A stretch of 62,976 nt of DNA, counting the filler, from Pelomyxa schiedti (Eukaryota; Protista; Evosea): the NCBI GenBank assembly GCA_020536535.1. It is 15 parts of 15 records of this genome, joined end to end, with 100 filler letters (N's around TTAATTAATTAA, not from the genome) between each part and the next. Parts side by side here need not be neighbours in the genome. Positions count along the whole stretch, not along the records: positions 56,230 to 62,976 come from JAHLWZ010001397.1; 14 more parts are not named here. One strand, written 5' to 3'. A program made the translations under genes and the position numbers. Shown here piece by piece: positions 1 to 62,976 of this stretch. How positions within the stretch are numbered: the stretch's first letter is position 1; each line of letters starts with the position of its first letter. Under the pieces are notes generated by a model, which saw only the letters and a program-made list of their open reading frames with translations, did no database searches and was not told the origin of the DNA.

Positions 1-712
1 CAACTTGAATCCTAGTTTTTTTGTTGCTCGTGAAATATCTGTGACACTTGATCATTGTTACAATTAAATTATAGAAGAAGGAACAAAACTTGAATAACTT
101 TCCAGTCTTAGCCAACAGAAAATCGATTTGTTCAGCTCTAGTGGAAGACCCTTCTTTACAAATAAATTCTTTCAACAGACATAGAACCTCTGGTGGCCGA
201 CCTCCTCCATGTTGTGGTTTGTAGCCCAAAGGTCTTTTCTTATATTCGTATACAGTAGAAAGGGCCACCCCTTCTTCAAAGGCCACTTGTTGTGCATTCT
301 CACTCATTTTTCATGCAGAACCACGATTGATGAAAATAGTGGAAAGTGGAATCATACTTGCCTTTGTTGCTGTGCACTGTGTGTGAGCTTGCACCCCTGC
401 ATTGGGGTCTGGGGAGGAAAGAAACAAAGGGGGGCACCCCACACCGTTCACCCCCACCTTCATTCTTCCGGAGAGTCGCCTTTTGTGACAATGCACCCTC
501 GGGTTACATAGCAAATCTTGGGCACCCCAACGATGCTGAGGATGTGGGTAGCACTGCGAGCCCTTGCTAGGGGAAAAAGTCGATTTTTTTCGCGAACAGC
601 AGGGCTCTGGGCCCACCAACACCCAACAACACAACCACACACTCACGGGTAAGCAGGGCCTGTTGGGGAGATATCGAAAAAATTTGATTGGGGGAATGGG
701 CACACTTTGGAA

Positions 713-2221
713 TCAGGGTGTGTTGAGAGTAACAAGTGCAGCAGAGGCAGAAAGCCTTTCAGCACGGTCACATGACATCATAGCAATCAGAACTCTGCTG
801 AGGGTGCTGTTGCGAAATACTGGTGGGAGGGGAGGGAGCAGAGCTGGGTTGAAAGTGCTCATGTCCCGATTGAAGTGCTCAATGAACTTGTTGGTTGGTG
901 GGAGCAGTGTATCGTAAAACACAAGTGCAAGTGAAAATGAGTCACATTTGGTGTATGAGAACATGTGGAAAGGGGTGAGCATCCTCACAAGGTTTTTGGA
1001 GATAACACTCACTTCTGGTGGCATGGTCCCAGTGTTTCCCCAGACCTGCCCACCAGTCCTCAGCACCATCAGGTTCAAGTTGTCACCAACACATTCCTCT
1101 GCTTCTCCAAAATCGATCACTGTGAGTTTTTGTGTTTGTGGGTCAACAAGAACATTGTCTTCTTTGATGTCCCTGAACAGGGAGTGGGGAACGGAGAAGA
1201 GAAATGAGAGAGAATAGAAAAGAGAGCAATACCTGTGAACAATTTGAGCTCTTTCAAGGTGACACACAGCACTGAGTGCCTGACCAAGCAAATTTTTGAC
1301 GATGGCCATTGGACTTGGTGTAGTCATAGAAGTGAAAAATTTTCCCAAAGGAACACCACAAAAGGGCATAAGGAATGCAAGTGACTTGTTGAGTGCCAAA
1401 TCTTTGTAAACTGGCTGGTCTTGGGGAATCACATCAACAAACTCTTGTGGGAGCCTGCACCTTAATTATTAATGTCTTTTCAATGTTTTAGAGGTATGTT
1501 CACACACCGAGGGATCACAAGAGTTCCCAAAGGATGAATTATGTTTGGGTGAAGTGGCACACATGCAAGAATGAGGCACTCTTTCATGTACTTCTGTTTG
1601 ATTAGTGTTTGTTGTGGTGTGTTCTCCCAGTTGAACAGCACTTTCATTGCCAACATTGTTGATGACGGTGGTGACAGGGTGGTTACAGTGGAAGAGGGCT
1701 GAGAGTGGGCCATGTTCCTCCTTGGGACAAATTCAACCTGGAATGTGGCCGCATTTGAACCTGACCCCAAGAATTTTTTCATCAAGAATGATTCAACACT
1801 GACACCAACCAATGCTGTCATGGTCTCCAGTGTCTTCTGTTCAAGTGTGAGTTCCATAAAGGCAACAAAAAAAAAAAGAAACCTGTTGTTCTTTAAGTAA
1901 TTGAACCTGTTCATTCAGTTCTCTTGATGAATCTCTGAGATGCTTGTTCTCTTCTGAGAGCCTGGCAATTTCAGTCTCTTCTTCCCTTTCAACTCGATCA
2001 TCCCTGTGGCAGGGTGTCAATCAGTCCCCTCCCAATAACACTGTTAACCATTTTGATTTGTTCACAACAATAAATTGAAGGGCATACTCATTTCCAAACC
2101 AACCCAACGACTTCGCGCTCACAGCCAATGGGGTGTCGCGCAAAGGTCGTGTGGGAGGAGGGGGAGGGCCTGCCACGAACTTCATTGTCTCTGCATCAAA
2201 GTACAACGCACGCTCCACCAT
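713..2221 (-). CDS. Atypical protein kinase with Pro-rich/coiled-coil N-terminus (about 5 exons)
   Basis: Spliced reading shows Gly-loop LGSGSNAATF, VAIK-equivalent AMKVLFNW, HR|DIKEDN split by an intron, DFG, GNTGTMPPE, KCDSFSLA and the C-terminal R of DRAERLS. GT-AG introns restore frame, including one after VIPR. Confidence 0.9.
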
Positions 2222-2462
2222 AAACCGGCGTTAATAAATTTAAATTGGTTTATTCAATTGTAGTGAGGCGGTCCAATTTTGCCGGGATTTGTTGACGTTT
2301 TGTGCCGCGGGCGGTTGCCCAGGTCCGATTCCTTCGTTTCACCAAGCGCAGCCACTCCGTTTCTCTTTTTTTTTTCCCCACAATGTTTGTTCTCTTTTAA
2401 TTTTCTTTTGACGAACACAACGCAGCGGAGGGGCAGCGACAACTTTTTTTTTTTCGGGGTGC

Positions 2463-2645
2463 AGACACATCACTTCTGGGGATGAAAATGGTGTTTTCAC
2501 AGTGAGGAACGTGGAAGTTGTTCCGGTGTCCCACAACTTTTGGCAACTACTGATGAGTTTGCTTGTGCGATGCCCAACGTGTAAGACGTCCGTAACACGG
2601 GCTACTAGGGATGAACACGTGCTGCAATGCCCTGTTTGTGTGTAA
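2463..2645 (+). pseudogene. TRAF-type zinc-finger-like fragment ending at a repeat boundary
   Basis: Manual translation gives ...NFWQLLMSLLVRCPTCKTSVTRATRDEHVLQCPVCV*. The stop coincides with the start of the inverted repeat end at 2642. Confidence 0.35.
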
Positions 2646-2679
2646 AATATTGAAGAACAAGTGAAAGCTTCAAACAAAG

Positions 2680-3709
2680 CTTCAATATTTTACCGAATAT
2701 TTCCTTTCAGAATAGTGCCTAGGTAGACATTTAGACGCACAAATACAATATGGAATGTCTGCTCTACATGAGTCATGGTACCCTGACTGGCTAACTGAGG
2801 ATTGCCAATCACATTGGACAAATAACTTCCTGGTTCTCATACTACCTTTTGTTGCCTGCAAATACTGGTTTGCTTTTGATGTTCTCTCCCTGATTGAAGG
2901 AAATGAGCAAGTTTGTGCTATCCTGACCATACAGTGAATATAATTAACGCTAAAGCTGAAGTCACCAATGATCGGTGATGCGATCCATCACGATGCTTGG
3001 TGAGGAGTCAGGAAAAGAATCGCGTTGCTCGCAATCCATAAGCGGATGGGTACCGATGGATTCCGTTGGCAGTTAGCTGAAACGAGGCACAGAGGGTGAG
3101 ATGGAAGCGGGAGGTTCATATGGCCTCTTAGAGTGAGATGAGAGGCAAACGTTGGAAAAAGAATCGGACTGGATTGGTGATATATCGCCATACACAGACA
3201 CCAATACAGAAAGGAACCCTATTGGATCGCAATGAAGCAGTTTGATGGGTGCGATGGATTCCGTTTTGAGCTTAATGGTTAAGGGATACCTGGTGTGAGG
3301 GCAATTCTGAGAATGTTTGACAAAGGCCGTGAGTCCTCATATGAGAGAAAATGACTCCAAAGATTTGTCATCTGACATTGACATTTATCAACGTGCCCGC
3401 ATCAACCATGACAACAATAACTACCATTGACACCCCTACGAACCGATCTCCGATACTGAAAACGTTGTTGAACGTTATCAGTGCGGGCAAGGGGACCACC
3501 CAATACAGCAAACCCTTCAACAATAAAATTCCACTCACCAAAAGAGGAGAAATTGCCAATCGGCTGGTATGAACGACCCGATATGCAGCAAGAGTCCACA
3601 CACAACCAGACCACATCAACCCTCGCTGCAAACAAGTTATCACTAATTTCTATTCAAACCCTCAACTTTTGAGAAGATACACCCATCTTTTCACAACGCC
3701 TGGATTCGT
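2680..3709. repeat. Dispersed repeat of about 1 kb, copy 1 (cut by a gap)
   Basis: Aligns colinearly with 9710-10756 with scattered substitutions and small indels. The ORF track shows near-identical translations (3351/10398, 3368/10415, 2988/10022). Confidence 0.95.
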
Positions 3710-3809
3710 NNNNNNNNNNNNNNNNNNNNNNNNNNNNNNNNNNNNNNNNNNNNNNNNNNNNNNNNNNNNNNNNNNNNNNNNNNNNNNNNNNNNNNNNNNN
3801 NNNNNNNNN

Positions 3810-5921
3810 TCCCCCTCGTCCCCCGCGTGTGCTCCCTGGCGCTGCCGGCGCCCCTCCCGCGCCACTACCACGCGATCCGCGCCGCCGCCGAGGCCGGCGC
3901 CACCTCGTGCCTGCGCTGGCTCATCCGCGAGCACCACCAACGCTGCGCCGGCGCCAAGCCCCCGCCGCCGCCGCCGCCGCAAACAGAGCCGACGGCCGAT
4001 GACGACTTCGGAGAAAGCACCCCACCCACCGCCACAACCAGCGACGACGACGACTACGACGAGTACGAGTACGAGATTGACGACGATGAAGATGACGAGG
4101 AGTACGATGACGAGGATTGTTGTGATGGTGACGATGGAGGTGCCGCGGAGTGGGTTGTTGGGCTGAGGGCCAGGAGGATGAGGAGGAGAGAGGAGAAGGA
4201 GCTTGTGCATGTGATTGTGGGATTGTGCAGTGGTGGCCATTTGGCCTTGGCGAGGAGTCTTTTTGATGACGGTGATGATGGTGATGAAGGTCACGACCGG
4301 GAGGGCGATTTAAGTGAACACGATGGGAGAGACGTGGTTCGGACCACAGGATTCAGCCGATGGCTTGGGCTTGTTGGTTGGAAATCGGGTGACGTGGAAC
4401 TATCTGAGCACGTGAGGGATAGTTGCGCACTGACGGCTGCGTGTAAAAGGGGGTATGGGGATGCGGCAAGGTGGATAATTGACAGGTTCAAAATCCGGGA
4501 TCCTTGGGAGATTGTAAGTCCATTTCTCGAAACAATTGGAATGGGCCACCTGGATTTGGCCAAGTGGCTGGTCGACAGATTTGATTTGGCTACAAGGTTC
4601 AAAAGGTATTCTGACTACTGGTTGCCTGGATGTGTAATCCTCAGAAATGCGCGCTGGAGTGATAACTTGGAGGTTATTAAACTGTGCTTGGATTTACTCC
4701 CCCTGGAGACCAACCCCATCCTTGACCCTGTCTGGGAATTGTTCGAGAGTTGTCTTCGGGGAAGGTCTGAAAACTCCCTTGAGCTATGTAAATACATCAA
4801 GGAGCGCCTCTCCTTTCCCTGGCCTTCTCCACATTCAGTAGTTCCTGGCATCTGGAGGGAGGATGTTCGGAGGTGGGTCATCTCCTTACTCCCCGAGCAC
4901 AATTTGAGTGATTTTGGAGCAATACAGCTATCTATTGCCACACCAGAACCAGTTACGCTTCTTTCTGCATGCAGGAAAGGAGACAGCTTGTTGGAGAAGT
5001 CGCTGGAACTTTCGACGAAGGACATATCGGAATATTTCATGACTTGGCTGGCCAATCGCGACACATTAACTGCATCATGGTTGGACTCGACATGCAACAT
5101 CTTGGGACCAGCAACACCCGAGGATATTGGGTCGATTCTTGTGACCATCTGCGAAGGAATGGACCCTTTCTCTACTAAAATGGAAGAAAGTGTTGTGTGG
5201 CTTCTGAACCGTCCATCAATGGTTCAGGTGGGGGAGATGTTCCTTGTGGAAGCTGCTGAGAACCTCATCAAATCCGCCAAGCCAAAGCTAGCATTCCTTA
5301 TTGTTGAGAAGTTCTGCATCTCTGAGCCGAAGAAATCTAAACTTCTCATCAATATTCTGAGCATCATTCCTCTATCCACCATTTCACAGCTCAATCGTAT
5401 TATTTCCCTGTGTGGAGAGCTCACCAATGACTCTATTGGCAAGTGCCTTCTTGAAAATTCTATACGCCCAAGGTTCTCAAATGGATGATATCACGCTTTC
5501 AATTTGATCGTGAGCAAATCAAGAGCGTTCTGGCCAAACTTATCCACAGGGGACAAGAGAGTTGTGCTGAGTGGCTCATAAGCAAATTTCACATCACGTT
5601 GGATGAGGTAACTAATTATTCCTCTTTATCGTTACTCATTTGTTTACAAAGGTACTGAGTATTGACCTACATGGTTCTGAAGACTTCTTCATGTGGAAGA
5701 CGCTTCTTCAAGTGTTTCCAGGAATCACAGCCACGGTCAAGGAGAAGCTTCTTCCGTTTGTAGTAAGTTCTCCTATCATTGCACAGCACACGCTGAGGAA
5801 GTTCCCTGATGTAACTGAGGACGAAATCATTGAGTTCAGCCGTGGATCCTCGACGAGAGTTTACAACTTCTTCCGTTGGGTTCTGGACAATCACCCCGAC
5901 CTGGTTGGACAATTGTATTAG
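3810..5921 (+). CDS. Ankyrin-like helical-repeat protein, 5' end in gap, one frameshift near 5455
   Basis: Repeated motifs AAAEAGATSCLRWL, GLCSGGHLALARSL, AACKRGYGDAARWIIDRF and TIGMGHLDLAKWLVDRF. After the 5488 stop the -1 frame continues YTPKVLKWMISRF...AEWLISKFHITLDE, then an intron (5608-5651), then an exon to TAG at 5921. Confidence 0.7.
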
Positions 5922-6068
5922 TACCACCTAGCAAGAACAACAAGATGCCTTTATTGCCTTCTTCCTCTTCCTTTGGTCATCCACACCACGACAGCAGAGC
6001 GTCCCCCGAAACTGGAAATCTCGTATCAGCCAATTTTTTTTTTTTCGCGATAATCCGGGCACCTGAGA

Positions 6069-7965
6069 ATGACATCGGCGGTGGTGGGCGCGACTACGAC
6101 GAGCACGAGCACGAGCACGAGCAGCGCGGCGACGGGGGGTGATGACGATGACTCGGTCGTCGTGGTTGCTCCGACGCCCAGCGACGGGGTTTTCAGGGTT
6201 GGGGAGGCCGTTGTTTTGCACGTGGGCGACGAGGACGACCACAAGAGGTGCTTCTCGATCGTGCCAAAGTTGGTGCCCGACATGGTCGTGAAGGTGAGGA
6301 AGGAGCGCGTGAGGCTGGCCGCAATTGTGGGATGCCCGGTTGGCACCAAACTCGTGGCCAGGCGCGCCTTGGGAAAAAGGGCGAGGAGTTGCCCCCAAAG
6401 TCACGCACCACCTGAAACGGCGGATCCAAAAGTAGCAACACAACAAGCAACTGCAGCAGCAACAACACCTGCAACAAAACAAACAACAGCAACAACAGCA
6501 GCAGCAGCAACACCAGCAAAATTAGTGTCTGGTAGCACAACTGCGAAGGAACCACCTCGGAAACCTAATGCTGCAAACGCGGTGAATGATGGTGATTATT
6601 ACGGTGGTGGTGGGGGTTCAACTTCAATTCTGGAGCCTTACGTGCCTAGAAAGATAGACGTCGGGATGGACTGTGACCAGTCACAAGAGGGATCATGTGG
6701 AGCCTCTGGCGGAGCTGATAATAGATCACTGAATGATGATAACACGTCACAGCATATGACAGCTGAGCGCATATCACAGTTGAAGAAAGCTGGCGCTAAA
6801 GGGGAAGATATAATAGAGGTTCTACACACATCACCCCTAATTTGTGACGATTTAATTAATTGCTCTAGAATTTGGTGCAAAACAGTGCGTCATTCAAAAA
6901 AAAGACAGTGTTCTCTCAGAAAAAATATCTCCAAAAGAAAAAGAACAAGTAGTTTGCAGCCTTTTGATGATATCGTTACAAGTAACTGATCAAATATAAA
7001 ATAAGATATGTCACAGTAATTACACCCTTGAAACTGACAGCATACGTGTTGGCAACTGCTTATTTCACCAAACATCCAGCAAAGATTCTGTACTTCTCCA
7101 CTATCCTCCATTCCTGTTGTCTCGCGGGTGACGCTTCAATCTAATGTAATGTTCACGTGGCAGATGCATGAGGCCTGATACCGTGGGTCGCCTTCTCTAT
7201 TCTGCAAATGTCCACTCTGGCAGCACAACAATGGTTTGCGAATCGTGTAAGGGTTTATTGTTGATCTCTGTTGCCGAGAGGATTTCAGGTAATGCTTCAA
7301 CCTTTTCCATTTCTATTCAAAACAAAACATTTTATTTTTGTATTAAAAATACAGTCTTGATGGAAATGGAGCTAATTCCCAAAAATCAGGAACCGGAAAT
7401 GGCAAGGTGATCCAGGCACTCCTCCCAGGATTCTACCCCAAGTCCTATCTTTCAGTTTTGCAGTTATTTCCACCAAACCAACTCGCCCCCACCAAGTTTG
7501 TGAACTGGAATGAACTTTCGGCACCTCCTACCATGACAACCGCGTCAGCACCACCACAGGGAGAAGCATTAAACTGTGACAGTTTGGTGGTTGCAACGGC
7601 AGTTGATCCAATCTCCATTGCCGGCCCCCTGATGAGGCACCTCAAACCAGGAGGCTACTTTGCGTTCTACAGTCAATTTATGCAGGTTTTGCCATTGACT
7701 TTCCTCCCCCCAGAACGATGACACACAAAAGGATTTGGTTGAACTTCACGAATATCTTTTCCCTGTTTCCTGTGAACTTCAGCTCTCAGAATCATGGAAA
7801 CGTGAATATCAGGTTATATCTATTCACGCACTCACAATACAAAAGCTTATGCACAACCAGGTATTGCCACAATCCACACACCCTCACATGCAAATGCATG
7901 GTGCAAGCGGGTTCATCCTCTCGGGAATCAAGGTAAAGCCCTGCCATGTCACCAAAGACTGCTAG
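6069..7965 (+). CDS. TRM6: tRNA (adenine-58-N1)-methyltransferase non-catalytic subunit (Gcd10/Trm6), multi-exon
   Basis: Family motifs DNRSLNDDNTSQHMTAERISQLK, SFKKKTVFSQKKYLQKK, MRPDTVGRLL..ANV, LSESWKREYQ|VLPQSTHPHMQMHGASGFILSG, joined by short GT-AG introns. Confidence 0.92.
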
Positions 7966-8064
7966 AAGCAAACAAAAAAAAAGTGTTTTTGTGTGAAGCC
8001 CTATTATTTTCATTCTTAGCGGAGGTGAAAACCTCCCGTGACTCGACACGGAGAGCCAGCGACG

Positions 8065-9259
8065 ATGTTATTTTTGGGGGGAGGCACGACGGGAGGAGGA
8101 ACGGGAGGCCGACCCATAATGATGGTCGAGTCCACGTTCGTTGGCCTGGAGATATGGCAGTACGCGGGGACGTGGCTGGTGTTGTGGTTTGTCCTCAACG
8201 TTGCGGTCACTCTCACCAACAAGGGGCTGTTCCAGCTCAGTGGGTTCCATTTCCCTACCACTGTAAGTCTCGTTCACATGTTATTCACCTCTATTGGCTC
8301 TTCCTTGGTCATGAGGTTGGTTTCCTTTCTTTTTTTTTTTTTACATATAACATGATACTTCTTTCCTATGCACGTGATTGAAATCGGGTGTAAGGAATTA
8401 TTTTTGATACTTTCAGAAATTTTCATGTGCCGCGATGCCCACTTAAGACCAAGGGGGAGTATCTGGCAATCTTCCTCATGAGTGTATTATTTTGTTCCAA
8501 CATTCTTACTGGAAATATTGGTCTGAGATATGTACCTGTGAGCCTAGTTCAGTGCGTCCGGTCCACTATACCTGGAATCACAATGGTTACTCTGATTTGA
8601 AATATTCACCTAGCTAACTTCCGGCAAAGTTCCTCTCCGTTGTCTTTCTGGCCAAGCAATACAGCTGGAAGCACTACCTCAGTGTCTTACTCGTAATGGT
8701 TGGAGTAGCAACGGCAACTTATACTACTATTGAATTTCACGCAGTTGGATTTGCCTTTGTTGTCACTGTCTGTCTTCTAAGCTCATTGAAGTCAGTGATG
8801 ACGAACAAATTGTTGGTTCAAAAGGGTCTGAGGTTGCACCCATTTGACTTGCTTCAGCACATGTCGACGCTTTCGTTTATCCAATTGACCCTGCTGTGGA
8901 TTATAACCGGCGAGCCCTGGAAAGTGTACAACTGGTGGACTCTGCAAGAAAGTTCATCTGGTGAGCATACAGGCCTGCGGCTCATTACCGTTTTGGTAGT
9001 GAATGGCATATGTGCATTCTTCCTCAACGTGGCCAACTTCTTCTTCACCAAGCACACATCGGCTCTCACCGTGACAATATGTGGCAATGTGAAGCATGTT
9101 GTAACTATACTACTATCCATTGCAATGTTCCACAATGCCGTACCACCTCTGAACGCTCTCGGAATTGCTGTAACTACTCTGGGAGCTGCTCTATATAGTG
9201 CCCTTGAATACCGTGAATCACAAGAGAAAAAAAATGCCCCAAAACCCTCCCAGGTTTGA
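8065..9259 (+). CDS. Triose-phosphate/nucleotide-sugar transporter family (TPT/SLC35E-like), multi-exon
   Basis: WFVLNVAVTLTNKGLFQ..FHFP, NIGLRYVPVSLVQCVRSTIP, LSSLKSVMTNKLL and TSALTVTICGNVKHVVTILLS, plus about 10 hydrophobic segments. Confidence 0.9.
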
Positions 9260-9709
9260 GGCACACATAAAGACAAATCGCGAGAATATTGTATCCCATA
9301 AGACGTTTTGAGAGTTGTTTGGTAGGGGAAACTTAGGATTACCATGAAAAAAATTTGGGTGTGAGCGCAATCGTCTCCATTGTGGAGATACGGTTTCCAT
9401 TTCTCACCCAAAAGTTCTGGTCCTACTTTGGAAACTCGTAGAAGTGCTGGTTCCCTTGACGCGGATCATAGATTTTTTATGTGTTTGGTGGTTTCTGTAC
9501 GGGATCCATCACCGAAGGAAAAAAATCGCCCCTCAGAAGGTCGGCTGAAGTCTTGCCGTGGGAGACGTGATTACGGGAGGGAGTGCCTCAAAAGTAATCT
9601 TCTTGATTGTGGGACCGTTGTTCGCAACTTTCTGACAACAAACGGCAGGTCGAACAAGACAGTTTAAGCCCAAATATTTATTTGTTGTATTAGGTAGCTT
9701 TCACTTGCT

Positions 9710-10756
9710 CTTCAATATTTTACCGAATATTTTCTTTCAGAATTGGCTGGTGCCTAGGTAGACATTTTGACGCACAAATACAATATGGAATGCTGTTCTA
9801 CCTGAGTCATGGTACCCTGACTGGCTAACTGGGGATTGCCAATCACATGTGGACGAATAACTTCCTGGTTCTCATACTACCTTTTGTTGCCGGCAAATAC
9901 TGGTTTGTTTTGCTGCTCTCTCCCTGATTGAAGGAAATGAGCAAGTTTGTGCTATCCTGACCATACAGTGAATATAATTAACGCTAAAGCTAAAGTCACC
10001 GATGATCGGTGATGCGATACATCATGATGCTTGGTGATGAGTCAGGAAAAGAATCGCGTTGCTCGCAATCCATAAGTGGATGGGCACCGATGGATTCCGT
10101 TGGCAGTTAGCTGAAACGAGGCACAGAGGGTGAGATGGAAGCGGGAGGTTGATATGGCCTCTTAGAGTGAGATGAGAGGCAAACGTTGGAAAACGAATCG
10201 GACTGGATTGGTGATATATCGCCATACATAGACACCAATACAGAAAGGAACCCTATTGGATCGCAATGAAGCAGTGTGATGGAAGGGTGTCTGGGGTGTG
10301 ATGGATTCCGTTTTGAGCTTAATGGTTAAGGGATACCTGGTGTGAGGGCAATTCTGAGAATGTTTGACAAAGGCCGTTAGTCCTCATATGAGAGAAAATG
10401 ACTCCAATGATTTGTCATCTGACGTTGACATTTATCAACGTGCCCGCATCAACCATGACAACAATAACTACCATTGACACCCCTACGAACCGATCTCCGA
10501 TACTGAAAACGTTGTTGGACGTTATCAGTGCGGGCAAGGGGACCACCCAACACAGCAAACCCTTCAACAATAAAATTCCACTCACCAAAAGATGAGAAAT
10601 TGCCAATCGGCTGGTATGAACGACCCGATATGCAACAAGAGTCCACACACAACCAGACCACATCAACCCTCGCTGCAAACAAGTTATCACTAATTTCTAT
10701 TCAAACCCTCAACTTTTGAGAAGATACACCCATCTTTTCACAACGCCTGGATTCGT
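9710..10756. repeat. Dispersed repeat of about 1 kb, copy 2 (same orientation as copy 1)
   Basis: Colinear match to 2680-3709. Confidence 0.95.
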
Positions 10757-11555
10757 ATACACTCGAAACAATGGCACAGTCAACAAAAACGCAAAATCAG
10801 AAAAAATAAAGCAGTGAGATCAAATCAAAAAGCAAAAGCAACAACCCCAACAACCGCTCATGACTACCCCCAATCCAGACCCAGGACCACTCGAGCTAAG
10901 CCAGCTCTGAAGAGCAATGAGCTGGGATATCAAGCCAGTCCTTCCTACGATTTTCCTCTCCTGGCCCTCCTGGAATGGAGCTTGACAAACTCATTGGCAT
11001 CACGATCAACGGCAGTCAGTTTCTATTCACAGACAAACTTCAGAACCCATAGCCATCACCTTTATCCTGCAGGAGGTCGAGTACTCGATTTAAGACCCGA
11101 AAACCCAACAAGACAGAGGCACCNNNNNNNNNNNNNNNNNNNNNNNNNNNNNNNNNNNNNNNNNNNNNNNNNNNNNNNNNNNNNNNNNNNNNNNNNNNNN
11201 NNNNNNNNNNNNNNNNNNNNNNNCGATCAACGGCAGTCAGTTTCTATTCACAGACAAACTTCAGAACCCATAGCCATCACCTTTATCCTGCAGGAGGTCG
11301 AGTACTCGATTTAAGACCCGAAAACCCAACAAGACAGAGGCACCCGACACCACAACCCAGTCGGTTGCAGCAATGACTAGACTAACTTCTGACAAACCTG
11401 CAACCACCAACCACAACTCAAACAATATCCCTTTCAATAAGAAACACATGCAATACACTTTCGACGAGATCAACAACCCACTTCAAGGACTGCCTTTCCT
11501 AAAGTGAGGGACCACGAGAATTGACAAATTCATCCTATCACACGTTGCACACAAC

Positions 11556-12540
11556 CAGATTATAACCACCCTCAAGCGCTTCGTGATTTGGCTTTTCGCG
11601 TGTTATACGAAATCTACTATTGCCAGCACCTCACTACGGATTACGATGCCGATACGCAACCAATAGCGTTTTGCTTGTGCAAGAGGCATAGTAGTACGCG
11701 TGTGCTGCTCATGGAGCAGAAATAGTGGGAGTTTGCTTTCTTGTGGCGTATAACAACAAATTATATGGGTCTTGCCCTTTTTTTTCAGCCCAGGTTTGTG
11801 TTTTTTTTTTTTCCCTGTTCCAAGCTAATGATCGCTGGTCTTTCTCAGGTGTTTGCATTACGGCATATCTCACGAGCAGTTCCAGTTTCTCCAAAGGATG
11901 GCTTAATAAGACTTCACCCTCATCGCCGGCATCTGGGATCGGCGCTAGTACCTGTGATGTGCTCGAAATACTCCAAGCTGAACTTAGGCAACAAAGCACC
12001 AACATTCAAGTTGCGATCTGCATGGGGATTGCCCATGCACACCAAGCCCACTTATCACAAGTCAAAGAAGGAGAAAGCGACAAAGTAGCAGGGTCCAACA
12101 GCAATCCCCTCATTTTTCAGCACTTGGCCGCCAAGCCTGAATACTTGCCGAGGTAAACATAAAGCTGGCAAGTTTACTTACATCCGCTCTGAAGCCAGTT
12201 GGTTCTCACTTTCACAAGCTCTCTGAAGACCCTGCTGTTCCCGCTTGTGTCCCTCGGAAAGGATTCCCGGCTGATTTTCGCCACCACTACGCGACTCCAA
12301 CAACCCCGAAACTTACGAATTTGCAACCAACTTCTTGCTCCCACTTTTCAAGAACCACCAAGATCAAGCTGTCAAGTTCATTGATGATGAACTTGTTGGT
12401 TTGGTCAGGATTGGATGCCACAGTGACACCCTCAATTGGCTCCGTGACAACTTGCTTCATGAAGGGTTAATGCCATCACCTCCTGAAACCTTCATGAAAA
12501 GGCTGCTGTCTTCTCATCCCCCCTCCAAAAAAACACCTAT
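11556..12540 (+). mobile_element. Degenerate repeated coding segment with possible tyrosine-recombinase-like and PHD-like motifs
   Basis: Broken frames read ALRDLAFRVLYEIYYCQH, FCLCK...VCCSW and ELRQQSTNIQVAICMG. Segment 12308-12537 is duplicated at 14645-14874. The motif resemblance is weak. Confidence 0.25.
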
Positions 12541-12578
12541 TGTACAGGGTGCCATCTTCTCTGAAAGTCCTCCATAAT

Positions 12579-12718
12579 ATTAACGCTGAAGATAAAATCG
12601 CCCAATGATCGGCGATGCAGTGCTTCCCATTGGCGATGCATCGGGCTCAATCTGAAGAAAGATTTATGGTGAATCGCTACCCATCACGATGCTTGGTGAT
12701 GAGTCGGGGAAGGATCGC
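12579..12718 (+). repeat. Short partial copy of the 1-kb repeat with an internal insertion
   Basis: attaacgct...ccaatgatcgg.gatgc and ccatcacgatgcttggtga.gagtc.gg match 2943-3022, with about 60 extra nt between them. Confidence 0.7.
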
Positions 12719-12968
12719 ACAACCGTATTCTCCTCTCTTCATTGTTACGAATCCCCGTCCCCACAACCAGCCATCGTCTTGCTCTCCATCTCCCGTACGC
12801 TCTCCCGGCGGTTCTTTCCCGGCAGATAGTACCGTACCACCACCAACTGAAAGGCTGCAGCTTCTCGCAGAACAACGAACTGCCCTGCTGCTAAAACCTT
12901 TTCACTTCTGTGCCCGCAATCCGAACAGTTTTTAGCGGAATTCACGGACGTCCGCTGCCAAAAAAAGA

Positions 12969-13382
12969 GTGAGTACAACACCACCACCACTGCGAGAAGA
13001 AAGCACTAATCCAATTCCCCAGAGAAAGATACCTCCGGCGGAACCCGACTTACTCCAATTGCAAACGGCGGCTCTCTCTGCGTTGGCGATGTCACCGGAT
13101 GGCGTTGCGTTGTGTAAACTACTGCTTCTTCAAGCTCAGAAGCAACAGCAGCAGCAACCACGCGCAAATCACACAGAACCAGGAACAACAGCACTCAGCA
13201 GCACCACAGGGCAACCAACTCCACATCTCGGCGTGAGGTCACACTCCAACTCCCACTCTCCATCACCCACTCGGCACAACCATCATCATCATCTTCCCAA
13301 ATACAACCCGTCCAGGAAATACCCTCGTCATCGAGCTCGCCATCAACACATCGAACGACTGGAGCAACCACTGCAACAATAG
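12969..13382 (+). CDS. Hypothetical Gln/His/Pro-rich ORF
   Basis: 137-codon ORF with low-complexity composition only. The first codon is GTG and no domain was recognised. Confidence 0.25.
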   Translation: MSTTPPPLREESTNPIPQRKIPPAEPDLLQLQTAALSALAMSPDGVALCKLLLLQAQKQQQQQPRANHTEPGTTALSSTTGQPTPHLGVRSHSNSHSPSPTRHNHHHHLPKYNPSRKYPRHRARHQHIERLEQPLQQ

Positions 13383-13656
13383 CGTCGCCACAGCAAATTA
13401 ATTTATATGTAAAAATAACCAACAGTCAATTTTTGTGTTGCCATTTTGCTTTGTAACTACGGAGAGTTCCTTTAGCGCTAAAAATAGACCCACCCTTTTT
13501 ATTCTTTTTAACAAACAGTCTGACACCGATTCGGGGCAGACTGTAAAACGATTAGAACAAGAAGACGTAGTTTACCACCACAGATCGCCACGCAAACACC
13601 ACCAAAGGTGTTTTGCTTGTGCAATAAAGGTGCAGGGGTGGCTGCCATTCAGCACC

Positions 13657-13785
13657 ACTTTGGAAAAAGAACACCTTGGCCACAGTAACCAGAAAGCAGG
13701 TCTCGTCGTCGTAGTCGTCAACCACTTCAATGACGACGAGACCCGCTTTCTGGTTACCGTGGCTGAGGTGTTCTTTTTCCAAAGT
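13657..13785. repeat. Near-perfect inverted repeat (56-bp arms, 17-nt loop)
   Basis: Arm 13657-13712 versus the reverse complement of 13730-13785 differs at 5 positions, all transitions. Confidence 0.95.
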
Positions 13786-14644
13786 TTCGCAGAGGCAACG
13801 CTGATAAGGATTCGTTGCAAAGTGGGAAGCCTGGTGAACACGTGCATGTGCTGCTCATGGTGTGGGAATGCTACCCTTGTCGCCCATCAATGTAAACACA
13901 AGAATAGAAAGGGGAACAAGGTTTTTATTTAACTCCTTTGTTATGTTGGTGGTGTAGTTATAGGCTGAGTCACACTCTGAGTAAGTTTCCCAGAGATCCA
14001 AATCAGAAATCCTTCCGTGAACTAATCAACAGTCCATTCTCACAATGGTACAAAAACTCACAAGTCCAAGAAGAAGGAAAACGCGAAAAAGCAGTCGAGC
14101 CAAGGCTCACGTGGAACAACTCCTCCACGTTCTCATCAGCCATACCTCATTGAAGAGTGGTGGTGATTTACAACACTTGCAAGCCATTGCCAGTCGAACT
14201 GGAGCCCTTCCAGTCGTGGAGGCACCCTGAAAATGGGTCTGAAGTGCAAGGGGTATGAATAATACCAATGGCAGCCATGCGATGTGCTGCTCGGACCAGC
14301 TCCTTACAGAAAGTACTCTTTTAAACCTTTCAGCACTGCAGTTTTGGATGCTGCATGCAACAGTGAAGAGATTTCCAGGACACCTGTAAAGTGCTGCTGG
14401 ATGTCACTTCCACACCCTGTTGGTCTTCAGAGCCACCACAACCAGAGTTCCAAACACACAACTGTTGCCCCTAATGCATGTCACTTTGGGTTGTGGGGCA
14501 TTATGAGTACCATTCTTACCCCGATATTTGCAATGGTGATGTGGCTTTCCAATCTCACCTTCCCACTATGATGTGCAGAGCAGCAAGGCACAAGACAGAG
14601 AAAGCTGTGCCGGTCGAATTTCACCACACACCACTCCAATCAAG

Positions 14645-14874
14645 CAAACTTACGAATTTGCAACCAACTTCTTGCTCCCGCTTTTCAAGAACCACCAAGA
14701 TGAAGCTGTCAAGTTCATTGACGATGAACTTGTTGGGTTGGTCAGGATTGGATGCCACAGTGACACCCTCAAGTGGCTCCGTGACAATTTGCCTCACAAA
14801 GACCTGATGCCATCATCTCCCAAAAACTTCATGAAAAGGCTGCTGTCTTCTCGTCCTCCCTCCAAAAAAACACA
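14645..14874 (+). repeat. Direct-repeat copy of 12308-12537
   Basis: Both encode YEFATNFLLPLFKNHQD.AVKFIDDELVGLVRIGCHSDTL.WLRDNL...FMKRLLSS.PPSKKT. Confidence 0.92.
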
Positions 14875-16168
14875 CAACATACAGTTCACAGACAAGTCGG
14901 CGACATGCCCACTGATATTAATTATGGAAACCTCAACAAGCACCCTTTGTAATTTGAGGTGGGGGATAGAGGGGAGAGAAGGGGGAAGTCCAGACGATCC
15001 TCTCGTGGTATTCCTCATCACTTCCCCTCGCCGATGTGCGGAAGGCACTTTCTCAAGTGCGCGATCAGTGACTCTTGACCCTGTATTACTTGAACAAGAA
15101 AATCCCACAGTCTCACAAACTTGTTGCCGAGTGCATGGAACACAGACTCACGTTGGAAATGATGTTTTCTGCAATATTCATGGCCCTCGATGTCAGTGGT
15201 AATCCGCTGGCTAACAGACACGGCGGCCACATTCGCAAGCATCCAATCTTCAATCCCACCAATACCTGACACTGCTGGTATAAATGCACCATCCACCACG
15301 AGTGCACAGTCTGATGTTGTTCCCTCTTTTATCAACAACCCAGACTATGTGGAGGATATCATGGAGGAGACTGATACTGATACTGATACCAATGCCAACA
15401 CAGATAGGGAGACCACTGATACTAATACAGACAACCCAACAGGCAAGCCTCAACCCAAGAAACTCCATGGAACACCTGTGGCTTTATTTGAACTTGAAGA
15501 AGAAACACCTGGGGAAAAAAAATTCTTTTTCTTTTGAAACAGCAGTGTTGCTGGATGCCGATTTGTAGAGATGTAGAGTTTTTTTGATTTGTGGATAATT
15601 GAAGAGAGGAAGCCACAGTCAGGGGCTTTCGAGCCGACTAGGTCCGACCTCACCAAACCCCCCTCCAATCTCCGAAAATCTTTTTGATTGGCTTGGTGTT
15701 GTTAACGCTGATTTTTCGGTGGGATAAATTGTGGGATTCGACTCCAAATTGATTTTTGTGGTACCGTGTACTAAATTGGCTGTGCAGAGTTAAAAATGCG
15801 TGTGTTGCCTTATCCAAACCAGAGGTGTGTTACAATGTATCAGCCCTGTGCCCCGTCTACCGTGGGTATTCGTTGTACTTGGCCAGTGCATGCCGTGCTT
15901 TTTTTTTGAGTGCATTGAAATTAATGCAAGTTCATTCAAGGGCAGGCAAAGACCAATAGTCAGAGGCAATGGCTGCCTGATGGTGGGTCTTCATTCATTG
16001 GAATGCTTCTTAGTGCTGTTCAGTGTTCCTTTGTCATAAGAAGTATCAACACTACTCCATTGTGCCCCGTTGTTGTGTTGCTGACTACTTCTAGCTTGTG
16101 CTTGAATGCTCTATCATGCTTTGAACTCTGCTGCCTTTTCAGTGTGTCCAGGCGTGGCTGTGGTTGGG

Positions 16169-16349
16169 AAGCATCGTGATGGATCGCATCACCGATCATT
16201 GGCGACTCCAGCTTAAGTGTTAATTAGATTCATTGTATGGTCGGGATAGCGCAAACTTGCTCATTTCCTTGAATCAGGTAGAGAGCATCAAAAGCAAAAC
16301 CAGTATTTGCAGGCAACAAAAGGTAGTATGAGAACCAGGAAGTTATTTG
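16169..16349 (-). repeat. Inverted partial copy of the 1-kb repeat
   Basis: The reverse complement matches 2819-2998 (aaataacttcctggttctcatactacc...ccatcacgatgctt). Confidence 0.9.
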
Positions 16350-18137
16350 GATGACATCTGCACTATATGGAAGAATTCAGATGATCTAGACAGGAGCCTG
16401 CATGGGGGGGTGGGTTTCCAGGATCTCCGTCTTCTTAAAAGACATTCTCTATTATATGCACCTGTTACGGCGCACAGATACAATGTATCTGGTCCCTTTG
16501 GTTTGGTGGGGGAGATGAGTAGGCTACTCTTCAACATCGTGATAGACACAGTGGCTTCAGTGTTCTGCATAAGGTGTGTGATCACGTTGGTCCACGTTTG
16601 GGGCATTCCTATATGCTCCAAAATGTGTATAATGGCGTTCCAGTCAAGGAAGGATGTAAGCTGGGGGATTGGGTTGCGTTTCTTGTTGTAATTACTGAGG
16701 AAAGCTTTTCCACCTCATCACCCTTTTGTGTGGAAAGCTCCCTGCTGCTGTGCCACTTGTGTGTAAGTGCAAGCAAGGCGGTGGGGGTGTGGTGATGTAT
16801 GTAGGCCGTGCTGCTGTCCTCGGAACCGGCAAAGTGTTGAGGCTATATTAGGTTCCTTGTTCCTCCTGCTCCATGCTTTGCTCCGCTGTCCTTTTGGAGT
16901 AGCTAAGCTTGCTCTAACAAGTGTTCCCTCTGGTGCCAACCACCTTGGATTATAATGTGTCCTGGCTGGGCATGACTTGGCCAAAGTTGTTTCCAAGATT
17001 ATCTGGGAGCTGCCTGGATCGGACAGGAAGCAGTGATTCCAGAGAACTTCTAGAAGTGAGCGGGGTACCTCGACAAGAAGAGCAAGTAAAAATCGGGCCC
17101 ATAACAATGGTAATTATACTTCGAGGAGGAGGTGAATTGAACAAACAACACATGCTTCATCAATACATACATTTTTCATCATGATCCTTCACAAAGGCAG
17201 ACTGCCTTTCCGGAATTAACTGCTCCATAGTGCTTGAATCTGGTTTTCTTGGTCCACTCATCGTAAAATAAGTACAGGAGTCCAAAGTGCCTTTTGTACA
17301 GGCAGATTGATTGGCGGTATAAATTGTGGGATATTTGTGGTTTACACAGAGTGCGGGTGTTGCTGTGCTGTGGTTCTTATGGTTAGGTCGTAGGTCGTAT
17401 GGCACCTACGTTTTTGTAGTTGTTTACAGCGTCCCGGTACGTGAGTCGGTTGCCGAAATGTACATATAGCACAGTATCACCGGACAACGAACCAGGCCCC
17501 GTAAACTGCCCCTCGCGTGCCGCACGGACAACGAAAAAAAACAAAAATTTTTTTCTCCATGGGATCGACACCATTCATTCCGCCGTTTTCAATAAAAAGA
17601 ACTGCCTTTTCCTTTTCGAAAAGGATCTTGAATAAGTGCCAGGATGTTAATCTCGGCGCGCCGTAGGCGCTTTTGCTCAGTGTAGGTATCTTTTGCAACA
17701 AGAAGAGCAGATTGCAGACAGTTCCAACCGCGGCAATAACTTGACAATTGGGTATGGAACTGCGAGTAGCTGTGGGAAATATGTTTGTTTGTGTGAAACA
17801 CGAAAAAGGAAAAAAAAAGACATAAACACCTCAGAGGGATAGGGCCGGTCCCAGGAAGACCTGTTTTCTTCTGAAACCTGGTGGTGTGTATATCTACATC
17901 CAGGTGTTCCCTACGGTTTTATGTGTTGCGATAAGGGAAGAAGAATGAACAGGGTTTGTTTGAACATACAATATACATCGGTGTATTGGACTGAATGGTG
18001 TTAATTAAAAAACCTACAGTCAAAAAAGTAGAGACTGTACTATACCCCACAACAAGACCAAGAGGAGCAAGAATGCCCATAACCGGAATACTCNNNNNNN
18101 NNNNNNNNNNNNNNNNNNNNNNNNNNNNNNNNNNNNN

Positions 18138-18149
18138 TTAATTAATTAA
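18138..18149. other. Artificial contig-joining linker TTAATTAATTAA inside N runs (first of 14)
   Basis: The same 12-mer sits in the middle of 100-nt N blocks at 18138, 22504, 23885, 26001, 27121, 28516, 35584, 39679, 41333, 42465, 45346, 46725, 49376 and 56174. It carries stops in all six frames, and genes are cut at each linker. Confidence 0.97.
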
Positions 18150-18193
18150 NNNNNNNNNNNNNNNNNNNNNNNNNNNNNNNNNNNNNNNNNNNN

Positions 18194-18388
18194 CTTCCTC
18201 AAAACAGCAACAACGACAATCACCCTCTGGCACCCCACGACCCACTCGTCCCACAATTTCTTCACGAGGTGCGCACCCATTATGCTCACGACCGAGCGGT
18301 CAGCAGCCTTCACGGAGTGCGTCGAGAAAACCAACGGTAGGAATTGGTCACGCGCCCTCAGTCCAGCACAAAGGACTTCGATGCTCAT
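18194..18388 (-). CDS. Expanded F-box-like family member, N-terminal fragment (cut by linker)
   Basis: RARDQFLPLVFSTH...LVKKLWDEWVVG matches the family N-terminal motif. Confidence 0.65.
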
Positions 18389-18676
18389 TTCTGTAGTTTT
18401 TTTTATTTCTGATAATAGATCAGCGTTGGTGCTGAGATGGCGTTCGGCATTTCATTTAGCACAATAAGACGGGCAACCACATTTGGGCGAGGACTGTTGT
18501 TGAAGCACAGATCAAGGGGGGATGAGTTAGTGCCCATCACAATAATGGGATTCATTGAGTGATTGAGACCCAAGAAAAAAAAAACTTTCGTTACTCTGTC
18601 GTTAAGCAGCTTTCTCAAAAAACGAATGAGAGGCATCGGTATTTTTGTGTTTTACAGAACGACACCAACTAGTCGG

Positions 18677-19080
18677 TGTTATTGACGGCTACTACTTTGG
18701 ATCGACGGCCCATTGTTACCGTCGACTACGACCGATTATTTGCCTTTGATTAACAACAAGAAGGTAGAAACTATACTTGGGCACAAGACTACGAGCGAGG
18801 GTAACATCTACGAAGTCAAGTTCCGGGGATACTCTGGTGGAACCGAGTGGATTCATGGTAGCAAGCTGGTGACACATCCTGCAATGGTGGACTATTATGC
18901 ACGTCTGAGGACAGACGCGAATCTTCAGAGGGGGGATGTTATTGACGGCTACTACTTTGGATCGAGCGACGCTTAGAAATAGCGATTCTAAATCTAATGC
19001 CAAGTTGCGGAAAGCTAAACGGCGTTGACAGCATTGCCCTGCGTGCCACGCGTTTAAACGCACTTGATCTTTGTAACCAA
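18677..19080 (+). mobile_element. Chromovirus (Ty3/gypsy) remnant: LTR start, chromodomain, PPT, LTR
   Basis: Chromodomain KVETILGHK..GNIYEVKFRGY..GTEWI..SKL (about 18761-18906), then purine tract AGAGGGGGGA (18927-18936) directly followed by TGTTATTGACGG. The same 29-mer occurs at 18677-18705. The right end is uncertain. Confidence 0.7.
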
Positions 19081-19139
19081 AGGGAGGGAAAAAAAATAAT
19101 TTGTTTTTGTTCATAGTAGTTCACTATTTTATCGGTTAT

Positions 19140-20447
19140 CTAGTTGGAACCATTGAGAGTTTGAACTTGCACTGTGGCCACTGGGGAGTCATCTGGAATG
19201 GAAAAAAGGAACTGACCACAGAGAGCATCGTGGAAAGAGATGGTCTCACTGCAAGTGTGGGTGCAAATGAGGCCCTGATGGAACATGTCAGAGCAGGGAA
19301 TTACAGGGATGGTTACATCCATCCTCACGGGGGATTGAGTGTTGGACACTTCAAAAATCTGGTGTCCCACAGCAAAGTGAGAGCTGTCAACAATGTGGAA
19401 CTTTTCTGTGTTGGGTATAATGACTATGGAACTGGTGATAACATTCACCAACTCAATCCTGTGAACGCACCTGAATGGCAAAAACAGGCTGCCATCAGAG
19501 CAACTGCTCATCACAGCCACGGGTTCACTCACAACGTTCTCATCTCTCACAATGGTGTGGAGCTCAACAACAGATAGTGCCCCAGTGTCAAGCGTCCTTT
19601 TCAGGTCAACGATTCTGACTTCCCAATTTGACTTCACAGTAGTACTTCGTGTCACAATGCACAGCTCATCGCCTTGGGAAATCATTGACCTCTTTGACCA
19701 AGTTATTTCCGTTAGGCCGTGCCAAATCCCCCTGGGTTGTCTTGGAAGATACACCTTCAGTGAGTCAGAGGGAAAGTGGTCCTGCTGCAGCTTCCACACA
19801 GTCATGGTCCCAGAGTAGTCGACTCCCACTGCCCACTTGCAATTACTTCTGACAGACCTATGTGAACAATTCATCCAATGCTTAGATTGTATCGGCTTCT
19901 TCTCTACCATCTCCCGGCAGTCCTGCAGCCTGTTGGCCTGCATTCTGCCGAATCCCACTCTCTTCATCACCACCTTGTCAGACAGGAACACGAGTGGGTC
20001 TTTCTCACCCATTTCGTATAACACCTCCCTTGGGCCGTCAGTCACACCCAAAGTGTGGGAAACACCCACTAGGAAGTACTCTGAGTGCTCGTTTTTGCCA
20101 CCATAGTATGACAGCCTCACAACGAACCTCTTTGCAGTTCCTACAATCCAGTCACGTCCAATCTGGCTCATCAACACCCCGCTCAACAATGTCACTGGCA
20201 GACTTGCATTGTTGCTGTTGCTGTTGTCGTTGTGTGAGTGCCTGTTTTGTTGATGAAAATTAAATTAAAAATAATGTTGTATGTGGAAGGAAAAAGTTTA
20301 ACCAAAAAAAAAAAAAACCTACCCAGAGAGTGCCTCCTCTGCCGATAGTTGATGATGGGTACAGTTGTTGTGTCCCCATACACCAACTGCAATGGCGAGA
20401 AATTGGTCCCGAGCACTCAACTTGATCAGTGTCGTTCCGTAGCTCAT
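19140..20447 (-). CDS. Expanded F-box-like family member (2 exons)
   Basis: MSYGTTLIKLSARDQFLAIAVG, one GT-AG intron, then LMSQIGRDWIVG...NCKWAV...QSPVR..HQGL. Confidence 0.75.
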
Positions 20448-20514
20448 CAAATTTTTCTTTTCGTCGATACATTGAGGGTTCCCTGAAAAATGATGGCTTT
20501 TTCGAAAAGACGTG

Positions 20515-21891
20515 ATGCTCCAGGCACAACGCGCCTGCGAACAGATCCTCGCGTTGGTGATGGCGTCCCACAATCGGTGTGGTGCGTCGAGCCCCGCCCG
20601 CCGCTTCGTTTCTCTGCCTGGGCTCGCAACCGCGCCATTGTGGGACTGGTGCCTCGGCCCTGACTCCGAAATAGCTCTCGGGGTGTCGATCCTGGTCGGC
20701 GGCCACGGCGTCGCCCACTACGTCATTCTCGGAATCTCGACCGCCCTGATGAGCATCACCAGAGTCACATTCAGGCTGAAGTACGCAGACCTGGAACATC
20801 TGACAGGAATCAAGATGGATCACAACCAGTGGGCAGACCGCTGGCTAGCACCACATCCTGTCCATCAGGACAAACTGGTGGTCGAGACATTTCACAAGTA
20901 CAGCAGCAATTACAGATTCTATGTAGTGGACCTGCAGCTGGCAGAGCGGGAAGGACAGTCCCTTCCTTCATTGGAAGCCTCATCAAGTTCGTTGTCATCA
21001 TTGCCACCACCATCACGGTTCTTGTTTGAGGGGCCTCATTCCCCTCTTGGGAGTTCCCCTCTCAGGAGCTCCGTTCTTGGATACTGCTCCAATAACAAGT
21101 GGTGGGTGTGTCATTGTGGATATCTGAATGGTGGTGTTCCCTCACTGGTCATTGCTGACTTGGATTACCGTGATCCTACAAACCATCAGGCACAAAACCA
21201 AAATGGTGTTGTGGCTGTTGTATGTCCTCCATTCGAGGAACTCCCTGATTTGGAGTACTCTGAATGGAAGAAACTGAAGTGTGGTAATGTTTCTTTCAAC
21301 AACAATGTCGCTGATGAAGCACTTCTGGTGTTTGATAACGTAATCACTGATCAGATACTGCTGGTTATTGTTGATGTGAATGAGACCCACACAACAAACA
21401 AAACTGCAGTGCTCAGTATCACAAGGCAGATGCCACTATCACCGCACCGGAAAAACCTTCATTACTTTGGGGCAATGCATGGCCTTGCCATGAAACCACA
21501 TACTCCAGCAGCAACAGCTTGTCAACAACGTGTTTTGTTGTTGCACGACAGTGAGAACCGATGCCTGTACGAAGTTGCAGAGGTCACTGGGAGTTGGAAA
21601 ATCATTTCCAAAGAAGCACTGCAGCTGTCACAGCTAAGCTCCTCTCTTTTTTGTACCTCAAGGAGTGATGGAAGAATCGAAGTGTGGGACTGCAACAACA
21701 CATCTGCACCGCTGAGGACTCTACAGCAGCGGCCAAACTTCCTTCCCCTTCTATTTGTTGCACATTCAGGGTTCATCTTTCACCAGCACAAAGCACCTGA
21801 GAATACCATTGAAATGACGGACTCCCATGACCGCCACCTTTTTACCCTCTTGCTCGCCTCAGAACCAAACTTTAGTGTGACCGGTCTCTAA
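20515..21891 (+). CDS. Expanded F-box-like family member (single exon)
   Basis: ACEQILALVMASHNRCGASSPAR...LWDWCLG, NNKWWV, IEVWDCNNTSAPLR, SGFIF. Intact ORF of about 458 codons. Confidence 0.85.
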   Translation: MLQAQRACEQILALVMASHNRCGASSPARRFVSLPGLATAPLWDWCLGPDSEIALGVSILVGGHGVAHYVILGISTALMSITRVTFRLKYADLEHLTGIKMDHNQWADRWLAPHPVHQDKLVVETFHKYSSNYRFYVVDLQLAEREGQSLPSLEASSSSLSSLPPPSRFLFEGPHSPLGSSPLRSSVLGYCSNNKWWVCHCGYLNGGVPSLVIADLDYRDPTNHQAQNQNGVVAVVCPPFEELPDLEYSEWKKLKCGNVSFNNNVADEALLVFDNVITDQILLVIVDVNETHTTNKTAVLSITRQMPLSPHRKNLHYFGAMHGLAMKPHTPAATACQQRVLLLHDSENRCLYEVAEVTGSWKIISKEALQLSQLSSSLFCTSRSDGRIEVWDCNNTSAPLRTLQQRPNFLPLLFVAHSGFIFHQHKAPENTIEMTDSHDRHLFTLLLASEPNFSVTGL

Positions 21892-22333
21892 AAAGAATGA
21901 ATGGGAGACTTCACTGAACTGTGATTGGCACTCTGAGTCGGCAGCACCCTGCGCTTCCGGGTAACCACGTCGAGCAGGTATTCCTCATCACTGGATGGAC
22001 CCTGTTCGATGACGGCCAAGTTGCCAAGAGAGCAATGGATCGGTTTCCTCCGCCACATCTCACGCCACGTCCCATGCCACTTGATTTCTCTTGTGAGGCT
22101 CATCAACGCCGCTGACACTCCGAATGTGTAGTAACTCACATAAGGGAACATCCACGTTGAAACTCCAAACAACACCTCCGAGTCGCGGCCGAGGCACCAG
22201 TCCCACAATGGCGAGGTAGGGACACGAAGTGGCGCGCGGGGCTCGCCGCGCCACACCGATTGTGGGACGCCATCACCAACGCCAGGATCTGTTCTCGCGC
22301 GTGCTGGGCATCAACAACCTGCACCTCGGACAT
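21888..22333 (-). pseudogene. Frameshifted, truncated paralog of the 20515 gene
   Basis: AREQILALVMASHNRCGAASPARHFVSLP is followed by a 13-nt deletion relative to the paralog. LWDWCLGRDSEVLFGVS continues in another frame. Confidence 0.8.
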
Positions 22334-22559
22334 TTTCTACACCGGTGTGCAAATGTGATGAGAATGAGGCCTTCATTTCGTCAGGCATGAAGCCCCAAAT
22401 TTTGAAAAACCGCGTACAAAAAACTGGAGCGGGCAGGAGTTTTTACACTTGGGAGGGGTNNNNNNNNNNNNNNNNNNNNNNNNNNNNNNNNNNNNNNNNN
22501 NNNTTAATTAATTAANNNNNNNNNNNNNNNNNNNNNNNNNNNNNNNNNNNNNNNNNNNN

Positions 22560-23336
22560 CAGGCTCGGTCGTGGGGACAATGTTCCTCAGGTTCTCGTTG
22601 TCACGTGCCCTAAACTCAGTGACGAGGAGACCCGCCGATCCCATAAGTTGCATTCGTGGCAAGGCTGTGATCGGTGCCTCTGACCCAGACCACGTGGTGA
22701 CCAGACAGTACGCAGCCCGGCCTGATAGAGTCGTCTCCTTCGACCTCGTCCACGTCGAGACCGGCACCGACAGGGTTCTGATGCCTGAGGGCGATGAATC
22801 GGCTGTGGTTTATGTCGGGAGAAAGTGGCTTGTACATTGCACCGGGAGCGGCTCATTGACTCTGCGCAGCTTGGCGGCCGAACACGCCGAAGTCAGGCTG
22901 GGGAATTGCCTGCCTGAGAATGCATACTCCTGCGCTGGGATCGTGCAGGGCGTGCGCGGTGACTCTGATCACGTCATGTTCGTGTGGGCCATTTGAGTCT
23001 TCTGGGACTGTGTTTGAGTTATGTGAGGGTGGTGGGTGTGCACCACCAAGGTCAATCTCAACAGTGACTAATGGTGTGTCACGGCTTAGCTCCTCCACGT
23101 TTTGCATCTGCAAGAGCGATTTCAGTGCTCAGTTGTGGGACTGCAACAACACAGCAGCGCCACTGAGGGTAGTTCCAGGCAGGCCAAGCATCGCAGGGGT
23201 TACAGCTGAATCAGGATTCCTCTTTCACAGAGGATTCGACAGGAAGATTGATGTCACTGATCCCCATGGTGCACTTGTTGGTACTATCCATTTTCCCCAC
23301 AGTATCCTGTTCCTCTCTGTCACTGGTTTTACATGA
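22560..23336 (+). CDS. Expanded F-box-like family member, C-terminal part with a frameshift near 22990
   Basis: GRKWLVHC in frame 22571. AQLWDCNNTAAPLR and ESGFLF lie in frame 22920-23336. Confidence 0.65.
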
Positions 23337-24496
23337 TAATTGGAAATGTTCACCACCTGTGCACACTCAGGCAGATACAACAGTAAATAAACCACCAAGC
23401 AGTACAATTATAATGTTACTTGTTTTAATTTCATACCACTATATTGTCTGTAGCCAATAGTAATACCACTGCACCACATCCTCAACACCACCCCACAACA
23501 ACCAACCTCTGGGTGGGGGGAGGCCCAGAGCATCATCATGTTGCTGCTCACAATGTATGTATTTATTATTTGAGCCAAGTTTGCTCCTTGTTGGGTCTGG
23601 GGAGGTGACACAGCGCCCTGCTGTGGGCAGGTGAGGCCACACGTTCAAATTGCTGGAATTATTGGCGCGACGCCCGGCCTGCTCACCACCCACCCCCCGC
23701 CCCCAACGTCAGCTGCACACGCCGGCCCCCACGAGCGAGTCCGCAGATCGGCAGCAGCAACAGATCTACAAGCACGCCATGATGCAGCCACATAAGATCA
23801 AGTCCGCCCCAGCTGTGTGCGTTGATATTAGTCGTATTTANNNNNNNNNNNNNNNNNNNNNNNNNNNNNNNNNNNNNNNNNNNNTTAATTAATTAANNNN
23901 NNNNNNNNNNNNNNNNNNNNNNNNNNNNNNNNNNNNNNNNCGTCTCCCCGCTTCATGCACTTCATAAACTCCCCGATGGCCCCGTTTTTCCCTGTTGTAG
24001 CAGCAGCAGAAGCGGCAGTGTTGGTGGTGGTGGCATCACCGGTGAGAGAATTTGATGGTGGCCTTGTTGCTTCTGTCATGATGGTTGTTGAACAGTTTTT
24101 CGAGTTTATCAAAAAAACGGTGTTTCGCGAAATGGGACTTGCACTTGTTCTCCTTGTGGGTCCTTCTCGTGAATGGCCCGAAATAACTTGTTCCAACTTG
24201 CTAGCACTCCGCGGAGTCCAATTTCTATTTCTACCAGTATGTTTGGTTGACCCAAGCGTCCCACAATTGCCTCACCAGTTCCAGCCCAGGCGACTTGGCA
24301 CTGCCATCCCCCAGTCTTCCATCCTTGGAGATTCAGTTTTTTGATCAGTTTGCATCCCAAAAGAAGGAAGCACAGTCAATTACTTGTTTATAAGCCCAAG
24401 TATTGGTCATCTACCGTTTGTTTCAACAAGCACCATCAAGTACTTGAAATAACAACCCTGGTTTTTTGTTTGTGTTTGAGTCTGGCACTTTTTTTT

Positions 24497-25750
24497 TTAC
24501 CACAGGAAGGACCACATAGCATTCAGATGAAAGTCAGGGAGGAGCCCAATGGAAGCAACACAGAAGCCTGAGGTTCCTTCCACAACTTGCAGTTGGTGGT
24601 GATCATCAATGAAGAGAATCAACCCACCTCCAGCAAGCACCGGCAACGTTGTTGTTGGAGTGACTTTCCTCAGTGGTGAGTGTTGAGTGAAACTTGTGGT
24701 GCAGCTGCAGTCCCAGATTTCCATACCTCCGTGTAAATCAGAAAGTGTGAAAAGAGAGCCACTGAGTTGACCAAAGAGCGGCTCGTCTGCACGCCACCAA
24801 CCTCTGTATTCACGCCTGAGGTAAGAAATCATCCCATTTGATTCAACAGCCAGCACAATGTGCGTTGCCTTCCCGTCATCTGTGATTGTCTCAACGATGT
24901 ACACATTCTGGTCTGCTTGGTTCTTCATCAGATAGATAGCTTTCACAGAGTGCCTTCGTGGAAACGCACACTGAGTGGAACTCACAATCTGCATAACCTT
25001 TGTTGCATAGCTGCTGGTGATGTCCACAACAACCAACAAGCTGCTGTCACAGTCTGATTGCTCACTATTGCTGTTATCCATGGTCATAAGCATCAGCACT
25101 TGTGATGAACACATTTTGTTGAAGCTCACTGACCCAGTGATGTGATAGTTCTCAGGAAGGGGCACGCGCACCGCAGAACCTTCTTCATTTTGCACTTCAG
25201 TCACAACAAGAGCCTTCCCATCCACACTCGGTTGCACCAACCACGTTCCATTAATGCACCACGTAGTTCTGTAATGGGTCTCCACCTCCAGGCGTGTCTC
25301 CTTGCCACTCACCACATTCTTCAGGATGTACACAGGGCCCCCCATGTGAACTGGTTCGAGTAGCATGTCACCAGTCACCCACAAGCAATATTCACGCGTG
25401 ACTTGCACTTCGGTTGTGAGTCCCATCAACGCCAGCGACACCCCAAACCTGATGACGCAGGACTTGATTCCATGCGCCAACGTGCTCAGTTTCTGTTGAA
25501 CAACAACAGCCAGTTTCCTCTCAGTTCCGATGACCCACGTGTCCCACAATTGCTTCGCGAGGGCCGGCCCCAACACCCCTGCGTGCGACTTGCCCCCGCA
25601 CCGACAACACTGCGACGCCACAAGCAGCGCCGCGAATTGGTGCTGGGCTCTGATGCCGTGCCTCACAGCGATCTCCCCGATCCAACAACTGTCGTTTGTT
25701 GGTTTCTGACGGTCTGTGCGCGGACGCTTTGGTGTTGGTTGCAGCGACAT
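24497..25750 (-). CDS. Expanded F-box-like family member (single exon)
   Basis: RAQHQFAALLVASQCCRCGGKSHA...KQLWDTWVIG, NGTWLV, MEIWDC...SPLRKV. 417 codons, with an N-terminal basic PTPKRPR. Confidence 0.85.
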   Translation of the reverse strand: MSLQPTPKRPRTDRQKPTNDSCWIGEIAVRHGIRAQHQFAALLVASQCCRCGGKSHAGVLGPALAKQLWDTWVIGTERKLAVVVQQKLSTLAHGIKSCVIRFGVSLALMGLTTEVQVTREYCLWVTGDMLLEPVHMGGPVYILKNVVSGKETRLEVETHYRTTWCINGTWLVQPSVDGKALVVTEVQNEEGSAVRVPLPENYHITGSVSFNKMCSSQVLMLMTMDNSNSEQSDCDSSLLVVVDITSSYATKVMQIVSSTQCAFPRRHSVKAIYLMKNQADQNVYIVETITDDGKATHIVLAVESNGMISYLRREYRGWWRADEPLFGQLSGSLFTLSDLHGGMEIWDCSCTTSFTQHSPLRKVTPTTTLPVLAGGGLILFIDDHHQLQVVEGTSGFCVASIGLLPDFHLNAMWSFLW

Positions 25751-26479
25751 CTCGATCTCTTATCTGAGATTAATACCATTCAATGAAGCACAAGCCTAAT
25801 CAATTACAACCAGAAGGAGGAGAGGGTGTCGATTGTGGGGTGGTTGTTGCCTTCACGCAGTGTGTTCACGTGAAGAGTGGCAACCTTGGAACCTGAGGAG
25901 TAATCAGTCACTGTGACTCGATTTCCACCAACGTGGAACAGCAGACCACAGTGGGCNNNNNNNNNNNNNNNNNNNNNNNNNNNNNNNNNNNNNNNNNNNN
26001 TTAATTAATTAANNNNNNNNNNNNNNNNNNNNNNNNNNNNNNNNNNNNNNNNNNNNTCCCTTTGAAAAAAATCCCTTCAAGAGGGTGGGTGTTGGTAGGT
26101 TTTCTATTCGGGGCTAAGACAGGCAGTGCTGCATCCAAAGGGGTCAGTGTGTATTTGTCATCCTCATGAGCACAATAGGACACATTGCCTGAATCCTGCA
26201 AACCAAGACATCCTCAGCTTTTTTCGCGGTTTGATCAACTCTGATCCCTAAAGTCTAACCTAACCCGCTACCTTCTTTTCCATTCTAAAACTTCGAATTT
26301 TTCGAAGGTGAGGGGGGGTCTAGAAGTGCACTCCCCATTGGATATTTGTTGTGTTCACAAAAACAAAAGGATGAGGGAGGAGGCCGTTTGCTCCAGGTAC
26401 CTACTCTCTTTGGTGTGTCTGAGAGAGAGGAAGGTACTTGCTTCGTCGTGAGCACCAATCACTCTCTGTCACCACAGTT

Positions 26480-27076
26480 GAGCTTGACTGGAGGTCTGTG
26501 GGGCTCTGTTGTAGCAATGTATAACCTCAGCAAACATTACATGAAAGGTGATGGCATTACCTTTGACCCAGAATAAGCCATTTCACTTTTGGAGAGGGCT
26601 TCAAGTGGGTGCACTCCAGCATTGTGTAAACTTGTTGACATGAATCTGTGTCACTCCTTCAAAGGGCCTGTTTATGGGTGCTCATGACATGAAATGTGAC
26701 GTCCATAGGGCTGTTCCAATTCTGAAGGCTGCAGAGGCTTCATATTGTGCAAAAACCATGCTGGCAATTGTGTTATGAATGTGGCTTGGGTGTGGACAAA
26801 GACATGAGCAAGGCCAACACCCTTTTCCAGGAAGTCAATTGATGTGGGATTCACAGATGCTATCTTCACAGTTGGGGGATACTTGGAATTTGGTGCTTCA
26901 CGTGCACAGAAGGATATTGGCAAGGCATATCAACTTTACACGAGGGCTGCTTGTGCTGGACATCAAGGGGCTCAGAAAAAGCTTGGGTTACTGTTGGGGT
27001 TACTTGACGTTTGTGGAGCTTTGAAGTTCAACGCGCCAAGTGATTCCAACAAAAGGAGACTCTCGAAAACAAACCA
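26480..27076 (+). pseudogene. Degenerate Sel1-like repeat gene
   Basis: AMYNLSKHYMKGDGITFDPE*AISLLERAS (in-frame TAA 26574-26576) and GFTDAIFTVGGYLEFG...DIGKAYQLYTRAACAGHQGAQKKLG, with stops between them. Confidence 0.7.
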
Positions 27077-28571
27077 NNNNNNNNNNNNNNNNNNNNNNNN
27101 NNNNNNNNNNNNNNNNNNNNTTAATTAATTAANNNNNNNNNNNNNNNNNNNNNNNNNNNNNNNNNNNNNNNNNNNNGAAAGCACTGGGAATCATGTCGAT
27201 TGTGAAATGGCAAGTCTGATAAGGGTGCACGCCGCGAAGTGAAATGCCTTCATGACTGACGGTAAACTGTAGGTCCTCGGCCAGCTGGTGCACGAGGTAA
27301 AAAAAAAAAAATAGTAAGAACAATACATAAGTCTAGCAAGTAAAAACACCATCGCACACCTTCCCGACGGTCATTAGGCACTTAATAAAAAGCGACAGGG
27401 ATTCACCCGATACATCGACTTCCGCACTCATCTTGGTTTTTCTTGCAGAGTGTTGCATTGTGCCATCGCAGCCACGCCACAACTGCCAGTACAGTAATGT
27501 AAAAAATTAAAAGTAATTAGGATCTGTTAACGAGTATTGTGCCGGTTAGGCGGCCATGTCATAACCCTCGTTGCATGTCAAAACAATGCGAAAGTAGACT
27601 TTGGAGCCGCACAGTTGTTTTACTGTCTCTTCCGTGGTGATGGACAAGTGGTGGATTGTCGGCAACACTGCAACACACACTCCCCACTCCTTGTCCAATC
27701 CCCCACGTTGGACTGACAACTACTTGGGCACCTACACCTGTACCTTTATTCTGCGATAAAGTTCATAGGTATTTTGGTTTTTTTTTTTGCTGGAAGGATG
27801 GCACTACATAGGCTATTTATATTTTTGCCAAAAAACCAAGAATGATTCTCATTTCGTTTCGAAACACTCTTTCCTTATTGTTCGCTTATAGAACCCAAGA
27901 GGGTGAAGACTGACAGCCGGAATTTATTTAAATCTTCTATAATGTAGGAGGCATTCACGACTGGAAAAAGCCCATTACCTACATCACTTCAAGAAAGCCG
28001 AACTATTCAACAAAGGAATTGTCTGCAGTGCAAAACCACTGTTGAAGTCACTTCCGCGGAACCTTTCCAGTACTCATCTGATTGTTCCTTGAACGCCTTA
28101 GAAGATCTTGATTTCGCAAGTACTTCCGCACAATTCTCTGTGAAGAGGTCCACAGTATTACCTCCCTTCATGCTGTATTCTGGAAAGGTTCAGAATTCCA
28201 GTGCATACGATGGCCACCTGATCTAAAGTGGGAACTACACTCTTACTTATTCAAAACCAACATACTGGATTTATAATAATAAGATATATAAAATAATATA
28301 ATAAAAATGTTTTCAATCAAATTTTTGAAAAGGTCTCTATTTACACAACTGGATGATAAAGGTTTTATCGTAGAGGTGAATGCAGCATGGAATGGAGTCA
28401 ATGGTGTGATGGTGGAGCCATGTCATCGTTCTCGTCAATGTATGGCAGCAAATGGAAGGTGTTGTAGATGTNNNNNNNNNNNNNNNNNNNNNNNNNNNNN
28501 NNNNNNNNNNNNNNNTTAATTAATTAANNNNNNNNNNNNNNNNNNNNNNNNNNNNNNNNNNNNNNNNNNNN

Positions 28572-30074
28572 AAGGAACCACTTATCCTGTTTTGCAAGAC
28601 AGATAAGTGCCGGCAGCCAATTTGCGTGGTGTGTGCCAAATTTGGCTTACACAAGGGGCATGATCTTGTTTCAATCAACGATTGGAATGCTGAGTGCATG
28701 AATACACTCTCCAGTTGCATCCAGGAACTCAAAGAACGCTCCAAGTTTATATCCCTGTGGCAGGATGAACTGCACACTGAAACGAGAAATGCTGTTGAGG
28801 TTGACTCCTTAAGTCTTCTTCATGTTAACTCTTCACAAATAGATGATCTCGACGTTTGATAAGGATGTAACCAGTCAACTTGGAAGAATTTGTGAGCAAG
28901 TAGAGGAAAAAAGGACAGCCCTGCATGATACATGCGCAAAGTTAATAGCATCTTGTGGTTTGTGCTGACATTTATTCTACTTGCACTTATTGTTGAAAAA
29001 GATGTTCAGTTAGCAGAGAGGTTGATGAACTTGGACTCAGTGAAATCACTTCTTGACGTGGCATCAAAAAGCTTTGAACAGTCTCTCATGGAAGGCACAA
29101 AGTTGTCGGCTCATGAAGAGACAATCCAGCAATGCCGCGCCCTGACTGAGGTATGTAGTCACAAGCCGGCCTGAAAAACTAACCAAGAGAACTCAGATAA
29201 TCATCACTCAGTTAACCGCCAAGCGGCATGAGCCCCTGGTGAGAGTGATCAAAAAAGTCGAGGATGCACAGCCAATAATCTCACTTATTGAGCAGATTGC
29301 CTCCATTTCTATTGTTGGTGCTGGCTTATTTTTCCTTTTTTCGTACCTCACATTTTTTCAGTTCCTCCGGAAATCACTGATTCTGGTGACATCAGTGACC
29401 ACAACACACCAACACCAGCACTAGCGCCAACCTCCGCTTCCGCTTCCGCTTCCGCTTCCGCTTCCGCTTCCGCTTCCGCTTCCGCTTCCGCTTCCGCTTC
29501 CGCTTCCGCTTCCGCNNNNNNNNNNNNNNNNNNNNNNNNNNNNNNNNNNNNNNNNNNNNNNNNNNNNNNNNNNNNNNNNNNNNNNNNNNNNNNNNNNNNN
29601 NNNNNNNNNNNNNNNGTGACCACAACACACCAACACCAGCACTAGCGCCAACCTCCGCTTCCGCTTCCGCTTCCGCTTCCGCTTCCGCTTCCGCTTCCGC
29701 TTCCGCTTCCGCTTCCGCTTCCGCTTCCGCTTCCGCGGAACCAACACAATCCACACCCACTCATTCCGCTTCTGCTTCCGCATCAACGTCATCCACGCCT
29801 AACCTAGCTCACAACAGTGCTAATAAGAAGACAAAAGCAAGGGCTAAGAGACGTGCCAAGGAACGGGAATACCGGCTGCAACAGGAACGCGCTGGTCCAC
29901 ATACACAGACACAGAGAGGAGGGTCAGAGTGGCACAGCACAAGCACCAGGGCTGAGGCCCCGCACAGGCCAACAACCGCAAGGACCAGTTCCGCTGTACC
30001 TCCCAGGGGATATGATGGATATCACCAGAGGAACGAACAATACTCCTTGTGTGACATACTGTTCACGGCAATAA
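28572..30074 (+). CDS. B-box/coiled-coil protein with Ser-Ala repeat (5' truncated; 3' end uncertain)
   Basis: LFCKTDKCRQPICVVCAKFGLHKGHDL (B-box), then coiled-coil exons, then PALAPTSASASA... encoded by (TCCGCT)n. Confidence 0.6.
29433..29736. repeat. (TCCGCT)n hexamer repeat, duplicated across a false gap
   Basis: Perfect tracts at 29433-29515 and 29654-29736. Segment 29395-29515 is repeated after the gap. Confidence 0.95.
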
Positions 30075-30408
30075 CTTTTCTCAGACGCCTCTGGAAGAGG
30101 TAAATTAAAGCGAAAAAGTTCTATCCAGTTTTATTTATTGATTTTGTCCCATCATTTTCGTTTTATTGGGGCCGTATTTTGGGGGGTACTACCGGCACTT
30201 CTCGTCGTGAAGGCCAACTGATGATATAATCTTTACGCATGTCAGAATTTGAATCCCCATGAGAATACCAGGAGAATTCTCTGAGTCTCTGATTCTGGCT
30301 TTCTTTTTTGCAAACAGGATGGCCGAAAGAAAAGAATTTCCTCGAGGTAAAGGATGTATTATCCTGAATACAGAAGGGTGTGACTGGCTGTACATCTTTG
30401 TTGGTGTG

Positions 30409-31744
30409 CTAACTGCGGGACAGTTTCCCGCCGGTTGCAGAGGCCATTGTGGGAGCGGCGGCCGTTGCAGTGGATGTTGGGGGTGGCGAGGAAGCCGATG
30501 CGGTGGTGCTAGTTGTGGTCGTTGCTGCAATTATGGGAACCTTTGAAGGGAACCCTGAATCGGCGCCAAACTGCTGCAGTTGCTGCTGGAATCCCAGGTT
30601 TGGGCATACACACGGCCGGCGTTTGCGTAGTGCTTCCCAGGCATCCTCAAAGGTCATTCTCTTCCTGGATATAAGCCATGCAATGACCACGGAGGCACTC
30701 CGGCTGTGGCCGGCTGCGCAGTGCACAACAACTCCGGCTTCGCTCATCCCTTCGTCTATAAAGACAAGTGCCTGCGGCAGAATCCCGAGAAGGTCCTCGG
30801 TTGGGAAGTCCGCTATTGCTATGTGAAGATATCGGACCCCTTCAAACCTTTGAGAACCTGGACTTGCAAGTTAGTAGGTAATTGTGGGTGGTGACTGGCT
30901 GTACATGGAGGGCCGACGCTGAGAACGTGCTTAATTCCCAATCTTTTCAATTCCGCTTGGTCTTCAGTTACCTGAATGGCACCGATGAAGAGACGATCCA
31001 GTACCATAGCGGGTGTGCGTTGGGTCCAGATATTATGGGTCGTATTGGCAATTGGAATTTCAGTATCCTTGAGCCTAATTTTAATTAATGAATAGGGATC
31101 ATAATCACAGGGAACCTACTTTGTAAGATCCAAGAAGTTTACACTGACATCTAATATTCGAAGATGGGCCATTTTTGGTACATCACTGAAAGGAAATACT
31201 CTTAGGTGATTGTTGCACAGTGAAAGGTTCTCCAACAAAGGAAATGCCGGTAGATTTTTTGGGGCTTTATCTATATTGTTGTAGCTCAAATCTGGGAAAA
31301 TTTAAGAAGACATTACGCAAATGTGATGCAAGTACCAAGTATCTTTAAATTAGGCAGTCTCTCCAACTTCTTTGGGAATTTCTTTAACCCATTCCGACAT
31401 AAATTTACAACTAACTTAGAGTTAGAAGCTTGGATATAATTGAGGGTGTAATTACCTGCGAGGTCAACCAAATCCGTACAAGCCTTTGGTGCCTTCACAA
31501 TACTGCAGCCATCCAAAAACAGCCCAGATACCAATCCACCCCGCTTCTTGTAGCTCTTCAGCGCTTCGTCGACGCTCTTGGTGCCTTTGCTCAAATCAAC
31601 CTTGGATAGCCTCACTTCGCGAGAAGAATGCGCAGCGGCAGTGTCATGCAGCCACAAGTCCAACTGGGCAGCCAAGTCCGCGACGGAGGTGAAGGAAGGT
31701 ACCTTGCCCCGCCCAGCGAGGGTCTCTTTGGTCACAAGCAACAT
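30409..31744 (-). CDS. Leucine-rich-repeat dual-specificity phosphatase (LRR-DSP)
   Basis: LRRs (LERLPNLKILDLSYNNI, LLENLSLCNNHL, AHLRILDVSVNFL) splice in frame into VLDRLFIG...IADFPTEDL and the catalytic VHCAAGHSRSASVVIAWL, then RPCVCPNLGFQQQL. Confidence 0.88.
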
Positions 31745-32339
31745 ATATATCCTCCACCACCACTAGTTACTGGTTTCTAAGATTCTTCTTTCCCAAGAAG
31801 TATAGTGTCCAATATACTGCTCCCTTTGTTGCGATATAAATAACTCCTCACTCACTCAAACTCTGTTTCTCTTCCTGTAGTTTCTCTTCCTCCCCAACCA
31901 AACCAATGGAATTACTGTGTTTTATTGTATGTTTTTTCGGTTCACTCCGTGCCTCCGATTGTGTTTTTTTTTTCCTTTCGGGTGACTGTGAAGTTGATGC
32001 TTGTTTGATGTTGGGTGTTGTGTGTTTGAGGCTGTTGTTGTTTACGTTAGACACTACGGTGTTTGTATGAATATTTTGATTGTTGTTGTGTTGCGCCGCT
32101 GTCGTTGGTTGTTTGCTGTGTTTTTGTTATTTTTTTTGTAAATTAAATTTCTTCGATCAGGGAAACGCGATGAAAGCTGTTCTCCTAACGGAATCAATCA
32201 CGTTGATCACAAGGATTCTCGTTTTTCGAGTGTGCGTGCCCGGGTTTCCTGTTGAGCAGTGGATCTTTGGCAAAGTCAATGCGTAGTTTCCCTGCGCTGT
32301 TTATGGTGAAAGATCGAGATTCATTAATACCGAAGGAAG

Positions 32340-33554
32340 ATGTCGGGATCTGCGGCGTCACCAAGCAGTGCGGAGGTACGTGCTTCATCTGCTGTCGACA
32401 ATACAACGGCTACAACGGCATCATCTACGCCGACAACAGACAGCGGCGGCCGTGGTGGTGACACTAATGCGACGGTAACTAATACGTGCGGCGGTGACGA
32501 GGTCGATGTGGAGAGCCTGCAGCGTGCGCTGGTTGTCGAGAGGGCAAAGAACATGGAACTAGCTGCTCAGATATCGCGGCTCAAATCTACTCACGCACAC
32601 CTGGTAAATGCAAAAAAAAAAAAAAGCTACTTTTTGACACACTTTGTAGCAAATGGTCATGGAACAAGAGGAGGAGTGCCTGACCAATAAACTTATCAAG
32701 TACGTTGAGCAATTACAACGCACCCACACGGAATTTGCTGCTCAAGTGGAACGAGAGGAAGAGTACATGACGAATTCACTTCAGAAGCGACTCGATGATG
32801 TGTGAAGTTTATATTTGTTTTCTATTAACTCCTAAAATATTCCCAGATGGCCAAGGAAAAAGTGAGTCTCGAAAATCAGCTTGAGCAAGAGGAAGAATAC
32901 ATTGTGAATAAACTATTGACACCGTTGAAATCTTCTCTCCATCCTAAGAAAAGCTTATATCTCTTTGTTAGTAAAGGGAAAAGAGATGAAACCCTGGAGA
33001 GTTCCCAAAAGAGGTGCATCAGATTGCAAGCTCGTGTGAACTCCCTTGATCACCAGTGCTCCGAATGTAATTACAAGAATACTCAGATGTATAATATGTA
33101 ATAATTATTACATGTGAATGTTCACTCTTCAAAAGATAAAGCCCGGCTCACTGCAGTTGAGCAAGAGTTGTGGCAGGCCCGCCGTGAAAACCTCATTTTA
33201 CAGCACCGGTCTATGAAAGAGCATGACTCACCTACTGATATGTATGCGTATCATTTCTCGTTTCTGCGCACCCTCATTTAATTCAGACACGAACCTCCAA
33301 AGACAGAAACAGGTGAGCCTCTTCCAACATCTCCCAATAATCACATCCCGAGCACCCCATCATCCACCCACAGTGCTCACACCACCCCAAACACTTCACC
33401 ACAAAGCCACTTCCACCCCGCCAGCCATTCAATACCACCATCACCCACAGCCGAATTGCCACCACCGCCTCCCCACCACCCATCCGACCCAGCACCCCTC
33501 CAACAGCAACCCCGTGACAGATCAGTGTCCTCACCCAACCTCACCTCCCTTTGA
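32340..33554 (+). CDS. CCDC6/H4 (DUF2046)-like coiled-coil protein, multi-exon
   Basis: Repeated EQEEE.(L/M/I).N.L motifs: EQEEECLTNKLIK, EREEEYMTNSLQKRL, KEKVSLENQLEQEEEYIVNKL. Pro/Ser-rich tail. Confidence 0.75.
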
Positions 33555-33881
33555 CACCAACCAATGTAAACAAAAAAAAAAAAAAGATTCTGTGCCATAA
33601 AACATGTGCTCACTTACAGCGTCAGTGACACCAGACCGGTTCTTGATTTCCGCTCCTGTCTCCTTCCGAAAAGAATCATGCGTTTTCACCAGTGAGGAAT
33701 TCTGGGTGATGAGGGAGAGGTCAGTCAAAGAAAAGGATGAATTAATAGTTGTACCTCATCAAACGTAATGTAACGTAATGTTGTGAACTGTCCCCTTTTT
33801 CTCATTGATCTTTTTCTTTCTAAACAAACAAAACAACTTGGTTAATAAGTTAAACAACTTGGTTAACTTATTAACTTAACA

Positions 33882-35497
33882 TCACAAGAGAGACTCCTTT
33901 GGAAGGATTATGGCAGTGTCAAGAAAAGACATGGCGTGCGTGGCAATGATGGAACCAGACAACGGTTCAATAACAGAGATCACATTGTGGTTTTCAGTCA
34001 CACCAAACAAGAACCCCCTGGCCCCAACAATTTGGCGACAGCCCACGGGGCTGCCACAGTCACCAACTGGTTGTGCCATCACCTTGAGTGGTTTTGTTGT
34101 GTCATTGCAATCCCACAGCTCAAATGCCTTGGTCTCACTCTGGCTCATGCACATCAGGCTGTTGCTGANNNNNNNNNNNNNNNNNNNNNNNNNNNNNNNN
34201 NNNNNNNNNNNNNNNNNNNNNNNNNNNNNNNNNNNNNNNNNNNNNNNNNNNNNNNNNNNNNNNNNNNNGGGCTGCCACAGTCACCAACTGGTTGTGCCAT
34301 CACCTTGAGTGGTTTTGTTGTGTCATTGCAATCCCACAGCTCAAATGCCTTGGTCTCACTCTGGCTCATGCACATCAGGCTGTTGCTGACCACTGACATC
34401 CCAGATCGGTTACCAGCAACCACTTTCGCCTCTCCAGTCACAGAGTCAACACTGAAACCAGTGTACTCGTCCTCCCCCATGCCACAGGAGCCAGATGGCC
34501 GCTGGCTGAAAAAGAACTCAATGGTGCCATCGTTCTTCCTCACTGCCACAGCACTTGAGAACACATAGTCACGCCAAAAGAACTGGGTCTTTGTTGATGC
34601 CGTCACAGACATCACACCTCCTGAATGCACCGTCTTGGCCAGGTCAATCAGCATGATGAACGCAACATCGTAGCCATTAATGATGAGCAAAACGCACTCG
34701 TCACAACAGTCAGCAGCCTTGCTGAGGAACAGGTACCCACGGTGAACCTGAGAGAGAGGCTCACTGAGGGGCACAGGGACTATGACACCGATCTTGTCAG
34801 CGGAGCTTCCTTCTGGCACCCTTGCGCACTCATCAATGCTGAAAATGGTGAGAACCTCGGCATTGCCCATGTCACCTGCCCATTCAGACACCACCATCCA
34901 CTTCCGGTTCACATCAAACGCAGAACACCTCAGCCTGGTGGTGATCATCCTGTCCCTGAACTCACTCCTGCTGTGTGGACTGACCAGAAACCAGGAGGTC
35001 TCACACAAGGTACCCAGCCTGTAGGTCACATTCACGAACATGTGAGGTGCAATCCAGATGCAGTTCCCACGGTATCTCTCCACTGTGATCCCATGTGTGA
35101 TTTGCCGCATCACGGGAGATACAGCAAATGACAGGGCATAAACAACAGCAGGACCGTCGGTGAAGGTTTCGCCGCGCCCACAATCCTGAACCGCCAGCAC
35201 GAATTGTTGCATCCCCTCGATCACGAATTTCCTCCACATAATTGACATGAGTGCTTTGTCGAGAGCTAAAAATCGCGCCGAGCTCGGCGCACCGCATCGT
35301 GGGTGCGACGAAGTTGCCAACGCAAAAAACTGGTCCCGGCAGCAACATTCGGGAGGAGCATCGAATGTAGCCACTGCTGATGAATTGACTGGTTTGTATT
35401 CACCAACAGTCGTTGTTGGTTGTCGAACTTGTTGTTGTTGTTGTGGGAGCCGGGGCGGTTTCGTTCCCCAAGGCAACGATGAACCGACACCCCCCAT
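33882..35497 (-). CDS. Expanded F-box-like family member (single exon, split only by a false gap)
   Basis: CRDQFFALATSSHPRCGAPSSAR...IMWRKFVIEG, NRKWMVV, FELWDCNDTTKPLK, RGFLF. Removing the gap and the 121-bp duplicate joins the 34154 and 33882 ORFs. Confidence 0.85.
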
Positions 35498-35752
35498 CTC
35501 TTTTTGATTTGTTTGTTTTCCGTGAACTTCACATTTCCANNNNNNNNNNNNNNNNNNNNNNNNNNNNNNNNNNNNNNNNNNNNTTAATTAATTAANNNNN
35601 NNNNNNNNNNNNNNNNNNNNNNNNNNNNNNNNNNNNNNNCGCCATGAATCTGCTGAAGAAGCAACAGTGCAACCGACGCACTATCACGAGCACCTGTAGA
35701 GGAAGTCAAGGACAATGAAGAGCAAGAGGGATTGGAAAACCCTACCATCTTC

Positions 35753-38700
35753 TCCGCTGACATATGCCCTCCTAGGTCGCCGTTGTGGAACTGAGTGAAT
35801 ATTGCATATCTCCGGCTCATGGGGACTACAATGGCGGCCTTGGACTCTTCCTTCTTCCGGTTCGGCTGCCAATGCTTCAGCATGTTGTCCTCCACGAAGT
35901 ACCACTCCAGTTTATTCACTAGCTCTTTAGGTATGGGTGCACCTCTGAGGCATTGTATGATTGTGTTGCATTCAGCATCCTTCTGTTGTTCTTGCATCAT
36001 ATCGTCCGCTGTTATTGTCAGTGTGAAGATGGTAGGGTTTTCCAATCCCTCTTGCTCTTCATTGTCCTTGACTTCCTCTACAGGTGCTCGTGATAGTGCG
36101 TCGGTTGCACTGTTGCTTCTTCCTTTCCTGTAGAATATCTGTGTTGGCATGCAGGATTGCAGGGTAATGAACCAACGCCAAATCCTTGAGTTGGGTGGGG
36201 TAGTATTCTGTATTGTCACTAACGCTGAGTGGTCTGTGTACAGGTGCCACGGGCCATGATCTAGGTACTCTCTGTGGCGTAGTATTCCACATACCACTGC
36301 TAGTGCTTCCAACTCTGTGATAGCATAGTTCCTTTCGTACTGCTTCAGTTTCCTACTCCAGTAACTGATAACTCTATAGTTCTTCTCTCCTGGCTTTCCT
36401 TGGCTTAGGATTACTCCAACGCCTTCCTTACTGGCGTCTGTTTCCAGGTTGAATGGTTCCTCCCACGCAGGGTGTGCAAGTATTGGGGCTGAGGTCAATG
36501 CCTTCTTCAGCAGATTCATGGCGTTTTCCTCTGCTATACCCCATTTCCATTCCCCTGTGAGGCGTTTGTTCAAGGTATGCACCTTGTTGGCATAGTTCTT
36601 GATGTACTGACGATGGTATCCAGTGAGACCCAAGAATCGTCTGAGTTCTTCCTTGCTCTTTGGCGCCGGCATGTCAACAATAGCTCGTATCTTGTCCGGG
36701 TCTGGTCTGATTCCTTCTTGACTGATGACATGTCCTAGGAAGTGGATCTCCTTGGTGCAGAACATGCACTTGCTGGGCTTCAGTCGAACTCCTGCCTTGT
36801 ACAAGCATGTAAACACTTCTTCCAAATGTTCCATGTGCTCACTAAATGATTTAGAGAAGATTATTATATCGTCGATGTAAGTTAGAACATGTGTCCACTG
36901 GTTTCCTTGGAATATGGAATGCATAGCTCTCTGGAATGTAGCTCCTGCGTTCTTCAGTCCGAACGGCATCCTTGTCATCTCCAGGTGACCCAGTGCACAG
37001 TTGAAAGCGGTCTTGTGAATGTCCTCTTCTCTCATCTTCACTTGCCAGTAGCCGGAAAATGCATCCAGCTTTGACCAGTATGAATTCTCTCCCAAGAGAT
37101 GTGTTGTTGATGTTACATCAGGCATGCTGTAGCCGTCGTTCACAGTTCTCTTGTTCAGTTCGCGGTAATCTACGCAGAACCTTACACTTCCATCTTTCTT
37201 CTTGACCATGACTACAGGTGCAGAATAGGCTGAATTACTCCATCGGCATACACCTGCTTTCAGCATTTTCTCTGCTTCTTCTTTCTCGAGTCTCCGCTTC
37301 TCTGGATTCACAGTGTGGCGCTTGATGTTGATTGGATGGTCGTCTGTTAGTTCTATTCTGTGCTCAACGCCTTTGATCTCTCCAAGCTCTTCCGGCTTTA
37401 CAGCAAAGACTCTTCTGTATCGGTTCAGCAGTGCTGTGATTGCTTCCTTCTCCTCGTGATTCAGGTGCTCGCCAACTATCCACTGTATTTCTTCCTTCTG
37501 ACCCTCAGTGCAGGCCTCTTTCTGGGTCTCCACAGTGCTTATGGATAGCGCGAAAATCTTGCACTTCTTACCATTGACTATGGTCTCTCGATTTTCCCAG
37601 GCAATGTCCTGGCTGCTGCATATGCTGCCTATGGCTTGCCCGGCAAGAATAGTGAGTGGTTTGGCGTTGCTGTTAGCCACTTCCACTGTGACCAGATGGT
37701 CTTCTGTGACCTCCATGAGCGTACTTTGCATCATGATTCCTTCTTTGATTGCTGCTTTGTTCCGATCCAGCAGAACTATTTCTCCCTCATGCAGCGCTAG
37801 TGGCAGGGCTACTTTGACCTTGCCAATGCTCCATCCTGTGATCATCGTATCTTCCACAGCTGTAACATTACTTCTCCTCTTTACCTTCGTTAGTAGATGT
37901 ACTTTGGAACCTCCATGCCATTTGAAGCATCCACAGCTGTGAAGTATGTCGCTCTTTGTTCTTACCAGTGTATCACATCCTAATAGGACTTGATTCTTTA
38001 CTCCGCGAGCGATTGTGAATGTAATTTCGTGCTCGGACTTGCCGATCTCAACCGGCAGCTTGATTCTGCCTAGTAGGTGAACTTTGCTTCCATTGAGGCA
38101 TTCACCAACGATTCTGTTAGGTGAGTTATCCACTTGTATATCCGGTGCTAATCTGTCCACAGTGTCCTCACTGATGACAGAAATCGCCGATCCTGTGTCA
38201 ACTAGTATGGGTACAGTGTGCTTGTTGACTTTGGCAAGCACTGTGCAGACCCAGTTACTTTCTTTCTTCTTGGCCTCGGCTTTGGGTGACGAATCTTGTA
38301 GAGTATTCCGCGGCGGTATCTGCCTAGCAGTTGTAGCAGTATCTGCCTCCACCCTTGGTGAAACTGCGGCCTCAGGTGTGGTCTCCTCCACTTCCTCTTC
38401 CCCTTCCAACCTCTTACCAAGAAAGTTAACACTCTTATAGTGGCGTTTGTGGGATTTATTATTGGACTTGTAACATTGTGTGGAAATATGTCCCGGTGTT
38501 CCGCACTTGTAGCAGACTACTGGGGTCTTTGCTGGCAATGGGGCTGGACTCTTCGGCGTTCCCGACGTTGCTTGCGTTGCTGGGGTCCGGCTCTTGTAGC
38601 TGTGATATGTACTCTGCCTTGCCAGCTGATAGCATTGACTCTTGATGTGCCCCGGCTTGCCACAGAAATAGCACTTGACTTGGTGTGTGTCTCTCGAGCT

Positions 38701-39369
38701 TCCCTTCATGGTGATCTCACTCTCTGCTAGTTCCTGGACCAGCTTGGGCAGCGATGAGGCTCTCGATGTCTTGGCCTCACCAATGAGATTGGGCCTTAAG
38801 CCTTCAATGAAGTGGCCCTTCTCAGCGTCAGCAGACAGAGGTGTTTGTAGGTATGTAAGTTTCTTTACGAACTTCTCGTAATATTCCTGCACAGATTTGT
38901 GTCCTTGCTTTAGCATTGTTAGGTCCCTGGTTATATGGAAATCAGTGCCGTTAGTGTCCAGTGTAGCCAGTGCACTCATTGCATTTTGTAATGTCTCCCC
39001 ATAGAGCCTCTGCTGGAATACAAGACGGTAGCGCTCCGGCAGCTTGCTCTCTAGCATGACCATCGCGTATGAGTTGCTCCACTGATTGACGAAGGCAAAT
39101 CGTAAAAAACTTCTCGCCCATAATCGGAAACTATCTTTCTCCTTGTAACTGTCGGGGATTATGTCTTTTCCTCGAATATTCCTGCTAGTCGATCTTGCGG
39201 CATGTGCCGTGGTTGTACTTGTCGATGGCGTTGGGATAGGCGGTGCTGGATTATCTGTCAAGTCGTCGTGCACCGCCACTTCCTCTTCTTCGGTAATCGC
39301 GCCAAGCCCGTCTGGGTTGGCGTGTTGCGTGACGCGTGGATCGTCATGCACCTCCACCATTTTATCCAT
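35753..39369 (-). CDS. Single-ORF Gag-Pol polyprotein
   Basis: Two CCHC knuckles (CYFCGKPGHIKSQC, CYKCGTPGHISTQC), protease LVDTGS, RT RFCVDYRELN and YIDD, RNase H TDAS and TDHSAL, integrase N-terminal FHNGDLGGH. No stops until the chimeric end. Confidence 0.93.
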
Positions 39370-39634
39370 CCCGCTCTAACGGTTAGAAACAAGCAAGATG
39401 AATAATGTTTTTCTATTCGACTTTGGCCACAATGAAACAATTTTGGTTCGGCTTAAGAGCGCGCGACTTTTCTCGTGCGGTGGTGCGGTGTTCTGCGGCT
39501 AACGTCGTTCGGCGACGCCGTCGTGGATTTCGTTGCTGTCTCGGCGCGATCCTTGATGTCGGTGCCGACGTGATCAATCTGTGGATTCCATTCCCGCGCA
39601 TTAGCTTCGCGGCCATCATGTTGATCATCTAAAG
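35753..39634 (-). mobile_element. Ty3/gypsy LTR retrotransposon A (internal region, truncated in integrase)
   Basis: Domain order PR-RT-RH-IN in one ORF starting at 39369. No complete LTR is visible in the contig. Confidence 0.92.
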
Positions 39635-40429
39635 NNNNNNNNNNNNNNNNNNNNNNNNNNNNNNNNNNNNNNNNNNNNTTAATTAATTAANNNNNNNNNN
39701 NNNNNNNNNNNNNNNNNNNNNNNNNNNNNNNNNNAGTTCGACAGCGGAGCTGCAGTATTCTCTGGACCCTGGGTTCTCTTTAGCACCACCGGCACCATCG
39801 TTTAGGATTCCTCCTGCTGAAACAGATGAAATAACGCTGCCACCACAAAATAAAAAAAAAAATCAATTCGCTAAAAATACGTTTTCAAAACAGCGAGAAA
39901 TTCATCGTTGCCGGGCCCAATTTTTTCAGGGTCTCCCACTTCTTTTCTGGGGCGGCTTTCACAGTGCGAGATAGTTTTGATATCCACCAGCACAGAGACC
40001 CTTGATCACAGCAACGCACTCCTTCGTGTTGTTCCTGTTGTCCCGCATTTGGAACAGCCACCCACCAATCAATAGTGGCACTATTGATAGGTACCCTGCC
40101 GTACCCAACACGAAGTACCGCGATGTGTTCACTGTGAGATTCTCCTTCTCGCGGTCCCCCTTCCTGCAGTCGGGCGCCAGTCGCGCGGCAGGCCCTCGGA
40201 ACCACGAAAAGGGCGTCGGCGACATCATCCATGACCCAGCAGCAGTCGCGCACCTGCGTCATCCACACGTCGCGATTTAGTGCAGGGTGGGAATTTCATT
40301 TTTTTTTGGATTGACGTTGGAAAAAAGCCAAGCGGCTGGCATAAGCATTACACCTTCAATATTTCTGAGTCATTTGCTTCTTTAATGGCCAGTGGTTGTT
40401 GCAGACTTGGATGCTCTTTCTCTTTGTAC

Positions 40430-40896
40430 CTATGGTTTGTGTTTGATGGTCCTTTTTTTGCGGGAGAAATGGGAGTGTACATCAGTTTCCGCAATGAGTG
40501 TGCAGGAAGAGTGATTGGGCACAGGATTCTGAGCGGAGGCCAGTAGAATGGAATGGTGTCCAAGTCCTTCAAGTGAGTCTTGGTGTAGAATGGTCCCTGT
40601 GGAATGTTAGGAATAAATGAGAATGCCGATATAAATTCCACACCGGTGCGGGGGTCAAGGATGAATAGTTTTCCCCAAGTGGAAGCAAACAGCTGGGAAC
40701 ATTGCATGTTAACAGTTACAAAACCGTACCCACATTTGGGGAGTGACGTGGTCCATTGCGTGGTGCCGGTGTTTGCCTCCACACACGTCACTTGTCCATT
40801 CAGTCCAAGCACAAGGTTCTTCCAACTTGATGACCCTCTCATAAGGGGTGTGCTAGGGATTTCACTTGGTGTAGCGGAAGTAGTAATGAGAATCAT
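40430..40896 (-). CDS. Small PQQ-like beta-propeller repeat protein (2 exons)
   Basis: GLNGQVTCVEANTGTTQWTTSLPKCGYG and TWGKLFILDPRTG|TILHQDSLEGLGHHSILLA across one GT-AG intron. Start codon uncertain. Confidence 0.6.
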
Positions 40897-41477
40897 ATTG
40901 GCCTGCCGGTTCAAGTGGGCCACATTTTGTTTTGGCTCGTTTGGTTTGGCGCCATTTTTGTACTACGGACGTTTTTATTTATGGTTCTTTTTATTTATGG
41001 TGTTTCGTGTAATATGTTTTCGTTTCGCTGAAGGAAACCTATTGGAGGCCATTGTTTAGAAAAAGAAATAAAGAGGGATTGGCCAACAGTTCTATTTATT
41101 GGGGTTACTGGTGTTTTGGCACAGTTTTGTTTGGTGCAGCGCGGTGCCGTGTGCGGTGCGGTGCGGTGCCGTGTTGAAGACGTAGATAGAGAAAAAATAG
41201 CGAAGTTCGAAAGTAGGGTAATACACCCAAATACAAGGCACGGCAAGAGAATTATGCACCGATATGCCACTGCCCAGATGACACACATNNNNNNNNNNNN
41301 NNNNNNNNNNNNNNNNNNNNNNNNNNNNNNNNTTAATTAATTAANNNNNNNNNNNNNNNNNNNNNNNNNNNNNNNNNNNNNNNNNNNNTTGTTGTCACTA
41401 GCACACTTTTTGCAAAAAGAGGTTTAACAGTGTTTTTTATCAAATACTACCTTTTTACCTTATTTCCTCTCAAAAAG

Positions 41478-41610
41478 CTTCGCCCCAGGAAAAGCTTCGC
41501 CCCATGGGGTGAAGGTTTCCAGAGGGAAGTGACAGCAAAAACCTTCGCCCCTTGGGTTTTTGGGCGAAGACTTCATAGAGGAAAACACTGACACCTTCGC
41601 CCCTTCGCCC
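41478..41610. repeat. Cluster of CTTCGCCC octamers
   Basis: Direct copies at 41478, 41495, 41543, 41595 and 41603; an inverted copy GGGCGAAG at 41562; an inverted variant near 41506. Confidence 0.85.
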
Positions 41611-41936
41611 ATGATCCAGTTATGCAACCATTTCGATGCACATACAGGGCAGTCACCTCTCCGTTTGATTGCACCGACCACACAAATGTGTCCCTTATGA
41701 TGTTAGAAGCACTCACAAGGAATACGTTTTGGCCACACTTGTTCTTCAATGCCACAATGGTGCCCAACAGATACCCCAGATGCTGTTGAAATGGGGTTTG
41801 CCCTCAAAACATACAGTATTTTTGTGGCATAGCTCTTCCCAACATCAATCACCCAGAAATACCTGCGCATTCCACTTGCTATTAGAGCCACTGCAAGTGA
41901 TGGGTTCACCTTGCAAGGAGGGAAGTGCAGCACCAA

Positions 41937-42254
41937 TCAGGAATCACAATTGTTATTGGACCCCGCTTCCATTCTCTCATGTCTGTGATAAATAGCTTGG
42001 ATCCGCTGTGCCCAATCAGCCACTTTGCACCCACAGGGCCTCACGGACACGTCGAGGGTGATGTGCTTCTGGCAGGCAACGACCCACTCGTCCCACAATT
42101 GCTTCAGCATGTAGCGCATGTTTCCCAGCGCCTGGGTGGGCGACTGCGCCCCGCACCTCGCCAAGACGACCACAAGCGCCAAAGACGAGATCTGGGAACA
42201 CACACTCACGCCAACGTGTATCTTGATGTCGCCCAGCCAATCTGGCTTCGTCAC
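41937..42254 (-). pseudogene. Truncated expanded-family member
   Basis: SQISSLALVVVLARCGAQSP...LKQLWDEWVVACQK, then a stop after 105 codons. Confidence 0.55.
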
Positions 42255-42521
42255 TTTTGTTATCTGGCTTAAAAACGTGCGATAGTGGACTTAAGGGGGT
42301 TCTATTTTCTTCGTAAACTACTTTATTCTAAGGGTCCTAAGGCTTGGGTGATGGTGACATCATATCTATTGTGGCCTAACAGATCTTCCTCAGGGTCCCC
42401 CCTGAGTGTCCCTTTAGCTCNNNNNNNNNNNNNNNNNNNNNNNNNNNNNNNNNNNNNNNNNNNNTTAATTAATTAANNNNNNNNNNNNNNNNNNNNNNNN
42501 NNNNNNNNNNNNNNNNNNNNA

Positions 42522-42629
42522 AATGACCCGCTGGACCTTGACAGTGCCCAGTTGTACAAGAGGGACAAAGCCAGATTCGAGGAAACGGCCAGGCAGTACA
42601 CCCTCAAATATGCTCAGCCTGACGAATAA
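42522..42629 (+). CDS. Ubiquitin-conjugating enzyme E2, C-terminal fragment
   Basis: NDPLDLDSAQLYKRDKARFEETARQYTLKYAQPDE* is a typical UBC C-terminal helix. Confidence 0.85.
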   Translation, partial: NDPLDLDSAQLYKRDKARFEETARQYTLKYAQPDE

Positions 42630-42780
42630 ACAAAACCATCACGAATCAAGCAACAAACAACATAAATAAGTACATAGTGAACATGTTGGGTAAAGTAAAA
42701 TGAATTCCCATCCTCCTTCATTGAGTCTTTTTCTATTTGAAGTTTGTTTGAAAAGTAAGTTAACACGGAACACAGGAGGC

Positions 42781-44883
42781 TCAGTCCTTTGTTTTGTGAG
42801 CAGGTCCAGAGAGGCACTCAAGGGCATCCAAGCATGCTATCCTGGTCTTCTTGTCTGGTTCCATCATTGCCAGCATCACATCCTTCATCAAGCCGCTGCT
42901 CTGCGGGTGTGATCCAGTGACAGTAGCACGAGGGAAGAAAGAAAGGGGGTCAGGGAACGAGGCAGCAAGCTTGGCTGGTGTGAAGGTGGCCATGTTGGTG
43001 TTGAGTGTGCTCCCAATGAACTTGCGTTGTGGTGGAAGGAGTGCATCCCAGAACGTGACCGCCAATGCAAACGAATCACACTTGGAGTAAGAGAACAGGG
43101 TTGGACCGGTTGCCCTGAGTGTCCTCAGGAGTGCACTCAGCTCTGGTGGCATGGTTCCTGTGTTCCCCCACAGTTGCATGTTTGAAGAAGATACTTCAAC
43201 CTCAAGGTCAGGCTTGAGGCATTGAATGGCCTCCCCAAAGTCAATCAGAGACAGTGTTTTGGTCTCTGGGTCGACCAACACGTTGTCTTCCTTGATGTCC
43301 CTTTGTTGTATGTCAAAAAAAAGGAGGGATGGGAAGGGATGAACGAAGAAAACCTGTGAATGAACTTGTTGGTTTCAATGTGGTTCACTGCTTTGAGTGC
43401 CTGTTGAAAAAGATTCACTGTCACATCCCATGGGGCTCCATGTGAAGACGAAGAGACTGGAGAAGGCACAAGGGACTGGAGAAAGCTTGAAAGAGGGATT
43501 CCACCAAAGGGCATGATGAACGCAAGTGACTTGTTCAGTGCCATTTCTCTGAAAAATGGTTGGCTTGCTGGAATTTGCTCAATAAACTCATCTGGCAACC
43601 TGGAGATGTTAGAACCCAAAACTGCCCCAGAGAAAATCACACCTGGGAATGACCAGTGCGCCAAGGGGATGGATAACATTTGGATGTGGAGGGATTGAAG
43701 AGAGAATCGCACACTCGGCCATGTACTTCTGCCTGAGCCTCGTGTGCCTTGGTGTGCTCTCCCAGTTGAACAGCACTTTCATCACCATGCTGCTTGACTT
43801 GTTTGAAGTTATAGCCGTGGTGGTGGCCCCAACAGAAGGGCCATTGGAAAAAAGCACTTTGAAAGCAGCAGCACTTGCGCCAGTTCCAAGAAGCTTCTCC
43901 AATGTGAAGTCAGAAATATCTGCTGGAATCAGTGAAATCATTTGGTTCACCATTTTCTGTTGGATGGTCAACTTAGGTGTAAAGAAGATGAAAACCTTTT
44001 CTTTTTGGATTTCAGCAGTGAGAGATTGGACTCTTGCTTGAAGGTTCAAACTTTCTTCTTTCCCTTTTTCACATCATTGTTGCAACATCACATGGGGGTT
44101 TCGCATACAATGCACCAGTTCTGCTTTTAGAATTTCAATTTGTGTTGTAAGACTGCTCACTGTTTCGGCGGTTTGCTTTTTTTTTTTTTTGGAGGTTGTT
44201 CTGTTGTTGCCTTATTGAGCAAAAAAGAGGCCAACCTGGTTTCCGACTTGATGGTGTGCACACTGGATGAGCCACTGCAAGTATTTGTTGTGCCCACCCA
44301 TGGCTTCATCCACTTGATCTTGTTTCTCTTCGTCGACTGTGCCACCATGCGCCAAAAGCATATGCGCTACATCCCAGTGGCAACGAAGAAGAGCTTCAGT
44401 AAGCGGGGTACAGTCAGTACGCTCCAAGAACCAATTGGATGGAGAAGTATTATTCACATTGGTGGCAGGGTGTCCCAGCAGCAGCCTCACAATCCCTGCA
44501 CGGCCATCGCTGCTGGTCTCCCACAATGGGTTACACATGTTTGGGTCCACACCAACCACGCCCAACAGTCCCCTCACCACGCCCTCCCTGCCAGCCCTGC
44601 ATGCCCTTGCCAGTGGCGTTACATAATCCCTGGCCCCTGGGACCATGTTGACCTCTCTGTACGGTTCGTGTGGGCGTGGTGGCGACAACAGCAGGCGCAC
44701 AACAGCCGCGCTCCCAGCCTCGTGCAGCAGTGTTGTGTCACCACATTCACCATATTCGGCGTTGATGTCGATGGTGGGGTTGCGTTCGAGGATGCGACGC
44801 GCCACGTCGGCATCGCCGGCTCTGACCGCCGACATCAGCTGGTCTATCGGAGATGAATCCTGGACCAAGTGGGGTGACTGCAT
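42781..44883 (-). CDS. Ankyrin-repeat/coiled-coil/atypical protein kinase (about 6 exons)
   Basis: Ankyrin motifs (TLLHEAG, TPLARACRAG, TPLTEALLRCHWDVAHMLLAHG) splice in frame via a coiled coil into LGTGASAAAF, VMKVLFNW, HR|DIKEDN, DFG and GNTGTMPPE. Confidence 0.85.
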
Positions 44884-45401
44884 GGCCTTGCCAAAAAATG
44901 TACTTGGTCTATGGGTGCAGGGTAAATTGCTGTGAAAAAAGATTTCTTCAGTGTGATGAAGCAAGGATGGGTGGGATCAATGCAGAGAGGGAACCTCTCC
45001 CTCCTCGCCCCTTGAGGAATAGATCAGGGTGTCCCAGCCCAATACACTTTACTTCAAATGCATATCTCTTTGAGTCCGGGTGCATAATTTTTATTTTTTA
45101 AAAAATAAACGGCTCTGCCCCGTTTTTTTGGGCGGTGATCCAGTCAAAAAGCTGTGAAAAATCACAGCCCCGGGCGGTGCTAAGTGGTTTGCACCTAGCT
45201 GTTATTCCTCACTGCAAAAGGCCTGGTCTTGCTTATTTGTCCCAGACAAACACGATGGGGTTCTTTGATCCCTTTGTTACTGTGTATAATAGTGACGATC
45301 TNNNNNNNNNNNNNNNNNNNNNNNNNNNNNNNNNNNNNNNNNNNNTTAATTAATTAANNNNNNNNNNNNNNNNNNNNNNNNNNNNNNNNNNNNNNNNNNN
45401 N

Positions 45402-45725
45402 ATCCAATTGCCTCCCCCACCTCACCCAACAACACCAAACACAGGTTCCAGTCACTCCAAACAAGTGGCACCCACCAGACAAGTTGAGAGGGGCTTGGTT
45501 GGGAATGCACTTGCCAGTGGAAGAAGAACACTCCTCCAAGAGGGCACTGGCATGATGATGTTCACACCCACCACGGGTGACAACCCCAACCAACATCAGC
45601 AACAACAACAGGTTGAGGAACTGTTTCCGCGATGGGCACAGCAGCTAGTGACACTGTGCCTCGTTGCGGAGCCAACAAACAGGCCCACCATCCAACAGCT
45701 GTTGGTTGTGTGGAATTACTACTAG
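45402..45725 (+). CDS. Protein kinase C-terminal fragment (subdomain XI)
   Basis: FPRWAQQLVTLCLVAEPTNRPTIQQLL. The 5' part is lost at the linker. Confidence 0.6.
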   Translation: MQLPPPPHPTTPNTGSSHSKQVAPTRQVERGLVGNALASGRRTLLQEGTGMMMFTPTTGDNPNQHQQQQQVEELFPRWAQQLVTLCLVAEPTNRPTIQQLLVVWNYY

Positions 45726-45940
45726 TTTCAAGTCCGATTTTTTCAGCAACAGGTGACCCTTAAGGACCACCACGTTTACGCAATGTACACTACAGGTGGG
45801 TGTACGTACCACGACCATCAGACCTTTCACGGAAAAAAGTTTTCGAAGAAGATTGATTGATTTAGGTTTACCCCAAATCATCTTCAGGTCTCTCCGTTTC
45901 TAGTGGAAGATTGCAGTGGCAGCATCAACTTACAACTCCT

Positions 45941-46680
45941 TCATTGGCTTCCAAGGGATAACTTTTTTAAGGAACCGCGGTGCGATGGTTGTTGCAACAG
46001 ACACACCCCACTGGCACCATCCACAATATCAAAGCTGTTTTCATGCCAGAACACAATGAACCCATTCCCACAGAGAAAATTGCCATGCAGTGGCAAGGTA
46101 CGAATGGGGTGATGAAAGTCATCAGTTGAAAAAACACTCAGTGTGTTGTTGGCTCTATCTTCCCCTGCGAAGTGGGTGTCATCAACCTTGAAAATCTCAT
46201 GTTGAGAAAGAGAGTGGTGCAAAACGCGCAGGTTTGGAAAGGGTGACTTCCATTGAGTGTGGCCATCAACATGTGGAAATGACATGATGACACTATGCTC
46301 TTTCGAGTGGAAGAAGTTGACCCTTCCAACAGTCTCGAAACCATTGAACCTGCCTGTTACCACAACATGTCCAGACTCGAACAAACCTTTCAAGTCCACA
46401 CACCACATGTCAAGCATGTACCCACCACCGTCCTCCATTGTCATGACAGCAGCCTCGTCATCACTGATCATGTCCACCCACGCTGTTCGCTTCCCCACGT
46501 CCACCGTCTTCCCCATCGGTCTTCCTGCATTCACAGCAGGCATCACCACGATCGATTGGACATGCTCCCAGATCACAACCCACTTCCTTCCCTTGGACAC
46601 ATTGAAGGACCACATCCCCATGAGCCCTGGGTCATCCGCCACGTCAATCACCTCGTGCGTCACCATGTTTGCAACTGCAA
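45941..46680 (-). CDS. Expanded F-box-like family member, C-terminal part
   Basis: GRKWVVI, LSVFSTDDFHHPIRTL and GNGFIVF correspond to the family C-terminal motifs. Confidence 0.65.
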
Positions 46681-46780
46681 NNNNNNNNNNNNNNNNNNNN
46701 NNNNNNNNNNNNNNNNNNNNNNNNTTAATTAATTAANNNNNNNNNNNNNNNNNNNNNNNNNNNNNNNNNNNNNNNNNNNN

Positions 46781-46889
46781 CCGCGTCGCGGAACCTGCCC
46801 ATGAGCTTGACCCTGTTTTGTTTGTGTAGATCCGTTCCCACCTTCAACGTCGCCTGTCCCATCCAATGTACTACCGGTGTCGCTGCCAT
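46781..46889 (-). CDS. PEPD: Xaa-Pro dipeptidase (prolidase), N-terminal fragment
   Basis: MAATPVVHWMGQATLKVGTDLHKQNRVKLMGRFR resembles the prolidase N-terminus (W.G..TLKV...L...NR..L..R), recognised from memory. Confidence 0.7.
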
Positions 46890-47130
46890 CCTCCCCAAGA
46901 TGTTTTTTTTTTGTTTTTGTGTTTGTTTGAGTTTTCTTTGTGTTTTTGATTCTTCTTGAAGGGTTTTTCGGCCGATCTTCTGTGAAGGGCCGATGCAGAA
47001 CCTAGCAACTCCGTGTGCCTGTGGTTTTCCCCACGGCCACACCCATCACCGTTTTTCTTCTCAGTAACTATTCACACAACAGTGACGAATGTCCCTGCCG
47101 CCAGCGTCGTCGAAGTGTCAGAGCAGACCA

Positions 47131-47169
47131 ACGACAACGACAGCGACAGCGACAGCGACAGCGACAACA
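47131..47169. repeat. (GCGACA/ACGACA)n hexamer repeat
   Basis: acgacaacgacagcgacagcgacagcgacagcgacaac is directly visible. Confidence 0.85.
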
Positions 47170-48680
47170 GACCAATGGGGTGGCTTGGACACGTCACCAC
47201 TCGGCAGCTCCTGTTGGCCCCAGACCCGATGTGCGACCTGCTGCTGGCCTCGCACCCTGGGTGCTGGGGACCCACAGGCTGCTCGTCGTCGACGCTGGGG
47301 CGGTGCGCGGCGCCGGGGGGCGGGCGGGCGGGACGTGCACGGCGGAGCGGCGGTGCTGGGAATCTCGATGATCCTGCTTGGAATGACATGCGTCTCGAGT
47401 CCATGTCGTCGGTACTTAGATAGTGTGTGCTGGGACGTGGGGGTGTGAGTGGAGGTGGTCATGATCATGATCATGGCGCTGAATGCTACTGCTGGACAAC
47501 TCAATGGATTGCCATTTTATACCATTGTAGAAGATTGTATTATGAACTCTTTGGGGAAAAGCAACAAAGGTTGAGCTTCGTACTTTTCTTTGTCAGAATA
47601 CAATGGGTGTCCTGTGTGGAAAAAGCGTGGGTGGCGACTACAGGTGGTGTACTGGTGGGGAATTATTTAATCATTAAATTGCTACCAACCGTTTGCCCAC
47701 TAAGTTGCACTGTAAGAGGGTAAGTTTTTGGTTTTGGTAATACCGCTACCTGGATATGTGCATCGTTTGATAAGCAGGCACAGAAGTTCTGCATGCCGTT
47801 TATTGCCTTTGCAATCACATTTTGAATCAATCCCATGCATGCTGGCAAAATAACTCCCACAGGTGGGAATACAAAGTCGGATCTGATCCTTGGTTTTTAG
47901 TGCCACATAATATCATATAATTGTATAAAGAGGGGAATGCATTACAACGATACCAGCTTTTTCCTTTTGCTTTGCGTGGCACCAGTTACAGTAGTAGTAA
48001 ATAATACAGTGGTGCGGAACCACCTCACTATCCCCGTTCTTTTCCGTCGGTGCCAATGACTACAGCAAAACACACCCCCACAGTGTGGGTGTGAGTGTGA
48101 CTGTCCGTGATGGATGGAGGGTTGTTGTTGTAACGTGGGTGCTGTCCGTTTCAAGTTGAGGCTCTGGTGGAGTCGCCGCCATGTGTTTTCACCCTGGTTA
48201 CTACTAATCAACTAGTAAAAAGAAGGTAGGCTGAGACTCAGCTATGGAAGACTGACTGGGGGACTGCACCACAGGAGGAGGGCCAAGTGTTGGAAGACTC
48301 AAGGAGGAAACTGAACCAAAACAAGATGCAATCCTGTCCCACAAGTACATCCCACAAAAAAAACTGGAGTACTTTTGAGTAGCTTGAGAGAAACAAAACT
48401 GGGAACACTCCCCCAAAAAGGTTGCAATGAACATTGCATTGAAGTGATATAAGACCACATCTTTGGCATTCAATCAGTGTCTCAATGACTCTTGACCTTT
48501 ATTGGCAACAAATCCATACACAAAGAAACATGGTTTTTGTGTAAAAACTTGGTTTCCTTCTTAAAAAACAACCAACATAAGATTTTTGGTGCATCATACA
48601 AACTGTTAAAAGACAGGCTATCTTGTCCATACACCAAATTACACAAGGAAGGAAAATCAGTTTGGTTCCTTCAGAGAGCC

Positions 48681-48947
48681 AGCAAGGCGCGGAACCTAGC
48701 CTGGACTGCGGTGCCCAACTTTGTAAGTTGCCCGCTCGGCAGCCAGGGGTGAAGTGAGAAGCGGCACGTGGGCAGGTGCCCTCCGGGACCAAGCCCCAGC
48801 TGGATCCGCGTGCCGCGTCGGCAACATAAAGTGACCAGGAAGGGGACGCAAGGAAACGGGCGGAGCAAGGCGCGGAACCTAGCCTGGACTGCGGTGCCCA
48901 ACTTTGTAAGTTGCCCGCTCGGCAGCCAGGGGTGAAGCGAGAAGTGG
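48681..48947. repeat. 84-bp direct repeat pair with a 99-bp GC-rich spacer
   Basis: 48681-48764 and 48864-48947 differ at 2 positions. Confidence 0.93.
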
Positions 48948-49521
48948 ATAAGTGGATCTTCTTAGCAGAAAAACAAGCTGTTGTGCTGCTGTGACAAGTG
49001 AATGGTGCCACAGGCAAATCTAGACACAGGGTGCCTTGGGCATACCTGGAATGAGGGGCTATCTCATCCAGGGCGGCACTTAGGAGAAGCTCAGGGCACT
49101 GTGTGTTTTTCCAGGCTAATGTGTATCCCAACCAATTACCCAATGAGATTATCCAAGGCAACCACTGAGTAGAAAAACCAACATTTTGCAGAGTTGAGTT
49201 CCACAAAGATTTTTTTTTGTTGTGTTGACACAGGGTAATGTGTTGTTCCTCTAATTGCTAGATACACTCATGTTATATCACAATGTTGGAGTTGCTTGGT
49301 GTTGGGGATGAGGATGAGGATGGGGAGGGTGNNNNNNNNNNNNNNNNNNNNNNNNNNNNNNNNNNNNNNNNNNNNTTAATTAATTAANNNNNNNNNNNNN
49401 NNNNNNNNNNNNNNNNNNNNNNNNNNNNNNNCTTCGTTATTCACAAACTTAGAGACCCCAACGGCGGCATTCAATGAAACAGGTTGTTGTGAAACAACCA
49501 AACGTGAAATCGCTGCGGTTG

Positions 49522-52500
49522 TCACTCAGATCCGGCAAGCCCTGCGTCTGCAGCTACCTCCCCCCTTTTTAGATGGACGACCCGGCCATCCAATGTTACA
49601 CGCTTTGCTGGTGGTGCGAGCATGTCGACGTTGTAGACGTGGTAGTCGGCGAGCTTAGCAGGCATTTTACGATCACGATGCGGCCTTCCTGTTGCCGTTG
49701 ACTTGGGTACTTTATTGCGTGTACTGTCGCTGTCACTGTCATGTACTTTTTTGTGCCCCACTTTCCGCTCTTCTCTATCGGTTCTCACACTGTTGTGTCG
49801 CAGCTCCTTTTTGGTGGATGTTTGTTTTGACTTTTCCGTAGTTTTCTCTCTTGTTTCCTCTGTTTCGGGTATGTATTCATCATCTCTCCTGTCAACTCCT
49901 TCTGTAATTCCTTGTAAAGGGTTCTTTTCATAGGCTTCAATGAGTTTCTGTGATTTGCCTTTGAACCGATTCTGTCTTTTTTCTTCTTGCTTCTGAAACC
50001 ACCTCCTGGTTCTATCCAGTGCTGTATCGAAAATACCTTCCGCTTCTAACTCTGGATCCAACTCTCCTTCTACTTCAGGCTCCTCTGTCGGGATTGGTGC
50101 ATCACGGCTGATGTAAGGTTTCAGCCTGCTAATGTGCACTAGCTGTGTTAGTGGGAATCCTCTCTCGTTTTCTAATTGGTACAAGTTCTCATCTATCTTC
50201 TCAATAACCCTAAAAAGCCCATGCCACTTAGCAGCAAATTTGCGTGCTTCTTTGTCTACTTCCTTAGTGATTTGTGATGCATACACCAAACCGCTTGTCC
50301 AACATCAATTGAGCTTTCCCTCAATACTTTCTGTCCTGCTTGCTGCTGTCGTAACCTTTCTTTTTCCAGTGTGACTCTAACATAGTTGATAGCCTCTCTC
50401 AAGCTGTGAATCCAGTCTCTTTTGTGAACTTCAATACTGGCATCCTCCTCCTCTGCTCTAAGATGATCATCATCTAGCAGCTTCATATCGTACCCATGGT
50501 GGAGGAAGAAGGGTGTATATCCAGTTCTTGGGTCCACACTGGACCGATATGCAAACAGCACTGGCTGTAAGTACACATCCCACTTATGTTTACGTTGGTC
50601 TGCATACACTCTCAGCATATCCACAAGTGTCCGATTGAATCTCTCAGTCTGCCCATTACTCTGTGGCCTGTATGGCGTTGTGTGATGATGCTCTACCTGG
50701 AAGAGTCTGTTAACTTCATCAACAAGGTCGTTTATGAAGTGTGTTCCTCTATCAGAGACCAATATCTCAGGTGCCCCATGATGGCAGATCCAGAAGTCAA
50801 CAAATATTCTTGCTGTTGTGGCTGCATCAGCGCAGGGTGTGGCAAAGGCTTCTGGCCAGTGGCTGAAATGATCTATCATTACAAGAATATACTCATTTCC
50901 TTCACTGGTGCGCGTCAACTTCCCAATATAATCAATACCTACCATCTCACGTGGCCTGGTGGGAATAGGTAAGCTTTTTGCAACTCCCTTATTGCTGGAC
51001 CGATTCTGGTATTTCTGGCAGATCACACAGGTCTTGCAATATTTGTATACATCTGTACTCATTGTGCGCCACCAATAACGTTGCCGAACCTTGTCATACG
51101 TTCTAGCAAATGACAGATGTCCACCTGCCAGTGGGCAATCATGGAGACTACTAAGTACCTCCATCTTCATGCTAGATGGTAGGACCACAGCCAGGTTAGG
51201 TGGTCTTCCTCGTCCTTTAATATTCCAGTGATACCAAATATCATCCTCACATTTCAAAAATAGGTCCTTACTCTGGAATAACTCCCGCACCCATTGCTTG
51301 TCTGTGGAATTAACCTCATTTCCTTCCATGAGCTGAGCTATGTTCTGCACATCTACATCCAGAGATTGTGCTCTTAGCATATTACTGTGCATTGGCTCAT
51401 TCTCGATTAGCAGGCAAGTTGATGTTGGATAATGAGACAGTGTGTGTGGCACCACCATGAGCTTCCCAGGTTTGTGTTGGATAAGTGGATTGTACTGTAA
51501 TAGTGTAAGACTCCATCGAGCCAACCTTCCAGATAGGTTTTTTGCCTCCAGAAGGTACTTAAGTGCAATGTGATCTGTGNNNNNNNNNNNNNNNNNNNNN
51601 NNNNNNNNNNNNNNNNNNNNNNNNNNNNNNNNNNNNNNNNNNNNNNNNNNNNNNNNNNNNNNNNNNNNNNNNNNNNNNNCCTATTAGCTGGAATAACACT
51701 GCACCCAGACCAATGCCCGATGCATCTGATTCAATGCAGAAAGGTAAACTCCTGTCTGGGTACCCCAATATTGGTGCCTCCATGAGTGCGTGCTTCAGAG
51801 TATCGAATGCCTCGACCTGTGGTTCGTCCCACTTAAACCGGCCTGTATATGCTTCTATTAATGGTCTTGCAATAGCGGCAAAGTTCCTGATGAAGCGGCG
51901 GCTAAAGCCAGCCAGTCCCACAAAACTCTGTACATCTGCCGCACATTGTGGCATTGGAAATTGTTTCACTGCCCTCAGTTGTGCTGGACTTATTCGTATG
52001 CCTTCATCTGATATTTCAAACCCAAGGTACAGAAGGCACCGTCTTGCAAATTGACACTTGGACAGTCTGATGCAAAGGTGTGCCGCCTTTAATCTCTCCA
52101 ACACATGAACTAATCTTGTATTATGCTCCTCCAGTGTCCTTCCAAATACCAGGATATCGTCGACATAGACCAGACATTCCTCCCAAAGAAGGCCACCCAT
52201 TGTCAAGTCCATTATCCTTTGAAAGGTACTGGGTGCATTTGATAGTCCAAAAGGTAAGACATTAAACTCATACAGACCACTTCTCACCTTGAATGCTGTC
52301 TTCTCTCTATCCTGTTCAGCNNNNNNNNNNNNNNNNNNNNNNNNNNNNNNNNNNNNNNNNNNNNNNNNNNNNNNNNNNNNNNNNNNNNNNNNNNNNNNNN
52401 NNNNNNNNNNNNNNNNNNNNTGATAGTCCAAAAGGTAAGACATTAAACTCATACAGACCACTTCTCACCTTGAATGCTGTCTTCTCTCTATCCTGTTCAG

Positions 52501-53367
52501 CGATTGGGATCTGCCAATACCCTGAACACAAATCCAAAAGTGAGAAGAATTTCTGCCCAGCCAGTGTTGTGATACACTCCTCAATTCTAGGCAGTGGGTA
52601 AACATCTCTCTTTGTTACGCTATTAAGTTTGCGATAGTTGACACAGAACCTCAGTGTTCCATCTTTCTTTGGAGCAAGTACCACAGGACTAGACCAACTG
52701 CTATAGCTCGGCCTTACAATCCCTAGTTTAAGGTACTTAGCTATCTCCCCAGCAATGTAAGTGTGCTCTGACTCACTAAGTTTCCGCCCCCATGCAGTTA
52801 CTGGTCTAGCATCCGCTGTATCAATGGCATGGTCTGCTACATGTTCAAGGTGAGTGTGTGATTCTATCCCCAGTTTCTCAACAAACAGCTCTTTGTAGTT
52901 TACCAGAATTCTGAACAAGGTCTCTCTTTGTTCCGCGGTTAGGTCCAAAGCTGCCTTCCAGTCGAATTTGTCAAATTCTGATGTTGGTTTTGCTGTTGGG
53001 TGCTCACTTCCAGACACATTGTTCACAGGTATAGTCTTATTTCTCATTAGTTCGGNNNNNNNNNNNNNNNNNNNNNNNNNNNNNNNNNNNNNNNNNNNNN
53101 NNNNNNNNNNNNNNNNNNNNNNNNNNNNNNNNNNNNNNNNNNNNNNNNNNNNNNNGCGGTTAGGTCCAAAGCTGCCTTCCAGTCGAATTTGTCAAATTCT
53201 GATGTTGGTTTTGCTGTTGGGTGCTCACTTCCAGACACATTGTTCACAGGTATAGTCTTATTTCTCATTAGTTCGGATGTTCCTAACATTGTTCCAGCCG
53301 GAATTGTTTTGTCAAGTTCTGTTGGATTCAGTATACTTATTGGCAAAGTGTTCTCCCAAGCCACTCT
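49522..53367 (-). CDS. pol: RT-RNase H-integrase of element B (three gaps, one frameshift near 50285)
   Basis: RT, RH and IN motifs across ORFs 52316, 51559, 50256 and 49522. GQAVW|VYASQ needs one extra G. Confidence 0.85.
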
Positions 53368-53907
53368 CTAACTCTGTCTGGGGCTGGCTCAAACTCGTAA
53401 TACTTCCCATTCTCAAGATTTCCTACTGACACTCTCTCCAAAGTCGTGCTGTATGCTGGACACACTAGATCCTCTTGTGTGACTATTAGTAACCTGGTAT
53501 CTGTCTTTGTCGATCGACATTTGACTTTTGTTGCCCATGGGAGGTCAATCTCTGTAATTGTGGGCATACCTACTTTGTATTCATGGCGGAAGTCATTGCC
53601 CAGGATCCAGAGTTGATTTAGGTTAGAAACGATTCCAAACTTCCAATGTATCAACTTTCCTGCCAGGCAAAATGAAATTTCAACTGTATCTTGGATGTCC
53701 AAGTGTGTTCCTCCAGCCTGTAGAGGCCCTGCCTGGTACGCATTCTTCTGAAGTTTCCACCTAAATCTTGCTTCTAGCTCTAAACATATGTTTCTACTAA
53801 CCAATGACATACCTGATCCACTATCAAGGCAAACTTCATATGGGTGTCTTTTGACCTTAACTTTTACATATGTGGGTGTGAATTCCGCACTTCTATTTTC
53901 TTTAACC
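53337..53907 (-). CDS. pro: Aspartic protease region of element B
   Basis: VKENRSAEFTPTYVKVKVKRHPYEVCLDSGSGMSLVS. Its N-terminal part is also present at 54853-54467, in frame behind the gag stop. Confidence 0.85.
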
Positions 53908-54853
53908 TCTGCTTCTGTAATATCCCCGCTGATAACCCCTTAGATTTGGGTTGATGAAATTCACTGAAGGACTCTCTGGCTCCACTAGTCTAGTGGGTTC
54001 ACGCTCCCACCACACCCGAGCAGCATTTGTGTACTCCCTGAAAGTCACAGAATCTCTCCCCGCTAATGNNNNNNNNNNNNNNNNNNNNNNNNNNNNNNNN
54101 NNNNNNNNNNNNNNNNNNNNNNNNNNNNNNNNNNNNNNNNNNNNNNNNNNNNNNNNNNNNNNNNNNNNTTGTCAAGTCCATTATCCTTTGAAAGGTACTG
54201 GGTGCATTTGATAGTCCAAAAGGTAAGACATTAAACTCATACAGACCACTTCTCACCTTGAATGCTGTCTTCTCTCTATCCTGTTCAGCAATTGGGATCT
54301 GCCAATACCCTGAACACAAATCCAAAAGTGAGAAAAATTTCTGCCCAGCCAGTGTTGTGATACACTCCTCAATTCTAGGTAGTGGGTAAACGTCTCTCTT
54401 TGTTACGCTATTAAGTTTGCGATAGTTGACACAGAACCTCAGTGTTCCATCTTTCTTTGGTCCTTTGACCTTAACTTTTACATATGTGGGTGTGAATTCC
54501 GCACTTCTATTTTCTTTAACTAGCAATACCAATTTGGGGTTTTTAATTGCTTTCTCATCCCTTACCATCGTTTCTTGGATGAGTATTTTGCCTGCATTTT
54601 TTGCCCTTACTATCCCATTTAGGGTAGATTCTCGGCAATTAGCTCCATCATCCCCTTCCATCCCTTGTGGGACAGGCTTTCGGATGTGAGCATTATCATC
54701 CCCTTCCGTCCATGGGACAGGCTTTCGGATGTTTTTGTATATGGCCATATTCTTATTTGTTTTTTCGTTTTGATATATTGCAGGCTTCTTATTGGGCCTC
54801 GACCCGTTTCCATGATTAATGTTTGAAGTGCAGTCATCACAACCCACTGCGAG

Positions 54854-56056
54854 TCAGCTTCTATTCTCTTCTGACTCCTCCTTCTCCAGATACTCCTCTT
54901 TCTCAGAATACTCCCTTTTTTCTGGGCATTCCTTCTGTAAGTGACTCGTACTTCCGCATCTAAAACATGCCTTTCTGCTGTAAGGACCTCGTGGTGGGGC
55001 ACTCCCTTTGATGTACCTTGACCTCTGGTACCCTCTTCCACCTGGGCTATGCCAAGTCCGTCCACTTCCTCCTTGATTTGCCCTTGAGCTGGTGCTAGTT
55101 TGGTACTCAGTATGTGCCCTTGGCTCTACATATCCACTCCCACTATATACAGGTGTTGCCCGTGAAGACTTGTAAGGGGTTCCACCATAAGAAGGCCTTG
55201 ACCTTCCTCGACTGTAACCTCTGCTTCTGTAATATCCCCGCTGATAACCCCTTAGATTCGGGTTGATGAAATTCACTGAAGGACTCTCTGGCTCCACTAG
55301 TCTAGTGGGTTCACGCTCCCACCACACCCGAGCAGCATTTGTGTACTCCCTGAAAGTCACAGAATCTCTCCCCGCTAATGACATCGTGATACCTGTCACC
55401 CAATCTGCCGGGAGCCACTTTTTAAAATCGCGTATCAGACTGTGGTCATTCATTGGTACATTTGTTCCTGTGACCCCTGCTGCTGTAGTGGCTAATCTCC
55501 GGAACCGGCAGACCATATTACTCCAGCTCTCCCCCTTCTCCATTTTGAAATTATCTAATGCTAGTTCAGCCTCCTTGAGAGAACCGGTATCAAAACTCGA
55601 GACCAGAGTGGTTAAAATACTGTCAAGGCGACCTGCATCCTCAGTGGGGATAACAAGCTGTGCAGCTTCTCCTTCCAGTGCAGCATATATCGCAAGCACT
55701 ATCTGACGCTCTGAGAATGTTCGGATGGCAAGTCTAACTCTACTGATCCACTGCCTTACATCCATCTTATCAGGATTGAACTTTGGTAATGTGAGCTTCT
55801 CTTTACTGTCATCATTTACCCACTCCATTGTGATGGTGGTTACTGGTGTATTGGGAAACTCTAATTCAAGGCTCCAGGTTGGCGGCCTTTCCTCGGCGTT
55901 ATCTCTATGAGCAGTACGGGCAAGATTTGGAGTTGCCGCAGCCCTGGAAGCACTAGAAGACAGTTCTTTTGAGCCTCTACTAGCTTCACTGTCAGCCGTG
56001 TGCCTCTGCACCAATAATGGCACAATGGACCTAAGTAGTGCCAACATCTCACCCAT
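54854..56056 (-). CDS. gag: Gag of element B
   Basis: Capsid-like LPKF...VRQWISRV, RG/Y-rich region and one CCHC knuckle. First ATG at 56056; ends at TGA 54856-54854. Confidence 0.85.
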   Translation of the reverse strand: MGEMLALLRSIVPLLVQRHTADSEASRGSKELSSSASRAAATPNLARTAHRDNAEERPPTWSLELEFPNTPVTTITMEWVNDDSKEKLTLPKFNPDKMDVRQWISRVRLAIRTFSERQIVLAIYAALEGEAAQLVIPTEDAGRLDSILTTLVSSFDTGSLKEAELALDNFKMEKGESWSNMVCRFRRLATTAAGVTGTNVPMNDHSLIRDFKKWLPADWVTGITMSLAGRDSVTFREYTNAARVWWEREPTRLVEPESPSVNFINPNLRGYQRGYYRSRGYSRGRSRPSYGGTPYKSSRATPVYSGSGYVEPRAHTEYQTSTSSRANQGGSGRTWHSPGGRGYQRSRYIKGSAPPRGPYSRKACFRCGSTSHLQKECPEKREYSEKEEYLEKEESEENRS

Positions 56057-56229
56057 CTCGGTTTGTTGTGTTGTACTGGTCGTTGCTAAGTGCTGTTGAC
56101 CCCTACCAGATAGGCCGGTGGTGGTCACCNNNNNNNNNNNNNNNNNNNNNNNNNNNNNNNNNNNNNNNNNNNNTTAATTAATTAANNNNNNNNNNNNNNN
56201 NNNNNNNNNNNNNNNNNNNNNNNNNNNNN

Positions 56230-56538
56230 CTACTGAGCCCGGACATCCGCCTCACCAGGATGTCCTTGTGTCAGTTAACAACAATGTACTTGAGTTAATG
56301 TATTGAGGTAATGCAATGCTGTAGTAACCATTTGAAACGAAACAAAACACCAAGTACCATATGTCCAACGCCGTTGGTTTCCCTTCCTCAATGAAGTCGT
56401 ACCTAAAAAAACAGAGTAAACAAAAACAAATATACATCGGGGATAGGCAAGGTACAAGTGTTTGGTGGCGCCTGTCGACACTTCAACAACTTCAAAGTTG
56501 GGCAGCGGTTTCCCAATGCAGTCCCTTGTCGTTGACAT
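56230..56538 (-). CDS. Thioredoxin-fold TlpA/redoxin-like protein with in-frame UGA at the active-site Cys position (probable selenoprotein), 3' truncated
   Basis: Exons 56538-56456, 56402-56358 and 56264-56230 with GT-AG introns give MSTTRDCIGKPLPNFEVVEVSTGATKHLYDFIEEGKPTALDIWTSW-TGA-GGCPGSV. Confidence 0.8.
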
Positions 56539-56764
56539 CTTGTTGGTTTGTCGGTTGGTTTTTTTTTTTTTTTTGTGTTGAGCAGTCTTGTTGACCAGAA
56601 GAAAATTCCGAAGCTTTGGTCGCATGTTTGCACAACGGGGGGATTGTTATCGATGAGTTGACTCAGGGAGCGCGCCAGGGAATTTGTTCCTGAGTCGATG
56701 GGTAGAGGCAGAAATCACCACATCAGAAATCACCCCTGCCACCATCATAACAAAAACAAAGACA

Positions 56765-57778
56765 ATGTCGTACGGTAAGTCAGAGACCAGCGACCTGAGG
56801 GGTAAAGTAGAGGCCCAATTAAACAGGTATTAGCTCTTATAACTGCCAATCGCCACCGTATAGTATTATAATCAGTCAGTGTTACACAACAAACATAATA
56901 AAAACGCGTGGGTGCGTGTTTCACTACCACGTAACGTATTATGGGACAGGCTGTTGGCCCAGTTGCAGGATTTGGATGACCTCCAGGATGTATGTCTGTT
57001 TTTAGAACTCGAAATATACATAAGCTGGTGAATAACTAACAAATGCTCGGACATATCTTCTATGGTTTAAGGATTCAATAGTAAATAATAGATGTATTGT
57101 TACGGGTAGTCACACTTACACACTATCACCAGGAGCTAGAGCCAGAGGAAATTGAAGATATCAAGGCTGACACCTTACAACAGATGCAAGAATTCGAGGC
57201 CAGTCTTGTAAAGATGATGTCCGGTAACATCACACTGGTTAATGAGATAGGCCTCACAAGACTTGTATGCTTCAATAGCAGTATTCCCCACAAGTATTGG
57301 TTTGTTAAAAAAAAAAAATAACAGGCTATCCAAGCGGCAATCAGCAAGGCCTTTAGGACTCCCGAGGTTCTCAAAATGTTTGCCAAAAAGGACTTGGGTT
57401 CACTCCGAAGCCGTCTATCATCCATTCAGGTTCCATTATTATCATACCCACAATCTTCAAATAATGATATCCACACACTCATGCCTCAACAGATGAATGC
57501 CCGACTAGGAAAGATACCCCGAGACCAAGTAGTACTAGATACTGTGGAGGTACTTGCCGCCCTTAAAAAGCTTGGTGAAAGGCTATCGCCGGAAGAACTA
57601 CATTTCCTACAGGAACATAGGTCACATATTATGGCTGATTTTGATGAAGTCGACAGTGACATAGGTAACAACAAAAATAGACGATACATGAAAAACTTAC
57701 ACATTATTCAAAGGTGTTGGAGCTAAAAGTGCCATTTTGTCCAATGCTGCCAACCAAATCAAAAGAGCCAAGACTTAA
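56765..57778 (+). CDS. LZIC: Leucine zipper and ICAT homologous domain protein, multi-exon
   Basis: GKSETSDLRGKVEAQLNRLLAQLQDL, MMSGNITLVNE, AIQAAISKAFRTPEVLKMFAKK, VEVLAALKKLGERLS. Confidence 0.9.
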
Positions 57779-57866
57779 GTCTCACCTCTTGTATTCCACC
57801 GCCAAAACTGCCATTAAAAGCATAAAAGTAAAAGAAAAATGATTGATGTTTGTGTAGTATTTTCTT

Positions 57867-59514
57867 TTACTCTTTCTTCTTTGCCAACATTTCATCAACA
57901 GAATACTTCCCAACACCATACTGGGCCAACAAATACAGCCCACCAGCAACACCAAGGTTTACAAGAAAATGGTCCCTGGCGTGCACTGTATATTTCTCAC
58001 CAAGGCTTGTTGCCCAGAACCGCCAATATGTAAATGCCTCAGTTACAAGCCTGCACAGGATAAAGGCTTTGGTTAGAAATATAAATTTTACATGGAATGT
58101 GCATACAGAGAAGCCAGTGCTAGGGCCGTTATCGTTGCTTTGTAACCGACTGCAAAGGGTAGTGCAATTAATGCTTCAAACAGTTTTAGCCACATTTGGT
58201 TGTGGCCATCTCCGGGAACATATGTTCGTACATTGAATTGTTCTGGATGTGTCCGCATCCACTACAACATAAGTTTAGCAGCATTTGAGAGGTGGCATAA
58301 ACACCTGTCGTAGAATCTCGCCATAGCCAACAAAGAGGAAAAGGCCAGAAATTAGAGCTCGAACAATGAGTAAAACAACAGATGTTGCCTGTGAAACGTG
58401 GTACCGTGGCTCATCTGGACCTATCAGACCCTTCAATGCCCTGGAATAACAAATGAGTGAGCCAAATGTAAGGGAAAAAGAGGGAACCGTTGGGTTATAT
58501 CAACTTTTTTCTTAAAATGCGGCTCATTGACGAGCACCATAATTATACAACCAAGCATAGAAAGCTTTTTGGTCATCAATTCATTAATGTACAAGGAATT
58601 GCCCAGGAATAGCCACTGCAAAACTGATTGAATAATGGCCGGGTAATAAAAGAAGGAAAACCTGAAAGAGCCGAGAGATAATTATACTGCCAGCATCAAG
58701 GCCCGCCAGAAGAGCTAAAACAACACCAAAACCCCAGTATTGTGGAGCAAATGCCAGCATGCAAGCGCACACAATAAGTGGAATGGCGGTCAAGGGAAAC
58801 ATCCCCGCTGATTGCACTTGTTGCTGCACAAGATAAGTAATTCTTAACACCCATTTTATCGTTCCATGAATCACATATCAATTCCACAACAAACACAAAA
58901 TCACACAAGAACGAAGAAACTTTATATATAAATATCTCCCATTTTATCTTCGCATATCTCGTATCTCGTATCTCTATACACACAGACAGACAGACAGACA
59001 CACTCACGCACGCACGCACACACACCGGGACCGCTCCAGCCACGGCGGCGGGCTGGGCAATGAACGCCTTCACCCAGTGCACCAGGTAGCTGCCCCCCAG
59101 GTTGCCAAAGTACGCGCACACCGCCAGCTTGGCCAGCACGCCCAGCCCCCGCCACTCCCACACCACCCACAACGCCGTCTTGCGCCGCCGCTGCGCCGCC
59201 CGCGCCCACCACCCCCGCGCACGCTCCCACACCCCCACCCCCGCCTTGCCCGCCCCCCCCGCGCTGTACGACGAGGACGACGCGGACGCGGGGCGGGGCC
59301 CCGAGGAGGCCCCCCCGCCGTGTGTGGTCGTTGAGACGACGCCCCCTAGCGTGGACGAAGACGAGGGGTAGGACGACGAGGAGGAGGGCGACGATAGAAG
59401 CGGGGGCAGCAACGACGACGAGGAGGAGGAGGACGATGGGGGGGAAGAGGAGGAGGAGGAAGCACTGTCAGAGGAGTGGTGGTGGTACGACGACGATACC
59501 TGCCTGCCGTGCAT
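57867..59514 (-). CDS. SURF4: SURF4/Erv29 (DoxX-like) ER cargo receptor with Ser/His/Gly-rich N-terminus
   Basis: VVLLIVRALISGLFLFVG, NELMTKKLSMLGCIIMVL and RDHFLVNLGVAGGLYLL...GVGKYSVDEMLAKKKE*, with a C-terminal dilysine ER-retrieval motif. An alternative ATG lies at 59565. Confidence 0.78.
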
Positions 59515-60088
59515 GGTGTTGGTTGTGTGATGGTTCTCTTGCAATACTGGTTTCTTCTTCTGCACCTCGAACCTCCCACGTCATCGGGGTGNNNNNNNNN
59601 NNNNNNNNNNNNNNNNNNNNNNNNNNNNNNNNNNNNNNNNNNNNNNNNNNNNNNNNNNNNNNNNNNNNNNNNNNNNNNNNNNNNNNNNNNNGAGGAGTGG
59701 TGGTGGTACGACGACGATACCTGCCTGCCGTGCATGGTGTTGGTTGTGTGATGGTTCTCTTGCAATACTGGTTTCTTCTTCTGCACCTCGAACCTCCCAC
59801 GTCATCGGGGTGAGACAAAGGGGAGAAGCCCCCACTGGAGGGTCAGAAAGTTGTGTGTCCAGTGTCTGGAAACGAGTCGTTGTTCCTGTCTGTTCAGTAA
59901 GAATTGTGTTCCATCGACTTTATGAGAAGCATACTGTAAGGAGCCACTGTAAGTCTTACGTGGTGCACGCGAAATCTACTCCTAACCAATACATTAATGC
60001 CCTGCGACCAACTAACAGAGAAACCAAAGAAAAGGAAAAAGCAATCACTCTCATAATCTTATCTCACATCCAACGAGAGCATTGAGCA

Positions 60089-61803
60089 ATGAGCAGCACC
60101 GGAAGTGCGACAACGACACCACAAGGGGACGTAAATGAAGTGGACGAGGCAGTGAGCGTCGCGGTGAAGGCGGCGATGGCCGAAGTGGCAAGTCGCATCG
60201 ACGCCGAGAGGCGCAAGTTCGAGGCCGAGCTCGACGAAAAACGCAAGGAGATGGAGACGATGGCCGCCGCGGCTGCCATCGCACAAGTCCATGCTAAAAG
60301 TGGGCTCTTTTCCTTTGCAGTGTTGTCGTGGACTGCGTTGTTTGTGGGTTTTTTTTTGTGTGTTTTTTTTTTTTTTGCTAACGGTACGATAATACAGGAC
60401 AACAAGAAATTTGCCCAATAAAGCTTCCTCCACCAGAGCCAAAGTCAGCCAGTACGACGACGGGCGGTAGCACTGCCTCGCCGGCCAGCACCTCGACACC
60501 CACGCCAACTCCAACACCAACGCCAAAATCAACACCACCGCCGTCATGCCCTGGTAGTGCATCCCCTTCTGCGGGAACTGCTAGTGCTTGCGATGGTACC
60601 TTTCAACCCTCTTATCTTTACACTTACAAAGGACCAGGGTGCGCACAGAAGGGAAGTTGCGGCAAAAGTGGTTGTGGAGGTGGTGCTGCGGCAAGTCTAG
60701 CCGCACAGACTTTGAAGGGTGACATTGAATTCCGGCTTCAGCTTGTCGAGCACAAGATAGTTGTGATGTCTGGTAGGTTATATTAATATTATTATTATCA
60801 CTTGTTCGTGCTCACTCACTTTATAACAACAGGAAAAGGAGGAGTTGGCAAAAGTATGCTGGCGTGTCAGTTGGCAGTTTCCCTTGCTGAAAGAGGTTTC
60901 CTGGTATCTGATTTCTTGTTTGAAGCAAATTGGTCTCACCTGAGTCAAGGTTGGCATCTTGGACATCGATATCTGTGGTCCAAGTGTGCCCAAGATGCTT
61001 GGGGTTCCTCATACAGGGGCGTTTCAGGTATCTTATGTGGTGTCCAACTGTATTTGTCACACAACGACAGGATAGCACAGGAATCAAACCAATCCGCGTG
61101 AATGACCACCTAGTTGTTATGAGTGTTTCCTTCATGATGGAAAACCCAAATGAGGCTATTATTTGGAGAGGTCCCCGCAAGCAAGGACTCATTCAAGTAC
61201 ATGATTATTACCGAAATTATGTTCCTTACCTGTAACAGGTTTTCCTGAAAGATGTTGATTGGGGAGTCCTTGACTACTTGATCATTGATACCCCACCCGG
61301 GACCTCTGATGAGCACCTGTCCGTTGCTCAGAACTTGGCCACAATTGGCATTGATGGCGCGGTAATGCTACTGTTTTGTTTCGGTTTCTTACTGATCCAC
61401 TCCCTGCAGATAATTATTACAACCCCACAGGAGGTAGCAATTCACGCCGTTAGAAAGGAAATAGACTTCTGCCGAAAGTCCGGAATTCCAATCATCGGAC
61501 TGGTGGAGAATATGGATGGCGTGATGTGCCCAATGTGCCGAGCGCACTTGCCGGTCTTCAGCCCAACAACCGGTGGTGGCAAGACCCTCGCCACCGAGCA
61601 GAACATTCCCTTCCTTGGTGCAGTTCCCATTGATCCCTTACTCGGTAACTTCCCCTCTCCCCTCCCCCTTCCAACCGAATCTGACCACCACCGCAGCACT
61701 GAGCGGTGACACCGGCAAGCCGTACTCAGCCACAGACTCTCCAGTGAAACCCGCGTTGGCCAAGGTAGTGGACAACATCGTAGCAGCCACCAACACCCAC
61801 TAA
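60089..61803 (+). CDS. NBP35: Cytosolic Fe-S assembly scaffold Nbp35/NUBP1, multi-exon
   Basis: Spliced [24 protein letters not shown] fits CX13CX2CX5C. Also [43 protein letters not shown] and GAVPIDP. Confidence 0.9.
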
Positions 61804-62203
61804 TGAGGACCCAAACCAAACCAAAACAACACAACACAACCAAATCCACGGGATTTGACCTGGTCACCAACAAGCCCACAGGGGTCCCTTTCGTTGCATT
61901 TGATTCCAATCGTTTTTTGATGTAAATAGAAATTCAGAGAAGAGATTTCGAACTGACCGTGCTGTGAATGACGTCGGTACCAGTACCACCGAGGCCGAGA
62001 ACGAGGGTGATGACTCCTGAGGAGAGACTCAGGCAGTTCATTGGCCATGTGCGCCTGGCCGACTTGGACGTGGTGTGTAGTGGCTGATAATTATGGGTGC
62101 GCGTCGAGTGCTTTTGTTGTTACTTGTTACGGAATAGAATATAGTAGAGACACATAGAATATAGTGTAATATAATGAAATCACATCACTTATATACAAGA
62201 TAG

Positions 62204-62894
62204 ATGGTTGCGAGGCATGATGGAGAAGTGGTTGTGAGGTGTGCACCACTGGAGGGGGGCTGGTCTAGATGGTCAACAGGAAGTGCTCCTACTGTGAAGA
62301 ACACTGGGATTCTTCCGAAGGAGATAAACTACCTGGCTAGAATCCTGTGCCCGCCAAGGACAAAGGTTTCCTTCCGGCTGTCTATTTGGGCTTCTTTCTT
62401 TTTTTTTTTACTTCTAAATTAAATTTTTACTTATTTTTATTAGGCTTCTGCCGCTTTTGAAGGGAGTGGGGACTGGCCAGAGGGAACACTTCTGGGGAAC
62501 ATATCCTTGGACCCACTTCTGCAAATATGTGGATTTTTGGACAACAGGGCACTCCTGGCATTCCAGCTTGTTTGCAAAACATGGCGGAACTTCTTTGTGA
62601 GCAATGAGCAACAAGTAAGCCATCCCCCAATGATTGTAGAATGACCTGAGCGACGCAATGAAGATATTCTGCTTGGTTTGCTTTCACAACGGAATAAAAG
62701 AAGTTGGTGAAAGTGTGGACTGGAAAGAGCTTTACATTCAGAACTTCAGAAACAATCTTGAGCGTGAAATCTCCCTCGTTGCAAAATTTCCATCCTTTCC
62801 GATACGAGGGAAAAAGTACTTCACAACCAAAATATCTGAGGACTGTATTCATGGACTAGCGGTTGCCTCTTCTCATCCCGTTTTCTTTTCCTAA
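62204..62894 (+). CDS. F-box protein, multi-exon (exon structure tentative)
   Basis: LGNISLDPLLQICGFLDNRALLAFQLVCKTWRNF (F-box), followed by a ...VDWKELY motif. Confidence 0.65.
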
Positions 62895-62976
62895 CAAAAC
62901 AAAACAAAACAAAACAAAACAAAACAAAACAAAACAAAACAAAACAAAACAAAACAAAACAAAACAAAACAAAACA
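62894..62976. repeat. (AAAAC)n pentamer microsatellite
   Basis: Perfect tract running to the end of the window. Confidence 0.97.

Follow-up and report, generated by a model that had tools for sequence, protein, structure and literature searches.

A spliced redoxin-like reading frame with an in-frame UGA at its first active-site position in Pelomyxa schiedti, a candidate UxxC selenoprotein

A candidate gene at the contig edge

The DNA examined here (positions 56230-62976, 6,747 nt, read on both strands) is contig JAHLWZ010001397.1 of the Pelomyxa schiedti assembly GCA_020536535.1. All positions are those of the window, the whole stretch of 62,976 nt. The preliminary description of this DNA had guessed that its source was an anaerobic amoeba, and P. 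schiedti is one: Pelomyxa, Mastigamoeba and Entamoeba form the Archamoebae, anaerobic organisms with reduced mitochondria. The NCBI record of the contig holds four gene models. None of them falls within its first 535 nt, where a redoxin-like candidate gene lies on the minus strand against the contig edge at 56230. The earlier claim that the annotation overlooks a redoxin-like gene is therefore correct, as NCBI has no model at positions 1-535 of the record. The features of the candidate gene and of its surroundings are as follows.

56456-56538, minus strand: exon 1, with the ATG at 56538-56536, encoding residues 1-27 and two bases of codon 28 (from translation)
56403-56455, minus strand: intron 1, 53 nt, GT..AG (GTACCT...TTTAG), with a T-rich tract before the acceptor (predicted)
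56358-56402, minus strand: exon 2, ending in …YDFIEEGKPTALDIW (from translation; last 25 nt present in an RNA contig)
56265-56357, minus strand: intron 2, 93 nt, GT..AG (GTACTT...ACAAG), spliced here in an RNA contig
56230-56264, minus strand: exon 3, cut by the contig end, reading T-S-W-TGA-G-G-C-P-G-S-V (from translation; RNA and DNA contigs)
56252-56254, minus strand: in-frame TGA in the place of the first (nucleophilic) Cys of W-C-x-x-C, the candidate Sec codon (DNA and RNA)
56243-56245, minus strand: TGT, the Cys at +3, putative resolving Cys of UxxC (from translation)
56539-56764: divergent intergenic region of about 225 nt between the candidate gene and the ICAT/LZIC-like gene, which stand head-to-head (from annotation)
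56765-57778, plus strand: ICAT/LZIC-like gene (NCBI annotation and RNA contigs)
Minus strand: SURF4, a 417-aa model (NCBI annotation)
Plus strand: NBP35/ParA-type ATPase (NCBI annotation)
Plus strand: F-box-like gene (NCBI annotation)

The three joined exons give a fragment of 54 codons, with 46 residues before the TGA and 22 nt, or seven open codons, after it. Its N-terminus reads M-S-T-T-R-D-C-I-G-K-P-L-P-N-F-E-V-V-... and its C-terminal part ...E-E-G-K-P-T-A-L-D-I-W-T-S-W-*-G-G-C-P-G-S-V. Upstream of exon 1 the same frame runs into an A16 tract that resembles a 5'UTR; a stop lies farther up. Of the other two frames through exons 2 and 3, one stops at once and the other at the very edge, and neither encodes anything recognisable. 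Both introns resemble seven RNA-verified introns of two neighbouring genes (43-143 nt, 60-73% AT, mostly GTA-type donors) in their lengths, their AT content and their GTA donors. The junction at intron 1 is placed by the GT-AG rule, by the reading frame and by a weak Pfam alignment that runs over it. Re-translation reproduced every coordinate of the splice model proposed earlier, including the TGA at 56254-56252 and the 22 nt that separate it from the contig end, and confirmed the observation of a spliced redoxin-like frame with an in-frame TGA.

Seven public runs match the piece, including single-cell RNA-seq libraries from the same study, and four of them were aligned over 56230-58700. A 7,373-nt DNA contig from run X1 covers the 56230-58700 stretch without a single difference and extends 4,351 nt beyond 56230. 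The transcript is represented by a Logan contig from the single-cell run X5 (record 3), which is 544 nt long, has a depth of 22.7 and runs 484 nt past the contig edge. In the alignment this RNA contig spans 56230-56272, with two mismatches in 56265-56272, and leaves a loose end of 17 nt, CAACGCCGTTGGTTTCC. Once decoded, it consists of 56230-56264, exactly, followed at the junction by 25 nt of exon 2, which is the predicted spliced mRNA. Because the contig holds the exact junction of exons 2 and 3, intron 2 has been removed from the RNA at the predicted sites. The length of this intron is a multiple of three and it contains no in-frame stop, yet it is absent from the RNA. Exon 1 and intron 1 are covered by no RNA contig among those listed for the four runs over 56230-58700.

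The 35 nt of exon 3 that carry the TGA are the same in the RNA contig (X5 record 3) and in the DNA contig (X1 record 1), and in the RNA contig the in-frame UGA lies within an expressed mRNA that is correctly spliced at intron 2. Reads with TGC or TGT at this codon, or a different splice pattern, had been named beforehand as observations that would count against a selenoprotein; the RNA of X5 and the DNA of X1 both read TGA and, for intron 2, the RNA junction is the predicted one. A sequencing error at the TGA was considered and rejected, since an independent RNA run carries the identical base.

The depth of the candidate transcript (22.7) may be compared with the 8-17 found for the neighbouring transcripts. 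That it is not below theirs argues against strong nonsense-mediated decay. The transcript continues for at least 484 nt beyond the contig edge, and if the TGA were a true stop, the 3'UTR would measure at least 506 nt. This would be unusual, as the convergent ICAT-like and SURF4 genes have only about 160 nt between them for both of their 3'UTRs. The length of the transcript would fit about 100 further codons followed by a SECIS-bearing UTR.

Fold, active site and known relatives

When the 54-residue fragment was scanned against Pfam with an X at the stop, two families were returned, both weakly. Residues 8-51 aligned with positions 1-42 of the 124 in the AhpC-TSA profile (PF00578), scoring 16.5 bits where the gathering threshold is 26 (E 0.0086). 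Residues 8-41 aligned with positions 75-108 of the 237 in T4_deiodinase (PF00837), scoring 16.4 bits where that threshold is 27 (E 0.0056). Both families have the thioredoxin fold and are peroxiredoxin-like. Matches under threshold are unsurprising here, because the fragment amounts to a third of a domain; a Pfam scan of the separate exon pieces gave no match.

The spliced frame follows the pattern G-K-P-x-P-N-F-x-V-V ... G ... L-x-x-F ... G-K-P-x-x-L-D-I-W-T-S-W-[TGA]-G-G-C. The elements G-K-P-x-P-N-F-x-V-V ... G-K-P-x-x-L are the strand-turn-strand with which TlpA-like and Prx-like proteins usually begin, and [DN]-x-W-x-[ST]-W-C-x-x-C is the signature of thioredoxin, TlpA, ResA, CcmG and tryparedoxin. 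In the candidate, D-I-W-T-S-W-[TGA]-G-G-C supplies the W-C-x-x-C site that closes the first hydrophobic strand, with the TGA in the place of the first Cys. The original reading of this region as a TlpA/ResA/redoxin motif is sound, and the AhpC-TSA match over residues 8-51 agrees with it, if weakly. Taken together, motif and Pfam match suggest that the candidate belongs to the AhpC-TSA/TlpA-like fold family. Since the fold appears to begin at about residue 8, with neither a signal peptide nor an anchor ahead of it, the protein would be cytosolic.

The T4_deiodinase alignment, prolonged without gaps, would put the TGA on the deiodinase Sec column. However, the deiodinase active site is S-x-T-U-P-P-F, with no Cys at +3, and the candidate's T-S-W-U-G-G-C does not conform to it; its W-U-G-G-C comes instead after the W-x-[ST]-W of the thioredoxin/TlpA type. 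The N-terminal pattern G-x-x-x-P-x-F ... G-K-x-x-L-[VI]-x-F-W-A-[ST]-W-C-x-x-C is common to the candidate, to bacterial TlpA, ResA and CcmG and to eukaryotic tryparedoxin and nucleoredoxin. All of these proteins use Cys where the candidate has TGA. TlpA, ResA and CcmG are membrane-anchored and periplasmic, while the candidate opens directly with the fold; the tryparedoxin and nucleoredoxin types are small cytosolic domains, as is predicted for the candidate.

Several families of known selenoproteins resemble the candidate more or less closely. The Global Ocean Sampling selenoproteome contains 'Prx-like 1' (pfam00578, UxxC, 225 sequences), 'Trx-like 1-3' and 'Prx-like 3' (UxxC) and a deiodinase-like family (PMC2398784). 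'Prx-like 1' and the 'Trx-like' families have, as is proposed for the candidate, a Sec in the first position of UxxC and a thioredoxin-like fold, and 'Prx-like 1' is of the AhpC-TSA family that is weakly matched here; they are, however, bacterial and have a bacterial SECIS directly after the UGA, whereas the candidate has spliceosomal introns and would need a eukaryotic SECIS in its 3'UTR (PMC2398784). Selenoprotein L, which occurs in aquatic organisms, likewise combines a Prx-like thioredoxin fold with Sec in a CxxC-equivalent motif, but has two Sec residues (UxxU), and the second position of the candidate is Cys (PMC2398784). Among eukaryotes, a survey of algae describes AhpC_b (UxxC, Thalassiosira oceanica), for which a prokaryotic origin was proposed, and a family of TlpA thioredoxin-like selenoproteins (PMC7539508). 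By description these are eukaryotic, like the candidate, and have an AhpC_TSA or TlpA-type domain with UxxC such as is predicted for it. They differ in lineage, being from stramenopiles and other algae where the candidate is from an anaerobic amoebozoan, and the algal TlpA selenoprotein also has a hemerythrin domain, while the candidate is known as a 54-residue fragment (PMC7539508). Within Amoebozoa, SPS2 is scattered (PMC4561486), and Dictyostelium discoideum has five selenoproteins (PMC2375036). One of the five is deiodinase-like, shares with the candidate an amoebozoan origin and has the Prx-like thioredoxin fold that is predicted for it; T4_deiodinase is the family that weakly matches candidate residues 8-41. 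Selenoproteins with UxxC on an AhpC-TSA/TlpA fold are thus already catalogued from marine bacteria (PMC2398784) and algae (PMC7539508), and what would possibly be new is an archamoebal member.

Searches for the sequence past the contig edge, or for a relative, gave nothing. Exact look-ups of 13 ORFs from 56230-59251, in a protein collection that excludes the P. schiedti Logan contigs, found no record, and a homology search of the protein collection with the exon 1 region gave no candidate. The 35 nt of exon 3 had 0 exact matches in the DNA of JGI metagenomes, and a search of metagenomes for related loci found no relative. We also approached the locus through its neighbour. A homology search with an ICAT exon ORF returned only the 191-aa NCBI protein of P. 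schiedti and two distant relatives. The closest ICAT homologue from outside Pelomyxa (57% identity) is eukaryotic and is found on a 627-kb ENA contig (ERZ21831265 ctg81988l) and on two Logan contigs. Its neighbours there are ankyrin-repeat and amino-acid-permease genes, and there is no synteny with the P. schiedti locus. Six-frame translation of its surroundings revealed no W-[C/*]-x-x-C redoxin motif, and synteny therefore yields no orthologue.

Interpretation of the in-frame UGA

We consider it probable that the candidate is truly a selenoprotein gene and its product a Prx-like/TlpA-like protein with a UxxC site. The piece would then hold the 5' portion of an expressed nuclear P. schiedti gene with introns, whose product would be a small cytosolic thiol/selenol oxidoreductase of the thioredoxin fold, AhpC-TSA/TlpA-like ('Prx-like'), with a predicted active site U-G-G-C. 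A putative SECIS in the 3'UTR, beyond the contig end, would direct the recoding of the in-frame UGA to selenocysteine. In the mechanism we envisage, a disulfide or peroxide substrate would be attacked by the Sec selenolate, and the selenenylsulfide so formed would then be resolved by the Cys at +3. This reading is favoured because the TGA occupies precisely the codon that specifies Sec in selenoproteins of this fold, with a Cys at +3, and because the mRNA is spliced, is covered no worse than its neighbours and is long. An Rfam scan of 56230-62976 was blank and showed no SECIS, as expected for a 5' fragment.

Two features mark the gene as eukaryotic, and on their strength a contaminating prokaryotic symbiont was rejected as its source: the introns are spliceosomal, and the head-to-head neighbour on this annotated P. 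schiedti contig is itself a eukaryotic gene.

Apart from selenocysteine decoding, several explanations of the TGA have to be weighed. The gene could be a nonsense allele or a young pseudogene of an ordinary CxxC redoxin, in which TGY became TGA at the first active-site Cys and which is still transcribed and spliced. A single transversion turns TGT or TGC into TGA and, with one study or culture behind all the DNA and RNA data, a fixed mutation of this kind would show in every run. Selenocysteine use in Pelomyxa, in Mastigamoeba or in Archamoebae at large was not found in the literature searched, which also speaks for such an allele, and selenium is nowhere mentioned in the P. schiedti genome paper and its supplements (PMC8887013). 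We nevertheless regard this explanation as unlikely: a random mutation must have struck precisely the codon at which the selenoproteins have Sec, the motif around the TGA is otherwise intact, and the transcript depth, not under that of the neighbours, is contrary to strong nonsense-mediated decay. Distinctly unlikely, in our view, is a TGA that lies within an intron. In that case TG|GTGAGG (56256-56250, minus strand) would hold a 5' splice donor, exon 3 would be a 9-nt micro-exon, the RNA contig would retain the intron and the mature mRNA would have no in-frame stop. GGTGAG is a classical donor consensus, minor variants are dropped from Logan contigs, and P. schiedti is very rich in introns, with 7.4 per gene (PMC8887013). 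On the other hand, the sole RNA contig over this spot among those listed, from which intron 2 is gone, reads straight through the 35 nt and on for 484 nt. The seven RNA-verified local donors are five GTA, one GTT and one GTG (GTGTTT), so that GTGAG occurs in none of them, and an in-frame G-G-C-P that restores the xxC after the TGA would have to have arisen by chance within the supposed intron.

A true stop, with the likeness to redoxins due to chance or left by a truncated relic, would leave a 46-residue peptide or nothing functional. It would agree with Pfam matches under threshold, with exon pieces that match no Pfam family by themselves and with the lack of an NCBI gene at the locus. We hold it to be highly improbable, given two independent weak Pfam matches to related folds, a multi-position motif that stops exactly at the TGA with a Cys at +3, and an mRNA that is spliced, well covered and long. 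Finally, the UGA might be read as a standard amino acid, with no part for selenium, either by near-cognate readthrough or under a code in which UGA is reassigned to Cys or Trp. The three neighbouring genes whose stops were read directly (ICAT-like, SURF4 and NBP35) all end in TAA, and the piece accordingly says little about termination at TGA. The annotated F-box-like gene does stop at TGA, however, and in-frame TGA is absent from the RNA-verified ICAT-like CDS (192 codons) and from the RNA-verified 3' exons of SURF4. The stretches of NBP35 that we read by eye spell Cys as TGY and Trp as TGG, and to our knowledge no change of the genetic code has been described in Amoebozoa. The P. schiedti genome was annotated with the standard code and nothing unusual was reported (PMC8887013). 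As no in-frame TGA occurs in the CDSs checked, one gene is annotated with a TGA stop and the genome paper uses the standard code, a reassigned UGA is unlikely on the small sample of genes in the piece, and decoding of the UGA as a standard amino acid by either route hardly enters into consideration. A Euplotes-type code (UGA = Cys) was rejected on the strength of a multi-gene contig with no in-frame TGA elsewhere and an annotated TGA stop.

If selenocysteine is indeed encoded here, as we favour, this would be the first indication of selenocysteine use by an archamoeba and one more point on the patchy protist map of Sec retention and loss. It would also mean that the public annotation of GCA_020536535.1 misses selenoprotein genes altogether. 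The enzyme would be one more UxxC selenoenzyme of the thioredoxin fold, with a mechanism that is not new, and it could bear on the handling of oxidants in a strict anaerobe with methanogenic symbionts. A more far-reaching version of this reading, in which P. schiedti, and hence the Archamoebae, keep a working eukaryotic Sec decoding system and the gene is a bacterial-type Prx-like/TlpA UxxC selenoprotein acquired laterally, with introns and a 3'UTR SECIS added later, seems to us unlikely. If true, it would represent a move of a selenoprotein gene between domains for which the recoding signal had to be re-invented.

Neighbouring genes and other features of the contig

The region upstream of the candidate, a promoter/5'UTR region that it has in common with the ICAT-like gene, contains the A16 tract on the minus strand at 56557-56574; the 18-mer of this tract is found again elsewhere on the X1 DNA contig. 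The ICAT-like gene itself (56765-57778, plus strand) is named 'Zinc finger protein' by NCBI. ICAT (PF06384) is the one Pfam domain in its product, which reads as LZIC-type, and the NCBI name looks like a mis-annotation. All five of its introns are confirmed by RNA contigs.

At two positions in SURF4, 58157 and 58160, both RNA runs (X5 and X6; 2023) have T and G, and the genome and the DNA run X1 (2021) have G and T. These are probably differences of strain or allele and not editing, because both are synonymous in a SURF4 exon. The annotated 417-aa SURF4 model includes, at 58696-59565 on the minus strand, a low-complexity Ser/Gly/Ala stretch with up to 71% GC, and exceeds by about 150 residues what we take to be the usual length of SURF4. 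The Logan DNA contig of run X1 stops within this GC-rich stretch, at about 59251. The N-terminal extension of the model may be unreliable. The stretch 59471-59812, immediately upstream of the model's Ser-rich 5' end, consists of a scaffold gap of 100 N (59592-59691) between two identical copies of 121 nt (59471-59591 and 59692-59812). These copies look like an overlap left unmerged, an artefact of assembly, and not like a true duplication. The contig ends at 62893-62976 in a perfect (CAAAA)n of about 17 units; it matches no telomere repeat known to us and is probably a microsatellite that halted assembly.
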